Shown here in pieces: positions 1-64,000 of a stretch of DNA of 64,000 nucleotides. The stretch comes from Candidatus Zixiibacteriota bacterium. Lineage in GTDB: Bacteria > Zixibacteria > MSB-5A5 > GN15 > JAAZOE01. The notes beneath the pieces were generated by a model. That model searched no databases. It was not told where the DNA came from and saw nothing but the letters and a program-made list of their open reading frames with translations. The stretch is taken from contig JBDREQ010000063.1 in assembly GCA_043819555.1 (NCBI GenBank), positions 32,001 through 96,000 of the forward strand, given 5' to 3'. The position numbers were made by a program, and so were the translations under genes. Every line of letters begins with the position of its first letter. Within the stretch, counting starts at the first letter, position 1.

Positions 1-698
1 ACAATCACAGCCGTGCCGACCATCCCATGCGACATCGAGATAAGCGTTTCCTGCACTGTCGCCGATTTTTTGACGAGTGGAATCTTATCACCGGTGCGCA
101 TCACATCGGAAACCCGGAGCAGCAGCCGCCGCCCAAGCGATCCACCGGGATGCAGCTGGGCAAAATCATCCTGAGTGAATCCCCGCTGCTGGAGAAGAAC
201 CACCGCCAGGGCATCGCCCATTACTCCCGCCGCGGTGGCCGATGAGGTCGGAACAAGATTGTTGGGGCAGGCTTCGTTGGGAACCGAACAATCGATAACA
301 ATATCGGCCCTCTGCGCCAGAGGCGAATCGGTTTCGCCGGTCAGGACAATGATTTTAATTTCCAACCGTTTGAAAGCCGGAATAATATGGCGCAGTTCTT
401 CGGTGCCGCCTGATTTGGATATGGCGATGACGATATCCTGATTGGTAACGATGCCCAAATCGCCGTGTATGGCCTCCGCCGGATGGAGAAAAATAGCCGG
501 CGTGCCGGTTGATGAAAACGTCGCCGCGATTCTCTTGCCGATTATTCCCGATTTACCCATGCCGGTTACGATCACCCGGCCCGATGTTTCGAGAATGGCT
601 TTGACGGCCATCTCAAAATTTTCATCCAACCGATCTACCAGTCCGGCGATGGCTTGTGATTCCTTGAGAATGACATCTTTGGCGGTTTTGAGAATCAT
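1..698 (-). CDS. kdsD: KpsF/GutQ arabinose-5-phosphate isomerase (SIS+CBS), truncated by the window edge
   Basis: Not in the ORF track. Manual translation from the ATG at 698 gives MILKTAKDVILKESQAI...GRVIVTGMGKSGIIG...HPAEAIHGDLG...LHPGGSLGRRLLL. ATGA overlap with the kdsC stop. Confidence 0.93.
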   Translation of the reverse strand, partial: MILKTAKDVILKESQAIAGLVDRLDENFEMAVKAILETSGRVIVTGMGKSGIIGKRIAATFSSTGTPAIFLHPAEAIHGDLGIVTNQDIVIAISKSGGTEELRHIIPAFKRLEIKIIVLTGETDSPLAQRADIVIDCSVPNEACPNNLVPTSSATAAGVMGDALAVVLLQQRGFTQDDFAQLHPGGSLGRRLLLRVSDVMRTGDKIPLVKKSATVQETLISMSHGMVGTAVI

Positions 699-1246
699 TT
701 CGTAAAATATTCAATCGGTTTTTTACCGATTGCCTTGAAATACAGTTCAATAATTTCCCGCACAGCTCCCTGCCCGCCGTCGTATTTGGTAATGTAGTCA
801 GCGACACTTTTTAAGTCATCATGAGCCGACGCCACCGCGATTCCGATTCCGGCGGCCCGCACGAGAGTCATATCCATAATATCGTTGCCGATAAATACTG
901 TTTGTTTGAGGTCAAAGCCAAGCTTTTTCTTTTTCAAATAATCGCCGACGATGCGAGCCTTGTCACCGTGAGATTGGATGACGTGTTTGACTTTCAGGTC
1001 TTTCATGCGCGAAGTCGTAGCCGGGGAGGGGCGGTTGGACATAATTATAATCTCGAGCCCCGACCGCATCGCCAATACTATTGACAGTCCATCGCCGATA
1101 TGAAATTTCTTGAGCTCAAATCCGTCGGCGCCCACATAAATATGGTCATCGGTCAAAACGCCATCAACGTCAAGAATGATGGCTTTGATTTTTTTCAAAC
1201 GCAAAGTTAGTTGTCGTGTAGTGAGATATTTCTTTTGGGTCGGCAT
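695..1246 (-). CDS. kdsC: KDO-8-phosphate phosphatase (HAD family)
   Basis: DVDGVLTD HAD motif I, FIGNDIMD, GGQGAVREIIE; lies between kdsA and kdsD. Confidence 0.93.
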   Translation of the reverse strand: MPTQKKYLTTRQLTLRLKKIKAIILDVDGVLTDDHIYVGADGFELKKFHIGDGLSIVLAMRSGLEIIIMSNRPSPATTSRMKDLKVKHVIQSHGDKARIVGDYLKKKKLGFDLKQTVFIGNDIMDMTLVRAAGIGIAVASAHDDLKSVADYITKYDGGQGAVREIIELYFKAIGKKPIEYFTK

Positions 1247-2044
1247 CTATTTTCCAGCAATCTCCAAAATCTGTTCCAAAAGAGCGGGCATCTGATCGAG
1301 TGGCAGTTGCGTCGCCGAATCCGATTTGGCCCGCGACGGTTCCGGATGCGTTTCGACAAACAGACCATCAATGCCAACCGCGGCGGCGGCCCGGGCCAGA
1401 GAAACGATAAACTGCTTGTCGCCCCCCGAATAAGTCCCCATCCCGCCGGGACGCTGGACTGAATGAGTGGCATCATAAACAACCGGATAACCGAAACTGC
1501 GCATAACCTTAATCGAACGAAAATCGACGACAAGATTGTTGTAACCAAAAGTCGTTCCGCGTTCGGTCAGCATGATTTTCCTGCCGTTCTTCCCGGCCCC
1601 TTTTTCGGCGGCTTCTTTCATATTCTCCGGCGATAAAAACTGCCCCTTTTTAATATTGATCCATTTGCCGCTTGCGGCCGCCGCCCGGATAAGCTCGGTC
1701 TGGCGACACAAAAAGGCCGGAATCTGCAAAACATCAATATTCTTGACCAGATCGATTTCGCTCGTTTCGTGTATATCAGTCAACACGGGGAGGTCGCATT
1801 CAGTCCTAACCTTTTCGAGTATGCCAATTGCCTCGCCATCGCCGATGGTGGCAAAGGATTGTCCTGATGTGCGGTTGGCTTTGCGATACGATGATTTATA
1901 AATCAGCGGGAGTTTGAGCTTTTCGCACAGATTTTTCAGATATTCTGCCGTCTCGAACGTCGTCTGTTCATCTTCGACGACACAGTTCCCGGCAATAAGA
2001 AAGAAATTCTTCCCGATTCCAATTTTATCAATCAATTCACCCAT
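1247..2044 (-). CDS. kdsA: KDO-8-phosphate synthase
   Basis: KSSYRKANRTS, LQIPAFLCRQT, NIKKGQF, ERGTTFGYNNLVVD, DATHSVQRPGG; start taken at ATG 2044. Confidence 0.95.
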   Translation of the reverse strand: MGELIDKIGIGKNFFLIAGNCVVEDEQTTFETAEYLKNLCEKLKLPLIYKSSYRKANRTSGQSFATIGDGEAIGILEKVRTECDLPVLTDIHETSEIDLVKNIDVLQIPAFLCRQTELIRAAAASGKWINIKKGQFLSPENMKEAAEKGAGKNGRKIMLTERGTTFGYNNLVVDFRSIKVMRSFGYPVVYDATHSVQRPGGMGTYSGGDKQFIVSLARAAAAVGIDGLFVETHPEPSRAKSDSATQLPLDQMPALLEQILEIAGK

Positions 2045-2234
2045 AGACGGGAAATATATATTTATTCTCTCCGAGTGGCAAGTGGGAAAGCGGGGCAATC
2101 TAAAACACTAATATATTGAGGAAATACCACCTTTTTCAATTGTAGTAATTCCAACACATATCGCTAAATTTCAAAGTAATTTACATCATAAAATTGCGTC
2201 TACTTATAGGCATAATTGTAAATTAACACGGTAT

Positions 2235-2462
2235 TTAAACAGTTTGTCGAACGCGAGAAACATATTCCAAAATACCTTTTAATCCAAAGTGCCTTTCCCC
2301 TTGTGGAAGTTCAATAAAAGGCATCCTAAAATAATTCGCTGCAACTTTAGGAACAGCCATTACCTTTACTCGAAAACCGGGGAGTGATTCTAATTCTGAT
2401 AAGGCATTTTTATTTTCAGATTCATCAAGCCCGACAAAGAGCATCAACATTTTAGATTCCAT
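2235..2462 (-). CDS. small hypothetical protein, possibly a Cys-free thioredoxin/glutaredoxin-like fold
   Basis: Strong RBS AGGAGGT (2474-2480). RMPFIELPQGERHFGLKGILEYV resembles the cis-Pro/C-terminal part of Grx-like folds. Confidence 0.6.
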   Translation of the reverse strand: MESKMLMLFVGLDESENKNALSELESLPGFRVKVMAVPKVAANYFRMPFIELPQGERHFGLKGILEYVSRVRQTV

Positions 2463-2497
2463 TGTAATTTAAAACCTCCTAAATTATAGATATTTTT

Positions 2498-3734
2498 TTA
2501 TTCCGATAAAACCTTTTCAATGGCTTCATCTAATTCATTATATATTTTTGTTTTAGCCTCTGAGGGTATTGTGCCTCCCGTAACTTCCCCATATACCTTT
2601 TTGCATTCACCCTTTGTATCATGTTCGGGACTTTGCCAGATATGTATTGACAAATCTGTATTTCTCAATGCACAATCAATTTCAGCTTTCACACTTCGCG
2701 GTCTCTTATCACGGTACCAAGGATTAAGCACAAGAAGTCTTCTTGCTTGATTAACAAGCCGCAAATCACGAAATCTAATATCGGATAATATAATATCAAG
2801 GGCTCTTTCAACTTGGGTTTGCTTTAACTTAATATCATTGGGAATATCATTTTTTTTAGATAGGATAGGCCTATTTTTTAAAAAATCATCAATTATCCAT
2901 CTTAGTTTCCTATCAAATGAACTATATTTATCTTCGTCATTTTCATCTGCAGTATTGAGTTTTTTAAGAGGCAATTCATCAATAGTAAGGGGGTAGAAGA
3001 AGGAGGCCTCCGGCGTACCGGCTTCCAATTCAGAAACCCTATTTAGCCAAGAGTTAATTTCTTGGATGCCCGAAAAATCACCCGTGGCTTCCAATTCTCG
3101 AGGTTTTTTTATTGCATGAGAAACATAGATTCTTTTTTTTGTTAATTTTTCGCCGCTTAAAAGAGAAGTAATAGTTTTTACAGGGTGTTTTGTTGCCAGT
3201 AAAAAAATTAATTAATCTATTTTTCTCAGAAGAGAGTTGGTTCGCAATGATATCACCGACAATAGATTCTGCTCTTCTCGTTTCAATTAAATCAATTAGA
3301 GTCGGCCGAAGTGGGACGGCCGCATTCTCAGCACGGGATTCAGTACGATACCACATATCATAGACATCATCGATTAAGGTAATAATGTGTGTAAAACCAA
3401 TCTTTTTTAGAGGTTCAATCAAAACCGGAGATCTATTCGTAAAAAAAGGTCGCGCTAAAACAGCATGCATGGATATCATAATATCCGAGCTTTTGCTGAA
3501 ATCTTTTACAAGTTCGCCCCATGCAGAATTCCACAACCTTACCTGATCTTCTTCTTTTCCATCAAGGTAACGAAGAATATCTTCGGCAAATTGGCAGATA
3601 TAATCATGTTCGAAATCAATCACTTTAAGATCATTGCACGGCAACGTACCCTTTTTACCTTCTGAAACCATTACTTCCTGAACATACTTTTTGTCCACAC
3701 CAGTTGGACCAAGTAATAAAACTCTCATGGCCAT
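2498..3734 (-). pseudogene. frameshifted P-loop (adenylate-kinase-like) + nucleoside deoxyribosyltransferase-like fusion, ~411 aa if joined
   Basis: Removing one base from the A7 run at 3201-3207 joins ORFs 3078-3734 and 2498-3094 (…RLINFLLATKHPVKTITSLL…RIYVSHAIKKPRELEATG…). N-terminal GPTGVDKK P-loop; C-terminal RDLRLVNQ…SVKAEIDCA. Confidence 0.65.
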
Positions 3735-4045
3735 AACATTAAATCCTTCTCAATTATACGAATGATTTTTCAATTAAGTCCATCTCATATAAATATCAAA
3801 TTAGTTTTTTGAAAGATGATTGGCAAGGGACAATTCCTTTTTTTCCTTAATTTGCCCTAATTTTTATTTTTACGTTCTGTCGGCGGCAGGTTGCCCATCC
3901 GGACGGTCTGGTGGCCTACTACAACTTATTGCTGCTGGTTCCAGTATAGAGCCCTTACATTATTCTATCATATTCCCTGCTATTTCATAAATCACCCGCA
4001 CTTGTAAGATGGAGTGTATTTCAACTGTACAATTGTCCGTAGGCC

Positions 4046-4125
4046 GTAGGGGCTCGTCGCGACGAGCCCGCATAATTGAACTGTTGCGCATCCCTCGCGT
4101 AGCGACAACTCCAGAGTTGTCGCTA
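4046..4125. repeat. GTAG-type REP-like palindromes
   Basis: GTAGGGGCTCGTCGCGACGAGCCC and GTAGCGACAACTCCAGAGTTGTCGCTAC hairpins in intergenic DNA. Confidence 0.6.
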
Positions 4126-4150
4126 CACATCCACAATCTGTGCTGTAGTC

Positions 4151-4268
4151 GTAATCACCACCAACTTTATAGCGGATAACCAAAAATGACAGAACAAAGC
4201 CAATTTGCTGTAACCGATAATTATATATCGCATTACACTGAATTTTAAGAAAAGAAATGTGGATAACT
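4151..4268 (+). repeat. dispersed 118-nt intergenic repeat, copy 1
   Basis: Ungapped match to 62047-62164, 85/118 identical by hand count; core TGACAGAACAAAGCCAATTTGC; ends in TGTGGATAA. Confidence 0.85.
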
Positions 4269-4330
4269 TATGAAAAACGAATCAAAATCGACATTTGTTC
4301 GTGGGTGTCGTGCGTTCTCTTGCGCCAACC

Positions 4331-5217
4331 CTACCCCTTCTCCTTCAGCATAAACCGCAGGCCCAGGATGATCAAAACCGTGCTTGAGATGGTTAGAAGG
4401 GTTATCACTTCGTCGAAGAACAGCAGCGCCAAAATCGACACGAAGATCGGAACGAGGCTATAGACAAACGACGAAGTGCGCGTTGGGCCGATTTGTTCAA
4501 TGCTGAGATTATAAAAGAAGTACCCAATAGCTGAGGCAACGATGCCCATATACAAAATTGAGTAAATTACGATCGCCGATAGTTCTAATATTTGATGGTA
4601 AGAGTTTTCGATTAGCGACAGGGGCAAAAGAATAATCACGCCCCACATTGCCGAATAAAAAGTTATCGTGAAGCCGGAGTATCTCTGGATCAATCGTTTT
4701 GTGATAAGAGCGTACACCGTCCAGCTGAGGACGGCGCAAAACATCAACAGGTCGCCGTGATTGAAATCCATACCGGTTAGAATTGATAGTTGGCCTTTGG
4801 TAATTAGCATCATTACACCCGTGAGGAAATCAAAATACCGATGTAGTTGGACAGGCGCAGTCTCTCTTTCAAGAATACAGCCGCGGCGATGCCAATAACG
4901 ACCGGCCCGCAGGCGTTGATGATGGCAGTATTGGAAATTGCCGTATAACGCAGGGCAATATAGAAAAAGAAATGATACCCGATAACTCCGGTCAGTCCCA
5001 GAATCCCCATCGGGATTTGATCGCGCGCGGATACTTTAAGAGTTGATAATTTATATTTGAAGATAAACAGTGATAGAAACAAAAAGGCAATGATGTACCG
5101 AATCAATGTGATTGTCAGCGGCGGCAGTTCGCTGATGGCGTATTTACCGGCAATGAAACTCCCCGCAAACGTAAGCGAGGCAATTATCGGCAAGAATATT
5201 TTCCGGAAATCGGCCAT
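4331..5217 (-). pseudogene. EamA/DMT family transporter split by a 1-nt frameshift near 4823-4829
   Basis: The two ORFs are the two EamA halves. Adding one base converts GILISSRV* into GILIS(L)TGVMMLITKG. Confidence 0.8.
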
Positions 5218-5333
5218 CCCGCAAAGATATATCGAACAGCCCAAAAGAGCAATAAATTCACCCATGCTAAAATAGTGTTACGGCGGGTTGCCTTAAAGAA
5301 AAATAATTAGTAGCTTCGGTTATTAATGCAGGG

Positions 5334-6419
5334 ATGCCAATGAAATTGGAACTACTCATAGATTCAGAAAATTTCTGGGGCAGATTCCGCGAAGATATCG
5401 CGGCGGCCCGGAATGCGATTTATATTCAGACCCTGTCTTTTGAGGGTGATTCTGTCGGGCGGCGACTTTCTGGTTTGCTCAATGAATCCCATGCGGTCGA
5501 TAAGCGAGTTATTGTCGATTATTACACCCGGCATATTCTCAGCGATAAGCTGCTATATTCGCCCCGAAATTTATTTGATTCCGAATTACACAATGAGAAA
5601 AAAGAAACGGCACGGATGATTGATGAACTAAGGGAGTATGGCACAAAAGTTAAGTTTGTCAATCCATTTGGGCCGCTGTTGATACATATCCCCGCTCGCA
5701 ATCATAAGAAAATAATTATTATCGATGATGAGATCGCGTACATCGGGGGCATAAATTTCAGCGAGCATAATTTTGCCTGGCATGATTTGATGCTGAGAAT
5801 CAGGAATAAAGATGTCGTTGATTTTTTGAAAAATGATTTTATGATGTCGTGGGACAGGAAGCATTTTGGAGGCCGCGGACAATTTGACAATATTGAGATA
5901 TTCAGCTTTGACGGCATGGAAAATAAAAAATCATTCGAGCCGATCATGAGACTAATTGATAATGCGCACAAATCAATCTATGTCCAGAGTCCTTATTTGT
6001 GCTTTCCATTTTCCGATAAGCTGGCCGATGCTTCCGGTCGGGGGATTGACGTAACGATTGTCTCTCCCGCTCAAAACAATAAGAAAACTCTGCGCAAATA
6101 TATCGAATGGGAATCGGCCCGATCGGGATTTGATTTGCGGATGTATCAAAACCGAATGACGCATATGAAGGCGATGCTGATTGACGATGAATATTTAATC
6201 GTCGGTTCGTGCAATTTTGATTGTTTCAGCTATTATTTTGAACAGGAGATTATTGCGGTCATATCCGATGCGGATATAATTGGCGAATTCAAAGACAAAG
6301 TCATTGAGATTGATAATTTCAATAGCATCCCCTATGATGGCAAGGCAAATAATTTCTCCGGCCGCCTGCTCCGCTGGGAGATGCAGGCCGTCAACGCCAT
6401 CGCGAAAATATTTAATTAG
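5334..6419 (+). CDS. phospholipase D / cardiolipin synthase family protein
   Basis: Two HKD motifs: RNHKKIIIIDD…GGINF and THMKAMLIDD…GSCNFD. Confidence 0.9.
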   Translation: MPMKLELLIDSENFWGRFREDIAAARNAIYIQTLSFEGDSVGRRLSGLLNESHAVDKRVIVDYYTRHILSDKLLYSPRNLFDSELHNEKKETARMIDELREYGTKVKFVNPFGPLLIHIPARNHKKIIIIDDEIAYIGGINFSEHNFAWHDLMLRIRNKDVVDFLKNDFMMSWDRKHFGGRGQFDNIEIFSFDGMENKKSFEPIMRLIDNAHKSIYVQSPYLCFPFSDKLADASGRGIDVTIVSPAQNNKKTLRKYIEWESARSGFDLRMYQNRMTHMKAMLIDDEYLIVGSCNFDCFSYYFEQEIIAVISDADIIGEFKDKVIEIDNFNSIPYDGKANNFSGRLLRWEMQAVNAIAKIFN

Positions 6420-8509
6420 TCCGGGCAATCCGGAATCGGAGCCCCCTTAAAGATAAAGTTAATCATGAAAACGATATCGGCGACGTTTACTCTGCCGTCA
6501 CCATTAACTTCAGCGGCTTCCCAGCAATTTACCGACGGACCTTTTTTGAAAACAAGATTTATGAGATAGACAATATCGGTAACATTGGTCACTCCATCAT
6601 AATTGGCATCGCCGGCATTGACGCAGCAAGAAGGTAGATTTATTGAATAGGATGCCAGCCCATATTGATCGACAACAAAAGCATAGCCATCAAAAACCGC
6701 AATTGCTTGAGTTTCACCGGAAAATGTCTTTTCAGCGATTACTTTTGGCAATCCGGGATTTTCCATATTAATCAGGGCCATTCCATCGTTTCCAACCGCG
6801 GCAAAAATATAATTGCCATACGGCGTGAGACCGTTGACATCCGAGTCAAATTGAATTCCCGACACGCCGGTTGGCGCCGCCGGATTGGTCAGATCGAAGA
6901 CTTCAAACCAACCCTGACTATGTCCGGTAACCAAATAACCATTGTAAATGATGGCGTCATTATAAAAAGAAACATGCGTCTGCAGGGTATCAATGACAAC
7001 CGGTTCGCTGATATTAGAAATATCGACAATAATTATACCGCTGGAATTAGCATGATAGGCAGAATTCCCGTTCACAGCAACACCCCAGGTTATGCCTCCT
7101 GTTCTATACAAAGCTACTAATTCAGGATTGGCAGGATTGGTTATATCGAGAATAATACTATTGCCATGATTACCAGCCATGAAGGCATAATTTTCATGCA
7201 GCGTAATTTCCTGTGGGGAGCTGTAAGAGTAAAAACCAATCGGGGATGGCTCTTTGGGATTTGAGATATCAAAAACATACAAGCCATTATCATCATAAGA
7301 ACCCGAAGCGACATATAAATAATTATCCCTGAGTGTCAGCTCAAAAGCACCCCCTGTCAAATAATCTCCGGATAAAGCAACAGGATCTTCGGGATTTGAG
7401 ATATCAACAACATTTAAATCTGATGGTCCCAATGCGACATAGGCATACAAACCATTCGTGACAACACCTCGGAATCCCCAGCTTCTGGTATCGGGTATGT
7501 CAATATCTACATACACGTCAGGATTAACCGGATTGGTCAAATCATAAATATGAAAATATCGGTCATAGTCGCTCACCCCAATTTTATCGCCAAAAAGAGT
7601 AATGGCATATGCCGTTTGTGGAAGATGATTGACAATCTCGGGCGCAGTTGGATCGGAAATATCGATAATGAAAAATCCACCATCGAGACGGTACTGATCG
7701 TACAATCCGTTAGCCATATAAACAAAGTCTCCCATTATTTGAATCTGACTCGGGGAATGAGCGGTTGTATCGTAATTGAGATGGCCGATTTGCAGGGGAG
7801 CGAGAGGATTAGTAATATTAAAGACATACATGGCAGAATCATTACAGATATAAGCCAGAGTATCGTCAATAGCGGCCGAGCGGGCGTATGGAGGAACAAT
7901 AATGGTGTTGATGCTGTCAGGTTGAGCAGGATCGCTTATGTCGCTAATGGTTAATCCCTTAGAAATCAACGAGTATAACAGGGGAGTTGGATTTGTATTG
8001 TCAAATTGAATAATAGTGCCGGCAATTTCCCCAACTTGTACCGGTGAAAGAGGGTTTGTTATATCATAAGTAGTAATCTTAGACATTGAACCTGTCACAA
8101 ATGCATAGTTGTCATAGATTTTAATAGTCACAGCATATCCGAAATCCCAGCTAAATTCATTTACCTTCAGAGGCTCGGAAGCGTCGGATATATCAAACAG
8201 CTGAAGTCCGACGGTGTTGCAACACAGGAAGGCGTAATTATCAACAATTGCTATTCCCGTCCCCTTGCCCTCGTGAAGGAAATACTTCGATATCAGTACC
8301 GGATTATCAGGATCGGATATATCGAGAATCATCAGACCGTGCTGCATGGCGCAGAAGGCGTAATTGTCCCGAACACAAACTTCACTAACATGACTCCACA
8401 GCGTACTCCCGGCATAGACAAATTCAATTGAATCAGCCGGTTGACCGGAGGAAATGCCGAACAATGCAAAAACACAGAAGAGAATCCAGAAAATTCTTGC
8501 GATGAACAT
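6416..8509 (-). CDS. secreted LVIVD-repeat beta-propeller protein with C-terminal dockerin-like domain
   Basis: Signal peptide; many GLxIxDISxPxxP repeats; GDANYDGVTNVTDIVYLIN and EVNGDGRVNVADIVFMIN. Confidence 0.88.
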   Translation of the reverse strand: MFIARIFWILFCVFALFGISSGQPADSIEFVYAGSTLWSHVSEVCVRDNYAFCAMQHGLMILDISDPDNPVLISKYFLHEGKGTGIAIVDNYAFLCCNTVGLQLFDISDASEPLKVNEFSWDFGYAVTIKIYDNYAFVTGSMSKITTYDITNPLSPVQVGEIAGTIIQFDNTNPTPLLYSLISKGLTISDISDPAQPDSINTIIVPPYARSAAIDDTLAYICNDSAMYVFNITNPLAPLQIGHLNYDTTAHSPSQIQIMGDFVYMANGLYDQYRLDGGFFIIDISDPTAPEIVNHLPQTAYAITLFGDKIGVSDYDRYFHIYDLTNPVNPDVYVDIDIPDTRSWGFRGVVTNGLYAYVALGPSDLNVVDISNPEDPVALSGDYLTGGAFELTLRDNYLYVASGSYDDNGLYVFDISNPKEPSPIGFYSYSSPQEITLHENYAFMAGNHGNSIILDITNPANPELVALYRTGGITWGVAVNGNSAYHANSSGIIIVDISNISEPVVIDTLQTHVSFYNDAIIYNGYLVTGHSQGWFEVFDLTNPAAPTGVSGIQFDSDVNGLTPYGNYIFAAVGNDGMALINMENPGLPKVIAEKTFSGETQAIAVFDGYAFVVDQYGLASYSINLPSCCVNAGDANYDGVTNVTDIVYLINLVFKKGPSVNCWEAAEVNGDGRVNVADIVFMINFIFKGAPIPDCPD

Positions 8510-8649
8510 ATTATTACTCCCAAAAACCCTTGCGTAATATCACTTTGATCAGTATGTAAATTTAATACATTTCGCGATTTAAGCAATAAATAATAATGCT
8601 GCACTAAAGTGACATTGCATGACTATATATTAAACGATTCCTGAAATAA

Positions 8650-8679
8650 AAAAAGCCCCTGCGGCAAGAGGGGCTTTTT
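8650..8679 (-). terminator. intrinsic terminator after the S8 peptidase gene
   Basis: AAAAAGCCCCT-gcggcaag-AGGGGCTTTTT. Confidence 0.85.
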
Positions 8680-8700
8680 GCAAAGATATTTTATTTCAGC

Positions 8701-10581
8701 TTATTTATAGTCTCCATATTCGAAGCAGGGGCACGGCGGGGGCGGGCCGCCCTTAAATACAAGATTGATAATATAGGTGACATCGCCGACATTGGTATAA
8801 CCATCACAGTTGGCGTCGCCGGTCAACATATGCGGCATTGGATCAGGACCGCCTTTAAAGATTTTATTATTGATATATACGGCATCGCTGATATTTACAC
8901 TGCCGTCATTATTGGCATCACCGCGAGTAATCGACAGCATCGCCCGGTATGCGTCCACGCGTCCGTAACCATAATAATAATCAGGTGGTGTAATCGTACC
9001 TGATTCCAGTTCGGTAACGGCGGAATTTCTCAGGATATCATAGATTTGGTCAACTGTCAGGTTGGGTTTGCGGGCAAGGAGCAAAGACGCTATCCCTGAG
9101 ACAATTGGCGCCGCTGCTGAAGTCCCCCCAAAATGGCAATTGATATGCCTGTCGTTAGTCTGGAAAATCGGACAATTCCAACCGACAGAATATATACCGC
9201 AAGCTGAATCTATCATTGGATTATATCCGTTATCCCATTCCTGATCCAAAGTATAAACTTCCCCCTGAAGGCAAATATCACCGCTGGGAGCTACGGCGTC
9301 GAGCATTGAGCCAAATTGGCTGTAATCCCAGCGATCATCATATAAATCAATTGCGCCAACAGCAAATGTTTCCGGCAAACAGGCGGGATGACTAACGGTC
9401 CCGGGCAAATCAGGAGCCGAATTGCCAGAAGCAAATATGATTGCGCACCCAAGACTGTCTCTTCCTTCATAGTACGCCGCCCTAATAGCCAAATCAATCG
9501 GGGCGTCACCTAGGCACACTGCGCGTCCCCAACTACAGGATAAAATCTCTGCCCCATTTTGCCATGCAAAATTAATTGCTTCGGCAATTTCTGCGGATGT
9601 AGGAATATCATACTCTCCAAATATCTTGACGGGCATAATATGGGAATTAGGATTTAGAGAAAATACACCCGTAAATGTCATAGGATTATAATAGTATCCA
9701 CTATCGGTTGAATGAGAAGCTCCAATTATTCCCGCACAGCCCATACCATGAGCTGAGTATTGATCCGGTGCGGGATTATCATCCATATTTAAAAAATCAT
9801 ATCCAGCCGTAATCCTCTCGGATGGAAGATCAATATGGTCAGTTACCCCATCATCTATGACCGCAACCTTAATGGAATTCGTCAGCCCGGCGAAATCCCA
9901 AACCGTGTTTACATTCAACTCGCCAATTACTTTTTTTAAATGATCCTGCTTATTTCGATAGTAATCAAACAGGCTATATTCTTGCGGCTGGTAAATTCCC
10001 ATAAAATCGGGGCTGGCAAATACCGTTTCAATTCCTTCATGGAACTCATTAGCTATATCCAAAAGCCTCTTTTGGGTTGCCTTTGTTTTCTTTAGGAGCC
10101 AGACATTATCAAATCCATAAAGCTTGCGAACAACTTCAACATTATCTTTCACGCTCATTGAATTGATATCGGTTTCGGACATGAAATCCTCAAAACCGAC
10201 TACAAATGTTTCACCGACCGGCATCGGATAACCCTCAGAGTGATAATACGGTTCGGCAATCAATATCCAGTCAGTAAGCTCGAGAGAATCAAGAAAACTT
10301 CCCAAGTCTTCCTTATTGGATAAAGAGATTACCTTAAACTCTTCACATAACTGTTTATCATCAAGAAGACTAATCATACGCTCGTTAGATGTAATCAATG
10401 TTTCAATCGACTCTTGTGATAAATTTGGATTAAACTTCAGGACAATTTTATTTGAGTCAACCGAAAGTGGAACCTTTCCGTCAAGGTCATAATAATGCTG
10501 TGCCTTTGTTGATGAAGAATATATCATCAAAATTAAAGTAAATATAAATAAACTCATTCCCCTTTGCATAACAGCCTCCAT
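8701..10581 (-). CDS. secreted S8 subtilase with C-terminal dockerin-like domain
   Basis: Triad motifs VAVIDDGV, HGMGCAG, GTSAAAP; two GDAN dockerin repeats. Confidence 0.93.
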   Translation of the reverse strand: MEAVMQRGMSLFIFTLILMIYSSSTKAQHYYDLDGKVPLSVDSNKIVLKFNPNLSQESIETLITSNERMISLLDDKQLCEEFKVISLSNKEDLGSFLDSLELTDWILIAEPYYHSEGYPMPVGETFVVGFEDFMSETDINSMSVKDNVEVVRKLYGFDNVWLLKKTKATQKRLLDIANEFHEGIETVFASPDFMGIYQPQEYSLFDYYRNKQDHLKKVIGELNVNTVWDFAGLTNSIKVAVIDDGVTDHIDLPSERITAGYDFLNMDDNPAPDQYSAHGMGCAGIIGASHSTDSGYYYNPMTFTGVFSLNPNSHIMPVKIFGEYDIPTSAEIAEAINFAWQNGAEILSCSWGRAVCLGDAPIDLAIRAAYYEGRDSLGCAIIFASGNSAPDLPGTVSHPACLPETFAVGAIDLYDDRWDYSQFGSMLDAVAPSGDICLQGEVYTLDQEWDNGYNPMIDSACGIYSVGWNCPIFQTNDRHINCHFGGTSAAAPIVSGIASLLLARKPNLTVDQIYDILRNSAVTELESGTITPPDYYYGYGRVDAYRAMLSITRGDANNDGSVNISDAVYINNKIFKGGPDPMPHMLTGDANCDGYTNVGDVTYIINLVFKGGPPPPCPCFEYGDYK

Positions 10582-10590
10582 TCCCTTAAA

Positions 10591-11679
10591 TTATTTTTGT
10601 GATTGACAGGTGAGTGACAGCGGCCGCTGCCCCCCAAATATAGCTATTCTTGTTAATTCCTCTGTTTCTAGATTGTAATCGAATAATTGACCATAATACT
10701 GCGAAGTACCAATCAAATGATTACCATCCGGTGTAATGCAAAGTTCATTGGGATTAAATACGGCATATAAAGTATCCTCAAACACATCTACTTGTTTATA
10801 TATCTCATTATTGGCAATGTCAAAAATTGTAAAATATTGAGGAGCAATACAGTGCATTTGCATATTTCCGGGCTGAGAGTAAATTAAATATTCGCCATCA
10901 TGCGTTATCTCAAGGTCTCCATATCCTGGGCATATGGTTTTTCCATATATCAATGAATCAATAGTTTTATCATATACTTGAATTCTAAATGTACCAGGTC
11001 CGACTATAGAATATAAATACCATAATCGGTTATCCGTGCTGGCGATAATTCGTCGCGGATGACCATAATTGTATTTCCGCCTATTTGCTGAAAAATTATT
11101 ATCGATGTTTACTTCAACAATATCCAATCCGTAATTTTCAATGGCATGGGAATAGAGTAAAGTCTTACTATCCAAAGTAAAATTATGTCTGAAATATAGA
11201 CTTTCATCGGCAGTATCCTCGTACACAATCGAAAAATCATTCAAATCAAATAAATATAGCCTTCTCAAGGAAATAGCCAGGTATTTACCTTCTGGCGATA
11301 TATGTAGATATCTAATACCACCAGTACCATATACTGCGCCAGTTGGATGTTCTGCAACAACCTCTTGAGAATCAAGCGATACTTCGACAATATATCCATC
11401 CGGAGCCAAATACATTGTCTCACCATCGGGCGATACTGCCAGACCGGATTCTAATATATTATATGGCAGATCAAATGAATCCAATTCGCCATTAGTAGTA
11501 TTATAGGCAAATACTTTATTGCCCGGCTGTTCGCATCCAAAATACGCAATGTATTCTTTCGGTTCGACTGGAACCGGTTCCGGATCGGTGGCTTTTTTAC
11601 CGCAACCGAAGAATAGCAATGTCATAATTATTACGATTAGCCCCAGCGCACAAGTCCCCTTGAATAACAAACCCCGCAT
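10591..11679 (-). CDS. lipoprotein, YncE-like beta-propeller
   Basis: Lipobox FFGC; repeats GLAVSPDGE, ISPEGKY, ITHDGEY, ITPDGNH. Confidence 0.75.
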   Translation of the reverse strand: MRGLLFKGTCALGLIVIIMTLLFFGCGKKATDPEPVPVEPKEYIAYFGCEQPGNKVFAYNTTNGELDSFDLPYNILESGLAVSPDGETMYLAPDGYIVEVSLDSQEVVAEHPTGAVYGTGGIRYLHISPEGKYLAISLRRLYLFDLNDFSIVYEDTADESLYFRHNFTLDSKTLLYSHAIENYGLDIVEVNIDNNFSANRRKYNYGHPRRIIASTDNRLWYLYSIVGPGTFRIQVYDKTIDSLIYGKTICPGYGDLEITHDGEYLIYSQPGNMQMHCIAPQYFTIFDIANNEIYKQVDVFEDTLYAVFNPNELCITPDGNHLIGTSQYYGQLFDYNLETEELTRIAIFGGQRPLSLTCQSQK

Positions 11680-11813
11680 AAAATCCTCCCCTTGTTTTTG
11701 TATATGATACCTATCAAAATTTAATCAATCCAAACAGTTTGTCAAGAGGTATATTTATATAAATACTATGAATTATCAAATCCCAAACAATACATATATG
11801 CTTTAATTATTGC

Positions 11814-12479
11814 TTAAAACTTATAAACGATGGCAAAGGCGGATTTTTCTCCGGGGGATAACTCGATGGAGATGTTATCCGATTTTTTAATCGGCGGGGG
11901 GAAGTCCTGAAGGTGAGCGTCAACGTAGGCATCGATCATCGAAAAGAAAATCGTAATGCCGGCGTACCAGATGTTGGTGTTGCGCGTGTCGCGATAATTA
12001 GCATAGGCGCGAAACGCCTCCGCTTTTTGAGAAGCGAGGCTGTCGGGCAGGCCTCGCCAGTATTTTCGCGCATCACCGGCCTTGATGCCATAATCAACCG
12101 CTTTGTATATGAAATATGATTCGACCAGGAAGATGACTCCGGACTTAAAATATTTTTTATTGGCAAATTGTCCCCAGCCGGGAAAGGCGACTGATTTGAG
12201 CATGGTCATCGACTGCGAGCGTTTTGGTATTGAGAGAGTATTTTCCGTCAGGTAGGCTCTGACGATAAACGAATCTTCCGATGCCTGATACAGAACCGGT
12301 GATAAAAGCAGACCGTCATCGTTTGATGCGGGGGAGGCTAATGAGGAATCAATCGGATTTAATGAATCCGCCGGAATTATATCGGTCGTGGCGGCACAGG
12401 CAGGTGAAAGCATAATTAAAATAATCAGAACAAACAACGCCATAGTTCGAATGATATCTTCATTTCTTCTGGGGAGCAT
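11814..12479 (-). CDS. DUF5683-like membrane protein
   Basis: SVAFPGWGQFANKKYFK and SMIDAYVDAHL motifs. Confidence 0.75.
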   Translation of the reverse strand: MLPRRNEDIIRTMALFVLIILIMLSPACAATTDIIPADSLNPIDSSLASPASNDDGLLLSPVLYQASEDSFIVRAYLTENTLSIPKRSQSMTMLKSVAFPGWGQFANKKYFKSGVIFLVESYFIYKAVDYGIKAGDARKYWRGLPDSLASQKAEAFRAYANYRDTRNTNIWYAGITIFFSMIDAYVDAHLQDFPPPIKKSDNISIELSPGEKSAFAIVYKF

Positions 12480-13434
12480 TGGTAAACACCCGCAAAGCGC
12501 GATGAAGCGCCTCGATAACGATTTCCTTTCCTGAAAACTCGACTTCCTCGCTATCCATCATCCAGGTGTGCCCTTCAGCCGGACTGATGCTGAGGCGATG
12601 GCCACGAACCATTTTTATTTTGCCCAGGAATTGATACTTATCTTTTTTCAGATCGCGAATAAAACCGGTAATTTTATCGCGGGGGCAATTATCATCATAC
12701 ACGATAACGATTCGCCCATCATCAGGGGTTGCGGCGGGGACAAACGGCAGCGTCATCACATGTGAAAGGAGATGTATATTAAGAATTTTCGGCTGCGCCT
12801 CAAACGTATGATTGTCCATTTTCAGTGTCATTGTTCGGGGAACAGTTTGATCGGCGGCTTTGCCGGCCATCTTAGCCCACGACATAGCCAGGCGCGGCAG
12901 TTTTTTGGATCCCTGCTGGTAAATCATATGGTACACTAGTCCGGCTGTCAGAGAGCCAAGGAAGAAGGTGCCGTTGGCCTGACCGGCATCGATTCGCGTC
13001 TGATAGCCGGCGAGAATTATATCAAGAGCCACTTCGGCATCGGTATGGCCGAAAAGCGACAAAAAAATATTATTATGCAAGCCCGTCGGGACAATTCCCA
13101 AAAGCCCTTTGGCTCGGGAAATTCTGGAGGCGGCCAACCGAATCGATCCGTCTCCTCCGAAAACAATTATGGCAAACGGATTTTTGCGAATGGCCTGTCC
13201 AATTGTTTTTTCAAAATCCGTCCAGTCATCGACTCTATCGGTGTGGCATTCCCAGCCCGAACGGCGTAATCGCCCCTGAAGCCTTTGCGCCAATTTGGCC
13301 GCCTGGTCGGGATCAAATCCAAAATCGGCTTCATTGACAATTAAATTGTACGCTTTTTTACGGAGCGCGGGAGGTTTTGTACCGCCCGGGCGGCGCGGCG
13401 TGTATTTTCTCTTTCTTTTATCCATAGACTTCAA
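12460..13434 (-). CDS. diacylglycerol kinase catalytic-domain family protein
   Basis: VFGGDGSI and LGIVPTGLHNN motifs. Confidence 0.8.
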   Translation of the reverse strand: MKSMDKRKRKYTPRRPGGTKPPALRKKAYNLIVNEADFGFDPDQAAKLAQRLQGRLRRSGWECHTDRVDDWTDFEKTIGQAIRKNPFAIIVFGGDGSIRLAASRISRAKGLLGIVPTGLHNNIFLSLFGHTDAEVALDIILAGYQTRIDAGQANGTFFLGSLTAGLVYHMIYQQGSKKLPRLAMSWAKMAGKAADQTVPRTMTLKMDNHTFEAQPKILNIHLLSHVMTLPFVPAATPDDGRIVIVYDDNCPRDKITGFIRDLKKDKYQFLGKIKMVRGHRLSISPAEGHTWMMDSEEVEFSGKEIVIEALHRALRVFTNAPQKK

Positions 13435-13639
13435 TAATAACGCCTAATGGTCCCAAAAAACAACTGTTTATTGTCGCTCTTTTTTTGTACATATACTTAA
13501 AGGCCGGAGTGGCCTGGCCCTTCGCTTTTTTATACAAGGAAAAGGCTTTGGAGCCGATATAAAACTAAAAACCGTGGCAGAATTTTGATAAACGAATTTT
13601 CTTGCTCTAAATTATTGAATTAGCGTATCTCTAATAATT

Positions 13640-14491
13640 ATGAATTCGACGGCATCGCAAAACAATATATCCGCCAGGATATTTATCTGGATATCATTCG
13701 CGGTTCTCGCATTGCTATATATGCCGGTATTAATCGGACTGATCGAAGTTTGGTGGGCGGATGATAATTACTCGCATGGATTTCTAATTCCTCTAATTTC
13801 CGGATATTTGCTTTGGAAAAAGCGAAAGGCTCTGGCCGAAGTTCCCGAATCAAAGGGGAATAATCCCGGCTTATTGATATTGATTTTCGGCATGCTGATC
13901 TTCGTTCTGGCGACCGCCGCCGCGGAATATTTTACCATGCGGGCATCAATGGTTATAACACTCTTTGGGCTGGTCTGGTATATTTTCGGATATCGGATGA
14001 TTCGGATAACATGGTTTGAGTTATTGTTTTTATTTTTTATGATTCCCCTGCCTTATGTGATTTACTATGCCTTAACGTTTCCGATGCAGCTTTACGCGAC
14101 GACGATTACAACCAAAATATTGAGCTTCGTCGGGATGTCGGCGGTTCAACAAGGCAACGTAATCCATCTGCCGGGGTATTCCCTTGAAGTGGCGGAAGCC
14201 TGCAGCGGATTGCGGTCGCTGATATCGCTTTTGGCGCTGGGAGCTCTGTATGCCCGCTTCACACAGAAAACATTCGGACGCCAGGTATTTTTATTTTTGT
14301 CAACCATTCCCATCGCCATCGCGGCTAACATCTTTCGCCTTTTGTTCACATCAGTCGGGGCGTACGCCGTATCGCGCGAATTGGCCGAGGATTTTTTGCA
14401 TGAATTATCGGGAATGATGGTTTTTGTAGTAGCCTTTATAATGCTCTTTATCTGGGGCGCGATAATAAAGCCGAGGAAGACCAAAGCATGA
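13640..14491 (+). CDS. exosortase (EpsH family)
   Basis: YSHGFLIP, EVAEACSGLRSL (Cys), ANIFR (Arg), FLHE (His). Confidence 0.93.
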   Translation: MNSTASQNNISARIFIWISFAVLALLYMPVLIGLIEVWWADDNYSHGFLIPLISGYLLWKKRKALAEVPESKGNNPGLLILIFGMLIFVLATAAAEYFTMRASMVITLFGLVWYIFGYRMIRITWFELLFLFFMIPLPYVIYYALTFPMQLYATTITTKILSFVGMSAVQQGNVIHLPGYSLEVAEACSGLRSLISLLALGALYARFTQKTFGRQVFLFLSTIPIAIAANIFRLLFTSVGAYAVSRELAEDFLHELSGMMVFVVAFIMLFIWGAIIKPRKTKA

Positions 14492-15141
14492 ACGCAACCG
14501 CGAAAAAGGCGATTATATCACTGATTATCCTGATAATCTTCGGCGGTTTCGGAACTTATCTGCGCGGTCATGAACAAATGCCGGACAGCCGACCTGATTT
14601 TGACTTAATTCCATTCAATGACTTCGGCTATACCGGAAGCGAGCATAGATTTGATGAGTTTGCTTATGAAGTATTAAAGGCCGACACCTCAACGCTGCGC
14701 AATTACTTTGATGATGCCTTTAATAGTTACTGGCTTTTTGTGGCCTACTTTTCCAGCCAGAAATACGGCGCGCAAATTCATTCGCCCAAACATTGCCTGC
14801 CGGGCGGCGGCTTTCGAATTGAGACTATTGAGCTATATCCGATTAAACTCAACGACGGAACAACGCTTCAGGTCAACCGCCTGACCATCGCCAATAATAT
14901 GCGAAAAGAGTTGATGCTTTACTGGTTTGAGACTCGCGGCGGAGTAATTTCCGACGAATACGGGCTAAAGCTTGACCTGATGAGAAACGCCATAGCTCTC
15001 CAGCCGACCGATGCCGCTTTCTGCCGCCTGACGATGCCTTTGACGCTCCATGCTGATTTGGACAAAGCCAGCGAGCGGGCGGTAAAATTCATTCGGGATT
15101 TCTATCCTTCCATGAGCCAGGCTCTGCCATTCGATAAGTAA
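14488..15141 (+). CDS. epsI: exosortase-associated EpsI family protein
   Basis: IHSPKHCLPGGG and LYWFETRG; overlaps the exosortase stop. Confidence 0.88.
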   Translation: MNATAKKAIISLIILIIFGGFGTYLRGHEQMPDSRPDFDLIPFNDFGYTGSEHRFDEFAYEVLKADTSTLRNYFDDAFNSYWLFVAYFSSQKYGAQIHSPKHCLPGGGFRIETIELYPIKLNDGTTLQVNRLTIANNMRKELMLYWFETRGGVISDEYGLKLDLMRNAIALQPTDAAFCRLTMPLTLHADLDKASERAVKFIRDFYPSMSQALPFDK

Positions 15142-15153
15142 CTTTTATTTATT

Positions 15154-15729
15154 ATGTCGAATTTTTTATTCAAAGAAATCTGTCCGGATATGTGGAGCGA
15201 TTTTGAAAAACTGTTCGGGCAAAAAGGCGCCTGCGGCGGATGCTGGTGCCAGCACTGGCGCATGCCAAACAGTGCCAAAGAATGGGAAAACATAAAAGGA
15301 CGCAAGGCCAAAGCCGCTTCCAAAAAGTTGATTTTATCAGGCGCCATGACCGGGCTTCTGGCATATGATGGAGATATTCCGGTCGGATGGTGTTCGTACG
15401 GCCCGCGCGAAGTATATGCTCGTATCAATATGATGAAACCGTATCAGCGCAACGATATCGAAGGCGTCTGGTGTATCAATTGTTTTTTTATCGATAAAAA
15501 TTATCGCCGCAAGGGTCTGGCAAGTGAGATGCTGTCGGCGGCGGTTAGATTTATTAAGAATCGCAAAATAAAAATTATAGAAGCTTATCCGACGCCGCTT
15601 GCCAAAGACGGCAATAAACTCCCGGCCGCGTTTTCATTTACCGGACCTCTGAAAATGTTTGAAGATTTTGGATTCAGGATCATCCAGCGCACATCTCATT
15701 CAAGACCACTGGTCAGGATGAGGGTATAG
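15154..15729 (+). CDS. GNAT family acetyltransferase
   Basis: GWCSYGPR, WCINCFFIDKNYRRKGLA, EAYP. Confidence 0.85.
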   Translation: MSNFLFKEICPDMWSDFEKLFGQKGACGGCWCQHWRMPNSAKEWENIKGRKAKAASKKLILSGAMTGLLAYDGDIPVGWCSYGPREVYARINMMKPYQRNDIEGVWCINCFFIDKNYRRKGLASEMLSAAVRFIKNRKIKIIEAYPTPLAKDGNKLPAAFSFTGPLKMFEDFGFRIIQRTSHSRPLVRMRV

Positions 15730-16006
15730 CGTCGCTCCAATTCTCACAGAAGGTTATGGAGTTCTTGTTATAGAATATAGATTATAACCAGGAAGCAAGA
15801 ATATCTATATTCGTTTATTTCAATGGTTGGCCAATATTTTCTGTTTGAGTTTTTCTCCCCTGAGCAATTTCTGAGCATAATTCCCCTGTTTTAATACATC
15901 AATACACTTGATTTTTCTTAATAGCTAACTCCCCCTTATTTCTCGCCGAATCAATAATATAGTATCCGATTTTGAGAAACTTCAACTCAAGGGTAAGGAG
16001 AGTCAC

Positions 16007-16456
16007 ATGGCCCAAATGCTTCCACCAACTATGCCGCCTCCGACAATGGCTCCACCGATATCATTCAAAACCGAGGCGCCGTTGGCTGGACGGGGAACAA
16101 GGCTTATGGCGGCTATCATTGATTCAGCCTGCGCCATAGTGATATATCTGCTTTCGATTTTATTCGACTCTCCGGCAATTTTGTTTTTGGGGCTGGCCGG
16201 ATTGGCAATCTATCAAATTTATCTTTTGACAACATTGGGACAAACGGTCGGCAAAATGACCATGAATATCCGCATCGTCAAATTCGATACCGGCAAAAAC
16301 GGCGGATTTGTCACAAATGTTTTGATACGCGGAATCGTCAACGGGATACTGGGATTCATTCCTTTTTATTCTCTCATCGATGTCGCCATTATTTTTCGCG
16401 AACACCACCGCTGTATTCATGATTTTCTCGCCGGAACAAAAGTAATTGAGGTGTAA
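16007..16456 (+). CDS. RDD family membrane protein
   Basis: RLMAAIID, GQTVGK, RCIHDFLAGTKVI; RBS AAGGAG. Confidence 0.9.
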   Translation: MAQMLPPTMPPPTMAPPISFKTEAPLAGRGTRLMAAIIDSACAIVIYLLSILFDSPAILFLGLAGLAIYQIYLLTTLGQTVGKMTMNIRIVKFDTGKNGGFVTNVLIRGIVNGILGFIPFYSLIDVAIIFREHHRCIHDFLAGTKVIEV

Positions 16457-16510
16457 ACAGCTTAAAAGTTATCAGATTTTGAGCCTAAGAAATTTACTAA
16501 TAAAAAAAGC

Positions 16511-16538
16511 TTGACTTTATCCGAAACAATTATAGATT
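16511..16538 (+). promoter_or_regulatory. putative sigma70 promoter for the ABC exporter leader
   Basis: TTGACT-N16-TAGATT. Confidence 0.45.
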
Positions 16539-16668
16539 GTTCTCGTTAACCAGGAAGTTAAACTTTATATTGACTCGCAACCGAGGAAGTTTGATGTTCA
16601 TGTATTTTCACAATTTAATGATCTCAGGCATTACAGGGTAATAACCCAAAAGGAGTACATCGACTAAT

Positions 16669-16749
16669 ATGACCACTCTACTTACATATAAGCGAGTATT
16701 CCCGGGTAATCCTGGGCAGTGGTTCTGCGGTTGCGGAGGTTTCCTATAA
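16669..16749 (+). CDS. putative leader peptide MTTLLTYKRVFPGNPGQWFCGCGGFL
   Basis: AGGAG at 16651-16655; ORF ends ~30 nt before a terminator hairpin. Confidence 0.4.
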   Translation: MTTLLTYKRVFPGNPGQWFCGCGGFL

Positions 16750-16781
16750 GACCTTAGTATCTATATACAGGTAAATCTTTG

Positions 16782-16819
16782 ACCCGCCGGATCACATAAA
16801 CAGTCCGGCGGGTTTTTTT
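16782..16819 (+). terminator. intrinsic terminator in the 5' leader of the ABC operon (attenuator-like)
   Basis: ACCCGCCGGA-loop-TCCGGCGGGT plus T-tract, ~70 nt before the ABC start. Confidence 0.8.
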
Positions 16820-16886
16820 GTGATTCAAAAACTCCGTTCGGACCGGTAAAATAAATTAAACGCCGGGTTGAAGCGGCAAAAACGGA

Positions 16887-18698
16887 GTGGAGACAATGGA
16901 TTCAGCATATTTCGAAGATGAAAAATACGAAGATATAAGTTCGCGCAAAGCATTCGGACGGCTGATGCCGCTTTTGAAGCCGCATATTAAATGGCTGTTC
17001 ATATGTTTTGGGCTTCTGGCCGCATCTAAGGCTGTCTATGTTTATGCGCCGACATTGATTCGCACGGCGATCGATGTCGATATAGCCAATACCGATTTCG
17101 GCGGCCTTTTGGCAACCGTCGGCCTGTATATATTATTTCAGGGTTTGTTTTTAGTCGGCAATTATTTCTTCCGCATTCGCATGGAAATAATCGGCCAAAA
17201 GGTAATGACGCTTCTGCGCAAGGACCTGTTTGACCATATTCTGAAAATGGCCGTGTCGTTCTATGACCGTAATCCGGTCGGACGCCTCATGGCCCGGGTC
17301 GAGTCTGATACCGAGGCGCTGCGCCAGATGTTTACCAATACGGTTGTTAATATCATCGGAACGATTATACAGGTGGCCGGGATATTTATTATCCTGCTTT
17401 TCATCTCGCCGAAGCTGGCGTTGATTGTGATGGCCTTTATTCCAATTATCGTTGCCGCCCTGTATATCTACCAGCGGCAGACAACGCCCAAATGGTTATT
17501 GGTTCGCAAACGGATGGCCGATGTCACCGCGACATTAACTGAGTTTTTGCAGGGTATGCAGATTATTCAGATATTCGACCGTATCAGGATGGCTCGGCGG
17601 CGCCTGTTTCAGGCAAGCATGAATAAGTTGAAGCCTGATTTCCAGGCTAATATGTGGGTTATCGTCATGTTTAATTTCATATTCTTTATGGAAACAGCGA
17701 TAATCGCGAGCGTTCTGTATTTCGGCGCCAAATGGGCTGGAGTAGGGGCGGTAACAATTGGGACGTTAGTGATGTTTATTACATATATCCGTCAATTGAT
17801 GGAACCGGTTCATCTTGCCGCCGAGCAACTGGCGATGATTCAAAAAGCCGTCGCCGGGGCCAAGAGAATATTCGGACTTTTGGATACTCATGAAATCATT
17901 TCCGAATCGGTGCGCCCGGAATCATGGCCGAAATTTCGCGAAAGCATCGTGTTTGAAAATGTATGGTTTTCATATAACGACGATGACAATTATGCCTTGA
18001 AGGACGCATCTTTTACGATTCCGAAAGGAAAACAGTACGCTCTGGCCGGAGTGACCGGAGGCGGTAAATCAACGGTAATAAATCTGCTCTTAAGATTCTA
18101 TGATCCTCAAAAAGGGCGGATTGTGATAGATGGAATAGATTTGCGGGACATCTCTAAAGATCAATTGCGCGAGAAAATCGGATTAGTGCTTCAGGATATT
18201 TATCTCTTTCCGGGGAACGTCGCCTCTAATGTGTCCCTCTCGGCAAATGGATCCGATCGCGAAAAAGTGATCGACGCCTGCAAAACTGTGGCGGCTCATC
18301 AGTTCATTGAGAGAATGCCGGAACAGTATGAAACGGAATTATCAGAGCGGGGTGGAAACCTGAGCCGAGGCGAACGGCAATTATTATCATTCGCACGGGC
18401 TTTGATTGCCGATCCGCAGGTGTTGATTCTCGATGAAGCAACCAGTTCGGTCGATCCGGAAACGGAACGGCTGATCCAGGAAGGACTTTTGACCCTGATG
18501 CGGGGGCGAACGTCGATTATTATCGCCCATCGATTGTCAACGATCATGAATGTAGATAAAATTCTGGTCATCCGCGAGGGTGAAATAATAGAGCGGGGGA
18601 AACACGAGGAACTGCTTGAGATGAATGGCTATTATTCAAAACTGTTCAAATTGCAATTCAAGCAGTTAAACGGCAATGGAGTGAAAAAAGCATGTTAA
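16887..18698 (+). CDS. ABC exporter TMD+NBD half transporter (MdlB-like)
   Basis: GVTGGGKST, LSRGERQ, ILDEATSSVD. Confidence 0.93.
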   Translation: METMDSAYFEDEKYEDISSRKAFGRLMPLLKPHIKWLFICFGLLAASKAVYVYAPTLIRTAIDVDIANTDFGGLLATVGLYILFQGLFLVGNYFFRIRMEIIGQKVMTLLRKDLFDHILKMAVSFYDRNPVGRLMARVESDTEALRQMFTNTVVNIIGTIIQVAGIFIILLFISPKLALIVMAFIPIIVAALYIYQRQTTPKWLLVRKRMADVTATLTEFLQGMQIIQIFDRIRMARRRLFQASMNKLKPDFQANMWVIVMFNFIFFMETAIIASVLYFGAKWAGVGAVTIGTLVMFITYIRQLMEPVHLAAEQLAMIQKAVAGAKRIFGLLDTHEIISESVRPESWPKFRESIVFENVWFSYNDDDNYALKDASFTIPKGKQYALAGVTGGGKSTVINLLLRFYDPQKGRIVIDGIDLRDISKDQLREKIGLVLQDIYLFPGNVASNVSLSANGSDREKVIDACKTVAAHQFIERMPEQYETELSERGGNLSRGERQLLSFARALIADPQVLILDEATSSVDPETERLIQEGLLTLMRGRTSIIIAHRLSTIMNVDKILVIREGEIIERGKHEELLEMNGYYSKLFKLQFKQLNGNGVKKAC

Positions 18699-20506
18699 AA
18701 TATATAAAATGGTTCTGGCGTTATTACCGGCATCACAAGAGAACGCTGTTTGTGCTCCTGACGTTCTCGATATTGTCAGGAATACTATTGGTCATTCAAC
18801 CGCTGCTTTTGAAAAATATATTCGATCTGCTTCAGTCGGGTGAATTAACGCGGGTAAATATGCCATATGTGAACGAGTTTATTGAGTCTCTCGGCGGAAA
18901 TAGTATTGGCAATTACACCATGATTCTGATTGGCTTCGCCTTTGTCTGGCTTATCGTTTATATCATCTTAGTCGGACATCGCGCCTATATGAATATCCGG
19001 CTGGAATTGGAGTTTCGACAAAAGGCGTTTGATAACGCGACCGTCAAAGGTCCTGATTTCTTCAATAAATTCAGTACCGGGGATCTGGTCACGAGGATGA
19101 CAGATGATTGCGGCGAAGATAAGCTGGCCTGGTTTGCCTGCAGTGGCATCTTCCGTTTCTATGAGTCGCTGATTTTGATTATTTTCAGCCTGATTACAAT
19201 GATCTCGATTCATCCCAAGCTGGCCCTGTGGACGGCTACGCCTCTTCCGATTCTGGTATTTATTTATATGAAGAGTTCATCGGTGCTCGATAAGCGTTTT
19301 GATTTTCTGCAGAAGAAAATCTCAGATATCAATGACACCATGGAAACCTGCTTTTCCGGTATTCGCGTTATCAAGGCGTATGTCCGCGAGAAAGATCAGC
19401 GGAAGAAATTTGCCGCTGTCGCCGACAATCGCCAGGCCGCGGAAATATCCGCCGTCAAGGCGCACACCATTATCGAATCGCTGTGGATGTATATCTGGCA
19501 ACTGGGATTGATAATAATCCTTCTGGCCGGAGGATATTACGTGATCAGGGGCAGTTTGACGATTGGCGAGTTTGTCGCCTTCAATTCGTTAATGCTGTTT
19601 ATGCTATATCCGATGTTTGACGTCGGCAATTTTCTCGTGCGCGGACTTCGGGCCGCGGTTTCGATCAAGCGTTTGATTGAACTTGAAGATTATCCGCTTA
19701 TGATTGATGAAAATGAAGGTGGCCAAGCCGTCAAAAAAGAGAGGACTTCCGGACGCGTGGTTTTCGAAACCGCGACGTTCAGATTCGCCGGCATGGAACG
19801 GGATATCGTCTCCGATTTGAATTTTACCGCGGAGCCGGGTCAGCGCGTGGCTCTGGTCGGAAAAGTCGGCTCTGGAAAAAGCTGGGCGGCGCGGCTGATT
19901 CCGCGATTGGTTAATCCGGTTTCAGGCCGGATTACGCTCGATGGAATCGATTTGCGCAAGTATGATATCCACGATCTGCGTCGGATGATCGGATATGTCC
20001 CGCAGGAACCGATTTTGTTTTCGGATACAATCGAAAACAATGTTCGGTTCGACCGCGATGATATTACCGATGCCACGATTGACTGGGCGATTGATGTCGC
20101 GCAGCTTAAGAGCGAAATGGATAGTTTTCCCAAAGGATTACAGACCCGCATCGGCGTTCGGGGCATGTCGATTTCCGGCGGTCAAAAACAACGATTGGCG
20201 GTGGCTCGCGCTCTGGCGGGCAAGCCCAAGATTTTGATTCTCGATGACTGCACCTCGGCTCTCGATGCCGATACCGAAGCAATTTTGTGGGATCGGCTTC
20301 ATGAAGTCATGCCGGATTTGACCTGCTTTATCGTATCGCATCGCCCGGCAACGCTGGAGAAGGCCGATAAGATTATTGTTTTGGACGACGGCAAAGTTGT
20401 CGAAGAAGGCGGGCATATAGATTTGATATTGAAAGATGGCCTGTACTGCAAGCTGTATCATCGCATCATGCTGGCCGAAGCCGTCGGCGACAGCGCCGCG
20501 GCATAG
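18692..20506 (+). CDS. ABC exporter TMD+NBD half transporter (MdlA-like, degenerate site)
   Basis: GKVGSGKS, ISGGQKQR, ILDDCTSALD; overlaps the previous gene. Confidence 0.93.
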   Translation: MLKYIKWFWRYYRHHKRTLFVLLTFSILSGILLVIQPLLLKNIFDLLQSGELTRVNMPYVNEFIESLGGNSIGNYTMILIGFAFVWLIVYIILVGHRAYMNIRLELEFRQKAFDNATVKGPDFFNKFSTGDLVTRMTDDCGEDKLAWFACSGIFRFYESLILIIFSLITMISIHPKLALWTATPLPILVFIYMKSSSVLDKRFDFLQKKISDINDTMETCFSGIRVIKAYVREKDQRKKFAAVADNRQAAEISAVKAHTIIESLWMYIWQLGLIIILLAGGYYVIRGSLTIGEFVAFNSLMLFMLYPMFDVGNFLVRGLRAAVSIKRLIELEDYPLMIDENEGGQAVKKERTSGRVVFETATFRFAGMERDIVSDLNFTAEPGQRVALVGKVGSGKSWAARLIPRLVNPVSGRITLDGIDLRKYDIHDLRRMIGYVPQEPILFSDTIENNVRFDRDDITDATIDWAIDVAQLKSEMDSFPKGLQTRIGVRGMSISGGQKQRLAVARALAGKPKILILDDCTSALDADTEAILWDRLHEVMPDLTCFIVSHRPATLEKADKIIVLDDGKVVEEGGHIDLILKDGLYCKLYHRIMLAEAVGDSAAA

Positions 20507-20555
20507 AGTAATGCGGCAGGTCATGAAATATGATCTGCCGTAACAATAAGAAAAA

Positions 20556-20600
20556 GCCATTGCGAGGAATTCCGTTTTAACGGGATGACGGAGCAATCCC
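20556..20600. repeat. REP-like element (CATTGCGAGG…GACGGAGCAATCCC type)
   Basis: Intergenic imperfect palindrome following a hairpin at 20513-20541. Confidence 0.5.
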
Positions 20601-20678
20601 TGGTTAACATTTGCCGCCAGTTCACACCCATCCTTCGTTGGGGGTATAACTGACAGGATAGATTGACAGATTAAGAAA

Positions 20679-21452
20679 ATGACTGAAATAAATTTTAAAA
20701 TAGTAACCGCCGGCAAGGTTGATATTTTACGAGATGAAAATTATAAAATGGCTCGGATGGTCTGGCATGATTTTATGCTCCATGACCCGGTCGCGAATTA
20801 TTTTACTGATTTATTCTCCGAGCCGGAATTGATGAAATATCAGTTCGCCCTGATTGAGCCGGATACGGATAAAATTATCGCGATAGGCAATTCTGTTCCT
20901 CTGTTGTGGGAAGATAAAATCGAAAACCTGCCGGATGATGGCTGGGATTGGGCGCTGGCCAAAGGCATCGACGATTATAGAAATAAACGCAAACCAAATC
21001 TGCTTTGCGCAATTCAAATTATGGTACACCCTGATCGTCATGGTCAGGGCTTGAGCTCAAAGGCGGTTACGGTGATGCGCGGCATTGCCAAACAAAATAA
21101 TTTGGACGGCCTTATCGCACCGGTGCGACCGACCAAAAAATGCGATTATCCTCTGATACCGATTGATAATTATATCAAATGGACTAACGGTGAAGATTTG
21201 CCGTTTGATCCATGGCTGAGAGTCCACGCTCGATTGGGAGCAAAGATTATAAAATCCTGCCCCCGGGCGATGACGATTCCCGGAACGGTATCTGAATGGG
21301 AAGAGTGGACAAAGATGAAATTCCCCGAAAGCGGACGATATACCATTCCCGGCGCGTTAGTCCCGGTCAATATTGACCGTGAAAACGATAAAGGCGTATA
21401 TATTGAACCTAACGTCTGGATGCATCATGAATTTGAAAATAATGAATTATAA
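20679..21452 (+). CDS. GNAT family acetyltransferase
   Basis: HGQGLS, LIAPVRPT, PFDPWLRVHARLGA. Confidence 0.8.
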   Translation: MTEINFKIVTAGKVDILRDENYKMARMVWHDFMLHDPVANYFTDLFSEPELMKYQFALIEPDTDKIIAIGNSVPLLWEDKIENLPDDGWDWALAKGIDDYRNKRKPNLLCAIQIMVHPDRHGQGLSSKAVTVMRGIAKQNNLDGLIAPVRPTKKCDYPLIPIDNYIKWTNGEDLPFDPWLRVHARLGAKIIKSCPRAMTIPGTVSEWEEWTKMKFPESGRYTIPGALVPVNIDRENDKGVYIEPNVWMHHEFENNEL

Positions 21453-21482
21453 CAATCAACCGATTGGCCGATAAGACGTATA

Positions 21483-22778
21483 ATGGGTATATTGGAAAGT
21501 ACGAAAAATATGAAAATATTATTGATCATAAATTTACTGATTACAGTTTTACTCCTTCCAGCCCTGACGTCGGCGGAGATGCTACTTATCCCAATGGATG
21601 AAGCGCAAAGCAATCATCTCAAGGCGTACGGCGTGGTATTCAACTGCCTGACGCGCAATCAGCAGGCGGAATGGATTCTCAATTATCGTTTCGGTTCGTT
21701 CCTGATAAAAGATACCGACAACAACCGTGATTTATGCCTCATGCGCGGAGTCTATTACGATGTCATTTCCAACTCAGAAGCGGCCGATATTTACCGAATT
21801 GTCGAATCGGAAAATATGGAACGAGTTCTTCTCGAAAAAGAACCAAAAATCGCAGTGTATGCTCCCCCCAGCCACCAGCCGTGGGATGACGCCGTCCGGC
21901 TGGCTCTTGAATATGCTGAGATCGATTATGATTTACTCTGGGACAAGGAAGTTCTCGAGGGTAAGCTCGAAGAATACGACTGGCTCCATCTGCATCATGA
22001 GGATTTTTCCGGACAGTACGGTAAATTCTATTTTGCCTTCGGCCGCGAACTGTGGTATCAGCAGGACGTCGCCGCCAACGAAGCGATGGCCCGCTCGCTG
22101 GGATATAACAAAGTCTCCGAATGTAAAAAAGCCGTCGCGCGGGAGATAAAAGAGTATGTTTTGCGGGGAGGATTTTTATTCGCCATGTGTTCGGCCGCCG
22201 AAACTCTCGATATGGCGTTGGCGGCCCATTCGACCGATATTGTACCCTCCGAATTCGACGGCGATCCGCCCGATCCCGACTGCGTTTCGAAACTTGATTT
22301 TTCTCAGACAATGGCTTTCGAAGATTTTACTCCCGATTTTAATCCGCTTGTATACAGGCGTTCCAATATCGATACCTACCCGGAGCGCATCGAACGATTT
22401 CTTATGCCTGATGATGATATCTTTTATTTGTTTGAGTTTTCCGCCAAACTCGACCCGGTCCCAACGATGCTGGTGCAGAATCATATGCCCGTCGTCAATG
22501 GTTTCATGGGTCAGACAACAGGATTGAAAAAATCTCTCTTGAAAAAATACGTGATTGTTTTGGGACAGCCGCTTGATTATGATGAAGTCCGCTACATCCA
22601 CGGCAATCTCGGTAAAGGTACTTTCACTTTTTATTCCGGTCATGACCCTGAAGATTATCAACATCGGATCAATGACCCGCCGACTGATTTGTCACTCCAC
22701 AAAAATTCACCCGGCTACCGGTTGATACTCAATAATATTCTTTTTCCGGCGGCCCGTAAAAAAGAAAGAAAAACCTGA
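21483..22778 (+). CDS. secreted conserved FCB-group protein with class I GATase-like region (often labelled 'asparagine synthetase B')
   Basis: Signal peptide; HLKAYG, PWDDAV, DWLHLHHEDFSGQYGKFY, GGFLFAMCSA, SPGYRLILNNILFPAA. Confidence 0.6.
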   Translation: MGILESTKNMKILLIINLLITVLLLPALTSAEMLLIPMDEAQSNHLKAYGVVFNCLTRNQQAEWILNYRFGSFLIKDTDNNRDLCLMRGVYYDVISNSEAADIYRIVESENMERVLLEKEPKIAVYAPPSHQPWDDAVRLALEYAEIDYDLLWDKEVLEGKLEEYDWLHLHHEDFSGQYGKFYFAFGRELWYQQDVAANEAMARSLGYNKVSECKKAVAREIKEYVLRGGFLFAMCSAAETLDMALAAHSTDIVPSEFDGDPPDPDCVSKLDFSQTMAFEDFTPDFNPLVYRRSNIDTYPERIERFLMPDDDIFYLFEFSAKLDPVPTMLVQNHMPVVNGFMGQTTGLKKSLLKKYVIVLGQPLDYDEVRYIHGNLGKGTFTFYSGHDPEDYQHRINDPPTDLSLHKNSPGYRLILNNILFPAARKKERKT

Positions 22779-22802
22779 GGATATTCAATAAATTCAATTG
22801 GG

Positions 22803-23687
22803 TTATTTAAGCAACAAATCACGCAATGCGATTATTTCATCTTCCAGAGCAGGCATTTTTCTATTCAGGAATTCTTCAGTTTCGTTGCATAATAAACCTG
22901 CTAGAAGCGGCCTTTTAGCTGGACGGGGGAGCGATGAGGATTCGACCGGAGAAATCAAACCCTTATCAAATTTACAAATCTCAGCGATCTTCAACGCCAG
23001 CTCATAACGGCTGACAAAATTAGCGCCCCCGATGTGATATACACCGCTGCCATCTTTCTCAATCAACTGCCTGATTAATTTTGCCGATGTAAGATCGCTA
23101 ATCGGATTAGAGCTTTGATCGCTCGCGCCGCCTATTTTCTTCCCTGCTTTCAGATTGTTATAAACGAAAAGGAAGAAATTCCGTTCGGCCGTAATATCGA
23201 GCATGGTGTTAGTGCGAATGATTAAATTATCAGTCGATGCTGCCAAAATCAATTCTTCAGCCCGGAGTTTATGCTCGCCATATATATTAATCGGATGGGG
23301 CGGATCATTTGGGCACGCTCGTTTGTCGCCCGGAAAAACATAATCGGTAGATATCTGAACGAATTTGGCTTTGGGAAAATACTTTTGCAAATAATCAACG
23401 GCGTCAACATTGATTCGTCTTGATAGTTCCGGCTCCTGTTGGCATCGATCAACATCGGCCAGGGCGGCGGAATTTATAATTATATCAGGTGAATATTGTT
23501 GTGATAGATATTTAACGTGCTCAATATCACCGAGATCGTCGTAATAGGTATTTTCTCCATTTTCGATTCGTGGATCATTATGATAGTGCTTGATCAAACG
23601 GCCGGCATTTGAAAACTCATCTGTAAGCCGACGCCCCAGAAGACCTCCGACCCCAGTAATTAATATCTGGCATTTGCATATATTCAT
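22803..23687 (-). CDS. rmlD: dTDP-4-dehydrorhamnose reductase
   Basis: ITGVGGLLG, ISTDYVF, YGEHK, PAKRP. Confidence 0.88.
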   Translation of the reverse strand: MNICKCQILITGVGGLLGRRLTDEFSNAGRLIKHYHNDPRIENGENTYYDDLGDIEHVKYLSQQYSPDIIINSAALADVDRCQQEPELSRRINVDAVDYLQKYFPKAKFVQISTDYVFPGDKRACPNDPPHPINIYGEHKLRAEELILAASTDNLIIRTNTMLDITAERNFFLFVYNNLKAGKKIGGASDQSSNPISDLTSAKLIRQLIEKDGSGVYHIGGANFVSRYELALKIAEICKFDKGLISPVESSSLPRPAKRPLLAGLLCNETEEFLNRKMPALEDEIIALRDLLLK

Positions 23688-24718
23688 GAGTGATTTTTGT
23701 AGTGATTTTCAAAGAATTTAGCGTCACTCGGATGGTCCTGAGATTTTGCTAATATTGTATCCACCCACTTTTTATTGTCACGATACCATTTGATTGTTTC
23801 TTCCAGTGAGGTATTAAAATCAGATTTTGCCGCCCATCCCAACTCAGATATTTTGTCCCATTTGACGCTGTAGCAAAAATCATGGCCCGGCCGATCGGCA
23901 ATATAATTAATCCTGCTCTCATCAGCACCCAGAACAGACAACATCCGTTTTGACATTTCCAGATTACTGGTATGATTGTCGGCCCCGGCGTTATATATCT
24001 GTCCTTTTTCACCTTTATTATAAACCAGCCAGATCGCCCGGCAAAAGTCTTTAACGAATAGCCAATCGCGCATCTGAAGGCCGTCTCCGTAAAGCGGCAG
24101 AGTTTCGCCGGCAAGGATGCGCCGGGTAAAAAACGGAATCAGTTTTTCAGGATATTGACGGGGGCCAAAATTATTTGTCCCCCGGATTATCGCGGCGTCG
24201 ATGTCTTTGCTGTTGATCGCCGCCAGAACATACATGTCTGCGGCCGCCTTTGATGAGGCATAATAATTTCCGGGTTTTAATGGCGCATCTTCTCCACATG
24301 GCTTATCGGGAGACGATGCCCCATAAACTTCATCGGTCGATATTTGCATGTATCGCCGGACTTTGTGCTCTTCCACCGCCCGAAGCAAATTCAAAACTCC
24401 GACAACATTATTCTCGATAAAAAATTCAGGATGATAAAAAGCCCGATCAACGTGGGTTTGGGCTGCGACGTTTATCAAACCGTCGTAACCATCAGACAGA
24501 AGCTCATCAACTAATTTACGGTCGCATATCGATCCCGTGACAAATCGGTGCCGATCGGATGCTATCCCGCCCGGGATATGTTCGAGGTTCATAGTATGCC
24601 CGGCGTAATCTAATTTATCCAGCGATGTAATATGAATATCGTCGGTATGGGACAGTATATATTCGACCAGGTGCGAACCGATAAATCCTGCCGTACCGGT
24701 AATAAGTAACTTTTTCAT
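23684..24718 (-). CDS. rmlB: dTDP-glucose 4,6-dehydratase
   Basis: GTAGFIGS, ISTDEVYG, YASSKA, NNFGPRQYPEKLIP, DRPGHD. Confidence 0.93.
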   Translation of the reverse strand: MKKLLITGTAGFIGSHLVEYILSHTDDIHITSLDKLDYAGHTMNLEHIPGGIASDRHRFVTGSICDRKLVDELLSDGYDGLINVAAQTHVDRAFYHPEFFIENNVVGVLNLLRAVEEHKVRRYMQISTDEVYGASSPDKPCGEDAPLKPGNYYASSKAAADMYVLAAINSKDIDAAIIRGTNNFGPRQYPEKLIPFFTRRILAGETLPLYGDGLQMRDWLFVKDFCRAIWLVYNKGEKGQIYNAGADNHTSNLEMSKRMLSVLGADESRINYIADRPGHDFCYSVKWDKISELGWAAKSDFNTSLEETIKWYRDNKKWVDTILAKSQDHPSDAKFFENHYKNHS

Positions 24719-25179
24719 CACGCTTCCGCATCCCAATCGTAAACAATCAGATCGGTATCTTTCTGCAATCGCATCTCATCCGGATTTTGATGATTGTAAG
24801 GTTCGGTGGGGCAATTCAGTATTATGGCCGGCTCGGGGCTTAGTCCTTTTATGCCATGATGAATGTGAGGAGGGATGGTAATCAAAAGACGGTTGTCATC
24901 GCCAAAAACAAATTTATTTATTTTGCCATATGTGGGACTGTTTTCGCGCAAGTCGGCCAGTACAAGTTTGACCATGCCCGATACGGCGCAAAAATTATCG
25001 TATTGAATGGCGTGGCAATGCCATGCCTTGACGACGCCGGGACGAACTGAAGTAATATACGCCTGACCGAATTTTTGAAAAATATCATCGTCATTGCGAA
25101 GTATTTCAAATAACCAGCCTCTTTTGTCGGTGTGAGTTATTAATTTCTTGATTTTGACACCGTCAATCAAATCGGTCAT
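24718..25179 (-). CDS. rmlC: dTDP-4-dehydrorhamnose 3,5-epimerase
   Basis: DKRGWLFE, VKAWHCH, DLRENSPTYG. Confidence 0.9.
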   Translation of the reverse strand: MTDLIDGVKIKKLITHTDKRGWLFEILRNDDDIFQKFGQAYITSVRPGVVKAWHCHAIQYDNFCAVSGMVKLVLADLRENSPTYGKINKFVFGDDNRLLITIPPHIHHGIKGLSPEPAIILNCPTEPYNHQNPDEMRLQKDTDLIVYDWDAEA

Positions 25180-25937
25180 AATGCGCCTTCTTCCGATTCT
25201 ACTTCCCCTTCAATTTCCTCGCCACAAATCTTATTTCGTGCTTCGGCCAGTGATTCATGCGTCCCGGCATCTATCCACCAGTCTTTGAGCATGTCATATC
25301 GCAGTCGCCCCTGTTTATGATAAGCATTCAATACATCGGTGACTTCGTATTCCCCCCGTCCGGACGGTTTTACTTTTGAGGCAATATCGAACAAATCTTT
25401 GGGAAAGAAGTAAATTCCTGTAATAGCCCAATGCGAATCGGATGTTTTCGGTTTTTCCTCAATGGCGGTGATTTCACCGTCATCAATATGAGCGACGCCA
25501 AAGGCTTCGGGAGACTGCACTTCGGCCAGCAGCATCAAAGCTTGGTCGGGATCTTCCTCGAATTTATCCCGATAGCCTCGAGCCGAACCGCCGATTATAT
25601 TATCGCCCAGGACAACCATATAGGGTCCAATGCGCAGATTCTCGGGCATCATCAGAATCGAACCGGCAATTCCCGGTTTTTCAGTCTGTGGCACAATCGT
25701 CAAAGGATTAAACTGTGTGCCGATACCGACCGACATAGTCTTTTTGAAATTATCAACATGGTGCGGGTTAGTCACCAGGGTCACATCATTAACGCCGGCG
25801 GAAAGAAAAATCGACAAGGAATAGTTGATCATCGGCCGTCCGCCGATTTCGATCAAATGTTTATTGCAACTATTGGTCAGCGGCGCCAGCCGTTCGCCTT
25901 TACCACCGGTTAATATAATTCCCTGCATGGGTCCCAT
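25176..25937 (-). CDS. rmlA: glucose-1-phosphate thymidylyltransferase
   Basis: GGKGERLAPLT, EEKP, SGRGEYEVTD, WWIDAGT. Confidence 0.88.
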   Translation of the reverse strand: MGPMQGIILTGGKGERLAPLTNSCNKHLIEIGGRPMINYSLSIFLSAGVNDVTLVTNPHHVDNFKKTMSVGIGTQFNPLTIVPQTEKPGIAGSILMMPENLRIGPYMVVLGDNIIGGSARGYRDKFEEDPDQALMLLAEVQSPEAFGVAHIDDGEITAIEEKPKTSDSHWAITGIYFFPKDLFDIASKVKPSGRGEYEVTDVLNAYHKQGRLRYDMLKDWWIDAGTHESLAEARNKICGEEIEGEVESEEGAL

Positions 25938-26061
25938 CCATATATGAACGATATCTCGACAATATAACAATACGGAACAAAAAATGAAAATGATAAATGG
26001 CGGTTTAGCGCCATGATAGTAATGGTGGATGGCTTCAATAAACTGCGGTTTTTAAAATGAA

Positions 26062-27879
26062 CTAATACTCATACCTTATGACTTCGGTACCGATTGAATC
26101 CGGAGGAGGTTCAATGCTTTCCGGTTCTTCCACGAGAGGTTTCTCAATCAATGGCTTGACTTGGCCGTTTTCGTATTTGAAAAGCGGCAGTTCCAAATTT
26201 GAGCGGCTTTTCCCAAACGTAATCTTCCCCGAAACGCCGTTATAACCGTTTAAGGATTTAAGATATTCGGCAATATCGCCCGGAGATTTTCGATCCTGCA
26301 GGTAAGCTTCACCCAGAATCATCAAGGCATCATACCCGACTGCCGCCAGTCGATCCGGCTCACCACTATATTTGCTATCGAAATCGGAAGAAAACCTATC
26401 ATACCCGGGCGAGTCGCGCATCGCCATTGAGCTGGAATAAAAAACGGCATTGCCCAATGTTCTCTCATCGAGCTTCATTACCTTATCGGTGTTCCATTCG
26501 TCGGCGCCCAGATACGATGTTTTGAATCTGTAAAAATCTAACTGGGGCAAAATCAAAAACAACTGTTGTTCATCAGCCGGAATAAAAAGGCCGTCGAATT
26601 CCACTTCCATTTCGCCGGGGCGCAGGGTATCTCCCTTCAGAGTTACGTAAAAGGTCGAATCATCAACCGTTCCCAGGATTGCTTCCTTTATATCGTGGAG
26701 ATAAGGGCCAAAATCGGTTTCACCGGGTCGGAATCTCTCAAAAGCAAGCAGCGTCGCCCCCAGCCTTTGGGCTTCATCGGCGAACGCTTCGGCCATTGTC
26801 AGCTCATCCAGAGAGGTCGGTGATATGACGACAAGCGTTGTCATTCCTCTATGGCGAACGGCGTACTGGGCTAACCCACGGCCAATTGTTTTGATGTTGA
26901 CTGATAATTGAAAACATCGCGGGGATAGCTCCGTGAAGCCGGCCTGTGTTGCCGCCGGAACCAAAAGCGGAATCTGTTCGTGGCTCAAAACAGCGGCCGT
27001 GGTCGCGGCAACATTGGAAAGAAGCGGGCCAACGACAATATCGACCCCGGCTTCCGCAAGGGCAATTGCCTGTCGGGCTGCGGTAATATTATCCGCCCGA
27101 GTGTCATAGGCTAAAATCTCAACCGGAACACCCATTCCTCTAAGCCTCTCAGCCGCCAGCTTACTCCCATCAAGGAGAGCCTGGCCATAACGGGCATAAG
27201 TGCCGGACAACGGCATTAACATTCCCGCGGTTATGCCATTTGATGAACCTTCTCGAGGTTTATCAACTTCAAAGATTTCGTTGGGGCATCTTCCCAGAAA
27301 GTTGTCAATTTGTTCCCGGCTCCAGCGACCCTTCATCAAAACCGCCATCCGGGCTTTAATGGCGCATTCCAAATCCCCCGGAACCAGAGCCAGAACCGAA
27401 TCGGGGGGAAAATATCCAGCCTCGATTATTGCGGCGATTGACCGTTCACTTAAACGGCGAAGCTGATTATCCGGCGCGGATCGATATGCGATGATATAGT
27501 TTCGAAAAGAACTTTCTATCAAGCCAATCCTGTAATAACAATTAGCCTTCAGATGATAGGCGTACGGAGTAAGATATGAGTTGGGAAAAAGGGTTTGAAA
27601 TCCGGCCAAAATATCACCAGCTGTTTTATAATCGCCCAGATGATAATAAGCCCGCGCCAATCCATAGTTATAAATATCTCGATATTCGGAATTTTTAAAC
27701 CCTTCTGCCAATTCGTTATAGGCTTCAATGGCTCCGGGATAATCTTTTTGCCTCATTAGTCTCTGGGCGCGCGAAAACAGCGACTGCGCCCGGGCAAATT
27801 CGTCAGGTAACACCTGGGCCAAAGCAAAATCCCCGGTAAAAAGCAGAACTGATATAAATATAAGCAGCAACCATTTCAT
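26062..27879 (-). CDS. TPR + periplasmic-binding-fold protein (LppC/LpoA-like)
   Basis: Signal peptide, N-terminal TPRs, LMPLSGTYA, VVGPLLS, GYDA. Confidence 0.75.
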   Translation of the reverse strand: MKWLLLIFISVLLFTGDFALAQVLPDEFARAQSLFSRAQRLMRQKDYPGAIEAYNELAEGFKNSEYRDIYNYGLARAYYHLGDYKTAGDILAGFQTLFPNSYLTPYAYHLKANCYYRIGLIESSFRNYIIAYRSAPDNQLRRLSERSIAAIIEAGYFPPDSVLALVPGDLECAIKARMAVLMKGRWSREQIDNFLGRCPNEIFEVDKPREGSSNGITAGMLMPLSGTYARYGQALLDGSKLAAERLRGMGVPVEILAYDTRADNITAARQAIALAEAGVDIVVGPLLSNVAATTAAVLSHEQIPLLVPAATQAGFTELSPRCFQLSVNIKTIGRGLAQYAVRHRGMTTLVVISPTSLDELTMAEAFADEAQRLGATLLAFERFRPGETDFGPYLHDIKEAILGTVDDSTFYVTLKGDTLRPGEMEVEFDGLFIPADEQQLFLILPQLDFYRFKTSYLGADEWNTDKVMKLDERTLGNAVFYSSSMAMRDSPGYDRFSSDFDSKYSGEPDRLAAVGYDALMILGEAYLQDRKSPGDIAEYLKSLNGYNGVSGKITFGKSRSNLELPLFKYENGQVKPLIEKPLVEEPESIEPPPDSIGTEVIRYEY

Positions 27880-28043
27880 GAGCGTTAATTTAGAGATTGT
27901 CTTTCATTTGGGAAAGTAAAAAATCCCAAATCCGCTTAGTCGTTTGCCGATTATTGTACATTTTAATAGGAAAATCGATGAAATTTGTACCCAATCCGGC
28001 CGATTTTTGTATAATAAGACTGAATATAACAATGGAGAAGTTT

Positions 28044-28637
28044 ATGAAAAACAAATTTACCTGCGGTTTACTTTTAACTCTGACAATTATTGCGTTCGTG
28101 TTTAATTCTCTTTCCTTTGCTATCGAAAAACCAATCAATCAAAATCCGGTTGATATTTCCAAATCATCGGAAAACTTGGTCATGAATTGGCCCGAAAGCG
28201 GCGAATGGAAAAGCGGTTTGAAAAAAGCTTATGGCCAATCAGTGATTGAGTTTTTCTACCCTAAAGGTCAGACACAAGGTAATTGGACCGAAATGGGGAG
28301 TATCGAGATCAACCCGGTTTTAAAAGAAGTTCCCATTATTACAACCGCCCGTTCCATATTTTTGGGCACCGAAAAAGCCAGCCCCAAAGCAACCTGGGAT
28401 ATTCTGGAACGCGGCAAAACAGAAAATGGATACCCGTTTATCATATTTGAAATTATTTGCCCCGAATTCCGAACCAAAGAAGAACCGCAAATTCAATACT
28501 GGAAAATAATCGATGGAAATTTAAACTCACATACGGTTCAATACTCGTTTAGGGGGACAACAATTCCCGAAGAAAAAAAGAAAGAGATTCTCGACGCCTT
28601 GAAAGATGCTAAATTAACGGCGGCAAAAAAAATATAG
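28044..28637 (+). CDS. secreted hypothetical protein
   Basis: GGAG RBS and signal peptide from MKNKFTCG. Confidence 0.6.
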   Translation: MKNKFTCGLLLTLTIIAFVFNSLSFAIEKPINQNPVDISKSSENLVMNWPESGEWKSGLKKAYGQSVIEFFYPKGQTQGNWTEMGSIEINPVLKEVPIITTARSIFLGTEKASPKATWDILERGKTENGYPFIIFEIICPEFRTKEEPQIQYWKIIDGNLNSHTVQYSFRGTTIPEEKKKEILDALKDAKLTAAKKI

Positions 28638-28742
28638 AGCCTGTTTATTTGTCCCGGCGCTTGCATACAGCGCGGTAAATCGTTAGAATGATATAACTCA
28701 CTAATCAATTGTGGTTAGTGAGTTTTTGTTTGGTTATTTTTT

Positions 28743-29579
28743 ATGGATATTGAACCTTACATAAAAACGGCTCGCGGCGAACTTACCGATTATGTTTCCG
28801 GGGTTGACCGATTTATAAATTCTCTGGGGCAACCCGGTAAATTTGAATCGTCTTCTCTGCGAGCGAAATCTCCCGAAGAATACATCCGCAATATCCTGGC
28901 AGTCAGCATCCTGACGCATCTCGGCCGGACGGAATTTCTGAAAACCGAAAAGCGAATAATTGTCCTGCCTGATTGTCTGAAAAATTACAGCGACTGGGAA
29001 TGCGGCAAAGAAACCGACGGCAATATCAGTTGGTGCGCGAAGTGCCATCCCGAGTGCATCGTTTATGAAATTGAAGACTGGCTGGCCGATACAAACACGA
29101 CTATTCTTCTTGAACCGGAAGAGCTGGATAAATATTTTGCCGAATTGAAAAATGAAGACGGCAATACCGGAGTAGTCGGCGTTGCCTGCGCCCTAACGCT
29201 ACTTTCCGGATTTCATTCGACGTTGAAGTATAAATTCCCAACCCAGGGAGTTTTTCTCAATTATTCGTCATGCGCCCATCACTGGATCAAGGGCGGCATC
29301 AATACCGCCTTTAGTATTAAACGGCTGGCGTGGATTTTGAAGAAAGACCTCCCGGAAATATCTGAAATTAATTCCATCGACGGCCCGACATATTCGCTTA
29401 TAAAAGAGCCTCTTTCATCAGATGATTTTTATAACCGGGTCGATAAACTGTGCGAGTATTTTATATCCGAATACTATCCCCAATTTAAACTAGCCCATCC
29501 TGATTTAGATATTTATGATTTATCAATCGAGATAAGTCACGCCCTGGTCCCTAATCTTATTACAAGGGATGAGTCGTAG
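28743..29579 (+). CDS. DUF116-like Cys-rich protein
   Basis: LPDCLK, CAKCHPEC, VVGVAC. Confidence 0.7.
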   Translation: MDIEPYIKTARGELTDYVSGVDRFINSLGQPGKFESSSLRAKSPEEYIRNILAVSILTHLGRTEFLKTEKRIIVLPDCLKNYSDWECGKETDGNISWCAKCHPECIVYEIEDWLADTNTTILLEPEELDKYFAELKNEDGNTGVVGVACALTLLSGFHSTLKYKFPTQGVFLNYSSCAHHWIKGGINTAFSIKRLAWILKKDLPEISEINSIDGPTYSLIKEPLSSDDFYNRVDKLCEYFISEYYPQFKLAHPDLDIYDLSIEISHALVPNLITRDES

Positions 29580-29668
29580 ACTTAACTTATAATAAATAGT
29601 CTTTTCGCTTGCATAACATTAGAACAATCATTAATATGGATTCATCAATATTTTCGCGGAGGGAAATC

Positions 29669-30247
29669 ATGAAAAAAGACATTATTGCAAAAATATTCAT
29701 AGGCGCACCTGTTACGCTTGCAATTGGTATTATTCTGGGAGCAATTGGATACCATTTTTTTAGCGATAAATACGAATTAAAATATGCGCTTTATTCCGGT
29801 CCGGGGATGGCGATTGGTGCAAGCGGAAATGAAACATATTTTCCCTATACAATTAGCGTAAAAAATTCGGGCGATATTCCATTAACCAATTTAGATATTT
29901 ACCCTCCACTCAATGGTACTATAGCAAATATTGGTATTTTCCCAAGGAATCTGATTGGCGAATTTGAAAAAGATTCTGCCGTCTTTGTTGGTGATTCCGT
30001 GTTAAGTCTTTCTCGCAAATCTTTCGCAATTGATTCAGAGCTTGAGATCAACTTTGTTGTAAATGGTGTATTAATTAAAAGTGATATGGCAATCTCCTGC
30101 GATGAAGTTATTGCTTCTCAAATGGAGAATAATTCAGATGATTTTCTGGGTTTCACATCTTTCGCGGGGCTTGGTTTTGTCGCAGCCGTAGCTGCATTTT
30201 TGTCAATAATTGGCCAAAATGTAGAGGCTTTAATTAGGAAACGTTAA
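29669..30247 (+). CDS. hypothetical membrane protein with N- and C-terminal TM helices
   Basis: GGAGGG RBS; two hydrophobic segments; AT-rich. Confidence 0.55.
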   Translation: MKKDIIAKIFIGAPVTLAIGIILGAIGYHFFSDKYELKYALYSGPGMAIGASGNETYFPYTISVKNSGDIPLTNLDIYPPLNGTIANIGIFPRNLIGEFEKDSAVFVGDSVLSLSRKSFAIDSELEINFVVNGVLIKSDMAISCDEVIASQMENNSDDFLGFTSFAGLGFVAAVAAFLSIIGQNVEALIRKR

Positions 30248-30345
30248 AAAAAGAAAAAGCAATCATCTTCCGAATGAGCAAAACAAATTTCCCCTCCATT
30301 TATCCATTGAATTATTATTAAAATAAACTTATCTTAAGCGCGATC

Positions 30346-31218
30346 ATGGTTAAAAACATTTTTCAATTATTGCGCCCGCATCAATGGATTAAAAACGGGA
30401 TTGTCCTAACCGGACTTATCTTTTCCGGCAGCGCCAACAATCCCGATATGGCAATTACCGCTCTTATTGCCACCGGACTGTTTTGTTTGCTCTCGTCCGC
30501 TGTTTATATCATCAACGACATTGCCGACGCTAAGGCCGATCGCAATCATCCCCGCAAAGCCAAACGCCCGATCGCGTCCGGACGAATACGCAAATCAACC
30601 GCAATGGTGTTGGCATTGCTCCTCTCCGCCGGATCGCTCGGGGGGGCATATTTATTAAGCTGGGGATTTTTCTTAACCGCCGCAGGCTATTTCGTATTGC
30701 AGATTGCTTATACATTTCATCTGAAGCACGTCGTAATAATTGATGTCATGTCAATCGCGGCCGGATTTGTTTTGCGCGCTTTTGCCGGGGCGGTTGTCAT
30801 TGGCGTCAATTTCTCGGGCTGGCTTTTGATTACCTCGTTTCTCCTGGCACTCTTTTTGGGTTTCGGTAAACGGCGCCACGAAATCGTTATGCTTGAAAGT
30901 GGCAGCAAAGACCACCGGCGTATCCTTGAAAGTTATTCAAGCTATTTTCTCGACCAATTAATGGGTATTGTTACGCCGGCCATTTTGGTCTGCTACCTGC
31001 TCTATGCCATTTCATCCGATGTCCAGATGCGGCTGGGAACCGAATATTTTTATCTGACCGTCCCGTTTGTGTTCTACGGCATCTTCAGATATATCTACCT
31101 GATTCACCAGGAACAAAAAGGCGGCTCCCCAACCCGCATTTTGATTACCGACCATCCGATTTTATTGACCGTCGTTCTGTGGTTGCTTAGCTCAATATTG
31201 CTTCTTTATTATTCGTGA
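30346..31218 (+). CDS. UbiA family decaprenyl-phosphate phosphoribosyltransferase-like protein
   Basis: RPHQWIKN, NDIADAKADRNHPRKAKRPIASG, GFGKRRHE. Confidence 0.9.
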   Translation: MVKNIFQLLRPHQWIKNGIVLTGLIFSGSANNPDMAITALIATGLFCLLSSAVYIINDIADAKADRNHPRKAKRPIASGRIRKSTAMVLALLLSAGSLGGAYLLSWGFFLTAAGYFVLQIAYTFHLKHVVIIDVMSIAAGFVLRAFAGAVVIGVNFSGWLLITSFLLALFLGFGKRRHEIVMLESGSKDHRRILESYSSYFLDQLMGIVTPAILVCYLLYAISSDVQMRLGTEYFYLTVPFVFYGIFRYIYLIHQEQKGGSPTRILITDHPILLTVVLWLLSSILLLYYS

Positions 31219-31267
31219 GCGCCACCGATAATCTAACATATAATTGGCTGGAACCATCATCGTCTTA

Positions 31268-31296
31268 TTGACATTAAAGTCAATCCTTCATATTAT
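31268..31296 (+). promoter_or_regulatory. sigma70 promoter of greA
   Basis: TTGACA-N17-TATTAT. Confidence 0.65.
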
Positions 31297-31330
31297 TATT
31301 AAGACGTTAACGAAATGAGTTTGAGGAAAA

Positions 31331-31810
31331 ATGGCTGATTCTAACGAAGTATATGTGTCCGAAGAAGGACTGGAAAAAATGAAAGCGGAACTGCGGCGCT
31401 TAAAACGAGAAGAGCGTCCCCGGATCGTGGCTGAAATTAAGCGGGCACGGGAAATGGGAGACCTTTCCGAGAACGCCGAATATCATGCCGCCAAGGAAGC
31501 GCAGACTCATATCGAACGCCAGATTTCCGATTTAGAATTCAAACTGTCGCGCGTTAAAGTAATCAGGCGCGATGAAGTCGCCAAGGGCAAGGCTTATTTA
31601 TTCGCCAGGGTAACGGTCGTTGATGTCGACGATGAAGATGATGAAGAGACCTATACTTTGGTTCCCCCCGACGAAGTTGATGTTGATAAAAATCATATTT
31701 CTATCGAGTCGCCCATCGGAATTGGATTGCGCGGAAAAGAGGTGGGTGATATCGCCGAAATCCAGGTCCCGGCCGGAACGATCAAATTTAAGATTACGAA
31801 GATTGAATGA
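31331..31810 (+). CDS. greA: transcription elongation factor GreA
   Basis: GDLSENAEYHAAKE, ISIESPIG. Confidence 0.96.
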   Translation: MADSNEVYVSEEGLEKMKAELRRLKREERPRIVAEIKRAREMGDLSENAEYHAAKEAQTHIERQISDLEFKLSRVKVIRRDEVAKGKAYLFARVTVVDVDDEDDEETYTLVPPDEVDVDKNHISIESPIGIGLRGKEVGDIAEIQVPAGTIKFKITKIE

Positions 31811-32059
31811 CTGAATTTAAACGAAACGTTTGTACCACAGGGTACATAATTTCCATTTCGTACACTATTTAATTTTGACCGCCTCCCATAACGCATTTTC
31901 AATCGTATGTTATTTAAGCGGTTGCCCAGTGCCTGATATCATCGCACAGCGGGCATGTTATTTGATTGTTGGAATGCGAGGATGAATATTATTTTCAAAT
32001 AATGCGCGATTTGACTATATTTTAGCAGATTCGTTTTCCTGTTACAGGCGGGAGGCTTT

Positions 32060-33367
32060 ATGAAAAAACTATTTGTGTATTTAATCATCATTTGTGCGGG
32101 GATAATCTGTCTGCAGTGTTCAAAAATAATCGAACCGTTCAACACCAACGTCACAACCGGCTCAGACAATAATAACCCTGGCCTGGATCCGGAATATCCC
32201 GACCCGGGATCGGATCGCACTCCCGGGCAATTTACTTTGGCCGAAAAAGGAATGGTCGGGTCGATTAATTCGTTTGGCCTCAAATTATTTAAAAAAATCA
32301 ATAATGCCTCGGCCAATAACAAAAACCTGTTTATCTCCCCCTTGTCCGTTTCTTATGCCCTGGGAATGGCCTACAACGGCGCTGGTGGCGAAACTAAAGA
32401 AGCGATGGCCTCGACCCTTGAGTTGCCCGAATTATCACCAATTGACATAAATTTATGCTATAAAAACATGACCCAGATACTTGGCAATCTTGATGAATAT
32501 GTAACTTTTAATATCGCCAATTCAATCTGGTACCGCAACGGCTTTCCCGTGAAGCAAAGTTTTCTCGATATAAACCGGCAATACTTCCTGGCTACCGTTC
32601 GAGCCCTTGATTTTAACGATCCTTCATCGGCTGACACCATAAACACCTGGGTTGATATAAACACAAATGGAAAAATTACCAATATTATTAATCCCCCAAT
32701 TGACCCGCTGACAATGATGTATCTTATCAATGCCATATATTTCAAGGGCGGGTGGTCGCTGCCGTTCGACCCTGAATTCAGCTTCGATATGGATTTCACA
32801 CGCGAAGACGGCTCCGATGTGCCCCGGACTTTCATGCGAGCCGACACAAGCTTTAATTATACCGAGAACGACCTCTTTCAGGCCATAGAATTAATGTACG
32901 GCGACAGCGCCTTCTCAATTGTTATAATCCTTCCCCTTCCGGAATATACTGTCAATGATATTATTGCCCAATTGGACACCGATGCCTGGGCCCAATGGGT
33001 ATCGCAACTGGAAGATCAAACGGTTTATCTCAAACTTCCCAAATTCAAATTCAAATATGAAATCAGGCCAAAACAGATTCTTGCCGAAATGGGAATGAAT
33101 ATCGCATTTCAGCCGTACGCAGCCGATTTTACACCAATTGCCGATATCAATGATTTGCACATCAGCGATATTATCCATAAAACTTTCGTTCAGCTTGATG
33201 AAGAGGGAACCGAGGCGGCGGCCGTTACCGTTGTCGCGTTCGGGGTTACATCAATTGACCCAACGCCATATATGACGATTAATCGTCCATTCTTGTTTGC
33301 GATTCGAGAACGGGTATCGGGTACAATTTTATTTATTGGTAAAGTTGCCGACCCGGTATGGGAATAA
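32060..33367 (+). CDS. serpin, probable lipoprotein
   Basis: NLFISPLS, NAIYFKGGW, hinge EEGTEAAAVT, NRPFLFAIRE; signal ending LQC. Confidence 0.93.
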   Translation: MKKLFVYLIIICAGIICLQCSKIIEPFNTNVTTGSDNNNPGLDPEYPDPGSDRTPGQFTLAEKGMVGSINSFGLKLFKKINNASANNKNLFISPLSVSYALGMAYNGAGGETKEAMASTLELPELSPIDINLCYKNMTQILGNLDEYVTFNIANSIWYRNGFPVKQSFLDINRQYFLATVRALDFNDPSSADTINTWVDINTNGKITNIINPPIDPLTMMYLINAIYFKGGWSLPFDPEFSFDMDFTREDGSDVPRTFMRADTSFNYTENDLFQAIELMYGDSAFSIVIILPLPEYTVNDIIAQLDTDAWAQWVSQLEDQTVYLKLPKFKFKYEIRPKQILAEMGMNIAFQPYAADFTPIADINDLHISDIIHKTFVQLDEEGTEAAAVTVVAFGVTSIDPTPYMTINRPFLFAIRERVSGTILFIGKVADPVWE

Positions 33368-33385
33368 ATCTTAAGCTGCGATTAC

Positions 33386-33413
33386 GGGCGGTTCATGTTA
33401 TATGCGACCGCCC
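33386..33413. terminator. hairpin between convergent serpin and cupin genes
   Basis: GGGCGGTT…GACCGCCC. Confidence 0.55.
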
Positions 33414-33420
33414 ATTTTAT

Positions 33421-33789
33421 TCAATAATCCCCGCGTTTGGGAACAATACAAATCATCACAAAATCATCATCGTTTGGATTTGAATATTGATGCTCGGTGT
33501 TGGGTGGCACGAAAGCGAATGCGCCTTGGGATAATTCATGTTTTACGCCGTCAATTTCCACATTCCCCTTACCCGAAATAATATAATTGACATGTTCCCA
33601 ATCATGACTATGTTTGGGTGTGTGGCCATCCGGTTTCAGAGTAAAGACGCGAAGCGTATTTTCTTTCCAGCCCTCATCCGGTCCGATGGGAACCTGCTTG
33701 CAGACGTTGGCGATACCCTCTCCAGTAATTTCATCTTTCGTGATTTCATCTATGTGTTTGATGTACAATTTATTCCTCCTTGTGAGCAT
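33421..33789 (-). CDS. cupin domain protein
   Basis: HTPKHSHDWEH…ISGKG…VPPNTEHQY. Confidence 0.88.
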   Translation of the reverse strand: MLTRRNKLYIKHIDEITKDEITGEGIANVCKQVPIGPDEGWKENTLRVFTLKPDGHTPKHSHDWEHVNYIISGKGNVEIDGVKHELSQGAFAFVPPNTEHQYSNPNDDDFVMICIVPKRGDY

Positions 33790-33887
33790 AGAAATATCTC
33801 TATGACTTCAAACGATCCCGAGACTATAATTGTTTGGATAAAAAAACCCCGCTCAAAAATAACGGGGTCGTCAAATTTATTACCTCT

Positions 33888-35000
33888 TTATTCCGTCAAC
33901 CTAAGCGGCATCAAAAGGCAGAGATAGTCATCTTTCGGCGTTTCGGTTGAATAAATAATTCCGGCCGCAACCGGGCTGGATAATTCAAATATAACTTCAT
34001 CGCTGTCAATCTTATTCAAAATATCAGCCACATACCCGGCGTTATAACCGATTTCAATTGACTCTCCCTTATATTCACAAGGAAGATTTTCTTTGGCTTC
34101 ACCACCCACATCGGTGTTTGTCGTCGATAAATTAAGCTTATTATTCTTTACCCCGAATTTCACCTGATGGGTCAGGGAATTGGACAGAATTGATACGCGC
34201 CTGACTGAAGAAGATAAATCGCTGCGCGAGATTATCATCTTTTTATCCGAGTTGCTCGGGATGACGGCCTCAAAGTTGGGATATGGCCCCTCGATTAAGC
34301 GAGAACTTACGATAGTATCGCCGAGGTTAAAAATTATCCTATTTTCTTCAAATATTATTCCCACGCTCTCTTCGTCATCGCCGATAAACTTAGGTATAAG
34401 ATCCAGAACCTTTGGGGGGATAATTACATCATCATTAAGGCCTTTTAATTTTTTGTTTTCCATCGCGACGCGAGCCAGCCGATGACCGTCGGTTGCCACC
34501 ATCATCATCCGTTCGCTTTTAGTTTGCCATAATACGCCGTTAAGGGCCGGGCGAGTTTCATCATTACTGCAGGCGAAGGTGGTGCGCGTAATCATCTCAA
34601 CTAAAGATTTGGCGTCAACTTTAACCTGTTTTTTTAGGTTGATTGCGGGCAATTCGGGAAACTCGTCGGGGGAGATCGATCCTAATTTATAGTTACCGTT
34701 TGGGACTTTAAGCTCAACGCGGTTGGAGATACTCTCAAAGGAAATATCGGATTCGGGCAAATCCTTGACGATATCAAAAAGCATTCTTCCGGGAATAACC
34801 GCTGAACCCTTTTTACTTATATCGGCATCAAGAGTTGTTGTAATCGTGACATCAAGATCGGTGGCAGATATTTTTATTTTTTTCTCCAAACATTCCATAA
34901 GGATATTTGATAAAATGGGCAGAGTTGATTTTGAGGGGACTACCGTCAAAACCGATTGAAGATGTTTTGTCAATCTTGATTTGGGTAGTGAAAATTTCAT
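33888..35000 (-). CDS. dnaN: DNA polymerase III beta clamp
   Basis: STLPILSN, ATDGHRLA, RLIEGPYPNF, LLMPLRL; GGAG RBS before the ATG at 35000. Confidence 0.97.
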   Translation of the reverse strand: MKFSLPKSRLTKHLQSVLTVVPSKSTLPILSNILMECLEKKIKISATDLDVTITTTLDADISKKGSAVIPGRMLFDIVKDLPESDISFESISNRVELKVPNGNYKLGSISPDEFPELPAINLKKQVKVDAKSLVEMITRTTFACSNDETRPALNGVLWQTKSERMMMVATDGHRLARVAMENKKLKGLNDDVIIPPKVLDLIPKFIGDDEESVGIIFEENRIIFNLGDTIVSSRLIEGPYPNFEAVIPSNSDKKMIISRSDLSSSVRRVSILSNSLTHQVKFGVKNNKLNLSTTNTDVGGEAKENLPCEYKGESIEIGYNAGYVADILNKIDSDEVIFELSSPVAAGIIYSTETPKDDYLCLLMPLRLTE

Positions 35001-35286
35001 ACGATGCTCCTTAATAAATCTTCTGGCGATGCTATCCACACCATCTTATTATTTTATTCTCTTATATATCTAAAAAATAATAATAATTAGTCCTGTGGAT
35101 ATGTGGACAACAACACCTCAATCAATATAAACTCCGGTAAATATTGAGTTTTTCGTGCCCCTATAAGATACGGGGGGGGTGAAAATGATGTCAACAAGTG
35201 TTTTTTTCTCATAGCCTTATCAACACGAAAATTTTTTCTACTATTTCCACACATATTTCCACTAATCTTTCAACCGGATACTCACC
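35001..35286. other. oriC, dnaA-dnaN intergenic part with unwinding element
   Basis: DnaA-box-like sites at 35032-40, 35094-102, 35102-110, 35217-25 and 35243-51; AT-rich tract 35045-35089. Confidence 0.85.
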
Positions 35287-36666
35287 TTAGCTTGATAGGC
35301 TGTTTTGTATAGATTCCAACCTTCTTCGAAAGCCGCTATCAGACAAACTCATTTTCTCAACCAAATTACAGGCGTGGATTACAGTGCTATGGTCTCGCCC
35401 GCCAAATTCATCCCCAATCGCCTTTAATGAATTGCCGGTGAGATTTCGAGAAAGATACATGGCCACCTGGCGAGCCAGGGCTATATTCTGGGTCTTTTTT
35501 CGCGCTGAAAGCATATCAATCTCAATATCAAAACTATCGGAAACCTTCTTTTTAATGGCTTTGATTGAAACCGTCTTCCTGCGGGTTCGAAAAGTATCGG
35601 ACAAAACCTTCTCAGCCATCTCAAGATTCAGCTCCACGCCACGCAGAGAAGCGTAGGCCAGGATGCGGATCAGGGAACCCTCCAACTCACGGATATTAGT
35701 CGTTACCGAATCGGCAATGAACGATATAATATCCTCGCCGACGACAATACCTTCCGCCTCAACCTTGCGATTCAAAATTGCCATTCTGGTTTCAAGGTCA
35801 GGTGGCTGAATATCCGTCACTAGACCGCAGGAAAACCTCGACAAAAGGCGCTCTTCCATGCCCTTAATATCCTTGGGGGCGCGATCTGAGGTCAGGATAA
35901 TCTGCTTTCCCACATTGTGGAGAGTGTTGAAAGTATGGAAAAACTGTTCCTGGGTCGATTCTTTACCGGCGAAAAATTGGGTATCATCAATCAGCAAGGC
36001 ATCAACGTTGCGGTATCGGTTGACAAAATCGCTGGTCGTATTTCGAGAAATCGAATCGATGAATTCCGATGTAAACTTCTCCGAAGTCGCGTAAAGAATC
36101 CTCTTAGTCAAATCATTTTCGAGGATATAATGTCCAATCCCCTGAAGCAAATGAGTTTTGCCCAATCCCACCCCGCCATAAATATAGAGCGGGTTATACT
36201 TTGTTTTGCCGGGCGCTTCAGCTACCGCTAGGGAAGCGGCGTATGGGAATTGATTGAAATTTCCAACGACCAAGTTTTCAAAAGTATATCTGTCGTTGAG
36301 CATGCCGGCGCCATGATTACTTTTTCTTATGGCCGGAATGTCGGAAGATGAGAAATGCTCAATCGGTATCGATGTCCGGCGAAAATTAAATTCAGTCTGA
36401 CCAGAACCTTCGTGTTTTACTGTAAAGCAAAACGGAACGGTTTCTCCGATCGATTGAGTTATGGCTTCATCAATCAATCCAGAATAATGTTCTCCAATCC
36501 ATTCCGCTACAAACTGATTGGGGACAATAATTTGTAGCCCGCCATTGCTGTCCGATACACCCTTGGTCTGCTTCAACCAGGTGGCAAAAGACTGCTTTTT
36601 TACTCGCCGTGAAAGATACTGTAGACAATCATCCCATATTTTTTGGTGATCCCCTGAAATCGTCAT
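35287..36666 (-). CDS. dnaA: chromosomal replication initiator DnaA
   Basis: YNPLYIYGGVGLGKTHLL, QEQFFHTFN, NIRELEG, GGRDHSTVIHA. Confidence 0.98.
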   Translation of the reverse strand: MTISGDHQKIWDDCLQYLSRRVKKQSFATWLKQTKGVSDSNGGLQIIVPNQFVAEWIGEHYSGLIDEAITQSIGETVPFCFTVKHEGSGQTEFNFRRTSIPIEHFSSSDIPAIRKSNHGAGMLNDRYTFENLVVGNFNQFPYAASLAVAEAPGKTKYNPLYIYGGVGLGKTHLLQGIGHYILENDLTKRILYATSEKFTSEFIDSISRNTTSDFVNRYRNVDALLIDDTQFFAGKESTQEQFFHTFNTLHNVGKQIILTSDRAPKDIKGMEERLLSRFSCGLVTDIQPPDLETRMAILNRKVEAEGIVVGEDIISFIADSVTTNIRELEGSLIRILAYASLRGVELNLEMAEKVLSDTFRTRRKTVSIKAIKKKVSDSFDIEIDMLSARKKTQNIALARQVAMYLSRNLTGNSLKAIGDEFGGRDHSTVIHACNLVEKMSLSDSGFRRRLESIQNSLSS

Positions 36667-37100
36667 AAGGTATTACCCCTCAAGCAATGTTTTCCACATA
36701 TAATGTTGACAACTATACCATCGCAACATGTGGCAGTTCAACCGGTTGCCACAGGCGCTAGCGCGTCGCGTTGAAGTTTTCCACAATTATAGAGAATTCT
36801 TCCTGTATCAATTACGTTGAACGCCATACAAGTACGGGCCCCCGTGGAGTTATCCACATCTTTTTAACATATTATCGTTCATAGAGTTCTGTCAATATTA
36901 TAGGGCTATTGGCGTTTGCTGTCAAGGGGCATTTCGACAAATAAAATCCACCCCATCGCAACCTATTAAAATGACGTAAGTTCGGGGCAAAAGTTTTCTA
37001 CGATAAATGTTGATAATTATGCAATCTTCCATGAAATCGAAAACAAGAACCTCCTAACGCCAATTCACACATCCAGTAATAGCCCTATCCCTCAAATAAC
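36667..37100. promoter_or_regulatory. DnaA-box cluster upstream of dnaA
   Basis: TTTTCCACA at 36690 and 36777, perfect TTATCCACA at 36850-58, TGTTGATAA at 37008-16. Confidence 0.8.
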
Positions 37101-37246
37101 ATAAAACTGGACCAGTAATGATTCAACAACGATTTATACCGATTCCTGCTAAACGGCCGCATAAAATAGCGATCCAAAGCAATATCTAAACAATGGCGCC
37201 ATTTTTACGAATGGGTCAAGATATAAGGGAAAGAATTAAGGTGGAA

Positions 37247-37279
37247 AAATCGCATCAGATTAAATATCTGATGCGATTT
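37247..37279 (-). terminator. perfect 14-bp hairpin downstream of the Rrf2 gene
   Basis: AAATCGCATCAGAT-taaat-ATCTGATGCGATTT. Confidence 0.7.
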
Positions 37280-37289
37280 ATTTATATTT

Positions 37290-37694
37290 TTATTTTTTCT
37301 TTTTGGTAAGCAGATCGCCGAGGTTCATTTTCTTAAATTCAACCTTCATTGCATCCTGCGCTTTCTTATATACCTTGACAAGCTTGCAATCCGGTTCCTT
37401 GTGGCAATCAATCGGCCCCTTTATACAATCATAAAGAAAAATCGTCCCCTGAACCGCTTCGAGAATATCGAGCATAGTAATTTTTTCTGGAGGCCGCGTC
37501 AAACGAACTCCGCCGCCATAGCCCCGAACTGAACGCACCAAACCCGCGCGCGACAAATCAGAAAGAATCTGTGGCAGAAACTTCGACGGAATTTCCTGTG
37601 CCTGAGCGATTTTCTCAGATGTCGAAAAATGGTCCTTGGCCTCAGCCAACTGCCACAGCGCGCGAATTGCATACTCTGTACGATTGTTAATCAT
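37290..37694 (-). CDS. Rrf2 family transcriptional regulator with three Cys (probable Fe-S)
   Basis: EYAIRAL, GLVRSVRGYGGG, DCIKGPIDCHKEPDC. Confidence 0.92.
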   Translation of the reverse strand: MINNRTEYAIRALWQLAEAKDHFSTSEKIAQAQEIPSKFLPQILSDLSRAGLVRSVRGYGGGVRLTRPPEKITMLDILEAVQGTIFLYDCIKGPIDCHKEPDCKLVKVYKKAQDAMKVEFKKMNLGDLLTKKKK

Positions 37695-38028
37695 TTAACT
37701 CCTCTTTACTTTTTTTTGGGGTTGTTTTATAATTGGCATCAAACAATCTTCTTCCATACGACATAATTCCAAAAAAGGACACCAATACCTATAATGAATA
37801 AATGTCTAACGAAATATATCAGTTCAGAGTGACATTATACGACATAAATACTCGTTAGTAAAGAATTTTTTTTGGAATTGTTATATTCCCCCTGAAAAAT
37901 TCAAGCCAGGCTTAAGTAATTCCATGTAATTTGGGGAATTAAGTATATGAAATATCCATAATCGGCTTGACAAAATCACTCAAAATAATAAATTGCTGGA
38001 GCGTCGTTCGGATAAAGAAAGGTTGGGC

Positions 38029-38625
38029 GTGATTAGGATTATATGCGCCCTGGGAAATCCGGGCAAGCAATATTTATATTCGCGGCATAATTTTGGTTTT
38101 GCCGTTTTGGATCGACTCAGGGAGCGACTGGAAATTATCAAAAGTGGTCGTGCCAATTGGTTTGATTATGATTATATACGAGGCGATTCGGGAAATTTAG
38201 TTTTAATGAAACCCGCGACTTTTGTAAACAGATCGGGGGTGGCGGTGGCTGAAGCGTTGAATCTATATTCGGCTATACCGTCAGAGCTCTTTGTCATCGT
38301 TGACGATTTTAATCTGAGCCTGGGAAGCATCAGGATTAGAAAATCAGGTTCGGCGGGCGGACACAACGGCCTGGCTGCGATAATCGAAACTATCGAGGAC
38401 GATCAATTTCCTCGGTTGCGTGGCGGTGTTGGTCCGTTGCCGGAAGGATATTCCGGATCCCCGGATAAAATCTCCGATTTTGTTCTGAGCCGCTTTGCGT
38501 CGGACGAGATAAAAGTCGTTAATAATCTGCTTAATCGCTCGGCCATGGCGGTTTTGGAAGTCATTAAGAACGGTCTTGATTTGGCGATAAGTAGATACAA
38601 CAACAATAACCCTACTCTGGAATAG
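38029..38625 (+). CDS. pth: peptidyl-tRNA hydrolase
   Basis: LGNPGKQY, RHNFGF, KPATFVNRSG, GSAGGHNGL; GTG start after a TTGACA promoter at 37967. Confidence 0.95.
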   Translation: MIRIICALGNPGKQYLYSRHNFGFAVLDRLRERLEIIKSGRANWFDYDYIRGDSGNLVLMKPATFVNRSGVAVAEALNLYSAIPSELFVIVDDFNLSLGSIRIRKSGSAGGHNGLAAIIETIEDDQFPRLRGGVGPLPEGYSGSPDKISDFVLSRFASDEIKVVNNLLNRSAMAVLEVIKNGLDLAISRYNNNNPTLE

Positions 38626-38661
38626 AAATTCCAGGGTCAATTAAGTCCGAAGGGAGAAATA

Positions 38662-39105
38662 ATGACTCTTTACGACACCACCTTTATACTCAATCCACAA
38701 TTGGAAGAATCCGGACTTGACGAGCGTGTGAAACAAGTGATCGAGCTTATTAATTCACATGGCGGAAAAGTTACCAAAGAAAACCGGATGGGAATGCGTC
38801 GGCTGGCTTATGAAATCCAAAAAATGACACAAGGTTATTACGTCAATCTGGTTTTTGAGGGCAGCGGCGATACCGTAAAAGAACTGGAGCATCGTTTTCG
38901 ACTCGATGAAAATTGTATGCGCTTTTTAACCTGTCTTTACAAGGAAGTTCCCGAAAAAACCATTAGTTCCCGCTCGCCTCGCGATGATGATGATCGCGAT
39001 TCGAATCACGATTTTGGGGATCGCGACCGAAATCGAGGTTTTGGGGATCGTGAACGAAAGCGGGATTTTGGGGATCGTTTAAGACCCAGAATAGATGAGG
39101 ATTAA
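38662..39105 (+). CDS. rpsF: 30S ribosomal protein S6
   Basis: GMRRLAYEIQK; C-terminal FGDR repeats. Confidence 0.95.
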   Translation: MTLYDTTFILNPQLEESGLDERVKQVIELINSHGGKVTKENRMGMRRLAYEIQKMTQGYYVNLVFEGSGDTVKELEHRFRLDENCMRFLTCLYKEVPEKTISSRSPRDDDDRDSNHDFGDRDRNRGFGDRERKRDFGDRLRPRIDED

Positions 39106-39170
39106 TAAGGGAAAACAGCGCCTAAAAAAGCCGAAGAGCATTAACCGGATTAAAAGAAAGAGTATAAATT

Positions 39171-39428
39171 ATGGCCTTCATTAGAAGAAAAAAAGCCCGC
39201 TTTGCGGATAAAAAAAAGAAACGCCATTGCCGTTTCTGCGAATACAAAATAGATGCCGTTGATTATCGCGATGAACGCATTCTTAAGCGGTTTGTTACTG
39301 AACGAGGGAAAATCATCCCGAAAAGGATTTCAGGTACTTGCGCCTTCCATCAACGCATTGTAACAACGGCTATAAAACGGGCCCGGCATCTGGCGATTTT
39401 GCCATTTGTAGCCGAGTCTTTCAAATAG
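39171..39428 (+). CDS. rpsR: 30S ribosomal protein S18 (Cys-containing type)
   Basis: [23 protein letters not shown]. Confidence 0.96.
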
Positions 39429-39444
39429 AAACGGGCAGGTAACT

Positions 39445-40380
39445 GTGCAATCCCGCACGGTGATAATATCATCCACCGTATTCTTAACCGCCCTGGCGGC
39501 CTACTGGTCGTTAATCCCCGGGATAGGTTTTCTCCTGGAAATTTATCTTATGTGGGGAATCATTGTCGCCACGGTTGAAGGGCGCCATTGGATGATTGTC
39601 GGCGCCTCAATTGTCGCCATAATTTTCGGCGCGATTCCGGGGATAGCTGTTATGCCGATGATGTTTCTATTGCCTAACCTGGTCAAATTAATTTTGCCGG
39701 CCATGATAATAGGATTTTTGCTGAATCGGGGTATCAAGGCCACGGCCGCATTCTGGTTTGCGGTCGGCTGTATGGCGCTTATTATGACCGTCAGCTATTT
39801 ACAGACAATGGGATTTATGTCCGAACTAATCGAAGATGTCCATCTGCGAACCCTGGGATGGTTCAAATCAACCTTGATATCGGCAGGATACAGTACCGAA
39901 TTTATTGAATCTGTGGGCGATTCTCTGGTTCGGGCCAAAAACATGCTTCTGCATCTATTGCCGGGATTAATGATCCTGACGGGTATTGGCCAGATTTTCG
40001 TTTCGATGGTTTTGGTTGAGTGGTATTTTACTAAACGGGACAGCTATTTCCCCGGATTTGGGCGTTTCGTTTATTGGAAAATGCCCGAAAAATCATTATA
40101 TTTTTGGACGGCGGCCATCATGATTCGGCTCTTATGGACCGGTACCGCGCAAATGATTGCCGATAACGCTTTGCTGATATTCGTCAGCTTTTATTCTGTT
40201 ACCGGTTTGTCATTAATTGAGTATGGACTTCGCAAGCTGAGATTGCCGAAATTGATCCGTATCATTTTTTATATCGGCCTGTTTTTTATGCAGATTCCCG
40301 GTCTCATCGCGGCGGCGGCCGCCGGGCTGTTTGACAGTTACTTTGATTTTAGAAAGGTCCGAGCCCATTCTCTTGGATAA
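39445..40380 (+). CDS. YybS/DUF2232 family membrane protein
   Basis: Multi-TM, GLFDSYFDFRK; conserved position between rpsR and rplI. Confidence 0.85.
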   Translation: MQSRTVIISSTVFLTALAAYWSLIPGIGFLLEIYLMWGIIVATVEGRHWMIVGASIVAIIFGAIPGIAVMPMMFLLPNLVKLILPAMIIGFLLNRGIKATAAFWFAVGCMALIMTVSYLQTMGFMSELIEDVHLRTLGWFKSTLISAGYSTEFIESVGDSLVRAKNMLLHLLPGLMILTGIGQIFVSMVLVEWYFTKRDSYFPGFGRFVYWKMPEKSLYFWTAAIMIRLLWTGTAQMIADNALLIFVSFYSVTGLSLIEYGLRKLRLPKLIRIIFYIGLFFMQIPGLIAAAAAGLFDSYFDFRKVRAHSLG

Positions 40381-40409
40381 AAATTTGGATTTGAAAGGAT
40401 AGATAAACA

Positions 40410-40856
40410 ATGAAAGTTATTTTAACCGACGATGTCACCGATTTGGGGCAAACCGGCGATACAATTGAGGTCAAAACCGGTTACGCCCGCAATTTTCTTA
40501 TCCCCCGCAACCTGGCTATTCCCGCCACTAAGGGAAACCTGCGGGCGGTGGATCATGTTAAGAAAGAAAAGGAACTGCGCGACAAAAAACGCCGCCGCGG
40601 CGCCGAGAAAATTCGCGATGATATCCAAAAGCTTTCCCTGACCAGCTCGCTGGCGGTGGGTGAAGAAGATCAAGTGTACGGTTCGATCACCAGCCATAAC
40701 ATTGCCGATTTGATCGCGAAAGAAGGCTGCACGATCGAGAGACGCTGGATACAGCTTGAAGAACCGATTAAGGCTTTAGGCATGTACACTATCAAGATAA
40801 AAATCGAAAAAGACGTCGAGGCGGCAGTAAAACTATTGGTTGAAAAAAAGGCATAA
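40410..40856 (+). CDS. rplI: 50S ribosomal protein L9
   Basis: MKVIL…VKTGYARNFLIP, YGSIT. Confidence 0.97.
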   Translation: MKVILTDDVTDLGQTGDTIEVKTGYARNFLIPRNLAIPATKGNLRAVDHVKKEKELRDKKRRRGAEKIRDDIQKLSLTSSLAVGEEDQVYGSITSHNIADLIAKEGCTIERRWIQLEEPIKALGMYTIKIKIEKDVEAAVKLLVEKKA

Positions 40857-40859
40857 CGA

Positions 40860-41363
40860 ATGGCAATGGTAGAAATTCAAATAGACGGCCTGGCGATGGA
40901 TCTCGTATCCAATTCGCCAGTCGTCGTATTGGCTTCAAAAGAATTAAATAAGGTTTTACCGATCTGGATCGGCCATAGCGAAGCCTGGGCCATCGCCATG
41001 GAAATCTCCGGGATGGGATCCAAACGGCCGATGACTCATGATCTTTTCAAAAACGCGATTTTGGCCATGGACGCCAAACTTGATAAGGTCGAAATCACCG
41101 ATCTAAAAGACCAAACGTTTTATGCTCGGCTGCATATTATTATCGGTGGCAAACATATCGATCTCGACGCCCGCCCTTCCGATTCGATCGCGTTGGCCCT
41201 AAAGACCAAATGCCCGATTTTCATCAACGAGGATTTATTATCCATTCAACCGAAAACAGACGAACCGCCAGAAAAACAGATGCCCCCGTCAGGACCGCCG
41301 GAATCTCTGGCCGACCGCCTCAAACGCATCGACCCGGAAGATTTTGGGAAATATTCGCTGTAG
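40860..41363 (+). CDS. bifunctional nuclease family protein (DUF151)
   Basis: LPIWIG, RPMTHDL, DARPSDSIALA. Confidence 0.92.
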   Translation: MAMVEIQIDGLAMDLVSNSPVVVLASKELNKVLPIWIGHSEAWAIAMEISGMGSKRPMTHDLFKNAILAMDAKLDKVEITDLKDQTFYARLHIIIGGKHIDLDARPSDSIALALKTKCPIFINEDLLSIQPKTDEPPEKQMPPSGPPESLADRLKRIDPEDFGKYSL

Positions 41364-41428
41364 AGTTTTAGAATGTACATAATCCGGGATATTTATCTTT
41401 GAATTGACAATTATTGAATCATCCAGCC

Positions 41429-42961
41429 TCATCCCGCCCAACCGGGCATGACCGATAAATCAATATCAAAAACATACAATCCCACAAGATATACACAGGC
41501 TGTGATCAAGACTATCCCGATCAAATTCATGTAGATCCCAACCCGCATCATATCAGCGATAGTCAACCGCCCGGTTCCAAAGACAATGGCGTTGGGGGGA
41601 GTCGCCACCGGCAGCATAAAGGCGCATGAAGCCGACAGCGCCGCCGGCATCATCAAAAGGAGCGGATTAATTCCGATGACAACCGCCAGCGCCCCAAGAA
41701 TTGGCATGAATATTTCGGTGGTGGCGGTATTTGATGTCAGCTCGGTCAAAAATGTTATCATGGCGCAAACGGCGATAACGATTATTAACGGCGACAGCAG
41801 TTTGAATCCGGTCAGCTGGCTTCCGATATATTCGGCCAGCCCGGATTGGGTCATTCCCGACGCCAGCGCGAACCCGCCCCCGAATAACAGGACTATTCCC
41901 CAGTTTAGTTTTTTGGCGGTGGCCCAGTTCATGAGCCGCCTTCGCCCCTCGGTTTTGCGATGGGTTGGAATTACGAACAGAAGCAGGCTTGTAACGACCG
42001 CAACGGTGCCGTCGTCTATGAATTCCGGCGCCGCAAAAAGGCTCGACCATCCCGGCAGGACAAAATCGCCGAAAGCGATGCTTTTTCTGAACAACCATAG
42101 AAACACCGTGAAGGCGAAAATTATCAGGACGATTTTTTCTTCATATTTAATCGGTCCCAGGCTGCGGTATTCTTCGCGGAAAACAGAGGAGTCAGTTTCG
42201 AGCTTTGATTTGGGCACAAATATTTTGACTATCAAAAGCCAGCCCAAAATCATAAATGCGACGGCGAAAGGCGCGGCGAACATCATCCACTGGGCAAAGC
42301 TGATTTCGGGCGCGTTGGGAAAGATAATTGTCAGGATGCGAATAAAAGCCAGATTCGGGGGCGTTCCGATGAGAGTCGCCGTACCGCCAATGGACGCGGC
42401 GTAGGCGATTGAGATCAAAAGCCCGACGGGGAATTTGCCTACGTTTTTTTCGCCATAGCTGTCGGTCATTTTGGTGATAATTGCCATCGCCATTGGAACC
42501 ATCATCATCGTCGAGGCTGTATTGGCGATCCACATTGACAAAAAGAAAGTCGCCGCCATAAAACCGAGAATTATCCGCTTCGGGCTCGCCCCAATAAACA
42601 ATATTATTTTCAAAGCGATACGTTTATGAAGCCCCCATCGCTCCATCGCCAGCGCGATAATCAAGCCCCCGATGAATAGAAATATGATGTGATTGAAGTA
42701 CTGTGAGGCCGTCGCTTTGCCTGACATGATTCCCAGAAGAGGAAACAGCGCCACCGGCAATAGAGCCGTAACCGATATCGGGATTGCCTCGAAGATCCAC
42801 CAGATAGCGATCCACGCCGCGGCCGCGGCACAGCGGGTTACATTGGGATTGGCCGGATCAAGATCGGTAAAATAAAAAATGAATATCGCCGCCAGCGGCC
42901 CAAGATACAGCCCGATTTGCCGCTTGCTTAAAAACGGGGTATGTTCAAACGAATCTGACAT
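41429..42961 (-). CDS. SLC13/DASS sodium:dicarboxylate or sulfate symporter
   Basis: GGTATLIGTPPN, TELTSNTAT, AFMLPVATPPNAIVF. Confidence 0.92.
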   Translation of the reverse strand: MSDSFEHTPFLSKRQIGLYLGPLAAIFIFYFTDLDPANPNVTRCAAAAAWIAIWWIFEAIPISVTALLPVALFPLLGIMSGKATASQYFNHIIFLFIGGLIIALAMERWGLHKRIALKIILFIGASPKRIILGFMAATFFLSMWIANTASTMMMVPMAMAIITKMTDSYGEKNVGKFPVGLLISIAYAASIGGTATLIGTPPNLAFIRILTIIFPNAPEISFAQWMMFAAPFAVAFMILGWLLIVKIFVPKSKLETDSSVFREEYRSLGPIKYEEKIVLIIFAFTVFLWLFRKSIAFGDFVLPGWSSLFAAPEFIDDGTVAVVTSLLLFVIPTHRKTEGRRRLMNWATAKKLNWGIVLLFGGGFALASGMTQSGLAEYIGSQLTGFKLLSPLIIVIAVCAMITFLTELTSNTATTEIFMPILGALAVVIGINPLLLMMPAALSASCAFMLPVATPPNAIVFGTGRLTIADMMRVGIYMNLIGIVLITACVYLVGLYVFDIDLSVMPGWAG

Positions 42962-43088
42962 ATAATGAATAATAATAGGATGCAAAGCATGCCAGTGTCA
43001 AGCATTGAAAATCTTACCATCTTGTTCTTGGAAAAATCGCCCGATGCCATTATCTTGAATGCGGGCATATTTAAAAAAGGGCTGCACA

Positions 43089-43940
43089 ATGAAAACCATA
43101 AAAACATCAATTGTGATTATCTGCTTGACAATTATCATCTCAATAATAATTCCCGCATGCCTGGGCAAAGTCACCGGACCAGATCGAAATTTCGTCTATC
43201 CCCTAAAAGTCGGCAATTACTGGGAATATGATTTTTCTTACGAGCATTTTGACTCGGAAACAGGAGAACCTTCCTTGCTAAGACCAAATATATATACGAC
43301 CTCTACAGCGGAAATCATCGGGATGGATACCCTGGGAGATACTCTGGAAACATTTGTATTCTATACCGAAGATGACACCGCCAATGCCAATAGCTTCAAT
43401 TCCGCAACCGTATATTTAAATAATAACCCGGATGGGTTTTATCAATACGCAAATAATGGTGTCAGTCTTATTGCTCCGGCCAAACCGTCCAAAACAAATC
43501 ACTGCTATACATATATAGGCATCTCTTTCAAGTCGGTCGACCAATTATTTGACTTCTTCTCACCCAAGCTTTATTCAAGCTCTTCCGATAATTTGAGACG
43601 CGGGTTGGCATATCCTTTCAAAATTGGCAATCAATGGACCGTGGTAACTCTTGGCGACGCAAATCCTTTCCAACGGATTGTCAAACGAATTACAAACTGG
43701 ACCAAAGTTAAAACCGAGGCTGGTGAGTTTGATTGTTTTAAGATTCAATGGCTCTGGGATTTTGATGGAGATGGTCTCTGGGATGATAATCTTGTCGGAT
43801 ATGATTATGTTTCAGAGCATGGGCTTATTGTCAGGGAATTAAGAATTAATGGTACGATAATAACAGATTATACCGGCCAGCCGATTGATACCTGCGACAT
43901 CGTCCAAAAATTTGAATTGAAAAAGCTGGATTTGAAATAA
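43089..43940 (+). CDS. hypothetical lipoprotein
   Basis: Lipobox IPAC; YPLKVGNYWEY and VKTEAGEFDC repeats. Confidence 0.65.
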   Translation: MKTIKTSIVIICLTIIISIIIPACLGKVTGPDRNFVYPLKVGNYWEYDFSYEHFDSETGEPSLLRPNIYTTSTAEIIGMDTLGDTLETFVFYTEDDTANANSFNSATVYLNNNPDGFYQYANNGVSLIAPAKPSKTNHCYTYIGISFKSVDQLFDFFSPKLYSSSSDNLRRGLAYPFKIGNQWTVVTLGDANPFQRIVKRITNWTKVKTEAGEFDCFKIQWLWDFDGDGLWDDNLVGYDYVSEHGLIVRELRINGTIITDYTGQPIDTCDIVQKFELKKLDLK

Positions 43941-43956
43941 ATTTTGTTGGAAAAAC

Positions 43957-45012
43957 TTACGGCTTAATAATAACAGAATATTTTTCTTTTGGTAAAATAC
44001 TACCGATTATGGCAGCATCGATATTTCTTTTTATCAGATAATTAAGACAATCGTTCGCATTTTTCTCATCAATGCTTATCAAAAGTCCGCCCGAAGTCTG
44101 CGGGTCAAAAACTATATCGGATGCATAACTTTCCGGAGATGAATCAATTGATATTTTCCCCTCAAGATGGCTCTTATTGGCCGAGGCTCCACCGGTCAAA
44201 GCTCCCGCTTTAACATATTCAATTGTCCCCGGCAACAATTTTAATTTATTAAAATCAATTTCAATTGAAACTCCCGAACCGTTCGCCATTTCATAAGTAT
44301 GTCCCGCCAGACCAAACCCGGTTATATCGGTGGCGGCATGGCCGCCGAATTCAATCATCGCCTCAGATGCAATCTTATTTAACGCGATCATCGATTGGCA
44401 TAAATAATCAATATGTTCTTTTTGGGCTTTATTTTGTTTTACTGCCGTCGCTACGATTCCTGTTCCCAGCGGCTTGGTCAATATCAAAACATCACCCGCC
44501 CGGGCACCCTTGTTTGTGAAAATCTTATCGGGATGGATAATTCCGGTTACGGCCAGACCGTATTTAAGCTCTTTATCTTTTATGGAGTGGCCGCCGGCGA
44601 TAACGGCTCCGGCCTCGGCGATTTTATCGGCCCCGCCCCGCAGAATATCTCCGACAATATCGGGAGGCATATCAGCCGGAACAGTCAGGATATTTAAAGC
44701 CGCCAGAGGTTTTCCACCCATAGCGTAAACATCCGAAAGAGCGTTGGCCGCCGCCACTTGCCCGAATAGATACGGATCATCAACAATCGGAGGGAAAAAA
44801 TCAATCGTCAGGACCAAAGCTAGTTCATCATTGATCTTATAAACTCCGGCATCATCGACGCCGTCGAAACCGACCAGAAGATTTTCCGATTGCGGAGGCG
44901 TAAATCTCTTAAGTATCTCACCCAGCGCCGCCGGGCCGATTTTGGAAGCTCAACCGGCACCCGAAACCTGGGCGGTCAGTTTTATTTCTCGATCTTCTCT
45001 TAGGTCATCCAT
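43957..45012 (-). CDS. selD: selenophosphate synthetase containing selenocysteine (UGA at codon 21, 44950-44952)
   Basis: [29 protein letters not shown]…DDAGVY…[12 protein letters not shown]…DITGFGL…DPQTSGGLL; hairpin 44920-44936 begins 13 nt after the UGA. Confidence 0.95.
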
Positions 45013-45316
45013 ATTAACTGCTTTCAAAAAAGAATCTACCATGAAAATTAGCCAATTTCAAGAATATTCTTATTGGGCATCTCCCAACATCATGAAAAAT
45101 GGAAACTTGAGTTTGACAAATAGGAATTAATTGATTAAATTAATATAGCCTAACTGATTGGCGGACAGCAAAATTTAAAGAATTTTCAATAAAATGGCAA
45201 TTTTCGACGGGAATTTGAGAGTATATATTATAGGGGTAGTGCAGAAATTAGCAGGAGACAATAACTCGAACCATTTATAATTGAGTGTATAGTTTAAATT
45301 ATTAAAAGGATTTAAG

Positions 45317-45342
45317 GGAACCTTTGGCGTCGGCATGCTGTT
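45317..45342 (+). promoter_or_regulatory. putative autoregulatory ECF promoter
   Basis: GGAAC-N18-GTT, matching the SigR/SigH-type consensus. Confidence 0.55.
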
Positions 45343-45389
45343 TTTTAATATCAGACGGTCGGCCGAAGGAAACTTTTTGTGGGTGCGAT

Positions 45390-45971
45390 ATGGCTGACCA
45401 AAAGCAAAAAGAACTGAGAAAACGATTTGAACAGGAGGCGATGGTTCATACCGATGCGTTAATGCGTACAGCTCGCCGAATGACCAACAATGAGAATGAC
45501 GCCCAGGACCTGGTTCAGGAAGCCATGCTTAAAGCTTATCGCTTTTTTGATAAGTTTGAACCCGGAACCAACTGTAAAGCCTGGCTCTTTAAGATAATGA
45601 CTAACATATTTATCAACAACTACCGTTCACGCGCCAAAGCTCCCCAATCAATGGCTTTTGACGAAGTCGATGACAGTTTCCTGTTTGGCCAACTGGCCAA
45701 ATTCAAAGGCGGAGACGATCCCGAGAAAGTATTTTTCTCCAAAATATTCGACGATGACGTTAAAATTGCCATCAGCGAGTTGCCGGAAGATTTTCGAATC
45801 GTGGTCGTCTTATCATTTTTGGAGGGATTTGCTTATCAGGAGATCGCTGATATTACCGGATTGCAGATCGGTACCGTGAAATCAAGATTGCATCGCGGCC
45901 GAAAATTACTGCAAAAATCTCTCCTGGATTATGCTGTCAAGAACGGTTTCATCAAGGAGCCCCACAATTGA
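45390..45971 (+). CDS. ECF sigma factor (SigR/SigH-like)
   Basis: DAQDLVQE, FEPGTNCKAWLFKIMTN, YQEIADI…GTVKSRLHRGR. Confidence 0.93.
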   Translation: MADQKQKELRKRFEQEAMVHTDALMRTARRMTNNENDAQDLVQEAMLKAYRFFDKFEPGTNCKAWLFKIMTNIFINNYRSRAKAPQSMAFDEVDDSFLFGQLAKFKGGDDPEKVFFSKIFDDDVKIAISELPEDFRIVVVLSFLEGFAYQEIADITGLQIGTVKSRLHRGRKLLQKSLLDYAVKNGFIKEPHN

Positions 45972-46786
45972 ATTGCAAAGAAATCTTGAGCCATCTTTAT
46001 GAAATAATCGATAAAGAAGCCAACGAAATTGATTCCCGTAAAGTTGAGGAGCATCTAAAGCTGTGCCGTCATTGCATGGCCCACTATGAATTCGAGCGGA
46101 CTTTCAAAGCCTTTGTAGTCGAAAAAGGTCGCAATGTCACAGACACCGACTCCATAAAGCAATCAATTCTAAATCAACTCGACGCCATTGATGCCGCTGG
46201 GGAGGTCGGCAATAAACACCCTTTTAGATGGCAGGCGGTTAGTTTGGCCGCTGTCGTGGCCCTGATTATTTGCGTTATCGCCGCTTATACGCTGTCCGAT
46301 TTTCAGAATAATCTTACCTCACATGAAAATACAAATGAAGCTATTTTGGCTGATAGTTATGACGACAGTATGAGCCATTTTATCAGCGCTTTTTCCAATC
46401 ACTTATCTCAGAATACCCAGCCGGTCAGCCATGCTTCTCCCCTGGATTATTTATATGACCTTACGGGCATAAAACTTGATCCAATCCCCGAATTTTCGCA
46501 AGAAAATATCCTGTCGGTTTCGGTCGATACGATCATGAGTGTTCCCTTCGGCTGCCTGGAAATGCTAAATCAGGATAATAATCTGGTGACGATTTTTATT
46601 GCCGCCATAGATAATTATACTCTTCCCGAAAATCCTCGCGGTATTATTGACGGCCACAAGTATGTATTGCATCGCTGCGAGAAATGCACCATTGTTGGCA
46701 CTCAAAAGAAAGACTTAATCTTTATGGTCGTTTCAAGTTCGACCTGCCAGCCTCAAGAATTAGTCGACATGACCAAATTCTTTTAA
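45968..46786 (+). CDS. zinc-binding anti-sigma factor (ZAS) with TM helix and extracytoplasmic domain
   Basis: C…HLKLCRHC (HxxxCxxC), central TM; overlaps the sigma stop. Confidence 0.85.
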   Translation: MNCKEILSHLYEIIDKEANEIDSRKVEEHLKLCRHCMAHYEFERTFKAFVVEKGRNVTDTDSIKQSILNQLDAIDAAGEVGNKHPFRWQAVSLAAVVALIICVIAAYTLSDFQNNLTSHENTNEAILADSYDDSMSHFISAFSNHLSQNTQPVSHASPLDYLYDLTGIKLDPIPEFSQENILSVSVDTIMSVPFGCLEMLNQDNNLVTIFIAAIDNYTLPENPRGIIDGHKYVLHRCEKCTIVGTQKKDLIFMVVSSSTCQPQELVDMTKFF

Positions 46787-46841
46787 TCGCGTATATTATA
46801 ATTCTAATTGCGGCATCCCCCGGGATGACTTATACATCATT

Positions 46842-47867
46842 ATGATTCAGCCGCGAATGATATTATTTTGCGGTCTTGCTTTGTATTTGGCAGGATCCCA
46901 TCAAATTTCGGCCCGGCATATTCCCGATGATATAAAAATCTGTCTTAATCAGATTACCGCCTGCATTTATAATGATCAATTTCTGCAGGCCGAAGCCCTG
47001 ATTGATTCATTGAGCCGCGATGGAAACGCGCGCCCGTTTAATTTTCTGTTTCGTTCGATTTTATATCAATCACAAATGATGGCCGCCGAATCAAATCACC
47101 TTGAAACTCAGTTTTTTGATTGTCTCGACAGCGTTGAAGCCTCCAGTCAAAGAATGCTTGAATCCGGTCAGGATTCGGCCCTGGCTTATTATTTTTCCGG
47201 CCACAGCCACGCCTTTCGATCTCTGTATCAGGGCCGAGCGGGGCACACCTGGTCGGCCATCAAAAAGGCGTTAGGCGCACGGAAGGCGTACGATAAAGGA
47301 TATAAAGCCGATTCGACATTCCATGATATTGCCCTGGGACTGGGTTCCTATAAATACTGGAAAACGGTCAAAACCAAAGCTCTGAATTGGACCCCTCTTT
47401 TCAAAAGCGAAAAAAGACGGGGGATAGAATTATTGCGATTGGCGGCCGATTCTTCGGATATCTCGAGGGATGCTTCCCGGGCGGCATTGATCTGGGTTTA
47501 TATCAATGAAAAACAGTACGGACAGGCTATCAGTCTGGCCGGTGAAATGCTCAAGAAATATCCCCACGGTTTGACTTTTCTGTGGCCGCTGGGCGAAGCC
47601 TATTTCAAGCTGGGCGATTACAGTCAGGCGATTGAAATTTACTCAGAAATAAAGAGCAAATTATCAACGAACCCCGGCAATTATTTCAATATTATTGAAG
47701 CCTCTTTTTATTTATTTCAATGTTACGATTCCCAAAGAACGGATCCGGAAAAATCGCACGCGGAAATCTGCCTTCTTGCCAAAGAGATACAAAACCTGCC
47801 AATTCCCGAGGAAACTCAAGAGCGGCAGATGGAAAAAATAAAAAAAATTACAAGCGCCGATAAATAA
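46842..47867 (+). CDS. secreted TPR-containing protein
   Basis: Signal peptide; LGEAYFKLGDYSQAIEIY. Confidence 0.7.
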   Translation: MIQPRMILFCGLALYLAGSHQISARHIPDDIKICLNQITACIYNDQFLQAEALIDSLSRDGNARPFNFLFRSILYQSQMMAAESNHLETQFFDCLDSVEASSQRMLESGQDSALAYYFSGHSHAFRSLYQGRAGHTWSAIKKALGARKAYDKGYKADSTFHDIALGLGSYKYWKTVKTKALNWTPLFKSEKRRGIELLRLAADSSDISRDASRAALIWVYINEKQYGQAISLAGEMLKKYPHGLTFLWPLGEAYFKLGDYSQAIEIYSEIKSKLSTNPGNYFNIIEASFYLFQCYDSQRTDPEKSHAEICLLAKEIQNLPIPEETQERQMEKIKKITSADK

Positions 47868-47966
47868 CCAAGATGAAATAACGCACTTAATCAATTCACG
47901 GGTAAATTTCCCCGCCAATCAACCGAAATCATTAAATAGGGTAGAGTTATATAATACGTACTGCAT

Positions 47967-48857
47967 ATGGAAAGGACAGCAATTCGTCTTATGGAAAATT
48001 CCATTGAATCCAGCCGGGCGCTGGATAAAATAGTTTCTTCAATTGGCCAATTACCGGCGACTCCGGTTATTATATCGTCTCTGATGGGATTAACCGCGGA
48101 TGTTAATACCGATATAGAGAAAATCACCCAGGCTCTGATGCTGGATCAATCACTAACCGCCCAAGTACTAAAACTATCAAATTCCTCATTTTATGGCCGT
48201 CCCAAGGAAATACTAACGTTAAAAGAGGCTGTCATCCTGCTCGGTTTCAAGACCCTGCGATCTCTCGTCGTGGCCGCGTCAACGCATGGACTCTACACCA
48301 GCCCCGGCGGAGAAAACCATAATAAGCTCTGGGAGCATGCCCTGGCGACTGCTATAGCTTCGCGCCTGATCGCCAAAGTAGTCCATCACCCGCAAGTTGA
48401 AGAGGCATTTATAGCGGGATTATTGCACGATATCGGCAAACTCGTTTTACTTCAAAAAAAGCCGAATGAATATAAAGAAGTGATTTTGACCGTTGAAAAG
48501 ACCGGCGGAAAGTTTATTGAGACAGAGGATGAAAAATTCGGCTTTAATCATACCGACGCCGGCCTTTTAATCCTTCACAAATGGTCGTTTCCGGCGGAAC
48601 TAATCAACGCCGTTTATGAACATCATAATCCAATCGATTTGGATCAGGACTCGATTCCAATATCTTACATTGTCAATCTGGGTAATATTTTCGCCAAAAA
48701 ACTCCCCGTTGGTTTTAACGATTACCGTCCCAAAGATATAACACAGGTTCCCTCAATCGCTCATTTGGGTCTGAATATGGAACAGCTTGAAGCGATGGAA
48801 AGCCTGATGGCGGGACAATTCAATTATGAACGCAGCGTTCTGGCCAGCCAATACTAA
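47967..48857 (+). CDS. HDOD domain protein
   Basis: DQSLTAQVLKLSNSSFY, AGLLHDIGKL. Confidence 0.92.
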   Translation: MERTAIRLMENSIESSRALDKIVSSIGQLPATPVIISSLMGLTADVNTDIEKITQALMLDQSLTAQVLKLSNSSFYGRPKEILTLKEAVILLGFKTLRSLVVAASTHGLYTSPGGENHNKLWEHALATAIASRLIAKVVHHPQVEEAFIAGLLHDIGKLVLLQKKPNEYKEVILTVEKTGGKFIETEDEKFGFNHTDAGLLILHKWSFPAELINAVYEHHNPIDLDQDSIPISYIVNLGNIFAKKLPVGFNDYRPKDITQVPSIAHLGLNMEQLEAMESLMAGQFNYERSVLASQY

Positions 48858-48941
48858 TATCGGTATATCCCTTCATATTTAAATTCGGCTTGTTTTATAT
48901 TCGTTTTTTCTGTATAATTTAGTATAAACATCGGATAAATT

Positions 48942-49016
48942 CCGTTGGGGGTGGCAATAATTGCCTGAGACTATACCCCCGAACCTGATCCGGGTAATGC
49001 CGGCGGAGGAAAACGG
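48942..49016 (+). ncRNA. TPP riboswitch
   Basis: CCGTT-GGGGGTG…CTGAGA…ATACCC…GAACCTGATCCGGGTAATGCCGGCGGAGGA-AAACGG, with P1 CCGTT/AACGG. Confidence 0.93.
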
Positions 49017-49215
49017 TATGGTAATCTGCATTGCGGTGTATCACCCGCCCTAATTCCTTTTAACCGGGCATTACAAAAAAATTAGCGTCGCCTGCCGTGT
49101 GATTTTTGTTTGCAATACCTGCACGGGGTACAGAGCACGGTATCGCGGGCATCAAACAGTCTAAGCGGCAAGCGGCACTGGATAATTTCATTTCTTGAAG
49201 AGGGAGGGAAAAAGT

Positions 49216-51660
49216 ATGGAACGGCTTTTTTTCTTCACGATTTTATTGACGGCTTGGTTTAGTTGCTCCGTTTATGGCGATAACATTCGGATAAACGGAC
49301 ATGTAATAGATGAAAATAATTTACCGATTGCGCGGGTAAACGTAAAATCTGGAAATATCGCACAAAACATTCAGACCGATGAAAACGGAAGCTTTTCGGT
49401 AATTGTCATTTCTTCTAGGCCAACGCGTTTAAATTTCTCGCATGCCGGTTATGTCCCGACATCTATTGATATCGAATCCGGAGAAAATAATATCGCTGTT
49501 ACTATGATTACCCAGATTCACCCGATGGATGGGATTACCGTGACCGCTGGCCGAGCCGTCATGGGTCAATCACCGGTATCTTTTCAAAATATTGACCGTG
49601 AGACAATCGACCGCGATATGGATATCGGTGAAATGCCCGAACTTCTCGATCTGACCCCCAACCTATATAGTTATTCCGATGCCGGAGGGGGGCTTGGTTA
49701 CAGCTACCTCAGTATCCGGGGATTCAATGCCCGCCGGGCTCCGGTTTATATCAACGGCATACCTCTCAACGATCCCGAAGACCATGCTCTTTATTTCATT
49801 GACCTGCCCGATTTCGCTTCCCATCTCGACAACGTCCAGGTCCAGCGAGGCGTCGGCAATTCTCTGTATGGCGATCCTTCGTTCGGAGGCTCGATCAATC
49901 TCCTGACCAGCGTTTTAACGCACGATCGGCAGGCCGTCATCACAGCCGGCTATGGCGGTTTCTGGCAGGACGGAAAAAATATTGGCTTGATGCGCAAGCA
50001 ATCAGTCTTTTATTCCAGTGGACTTTTGGATAATGGCTGGTCGTTATCAGGTCGATGGGTCAAACAATATTCCGACGGTTATCGCGAAAATTCATGGTAT
50101 GACGGCTCCGCCTTTTATCTGTCCCTCGGCCGCATTGATCCCGGGATGATAACAACGGTCAATATTTACGGCGGCCCGATAAAAACACACGCCGCCTGGG
50201 ATGGCATCGACCGACTTACCCTATCAATAAATCGTCGAGCCAATGAGTATACATATAGCAATGAAATCGATGATTTCAATCAACCGCACTTTGAGCTTCA
50301 CAATATCTATAACATCTCCGAAACAACGACGCTAAATAATACAATCTATCATATTCGCGGCAAAGGATTCTATGAGCAATTGAAAAGAGGCGAAGATTTA
50401 TTCGAATACAATTTGTCGGAAAACAGCGGAGGCTTGACAAGCGATTTGGTCCGTCGCAAATGGGTTGAGAAATATCAGACGGGCCTGAACAGTTATATTG
50501 ATTATGATGACGGGAAAAAACAGATTGTTCTCGGAGGATCGTATTACTTTTTTGAATCTGAGCACTGGGGCGAAGTTCTCTGGGCCGAAGAATTATCCCC
50601 CTCGAATCTCAACGAACAGTCACCGTTCAAATACTATGAATATTTTGGCAAATATCACAACATGTCAGCCTACGCGTCTTTGAATTATGCCTTTAATGAT
50701 CGCCTCAATCTATCCGGCAATCTTCAGGCTCGTTATCTTTATAAAAATATACACATTACTCCCCAGGGAATTTTTGATCCGACGATGTACATTCTTGACT
50801 GGTTGTTTCTATCTCCGCGCGTAGGAATTAATTATTCCCTCAATGAAAAATTGTCATCCTATTTCAGCTTCTCCATCGCTTCGCATGAACCAAATGACGA
50901 TATGATCGATGATGCCGACGACCCCTTTGATATTCCGCGGTTGAAAATCATAGATGATACTGCAACTCCAGTAGTGTATGGCGATGCCACCGTTGGTTCT
51001 GAACGAATCTATGATTTTGAATTAGGCGTCAATCACCGCGCTTCAAGATTGTCATTGGATGGCAATCTGTTCTGGATGGAGTACCGCAATGCTCTCGTCC
51101 CTGATGGGGGATTAACCGATGACGGACTTCCTACCTATGGCAACGCCGAACGATCACTGCATCGAGGATTGGAATTAGCCGGGGTGTATAAAATTCAAAA
51201 CAGCCTGCGAATCGAAGGCAATATCGCTCTCAATGATTTCTGGATTAAAGAATACAGCCAGCATAACTGGGATGGCACGACCACCCGGCATCGCAACGTG
51301 GCCACACCCAATTTCCCCAAATATATCACTAACCTGACTTTCGATTATTCAATCAGCGCTTTCGAATTCGTTTATCGCGTCCGAGCCGTAGGCCGCCAGT
51401 TTATTTCACTCGATGGCCGTCATACCGATGTCAAAAACGAATCGGTTGATATATCGATTGCCCCCTTTACCATCTCATCCTTGAAGGCTGTCATAAATCT
51501 GGGAAGTTTGTTAAATGGAACCAATTTTCAATTGGAAAGCCGAATTAATAATCTCTTCAATGAAAAATATGAAACTTTTGGGTATCGCTGGGAGAATTAT
51601 TTCGCCTACTGGCCGGCCGCCGAGAGAAACTGGTTCGTAAATTTGAAAATGACGATATAA
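49216..51660 (+). CDS. TonB-dependent receptor, probable thiamine uptake
   Basis: Plug motifs SIRGF, INGIPLND, VQRGVG…GGSINL; NNLFNEKY; downstream of a TPP riboswitch. Confidence 0.9.
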   Translation: MERLFFFTILLTAWFSCSVYGDNIRINGHVIDENNLPIARVNVKSGNIAQNIQTDENGSFSVIVISSRPTRLNFSHAGYVPTSIDIESGENNIAVTMITQIHPMDGITVTAGRAVMGQSPVSFQNIDRETIDRDMDIGEMPELLDLTPNLYSYSDAGGGLGYSYLSIRGFNARRAPVYINGIPLNDPEDHALYFIDLPDFASHLDNVQVQRGVGNSLYGDPSFGGSINLLTSVLTHDRQAVITAGYGGFWQDGKNIGLMRKQSVFYSSGLLDNGWSLSGRWVKQYSDGYRENSWYDGSAFYLSLGRIDPGMITTVNIYGGPIKTHAAWDGIDRLTLSINRRANEYTYSNEIDDFNQPHFELHNIYNISETTTLNNTIYHIRGKGFYEQLKRGEDLFEYNLSENSGGLTSDLVRRKWVEKYQTGLNSYIDYDDGKKQIVLGGSYYFFESEHWGEVLWAEELSPSNLNEQSPFKYYEYFGKYHNMSAYASLNYAFNDRLNLSGNLQARYLYKNIHITPQGIFDPTMYILDWLFLSPRVGINYSLNEKLSSYFSFSIASHEPNDDMIDDADDPFDIPRLKIIDDTATPVVYGDATVGSERIYDFELGVNHRASRLSLDGNLFWMEYRNALVPDGGLTDDGLPTYGNAERSLHRGLELAGVYKIQNSLRIEGNIALNDFWIKEYSQHNWDGTTTRHRNVATPNFPKYITNLTFDYSISAFEFVYRVRAVGRQFISLDGRHTDVKNESVDISIAPFTISSLKAVINLGSLLNGTNFQLESRINNLFNEKYETFGYRWENYFAYWPAAERNWFVNLKMTI

Positions 51661-51666
51661 TATCTC

Positions 51667-53052
51667 ATGATAAGCTGGTTTGACAGCGGACTTATTTATC
51701 TCTATCTGGCCACGCTATTTGTTTTCGCCCTGATTGGACTTAAACAGAAAAACGGCTCTCGCGAAAACCTGATTTTGGCCGGCAGACGCCTCACTCTTCC
51801 GGCTTTTGTCGCCACTCTCGTATCCACCTGGTACGGAGGCATCCTCGGCGTCGGGGAGTTCTCGTACCTCCACGGCATTTCCAATTGGCTTGTCTTCGGC
51901 GTACCCTACTATCTCGCGGCCGCAATCTTCGCGATATTTCTGGCCAAACGAGCCCGCTCATCGCCCGAAATAACTATCCCGGATAGACTATACAAATTTT
52001 ACGGTCCCGCCGCTTCAGCCGCCGGATCATCAATCCTCATTATCGTCACCCTGCCCGTTGCCTATGTTCTCATGGTCGGCGTTTTGTTAAAAATTATTTT
52101 CTTTATCCCGATCTGGGTCGGCATAGTCGCGGGAACGTTTTTCTCCGTAGCCTATGTAATGACCGGCGGTTTCCGCGCTGTTATATGGACTGACGTCCTT
52201 CAATTCATCCTGATGTTTGTCGGTTTTATAATTCTTTTGGTTTTCTGTTTTACCTCATACGGCGGTTTTGAATACTTAAAAATAAATCTGCCCGACGCCC
52301 ACTTTACCGCTTCGGGAGGAAACAGCGCCGGATACATCGCTCTCTGGTATATTATCGCGCTGGCGACATTGGTTGAACCGGCTTTTTATCAACGATGTTT
52401 CGCGGCTAAATCCGAAGCCGTCGCGCGTAAAGGTATCCTTGTCTCGATTTTGTTCTGGATTATTTTCGATTTTATGACAACCTCATGCGGCCTCTATGCT
52501 CGGGCCATTCTGCCCAATCTCGATAATCCCGTCGCCGCCTATCCGTCTCTGGCAATGACAATCCTTCCCGCCGGTTTTCTCGGTATTTTCCTTTTGTCGC
52601 TTCTGGCGACAATTATGTCAACCGTCGATTCCTATATGTTTTTGACCGCCACCACCATCAGCCATGATTTGTTCTGGAGATTCAAAAAATTCGATGAGCA
52701 AAAAATAGGACAGTACACTACCTTTGGGCTTCTGATATCATCCATCGGAACAATCGGTATCGCCATTATTTCCGATTCGGTCGTGGATATCTGGCATGAT
52801 TTCGGTTCGGTCGGCACTTCGGCATTACTCCTCCCCCTTCTGACATCTTACTGGGGCAAATACAAATTCTCCAATCGCGGCGCCCTGCTATCCATCATCC
52901 TTTCCTCACTATTGACCGCTTCAGCATTATTCTATCCCGGCCTCTCCGGTCAGAGCGACTATCTCTTTGGTATTGAACCGATCTTTATCGGGCTATGCAC
53001 ATCAATTATGATATTTGTTATAACCAGAACAAAAAAAACCATGTTCTTATAA
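51667..53052 (+). CDS. sodium:solute symporter, probable thiamine or precursor uptake
   Basis: LAGRRL, GGFRAVIWTD, YQRCFAAKS, ATIMSTVDS. Confidence 0.88.
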   Translation: MISWFDSGLIYLYLATLFVFALIGLKQKNGSRENLILAGRRLTLPAFVATLVSTWYGGILGVGEFSYLHGISNWLVFGVPYYLAAAIFAIFLAKRARSSPEITIPDRLYKFYGPAASAAGSSILIIVTLPVAYVLMVGVLLKIIFFIPIWVGIVAGTFFSVAYVMTGGFRAVIWTDVLQFILMFVGFIILLVFCFTSYGGFEYLKINLPDAHFTASGGNSAGYIALWYIIALATLVEPAFYQRCFAAKSEAVARKGILVSILFWIIFDFMTTSCGLYARAILPNLDNPVAAYPSLAMTILPAGFLGIFLLSLLATIMSTVDSYMFLTATTISHDLFWRFKKFDEQKIGQYTTFGLLISSIGTIGIAIISDSVVDIWHDFGSVGTSALLLPLLTSYWGKYKFSNRGALLSIILSSLLTASALFYPGLSGQSDYLFGIEPIFIGLCTSIMIFVITRTKKTMFL

Positions 53053-53186
53053 AGTTGTCCTATTTTTAGATGAAGCAAAATTAGATACGATATTCATTAG
53101 CCCAAAAGAACTCTGCCTCTTATCATTTATAGCATGTTGACAAACCCTTACTATGATTATACGTTGAGATATTAGAAAGTTGAATC

Positions 53187-53567
53187 ATGTTGAAACGCAC
53201 GATAAAATACTCGATCGCTTTTTTATTTCTCGTTCTGATGATAATCTCGTGCGAGGAATCTTTTGAACCCGACCAGCCAGTCGCACCAATCGTCAAAAAC
53301 CAAAGTCCGGCCATTACCAGCATGAGCAGCAGCCGGACAAACGTTCCCATGACTGGATTCGTCGTATTCAGCTGCAAAGCGAAGGATCCCTATGGCGATT
53401 CACTCTTTTTCCTGTGGTCGAGTCAGGCCGGCACCTTTCCTGCCGGTGAATCGGGGAATCCCGTTACCTGGCAGGCGCCGGAAGTTGAAGGACTTCAAAT
53501 CATTAAAGTTATTGTTTCCGACAGCCTGCACCAAATCTCCGATAGCATTTCTGTTATCGTTGAATGA
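53187..53567 (+). CDS. lipoprotein with Ig-like domain
   Basis: Lipobox IISC; NQSPAI, AKDPYGDSL, VTWQAP. Confidence 0.7.
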   Translation: MLKRTIKYSIAFLFLVLMIISCEESFEPDQPVAPIVKNQSPAITSMSSSRTNVPMTGFVVFSCKAKDPYGDSLFFLWSSQAGTFPAGESGNPVTWQAPEVEGLQIIKVIVSDSLHQISDSISVIVE

Positions 53568-53728
53568 CAATTGTACAATTCAGAACTTCTTTTCAATCCT
53601 AATCCAAACCTGATTTTCACCTTTCTAATATTTTGAAGTCTGACAATTTTTACCACCCACATCACTGTCAATATCTGACATATATATAATTGTCAATATG
53701 CGATATGTAAGTATTATGATAATTTCAC

Positions 53729-53757
53729 TTGACATTGACAATTTGTCTATGTATATT
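53729..53757 (+). promoter_or_regulatory. sigma70 promoter of the radical SAM locus, embedded in TGACA/TGTCA repeats
   Basis: TTGACA-N17-TATATT. Confidence 0.65.
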
Positions 53758-53813
53758 CTGTTCAAGCTGGAGCTTTACTTTAGTTTGCGCCTGGGGATCC
53801 GTTCGGGGAAGTT

Positions 53814-55166
53814 GTGCAAAAATCTAAATTCAATATTCTTAAGGTCATCGGCGACTATATTTATCTTTATAACGGCCTCACCTGGTCGGTTATTCGTTTT
53901 CCAAATGAGTTTGAACCGCTGATTTATAATATTCTTGACTTCCCGGAAGCGGTCAATGGCTCAAAAGAAATTCAGCTAACCAAAGACATTCTTTATGGCA
54001 ATGGCTTTCTAATCGATGATGATAAGAGCGAAATGGAGTTGCTTAAACAACGATACAATTACGCCAAAAATCATCAAAATTATTGTGCTCTCCAGATCGC
54101 TGTTACGATGCAATGCAATTTTGCCTGTCCTTATTGCTATGAGAATGAGGAAAACAGTTCACTCTCAGCTCAGACACAGGATGCCATCATTAATTATATC
54201 GCCCGCAATATCGATAAATGGGACAGATTATGCCTCGACTGGTTTGGAGGTGAACCTCTGCTGCGGCCAGATATAATCAGGAATTTAAGCAACCGGGCCA
54301 TGGAATTATGCAAAATATCAAAAACGGAATATTTATCAACCATCATAACCAATGGTTATCTCTTAAATAAAAAAAACCTGGAGCTCCTTGAAAAATACCG
54401 CGTGCGTGAAATTCAAGTGACTCTAGACGGCGGACGAAAAACACATGATTCGCGGAGATTTCTCAAAAACGGCAAAGGAACTTTTGATACAATTGTAAAT
54501 AACCTGATTCTGGGAGCAGATATATTTGACAAAATAATAGTCCGTGTCAATATTGAAGGTCAAAGACCAGATGATATATCAGAATTATTCGTCCGCCTCA
54601 ATCCCATAAAGGACAAATTACATATAGGATTTATGCCAATCCAGACAACAGTCGAATGCGACGGACATTCCAATAACTACGCATCTTTTCGACGGGAAAA
54701 TTACAGTTATGGCCGTTTAATTGATTCTCACGGATTTAATCCGTCGGTTACTCACACTCCACCCGGTGGATTATTCTGTGCCGCTTACAATAATAATTTT
54801 CTGCTAATAGATCCCAAAGGAAACCTCTACCGCTGCACTGTTATGGCGGGGAAAACTGAATACCGGATAGGATATTTGCAGGATGATGGAACGATTAAAA
54901 AAACATCAGACCAATCGCCGCACTTGGAATTTGATCCGTTTGAAGACAAAGACTGCAAAGTATGCGATCACCTTCCGATTTGCATGGGGGGATGTATTAA
55001 TATGCCACTTTCGGATAAATCAAATTCAGGCCGGTGCATAATTAAAGATACGGTGCCTTCCTATCTGAGCTCGATAGCCCAAAAATATGAAAATCTCAAA
55101 TCTGTCAAAGGAGGTGATGATGATAACAACCGTACCGGGAACATTTTTAAGGGAAATGTCATTTGA
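53814..55166 (+). CDS. radical SAM/SPASM domain protein (peptide or protein maturase type)
   Basis: CNFACPYC, FGGEPLL, TNGYLL, VTLDG…HDSRR; SPASM cysteines FCAA…YRC…CKVCDHLPICMGGC…RC; ~90-aa N-terminal extension. Confidence 0.93.
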   Translation: MQKSKFNILKVIGDYIYLYNGLTWSVIRFPNEFEPLIYNILDFPEAVNGSKEIQLTKDILYGNGFLIDDDKSEMELLKQRYNYAKNHQNYCALQIAVTMQCNFACPYCYENEENSSLSAQTQDAIINYIARNIDKWDRLCLDWFGGEPLLRPDIIRNLSNRAMELCKISKTEYLSTIITNGYLLNKKNLELLEKYRVREIQVTLDGGRKTHDSRRFLKNGKGTFDTIVNNLILGADIFDKIIVRVNIEGQRPDDISELFVRLNPIKDKLHIGFMPIQTTVECDGHSNNYASFRRENYSYGRLIDSHGFNPSVTHTPPGGLFCAAYNNNFLLIDPKGNLYRCTVMAGKTEYRIGYLQDDGTIKKTSDQSPHLEFDPFEDKDCKVCDHLPICMGGCINMPLSDKSNSGRCIIKDTVPSYLSSIAQKYENLKSVKGGDDDNNRTGNIFKGNVI

Positions 55167-55347
55167 TGCGGCAAAAGAATTGGGAAAAAAATATGCCATT
55201 TATATGGCCAGCTTCAGGGCCGAGATAATTAATGAAGGCCTTAGCGAGCATGAAGCAATGTTTTTACTGAATAGAATTGCAGTGAGCTGTACCCCTGGCT
55301 ACATGGAGACCGTTGGTCTCCCCGAAATCAGAGCCCTCGATAAATAA
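55120..55347 (+). CDS. 75-aa small protein, paralog 1 (candidate rSAM substrate)
   Basis: RBS AAAGGAGGTG; 42/75 identical to 55474-55701. Confidence 0.85.
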   Translation: MITTVPGTFLREMSFDAAKELGKKYAIYMASFRAEIINEGLSEHEAMFLLNRIAVSCTPGYMETVGLPEIRALDK

Positions 55348-55473
55348 ACGACACCTTTGAAAAATCATATCCAGTGTTCAGGAGATAAAACCTGGTTGAA
55401 AAATAATACTCCATTTTTTGAATTCGATGGCCAATAAATATGAACCACAAATTTGCCAAAGGAGGTGATGACG

Positions 55474-55701
55474 ATGGTTGCAAAAATGCCGGGGATGGCC
55501 CTGAGAGAATTGTCAAGTGATGCGATTCGGGAAATGGCCAAGAAATATGCCGCCTATATGGCCACCTTTCGCGCTGAGATCATCAAAGAAGGTCTTAGCG
55601 AACTTGAAGCAAGCGCCCTATTGGATAGTGTTGCCCACAGCTGCGGCGATGGTTTCATGCGGACAGCCAGCCCTCTCGAAATGAGAACACTCGATCAATA
55701 A
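55474..55701 (+). CDS. 75-aa small protein, paralog 2 (candidate rSAM substrate)
   Basis: Same RBS AAAGGAGGTG; ungapped paralog of 55120-55347. Confidence 0.85.
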   Translation: MVAKMPGMALRELSSDAIREMAKKYAAYMATFRAEIIKEGLSELEASALLDSVAHSCGDGFMRTASPLEMRTLDQ

Positions 55702-55713
55702 TTCGTTGCTCAG

Positions 55714-55745
55714 AGGTTATATCTGGTATCCGCCAGATATAACCT
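55714..55745 (+). terminator. perfect 13-bp hairpin after paralog 2
   Basis: AGGTTATATCTGG-tatccg-CCAGATATAACCT. Confidence 0.7.
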
Positions 55746-55783
55746 GTTTGTAGGACTATATTCTATTGTAAGGAGTAATTGAG

Positions 55784-55933
55784 ATGTCTAAGGAAAAAAT
55801 AAATTGGGAAACTGATATAAAAAAAGGATTGGAAGACGCCAAAAACATCAAAGATATCAAGTTACCCTTGAAACAGGACTCGGATCGCAGGAAAATTGAC
55901 GGCTTTAATCCCGGTGATGTCGGCAAGAAATGA
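55784..55933 (+). CDS. unannotated 49-aa ORF MSKEKINWETDIKKGLEDAKNIKDIKLPLKQDSDRRKIDGFNPGDVGKK
   Basis: AAGGAG at 55770-75, 8 nt before the ATG; hairpin at 56017-56042 downstream. Confidence 0.6.
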   Translation: MSKEKINWETDIKKGLEDAKNIKDIKLPLKQDSDRRKIDGFNPGDVGKK

Positions 55934-56131
55934 CAATGGCATTAAACAGGGATATATCTTCATAAATATTATGAAACAAATTGGCGCTTGTCCCCCTTGC
56001 GCCGGTTTTAATCAAGGCAGGAGCATGGGGGAAGGCTCCTGCTTGTATAATTCTTTCTTGTTATAACGATATATTGCGGTCATTTATATTTAAGTGCTTG
56101 CATAGAAACTGAATTTAAAATCAGATCAAGG

Positions 56132-56407
56132 CTACTTCTTCTTACTCCTAATCCTCGCTTCGCGGAATTGCGCTCGCGCTCGACCGGCGGCGACCGCCAT
56201 AACTATCGATTGAACTGCCCCCAATTCTTCATCAGAAATTCCTTCTTCTTTGGCGACGCCAAAGTAATGCTCCATTCATGGATAACAACCAAGCGAAATA
56301 GCCGACGCCAGATGCAGCATCAACGTTGTTTTCGGCTTCAGAATTTCATTGTATCGAGCCGAATCATAAAAATCCTTATATGCCTTAAGTTGTTTATCCG
56401 GTAACAT
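56132..56407 (-). CDS. AhpD/carboxymuconolactone-decarboxylase-like selenoprotein (CYPU), 91 aa
   Basis: GGAG RBS; …LHLASAISLGCYP-UGA-MEHYFGVAKEEGISDEEL…; 17-nt hairpin 56248-56264 begins 11 nt after the UGA. Confidence 0.88.
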
Positions 56408-56433
56408 CTTTATCTCCAATCATTACTACCTTG

Positions 56434-57456
56434 TTATTCCTTAAAATAATATATTTTCTCCGGATCGATCGTCAATGTCACCTTTTGGCCGGGTGATAAT
56501 TGCCACGTGTGATTATCAACCGTCACCGTCAGGGTCAGGCTATTTGTTTTCACTCTCAGGTAACTTACCGACCCGATGTATTCAATTGCCTCGACAATTC
56601 CCTCGATGCCGCTGTCGCCTCCGAGGGTGATATGCTCCGGCCTTATCCCTATTGTATAATGCCCATCTTTGACATCCGGGCCGAATTTTATCGGCAGTTT
56701 CTTGCCCATCCCACCTGAAAGTCTATCCTCATATAGATTAATCGGCGGCGTCCCGATAAACGATGCCACAAACTTATCTGCCGGGCGTTCATAAATCTCA
56801 GCCGGCGTACCTTGCTGGTGAATAATTCCGTCTTTGATAACAACCATCTTATCGGCCATCGTCAGCGCCTCGGTCTGATCATGTGTCACATAAATCATCG
56901 TTACGCCGATTTTCTTCTGCAATGCGACGATCTCCCGCCGCATCTTGAGCCGCAAAGCGGCATCCAGATTCGAAAGCGGCTCATCAAGCAAAAATATCGA
57001 CGGCTCTCTGATAAGACCTCGCCCCAATGCGACCCGTTGTCTTTGTCCTCCCGACAGCTGCGCCGGCCTTCGATTCAAAAACTCATCGAGCTCAAGTAGC
57101 GTCGCCGTCTCCGCTACTGCTTTTTTAATATTATCCTTCGATGTTTTGGAAACTCTAAGAGGAAAAGCGATATTATCAAACACCGTCATGTGAGGATACA
57201 GCGCATAATTCTGAAATACCATCGCTGTTTTACGCTTTTGAGGCTCAAGGCCGGTAATATCTTTCCCATCGAGAAAAATCTGCCCCGCATCAGGGAAATC
57301 CAGCCCGGCGACCAATCTGAGTATTGTCGATTTACCGCACCCGGAAGGCCCCAGTACCACTAACAGCTCGCCCGATTTGACTTCCAGGTTGATATCTCTC
57401 AGGACAACATTGCCATCAAACGACTTAGTTACATTTTTTATTTCAAGTCCAGACAT
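56434..57456 (-). CDS. MalK/UgpC-type ABC importer ATP-binding subunit
   Basis: GPSGCGKST, VFQNYALYPHM, LSGGQRQR, DEPLSNLDA; C-terminal TOBE-like region. Confidence 0.93.
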   Translation of the reverse strand: MSGLEIKNVTKSFDGNVVLRDINLEVKSGELLVVLGPSGCGKSTILRLVAGLDFPDAGQIFLDGKDITGLEPQKRKTAMVFQNYALYPHMTVFDNIAFPLRVSKTSKDNIKKAVAETATLLELDEFLNRRPAQLSGGQRQRVALGRGLIREPSIFLLDEPLSNLDAALRLKMRREIVALQKKIGVTMIYVTHDQTEALTMADKMVVIKDGIIHQQGTPAEIYERPADKFVASFIGTPPINLYEDRLSGGMGKKLPIKFGPDVKDGHYTIGIRPEHITLGGDSGIEGIVEAIEYIGSVSYLRVKTNSLTLTVTVDNHTWQLSPGQKVTLTIDPEKIYYFKE

Positions 57457-57457
57457 C

Positions 57458-58561
57458 TCATCTTTCAGTTACAATACCTTCCGATATATAAAACAATTTC
57501 GCTTTCTTCAAAAGCGGCTCCGGCGGCTCGACCGCCGTCGTCAAAAATACTTGCTTGAACTGTTTGAATAACCCGGCCACATTTTCCCGACGCAACGGAT
57601 CCAGTTCGGCGAAAATCTCATCAAGAAGCAAAATCGGTTTTTCATGAGTGCGGCTCTCGAGAAAATTGGCCGTCGCCATCATCACCGCAATCGCCGCACT
57701 GCGCTGTTCGCCCATCGAGCCGTATCCTTTAGCCGGAAAACCGCCGATTTGGAAATCAATATCATCCCGATGAGGTCCGACTATGGCGGTCTCTAAAATA
57801 GCCTCTTTCTGACGGCCCGCGTTTATTTTTTGTTCAAACTGCTTTTCAATTTCGCCAAAATCATTATACTCGACGTTAGGCAAATATCTCAGTGTAAATG
57901 ACGGCAACCCGTCCGACGTTTTCTGCCCTGCAATCTGAGCGTAGTACCCGGGAGCCAGCGCTTGCAGAAAATGCATAAATCGATGCCGCGCGACCATAAT
58001 CTTCGCCCCCAGTTGGACCATCAATGGATCAAACGGACATTCATCGTCCGATCCGTTTTTCAAAAACGAATTTTTCTGCGCCAATGCTTTATTATAATCG
58101 CCTAAATCTGCCAGATAGCTCGGTGAGGCCTGCGACAGGTACAAATCCAAAAATCGCCGACGCCCCGAAGGCGATCCCGAAAACAAAGTAACATCCTCGG
58201 GTGCCATCGAAATTAAATGAAAAAGTTGATATAGTTTCGACATCCGCACCGGGTTTTCATCAACCGTAATTTTCTTGCGCCCGCCTGCCTGATACGCGCA
58301 AGCAATCCCGGTCGCAGATTTCTCATTACCCAGGTACCCGATCCCCTCCAGCCGAAAGAAATCCTCATCGCCTTCCCGAACCATCATCACATCGCGCGCC
58401 CCGCGTTGAGATCGTCCCAAACAGAGAGTGAATATCGCCTCCAGCAAATTGGTTTTCCCGGCGGCGTTCTTGCCATAAAAGATATTTATTCCCGCGCTTG
58501 GCTGTAATTCGGCCCGGCCAAAGTTGCGAAAGTTGGTCAATGCTAAAAACTCTAATCTCAT
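57458..58561 (-). CDS. recF: DNA replication/repair protein RecF
   Basis: NFRNF, GKNAAGKTNLLEAI, GPHRDD, GSMGEQR, LLLDEIFAELD. Confidence 0.95.
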   Translation of the reverse strand: MRLEFLALTNFRNFGRAELQPSAGINIFYGKNAAGKTNLLEAIFTLCLGRSQRGARDVMMVREGDEDFFRLEGIGYLGNEKSATGIACAYQAGGRKKITVDENPVRMSKLYQLFHLISMAPEDVTLFSGSPSGRRRFLDLYLSQASPSYLADLGDYNKALAQKNSFLKNGSDDECPFDPLMVQLGAKIMVARHRFMHFLQALAPGYYAQIAGQKTSDGLPSFTLRYLPNVEYNDFGEIEKQFEQKINAGRQKEAILETAIVGPHRDDIDFQIGGFPAKGYGSMGEQRSAAIAVMMATANFLESRTHEKPILLLDEIFAELDPLRRENVAGLFKQFKQVFLTTAVEPPEPLLKKAKLFYISEGIVTER

Positions 58562-58646
58562 GCCGTCAAACTAACAAAACCAAATCAAAAACGAAAGCAA
58601 TTTCAAGCCGGGCTTGCGCAGAAACTTTTCATGTTTATATTATCTT

Positions 58647-59603
58647 ATGCCTTGCCATGTTCATTTACTTCAGGACTTCGATGACGGCTGGATCAAAGAG
58701 TTTTCAACCTGCCTCGATTCATCGATCACTATTACCACCGACCCCGATGTGTCTTCTACTGCCAATATCCTCATCTCCGGATCGCCCGAAGCAAAACATC
58801 TGGAGGCATCAAAAATCCTGACGACCCTTGTTATTCCCTGGGCCGGGCTCCCCAAAGCTACCCGAGTGCTAATGAAAGATTATCCCCATATCGCCATATA
58901 TAATATCCATCATAACGCCGCTGTCGTCGCCGAACATGCCGTTGCGATGATGATGGCGTCGGCTAGAAATCTAATCCCGACCGATAAAATCTTTCGCACC
59001 AATGACTGGTCGCCCCGCTACGATAAAACTTCAATATTTCAACTAAAGGGAAAAACGGCGCTAATCTTAGGCCATGGCGCCATCGGAAAGCAAATAGCAA
59101 AAATCTGCCGGACGCTGGGGATGAAAGTTGCTGGATTAAAAAGGGACTTTGATATGGCGGAGGGAACTTATTCAACAGCCGAATTGCCTGCATTCCTCCC
59201 CAAAACCAATGTGCTATTTATCTGCCTTCCGCTGACCCCCGAAACACTTGGGATGATTGGCAAAAAAGAACTATCGCTTCTGCCAGATAATGCGATAATA
59301 GTAAACATTGGCCGTGGAGCAGTTATTCAGGAAGAAGCCCTGTACAGCGAATTAAAATCAGGCCGCCTTCGGGCAGGACTCGATGTTTGGTATCAGTATC
59401 CTAAGAAAGAAAAAATATGGAGCGTTTATCCGCCCTCGAAATTCGATTTCGCGTCGCTCGAAAATGTCATCATGACTCCGCATCTCGCCGGGCATTCGGA
59501 TTTAGTTGAAGAAGATCGCATCGCACAACTGGCCGAACTGATAAACAACCTCGCATCGGGGAAGAAGCCAAAAACCAAAATCGATATTAACCGAGGCTAC
59601 TAA
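58647..59603 (+). CDS. D-2-hydroxyacid dehydrogenase family
   Basis: VAEHA, LGHGAIG, VNIGRG, GLDVW, MTPHLAG. Confidence 0.9.
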   Translation: MPCHVHLLQDFDDGWIKEFSTCLDSSITITTDPDVSSTANILISGSPEAKHLEASKILTTLVIPWAGLPKATRVLMKDYPHIAIYNIHHNAAVVAEHAVAMMMASARNLIPTDKIFRTNDWSPRYDKTSIFQLKGKTALILGHGAIGKQIAKICRTLGMKVAGLKRDFDMAEGTYSTAELPAFLPKTNVLFICLPLTPETLGMIGKKELSLLPDNAIIVNIGRGAVIQEEALYSELKSGRLRAGLDVWYQYPKKEKIWSVYPPSKFDFASLENVIMTPHLAGHSDLVEEDRIAQLAELINNLASGKKPKTKIDINRGY

Positions 59604-59626
59604 AAATATTTTAGGGAGATATAGCC

Positions 59627-60388
59627 ATGATATCCAATCCCGTAATCGACGCCATGATGAATCGCAAATCGCTTCGCAAATACTCAGGCGAAATGCCCTC
59701 CGATGAAGTCATCGAAACCATCGTCCGGGCCGGACAGCAAGCTCCGTTCGCGGCGCAGGCCTGTTCGCTTCTTCTAAAACGTGGCGACAAAAAGATACCC
59801 TTCAAAGCACCCCTGCTTTTTACCATCTGCGTTGATCGCCATAAGCTCGCGCTTATCCTGAAAAAACGAAACTGGGAAATGAAATCGTGCGATCTTATGA
59901 TGCTTCTCTTTGGCCTGCAGGATGCCGTTCTCATGGCTGAAAATATCGTCATCGCCGCCGAAAGCCTCGGGATGGGTAGTTGCTTTTTGGGCCATCCGCC
60001 CATTACCGCGCGAGCTATCAAAAGAAGTTACAAACTCCCCGACGGAGTTTATCCGATCGTCCAGCTCACCGTCGGCTATCCCGCCGAAGACGAACCGACC
60101 CGCCCGCGCTATCCGCTCGACTATTTTTTATTCGAAGACGAATATCCCGAATTTTCTGACGAGACGATTGAAAAAGCCATGAAAGTTATGGACGAAGGTT
60201 ATCTTGCTCAGGACTATTACCGCGATCCCGACATCAAGATTATGCTCGAAGGGGGCCGCGAGGAGACGTTTACCTATGACAATTACAGTTGGACCGAACA
60301 CATGGGCCGCAAATGGGGCCAATGGTGGTCCGAACCCGACAAACTCCTCGAGAACTTAAAAGCATGTGGGTTTGATATTGGGGGATGA
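59627..60388 (+). CDS. nitroreductase family protein (NfsA/Frp-like)
   Basis: RKSLRKY, AAESLGMGSCFLG, VGYPAE…RPRYP. Confidence 0.9.
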   Translation: MISNPVIDAMMNRKSLRKYSGEMPSDEVIETIVRAGQQAPFAAQACSLLLKRGDKKIPFKAPLLFTICVDRHKLALILKKRNWEMKSCDLMMLLFGLQDAVLMAENIVIAAESLGMGSCFLGHPPITARAIKRSYKLPDGVYPIVQLTVGYPAEDEPTRPRYPLDYFLFEDEYPEFSDETIEKAMKVMDEGYLAQDYYRDPDIKIMLEGGREETFTYDNYSWTEHMGRKWGQWWSEPDKLLENLKACGFDIGG

Positions 60389-60447
60389 TTATTTAATGGA
60401 CAAACAGCTATTGAATTTGTTTAATTTAGGATAATGGGGAGAATATT

Positions 60448-60951
60448 TTGGCAGTAGAATTAACCGATAAGGAAATAAATGGCCTTATAAGTGAAAAAAA
60501 AGTATTACCTGATAATTATCGGAAAAAATTGAAAAATTATCGAAGTAAACGGGGCCATTATCAGAGTGAACTTGAAATAAAAGGGGATAAGGGTAGTTCG
60601 TTTTATATCATGATTAGATTAAATCAGATAAACAAATTAGATTTTTCGGCAATATTGGCATACGAAATGCCCAAAAAACAAAAGAGGTTTTTGCTGAAAC
60701 GTTATAATGGTAAACATTTTCATCGTAACACTTTGGAAAAAGAAGATTTATATGATTTTCATGTTCATGAAGCAACGTAACAGTATCAAGAATTAGGTGC
60801 CAAGGAGGAGACTTTTGCTGTCGCCTCTAATAAATTTACGAATGTTGATGCGGCATTACAATGTATGATAGATGAATGTCATTTTGTATTGCCTTTAAGC
60901 GAAAAACAACAATACAATTTAGGTTTTGATGATGACGGCCGAAAACATTGA
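60448..60951 (+). pseudogene. DUF6978-like gene interrupted by an in-frame TAA at 60778-60780
   Basis: The frame stays open 56 more codons after the TAA (QYQELGAKEETFA…) and overlaps the next gene start; RYNGKHFHRN…FHVH motif. Confidence 0.6.
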
Positions 60952-61705
60952 AATATCATTCAAGAAAAAAGTATGCGATGAAATAAGTTTATTCCAAGAG
61001 GGTATTGGAAGATATGTAGTATATACACCATTTCAATTTGATGATGGTGATCATTTACATATTGTATTATTTAATCAAGGAGATAAATGGTACTTTTCAG
61101 ATGAAGGGCATACTTTCATGCATTTATCCTATCATATGGATATTAAATCTCTTGACACCGATACTAGGCAGGGAATAATAACTGATTCGTTAGCCTATTT
61201 TGGTGTTTGTGACAAGGGTGGAGAGTTGTTGCTAAATATTAAAGGTTCCAAATTTGGGGATTCATTATACAGCTATGTGCAAGCATTGTTGAAAATTACC
61301 GATATTTCCTTTTTACAAAAGGACCGTGTAAGGTCAACATTTTTAGAGGATTTTCGTTTGTTTTTTGAAGAAAACGTTTCAGAAGACAGGAGGGAATTTG
61401 ATTGGTTTAACGATAAGAAGGATCCAAGTGGGAACTACACAGTGGATTGCAGAATTAATGGGATGAGTTCTCCAATTATGGTGTTTGCTCTCCCAAATGA
61501 TCAGAATACCCACATTGCTACAATTACTTTATTAAAATTTGAAAAATGGGATATGAGGTTTAGGTCAATGGCCATCTTTGAAGATCAAGAAAAAATAGGC
61601 AGAAAACCACTAGCCAGATTTACTGATGTCTGCGAAAAACAATATTCTAGTCTTTCATCCAATACTGATAGAATTAAGGATTATTTAATAAATAATATCA
61701 AATGA
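60929..61705 (+). CDS. DUF1828/DUF1829-like protein
   Basis: [12 protein letters not shown]…[22 protein letters not shown]. Confidence 0.7.
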
Positions 61706-61842
61706 TCCGTTGGTTCACTGCTTGCCCGTGCGCCAGCAAGCCAACATATCTACACTTTCCCCACCCATCCAACGTTTTTTCCGATACTTCCGCATCAAGT
61801 AAGATGAAATATATATATCTAATAAAAATTGGACTATGCCTA

Positions 61843-61933
61843 TGTCATTCCCGAGAGTCCCGCATAGCGGGACGAGTCGGGAATCCATGCGGAGTCATCT
61901 TCTTTTTGGATTTCCGCCTTCGCGGAAATGACA
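61843..61933. repeat. REP/dRS3-like palindromic element
   Basis: TGTCATTCCCG…GGGAATCCA…TGGATTTCCGCCTTCGCGGAAATGACA. Confidence 0.75.
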
Positions 61934-62046
61934 AGTTGATTTACCGATTATCATTATTAATCACCACCGATTTGATATGACCAGAAACGTTAATCTGAGG
62001 AAACAAACCCATTTCACCCATGGGCGGCAGACGTGCACATCTGCAA

Positions 62047-62164
62047 GTAATCACCATCAAAATGGTAGTGGATAATCAAATTTGACAGAACAAACCCAAT
62101 TTGCCGTAACTCATAGAGAGGAAATAAAATACAAGGAATTATGGAAAATGAATTGTGGATAACC
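62047..62164 (+). repeat. dispersed 118-nt intergenic repeat, copy 2
   Basis: Ungapped match to 4151-4268. Confidence 0.85.
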
Positions 62165-62952
62165 TAGCGTTCGTTACGGTGACTGAGCATGTGCCTGCGC
62201 ATCAGCCATCCGAAAACCGGCGCTCGAAACAGCCAGACGATCAGTTTATAAATCTTCCCCGGCACGACAATCACCTTTTTCTTTTTCATTCCGGCCAGAG
62301 AATCATCAACGACTTTTTCAGCCGAAAGCCACATCCATTTGGGAATTTTCGCCATCTCCTCATCGGTATATCCGGCGGCATCATGAAACTCGGTACGAGT
62401 GAATCCGGGGCATAATGACTGAACAACGATTCCTTCATCGTGATATTCCATTGTCAACGACTCCGACAACATCGTCAAATATGCTTTACTGGCACAATAA
62501 GTCCCACTCGTCGGAGAGGGAGTGAACGATGCCACCGATGCAACATTGATGATATTACCTTTTTTCTGCGCAATCATCCCCGGCAGACAGGCATGAATCA
62601 ACCTGATCGCCGCCCATACATGAACCTGGAGCATATCTTTTTGACGATTTATATCATACTCATGAAATCGCCCAGGTGTTCCAAACCCGGCATTGTTGAT
62701 CAGAAGCGTCAAATTATCGCAATTGTTTATTCGCTCAATAACGGCATCAATACCCGATTCACTCGAGAGGTCGGCGGCGATTGTTTCAACCGAAACCCGA
62801 TGTGTATGTGTGTACGCTTCAGCATGCAAATCCAAAAGGTGCTTGCGCCGTGATGTCAGAATTAGATTGTATCCTCGTGCGGCCAGTTTCTCTGCAAAAA
62901 CTTTCCCGATTCCCGCCGAGGCGCCGGTGATAAGAGCGGTTTGTGAACCCAT
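62164..62952 (-). CDS. short-chain dehydrogenase/reductase
   Basis: TGASAGIG, NNAGFG, YCASKA, CPGFTRTEF. Confidence 0.93.
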   Translation of the reverse strand: MGSQTALITGASAGIGKVFAEKLAARGYNLILTSRRKHLLDLHAEAYTHTHRVSVETIAADLSSESGIDAVIERINNCDNLTLLINNAGFGTPGRFHEYDINRQKDMLQVHVWAAIRLIHACLPGMIAQKKGNIINVASVASFTPSPTSGTYCASKAYLTMLSESLTMEYHDEGIVVQSLCPGFTRTEFHDAAGYTDEEMAKIPKWMWLSAEKVVDDSLAGMKKKKVIVVPGKIYKLIVWLFRAPVFGWLMRRHMLSHRNER

Positions 62953-63063
62953 TCGTTAATCCCTCGATTACTTAATAGGGTAGATTACGAAATATATTTG
63001 TGATGTGCAAACAGAAATAAATAGGCACAGAATATCCAGCGGCTCACATAAAACCGGTCGCCG

Positions 63064-63528
63064 TTATTTGTTATTGGAACTGTCAGGCGGAGTTGTTGTC
63101 GTATCGGTAGTTTCGGTTTTCTCCGGTTCGGTTTCGGCTGGGATGTCTTTGGCGCCAATTGTAAACGGAATTGTTTTGATTACATTGCCATCGGCGCCGA
63201 CGACTTTGACTTCCCACATACCCGTCCACCGCGGCAGCATGGTTTTGTAGCTGTAAGTTCTCCACGAAGCGGAGCGCACCGGTAATTCGACATCAGCCAA
63301 CTCCCGGCCTTCATACAGCCAGACATGACGGACAAACGATTCACCTTCGACGCCCAGCACCCGGCTCCAGAGATAAACGCGCTCGACTCCGACCTCGAAT
63401 GATTCGACCGCATCAATCGGCATCCTTGCTTCGATGCCGGTACATAATACCGTCTCAACCGTCACCGCCGCCGCCTGACCGATGAGGAGAATAAGGATGG
63501 GAATAAGGATTAATAATGATTTCAACAT
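63064..63528 (-). CDS. DUF2914-like secreted protein
   Basis: Signal peptide; HVWLYEG…WRTYSYK…GMWEVKV. Confidence 0.75.
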   Translation of the reverse strand: MLKSLLILIPILILLIGQAAAVTVETVLCTGIEARMPIDAVESFEVGVERVYLWSRVLGVEGESFVRHVWLYEGRELADVELPVRSASWRTYSYKTMLPRWTGMWEVKVVGADGNVIKTIPFTIGAKDIPAETEPEKTETTDTTTTPPDSSNNK

Positions 63529-64000
63529 GTATCCCTCCGAATAAAAGATGAAAATAAAAACTATGAAGTGTGAATGACATCAGTTGTATGCGCTATATTA
63601 TACTCATTTCGGTTCCAAAATATTAATTAAAAATGTGCATGATATAAATCCACGCACAAATAACGTGCTTTTGTAGAAACGTCATAGAGTACGGACATAT
63701 TTTATTGATACTTGTAAGAGAGTGTATTCCTGTGAGTTAGCGAAATAAATATTCAGCTCGGCACAGACATTGCAGTAGAGTTATTGTTCTTGGTTTAGCA
63801 TGCATAATTCGGGGCGGAGGCATCGAGGGCAATTAACCTCCGCCGCGGATGAAATTGACCTCAACAATTAATTGCACTGTGACAGCTTGCCTGCACCGTT
63901 AAAACATGTTATTTTTTAATCGGAATCGAATAAATCGAATCGCATCGAATAGGGATGTGTATAAAGCATGAAGGCAGGAAAAGATATTTCATTTCAATAA

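Follow-up and report, generated by a model that had tools for sequence, protein, structure and literature searches.

Uncharacterised radical-SAM RiPP families are numerous, and the enzyme families nearest to the one studied here are named after their neighbouring peptides, not after a common reaction. By definition, two of them, Clo7bot and TIGR04463, mature Cys-containing peptides that are encoded next to them in tandem copies. The SCIFF system (scfB-scfA) is a two-gene cassette that lacks a protease or exporter of its own, and its core shows conservation where hypervariability might be expected. As to the chemistry, PapB is described in PMC9413430 as linking Cys to Asp or Glu by thioethers inside short C-x3-D/E motifs, and a thioether cross-link to the alpha-carbon of Met12 is described for SkfA in PMC6231123. 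A single-Cys precursor, KgrA, and Cys-Gly sactionines in StsA and BlaA are presented in PMC10288494, a study in which single-Cys precursors were purposely excluded from classifier training because there were too few examples.

We analysed a stretch of 64,000 nucleotides from a Candidatus Zixiibacteriota bacterium (the window), in which the gene of a radical SAM/SPASM enzyme is followed by two ORFs encoding similar small proteins, A and B (Table 1). The general type of this cassette is familiar. Because the enzyme adjoins duplicated peptides of a rare family that keeps a single Cys, a cassette crosslinking its own peptides is the most likely reading. The radical-SAM RiPPs of the thioether type would then gain a substrate family that is very rare and well delimited.

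Table 1. Position of the cassette and its features in the window
Feature	Position	Strand	Remarks
Variable island with cassette	53038..56135	.	flanks syntenic with same-genus genome, interior replaced there
Sigma-70-like promoter candidate TTGACA-17-TATATT	53729..53757	+	11/12 matches
RRE-radical SAM-SPASM peptide maturase, 450 aa	53814..55166	+	GTG start
N-terminal RRE-like domain (predicted), residues 1 to ~88	53814..54077	+	three strands then three helices
Radical-SAM cluster motif C101-x3-C105-x2-C108	54114..54137	+	invariant in 11 subclade sequences
SPASM region: C322-x13-G-x4-C341, C381-x2-C384-x5-C390-x3-C394, C408	54777..55037	+	seven Cys
Precursor A (putative), 75 aa	55120..55347	+	alternative ATG 55117; RBS AAAGGAGGTG just upstream
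Precursor B (putative), 75 aa	55474..55701	+	alternative ATG 55468; tandem duplicate of A
Perfect 14-bp hairpin then UGUUUGU	55714..55745	+	-24.9 kcal/mol, z = -5.2, 0/200 shuffles as stable

A radical SAM/SPASM enzyme far below the cut-offs of the named maturase families

A preliminary description of this DNA had claimed a radical SAM enzyme with a CxxxCxxC motif, a seven-Cys SPASM array and an N-terminal extension of ~90 aa, and each of these elements was recovered. The enzyme matched Pfam Radical_SAM (E=6.8e-17) and the SPASM model TIGR04085 (49.7 bits over residues 322-401, cut-off 27), with about 90 residues ahead of the radical-SAM core, and its homologues start at the position aligned with its GTG start. 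C101, C105 and C108 are also invariant in a wider set of 120 sequences. All seven SPASM cysteines are invariant in the 11 subclade sequences; an eighth Cys of the enzyme, C290, is not conserved in the subclade.

The AF2 model of the enzyme (pLDDT 89.6) begins with a beta3-alpha3 domain (strands 7-12, 15-20 and 25-30; helices 31-42, 51-62 and 73-86; pLDDT >90). Its top structural match was the thioether synthase CteB (Foldseek E=1e-19; VIA Z 26.9, rmsd 4.1 over 384 aligned residues, among them the N-terminal domain), residues 1-448 of chain 5why_A being aligned to residues 4-423 of the model, that is, over the full length. TigE was aligned to residues 1-426, but for anSME and ChlB the alignment starts no earlier than about residue 86. 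The N-terminal domain is accordingly predicted to adopt a peptide-recognition (RRE-like) fold, as in CteB and TigE. A complex prediction with the full enzyme and precursor B supplied as alignments scored 0.25, 0.48 and 0.00, the mark being 0.32, and speaks neither for binding nor against it.

The top NCBIfam models for the enzyme were all of peptide maturases: Clo7bot (TIGR04334; 219 bits over residues 3-395, cut-off 600), TIGR04463 (216.1 bits over residues 6-407, cut-off 525) and CefB (172 bits), with FlmE/OhkG (152 bits), geopeptide (152 bits) and PapB (NF047865; 147 bits over residues 91-397, cut-off 340) next. The SCIFF maturase model TIGR03974 gave 101.6 bits (cut-off 425) and the anaerobic sulfatase maturase model TIGR03942 gave 82.8 bits (cut-off 349). 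The enzyme scores far under the cut-offs of all named maturase families and is not a member of Clo7bot or TIGR04463.

Clo7bot and TIGR04463 are the best profiles and are aligned over almost the full length of the enzyme, but the partner peptides found here match no NCBIfam model; no paper in the full-text collection searched mentions 'Clo7bot'. With CteB/SCIFF (PDB 5WHY, 5WGG) the enzyme shares the predicted RRE, the radical-SAM core and the seven-Cys SPASM region, and further likenesses are the small cassette of the two-gene type without dedicated protease or exporter and a core that is conserved and not hypervariable. However, identity to CteB in the structural alignment is only 17-19%, the SCIFF precursor has six Cys whereas each precursor here has one and matches no SCIFF model, and the leader here would be a two-helix segment of ~55 aa.

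Two tandem single-Cys proteins and their rare family

The same description had placed the start of one 75-aa ORF within the 3′ end of the enzyme gene and a second such ORF after it, had called the two ungapped paralogs with 42/75 identical residues and a common RBS, and had noted a single Cys in each, Cys57, in S-C-x-x-G-[Y/F]-M-x-T. We found ORF A to start 47-50 nt ahead of the enzyme stop, obtained the same count of identities (E=3e-29) and observed AAAGGAGGTGATGA upstream of both A and B; the Cys occurs once in either protein, as C-T-P-G-Y in A and C-G-D-G-F in B. Identity amounts to 34/56 in residues 1-56 and to 8/19 in residues 57-75. Since the DNA similarity of A and B extends ~50 nt further upstream, the duplication behind B took along the 3′-terminal part of the enzyme gene. 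In the AF2 model of B, residues 15-38 and 43-55 form helices (pLDDT 73-83) and disorder begins at residue 59. A search of the ESM Atlas gave no usable feature match, and the structure matches were generic helical fragments under the naming bar.

In searches of two large protein libraries (roughly 5.8 billion clusters in one, 1.84 billion in the other), 13 full-length sequences of this type were obtained. In them a helical, leader-like part of ~55 aa is combined with a motif present throughout, C-x-x-G-x-[M/W/L]. All 13/13 have C57 and G60, so the invariance of Cys57 that had been proposed as a check was observed; at position 62 eleven members have M, one has W and one has L. Ten members scanned against NCBIfam and Pfam matched no precursor family at E<=10, with only scattered chance matches of one or two members each, in agreement with the earlier view that these are not SCIFF, mycofactocin, PqqA or Nif11/NHLP precursors. 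The small proteins are a tiny, very rare family without a name. Five family-specific strings were absent from the spreadsheet of 3,421 curated sacti-/ranthipeptide precursors of PMC10288494, and among the papers listed for radical-SAM thioether precursors no title or abstract dealt with a C-x-x-G-x-M family. Beyond the core family a Cys at position 57 is not universal, because in the neighbouring lineage of locus L012, whose enzyme is 35% identical, the look-alike peptide lacks the Cys at this place and carries one five residues later, in N-G-D-G-K-C.

Co-occurrence with this enzyme clade had been set beforehand as a test, and the family does co-occur with the present enzyme subclade. Seven of the 11 members outside the window adjoin, or share a contig with, an enzyme of the same subclade (38-73% identity) and none was shown to be without one, the remaining four lying on short contigs (515-2025 bp). 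A contig of 9287 bp carries the enzyme homologue nearest to ours (P0004, 73%), and a contig of the same size carries the nearest homologue of the small proteins (P0002, 66%); four more pairs are on contigs of matching size (3698, 1752, 3346 and 1967 bp), the same-contig status of these five pairs resting solely on the matching sizes in bp. A small ORF directly downstream of the enzyme gene was seen in the window and in two further loci, L011 (enzyme 43% identical, precursor 21 nt downstream) and L091 (enzyme 37% identical, a 37-aa ORF with the same C-K-D-G-T-M motif). In 167 other loci around more distant enzymes, C..G.[MW] was present in 19/6383 small ORFs, and only those of L011 and L091 sit just downstream of the enzyme on the same strand. 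The enzyme of L011 had the highest score with the subclade profile (701), that of L012, without such an ORF, scored 426 and that of L091 was third (342). The subclade of 12 rows had an SH-like support of 98, and partner evidence was obtained for 7/12 of its enzymes, the surrounding DNA of the other five being outside the comparison.

From this arrangement we infer that the adjacent enzyme probably takes A and B as its substrates. They could instead be accessory proteins of the enzyme (chaperone, regulator or immunity factor), with the true substrate encoded elsewhere, which seems improbable to us: the small ORFs are always directly downstream of the enzyme, the 37-aa member of L091 keeps the motif region only, A and B are tandem duplicated copies, and their conservation is precursor-like, with a disordered C-terminal stretch that varies in length and sequence around the invariant Cys motif. 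An accessory role would agree with a length of 75 aa, which is long for RiPP precursors, with the ~40 residues confidently predicted as helix and with the absence of protease and exporter nearby; against it, the genome has no other copy and the island no other candidate substrate.

The variable island and the extent of the cassette

The cassette is located in an island of 3.1 kb. Positions 49000-53037 and 56136-60396 of the window showed 84% and 81% identity to contig 26 of a same-genus genome, G151, and the stretch between 53037 and 56136 had no match to this contig. At the island position G151 carries a Fic/DOC protein, a LysE translocator and a 369-aa ORF that belongs to no Pfam family. The 3.1-kb island itself encodes neither a protease nor an exporter nor a sulfatase, as noted before for the locus. 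When sought in 285 genomes of the phylum, the small proteins were found in their own genome only and were absent from the 284 others; no further copy was present in their own genome, and a precursor profile scan of a collection of genome contigs gave 74 pattern matches, 0 confirmed. A search of sequencing runs returned one DNA run with 0.05 of the sampled words and listed no RNA run.

A promoter-like site is present where a promoter had been claimed upstream of the enzyme. Such a site alone is weak evidence, because 12 promoter-like sites were observed in 53500-56200 against 8.0 +/- 3.2 in shuffles. The hairpin 3′ to B is likely the end of the operon; it was unlisted in a consensus terminator scan because its U tract is weak. 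Of the interval first proposed, 53729..55933, the cassette itself was retained and the end was not: 55933 takes in a 49-aa ORF (55784-55933) that lies past the strong hairpin, has no counterpart in L011 and shows no evidence of membership. We also rejected as cassette members the island's 126-aa ORF, again without counterpart in L011, and the downstream CMD/AhpD-like selenoprotein gene, which is outside the island and conserved in G151.

The variability of the island raises the question of a recently acquired, silent or decaying element whose small ORFs are unexpressed. This we regard as very improbable, for none of the three ORFs is disrupted, strong RBSs are in place, a promoter-like site precedes the genes and a hairpin follows them, the family's invariant residues are kept in A and B despite 44% divergence, and a 73%/66% identical enzyme/small-protein pair is present elsewhere. 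What speaks for it is that the island is missing from the same-genus genome and the cassette from the 284 other genomes searched, and that the protein search gave a record of B and none of A.

Candidate chemistry of the cassette

The locus is probably a minimal RiPP cassette in which one thioether is formed from Cys57 to Met62 or Gly60. The RRE domain at the enzyme N-terminus would bind the helical leader-like part of the precursor (residues ~1-55), and the flexible C-terminal part with the C57-x-x-G60-x-M62 motif would enter the active site. Cleavage of SAM at the radical-SAM cluster would then generate a 5′-deoxyadenosyl radical that may abstract a hydrogen from the acceptor carbon in the motif, and the Cys57 thiol, probably held on an auxiliary cluster with an open coordination site, would attack this carbon. 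The expected outcome is one intramolecular thioether ring and a mass lower by 2 Da. As acceptor, Met62 (11/13 members, Trp/Leu in the others) or the invariant Gly60 is the most likely. The invariant C-x-x-G-x-M motif leads to a simple prediction: one ring, two candidate acceptors.

Both candidate acceptors have been met before, Met in SkfA/SkfB and Gly in StsA/BlaA, and so has a precursor with one Cys, in KgrA, although SkfB has a Twitch domain in place of SPASM and resembles the present enzyme less closely in structure (Z 18.2). The ring size reported for PapB is comparable to that of C57 to M62 (PMC9413430). In contrast to PapB and ranthipeptides, no Asp/Glu stands at a fixed spacing from Cys57 here, and each peptide has one motif and no repeats. 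Some observations run counter to thioether formation or to a classical RiPP. The helical leader of 55 aa is unusually long and a leader protease is absent, the Clo7bot, TIGR04463 and PapB cut-offs are missed widely (219 vs 600, 216 vs 525 and 147 vs 340 bits), and RRE-rSAM-SPASM enzymes of the same fold also form C-C bonds, TigE being an example described in PMC10878394.

It is also conceivable, if unlikely, that A and B are substrates and that the enzyme performs another radical reaction, Cys57 only serving to tether its peptide to the auxiliary cluster. Such a reaction might be an epimerisation, the formation of a C-C or C-O crosslink, an anSME-like oxidation of Cys to formylglycine or a modification of Met62. 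The three-domain fold is found over its full length in TigE, which forms cyclopropylglycine (Z 22.9), but neither A nor B has TigB-type Val-rich repeats. Similarly, anSME, a Cys/Ser oxidase, matches the fold from residue 89 (Z 25.6), while the sulfatase substrate motif, C/S-x-P/A-x-R, has no counterpart in the two proteins: C-x-[PA]-x-R is absent from both Cys contexts. The enzyme is under the cut-off of every thioether family and the Cys has a different position in the L012 variant; against this, the invariant residue is a Cys, and the best full-length structural match as well as the best profiles of known chemistry (PapB, SCIFF maturase) are thioether synthases.

A thioether could, finally, be made on a product that stays whole. 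In this rather unlikely case the product would be an intact helical mini-protein of 75 residues in which the enzyme has installed a single crosslink from Cys57, perhaps to one of the non-alpha carbons of Met62, and which has a conserved intracellular role, cofactor-like or signalling as proposed for SCIFF, being neither secreted nor cleaved from a leader. This would account for a core motif that is conserved, a 'leader' that is long and structured, and the lack of protease and exporter in every context seen. To our knowledge, a Cys link to a non-alpha carbon of Met is not yet described. Either a Met side-chain carbon as acceptor or an intact mini-protein as product, if true, would extend the known chemistry; otherwise the cassette merely joins the many uncharacterised members of a large class. 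Because it comprises just three short genes, the cassette is easy to express.

The cassette and the variable island

Re-examination of the region bore out the layout given in the preliminary description. The enzyme, an RRE-radical SAM-SPASM protein, begins at a start codon that lines up with the N-termini of its homologues in the alignment, and two small-protein genes, A and B, follow. The hairpin 3′ of B folds at -24.9 kcal/mol (z = -5.2), with equally good folds in 0 of 200 shuffles. A and B are duplicated as described, with 42 of 75 positions identical without gaps (E=3e-29), and their DNA similarity reaches about 50 nt upstream of the starts, across a common AAAGGAGGTGATGA. This indicates that B is a tandem duplicate that took along the 3′ end of the enzyme gene. 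In the spacer ahead of B (55394-55473), the enzyme gene's final ~50 nt and the RBS recur in degenerate form, a relic of this duplication.

Features of the cassette and its surroundings (window coordinates)
Feature	Position	Strand	Remarks
126-aa ORF	53187-53567	+	island-specific; lipoprotein-like candidate, signal sequence read by eye
Promoter-like site TTGACA-17-TATATT	53729-53757		11/12 matches; upstream of enzyme ORF
Enzyme ORF, 450 aa	53814-55166		GTG start
ORF A, 75 aa	55120-55347		overlapped by final 47-50 nt of enzyme ORF
ORF B, 75 aa	55474-55701		126 nt after A
Perfect 14-bp hairpin	55714-55745		3′ of B
49-aa ORF	55784-55933		within the interval first described, past the hairpin
CMD/AhpD-like gene, 95 codons	56132-56419	-	Pfam CMD E=3.2e-09

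The window lies on contig 63 of a 3.35-Mb assembly (97% complete), which carries these two small-protein copies only. The small proteins were not found in 284 other genomes of the phylum, and neither they nor the enzyme were found in the same-genus genome G151. There the flanks match the window up to 53037 and from 56136 (84% and 81% identity) while the interior differs, holding a Fic/DOC protein, a 369-aa ORF and a LysE translocator. The cassette therefore rides in a variable island of 3.1 kb. This slot of G151 (L173, G151:C26:135000-139200) lies between a sodium:solute symporter gene and a CMD gene; its Fic/DOC protein bears a C-terminal wHTH and its 369-aa ORF has no Pfam family. In its behaviour the slot resembles a hotspot of integration or replacement. 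Besides the cassette, the island holds the 126-aa and 49-aa ORFs, and no protease, exporter or sulfatase was found among its ORFs, as first reported. Secreted M36 peptidases gave the 126-aa ORF only weak matches, in their C-terminal region (E about 0.003); G151 lacks a counterpart at this position, and nothing was found to link the ORF to the cassette. The related locus L011 lacks a counterpart of the 49-aa ORF.

The small-protein family and its enzyme

A and B matched no Pfam or NCBIfam family. Ten members scanned singly against both collections (E<=10) gave scattered chance matches only and no precursor model, which supports the earlier view that these are not SCIFF, mycofactocin, PqqA or Nif11/NHLP precursors. 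A word-indexed search of ~5.8 billion protein clusters with B retrieved only itself and P0002 (66% identity); a profile search over all 1.84 billion cluster representatives returned six proteins (E<=0.001), and a second one raised the records to 12. The search with B gave its own record, P0001, and none for ORF A. The overlap with the enzyme gene probably led gene callers to pass over A, and family members elsewhere may be missed for a similar reason.

Among the 13 full-length members of the family alignment (truncated P0134 and variant P0133 excluded), C57 and G60 are invariant, so that the proposed conservation of Cys57 held. At position 62, 11 members have Met and the other two Trp and Leu; behind the motif comes a tail of variable length, 2 to 13 residues. 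The N-terminal part is better conserved than the C-terminal part: A and B share 34 of 56 positions in the former and 8 of 19 beyond residue 56 (manual count on the alignment). The AF2 model of B predicts helices at 15-38 and 43-55 (pLDDT 73-83) and disorder from residue 59. The small proteins show a leader-then-core pattern.

The enzyme matched Radical_SAM (E=6.8e-17) and Fer4_12 in Pfam, and a SPASM domain in NCBIfam (49.7 bits, cut-off 27). Among full-length NCBIfam profiles, its top scores all fall to peptide maturases, namely Clo7bot (219 bits), TIGR04463 (216) and CefB (172), followed by FlmE/OhkG (152), geopeptide (152) and PapB (147), every one far under its curated cut-off (340 to 600 bits). 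In the 11-sequence subclade alignment C101/C105/C108 and seven SPASM cysteines are invariant, in agreement with the CxxxCxxC and 7-Cys array noted earlier, and an eighth cysteine, C290, is not conserved.

The AF2 enzyme model (120 aligned sequences, pLDDT 89.6) places three strands and three helices at residues 7-86, N-terminal to the radical-SAM barrel. Its top Foldseek match was CteB (5WHY/5WGG, E about 1e-19). VIA-align superposed model residues 4-423 on residues 1-448 of 5why_A (Z 26.9, rmsd 4.1 A, 384 residues) and model residues 1-426 on TigE (Z 22.9), whereas alignments to anSME and ChlB began only at about residue 86. In the predicted structure, the first 85-90 residues are therefore the counterpart of the peptide-recognition domain in CteB-type enzymes, matching the RRE-like domain initially suggested.

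Association of enzyme and small proteins

The closest enzyme homologue, P0004 (73%), and the closest small-protein homologue, P0002, each come from a single 9287-bp contig. Similarly, enzymes and small proteins pair on contigs of 3698 bp (P0009, P0123), 1752 bp (P0012, P0124), 3346 bp (P0011, P0126) and 1967 bp (P0013, P0130); for all five pairs a shared contig is deduced from equal size, which says nothing on adjacency. Adjacency was seen directly in two loci. In L011 the start of a P0125-type precursor, at 5333, closely follows the end of a 43%-identical enzyme, at 5311; in L091 a 37%-identical enzyme overlaps a 37-aa ORF retaining the motif region alone (N-C-K-D-G-T-M). A control scan covered 167 loci whose enzymes are for the most part more distant (25-43% identity). 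In it, C..G.[MW] occurred in 19 of 6383 small ORFs, and just downstream of the enzyme on its strand only at L011 and L091. Subclade enzyme profile scores were 701 for L011 (the highest), 426 for L012 and 342 for L091 (third).

A FastTree built from 123 enzymes united the query with P0004-P0013 and the enzyme of L011 in a 12-row group (SH-like support 98). The expected co-occurrence with this clade was recovered as partner evidence for seven of the 12. Four small proteins come from contigs of 515-2025 bp, and neither they nor any enzyme outside the seven were shown to lack a partner.

In L012, a 74-aa look-alike (P0133; 1630-1854, + strand) lies downstream of a 35%-identical enzyme. It has a similar helical leader and the motif S-N-G-D-G-K-C, in which Asn replaces the family's Cys and Cys replaces its Met. 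As a lead only, the crosslink could join positions 57 and 62, the donor and acceptor roles being exchanged here.

Putative modification and related systems

In the proposed scheme A and B are precursors: the RRE domain would bind their helical leader, after which the disordered motif would enter the active site. A 5′-deoxyadenosyl radical would take hydrogen from the acceptor carbon, and Cys57, probably bound to an open-site auxiliary cluster, would make one thioether to Met62 or Gly60. The open site is suggested by seven, not eight, conserved cysteines and by the CteB precedent. CteB and PapB, the nearest relatives of known chemistry, form non-alpha thioethers, so the acceptor may be a Met side-chain carbon rather than Gly60. 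That A and B are substrates is very likely, and securer than the thioether chemistry; the whole scheme, from RRE docking to a single Cys57 thioether at Met62 or Gly60, we consider moderately probable.

Both acceptors have published precedents: a thioether to the Met12 alpha-carbon in SkfA (PMC6231123) and Cys-Gly sactionines in StsA and BlaA (PMC10288494). The cassette would work like CteB/SCIFF-type and PapB-type systems but is a member of none; it belongs to no named system because all tested profile cut-offs were missed and the precursors match no precursor model. None of five family-specific strings occurs among the 3,421 curated sacti-/ranthipeptide precursors in the spreadsheet of PMC10288494; that paper states that single-Cys precursors, e.g. 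KgrA, were omitted from classifier training as too few, and counts nearly 15,000 RRE-associated enzymes. Uncharacterised radical-SAM RiPP families are numerous and the cassette is of this known general type; it stands out by its rarity, conserved single-Cys motif and minimal gene set. According to PMC13692751, SPASM enzymes put thioethers on whole proteins, so the modified mini-protein of the preliminary description may still apply.

In other genera of the family, a genome can encode as many as five paralogous radical SAM/SPASM enzymes (27-37% identity), with neighbouring Cys-containing peptides quite unlike A and B. In L007-L010 (same family) short peptides starting M-x-Y-L-[VI]-D-P, with 2-4 Cys, lie upstream of the enzymes; in L006 (same family) tandem Cys-rich peptides of ~45 aa lie downstream. 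Radical-SAM RiPP cassettes seem to be plentiful in this lineage.

The CMD/AhpD-like gene has an in-frame TGA at 56276-56278 (C-Y-P-TGA-M-E-H); with selenocysteine at this codon, the redox motif would be C-x-x-U. Judged from the reverse frame of the G151 ORF list, that genome seems to keep the TGA, and SelB is encoded in the window's genome (322 bits, curated cut-off 242). The gene is probably a selenoprotein gene cut in two by table-11 ORF calling.
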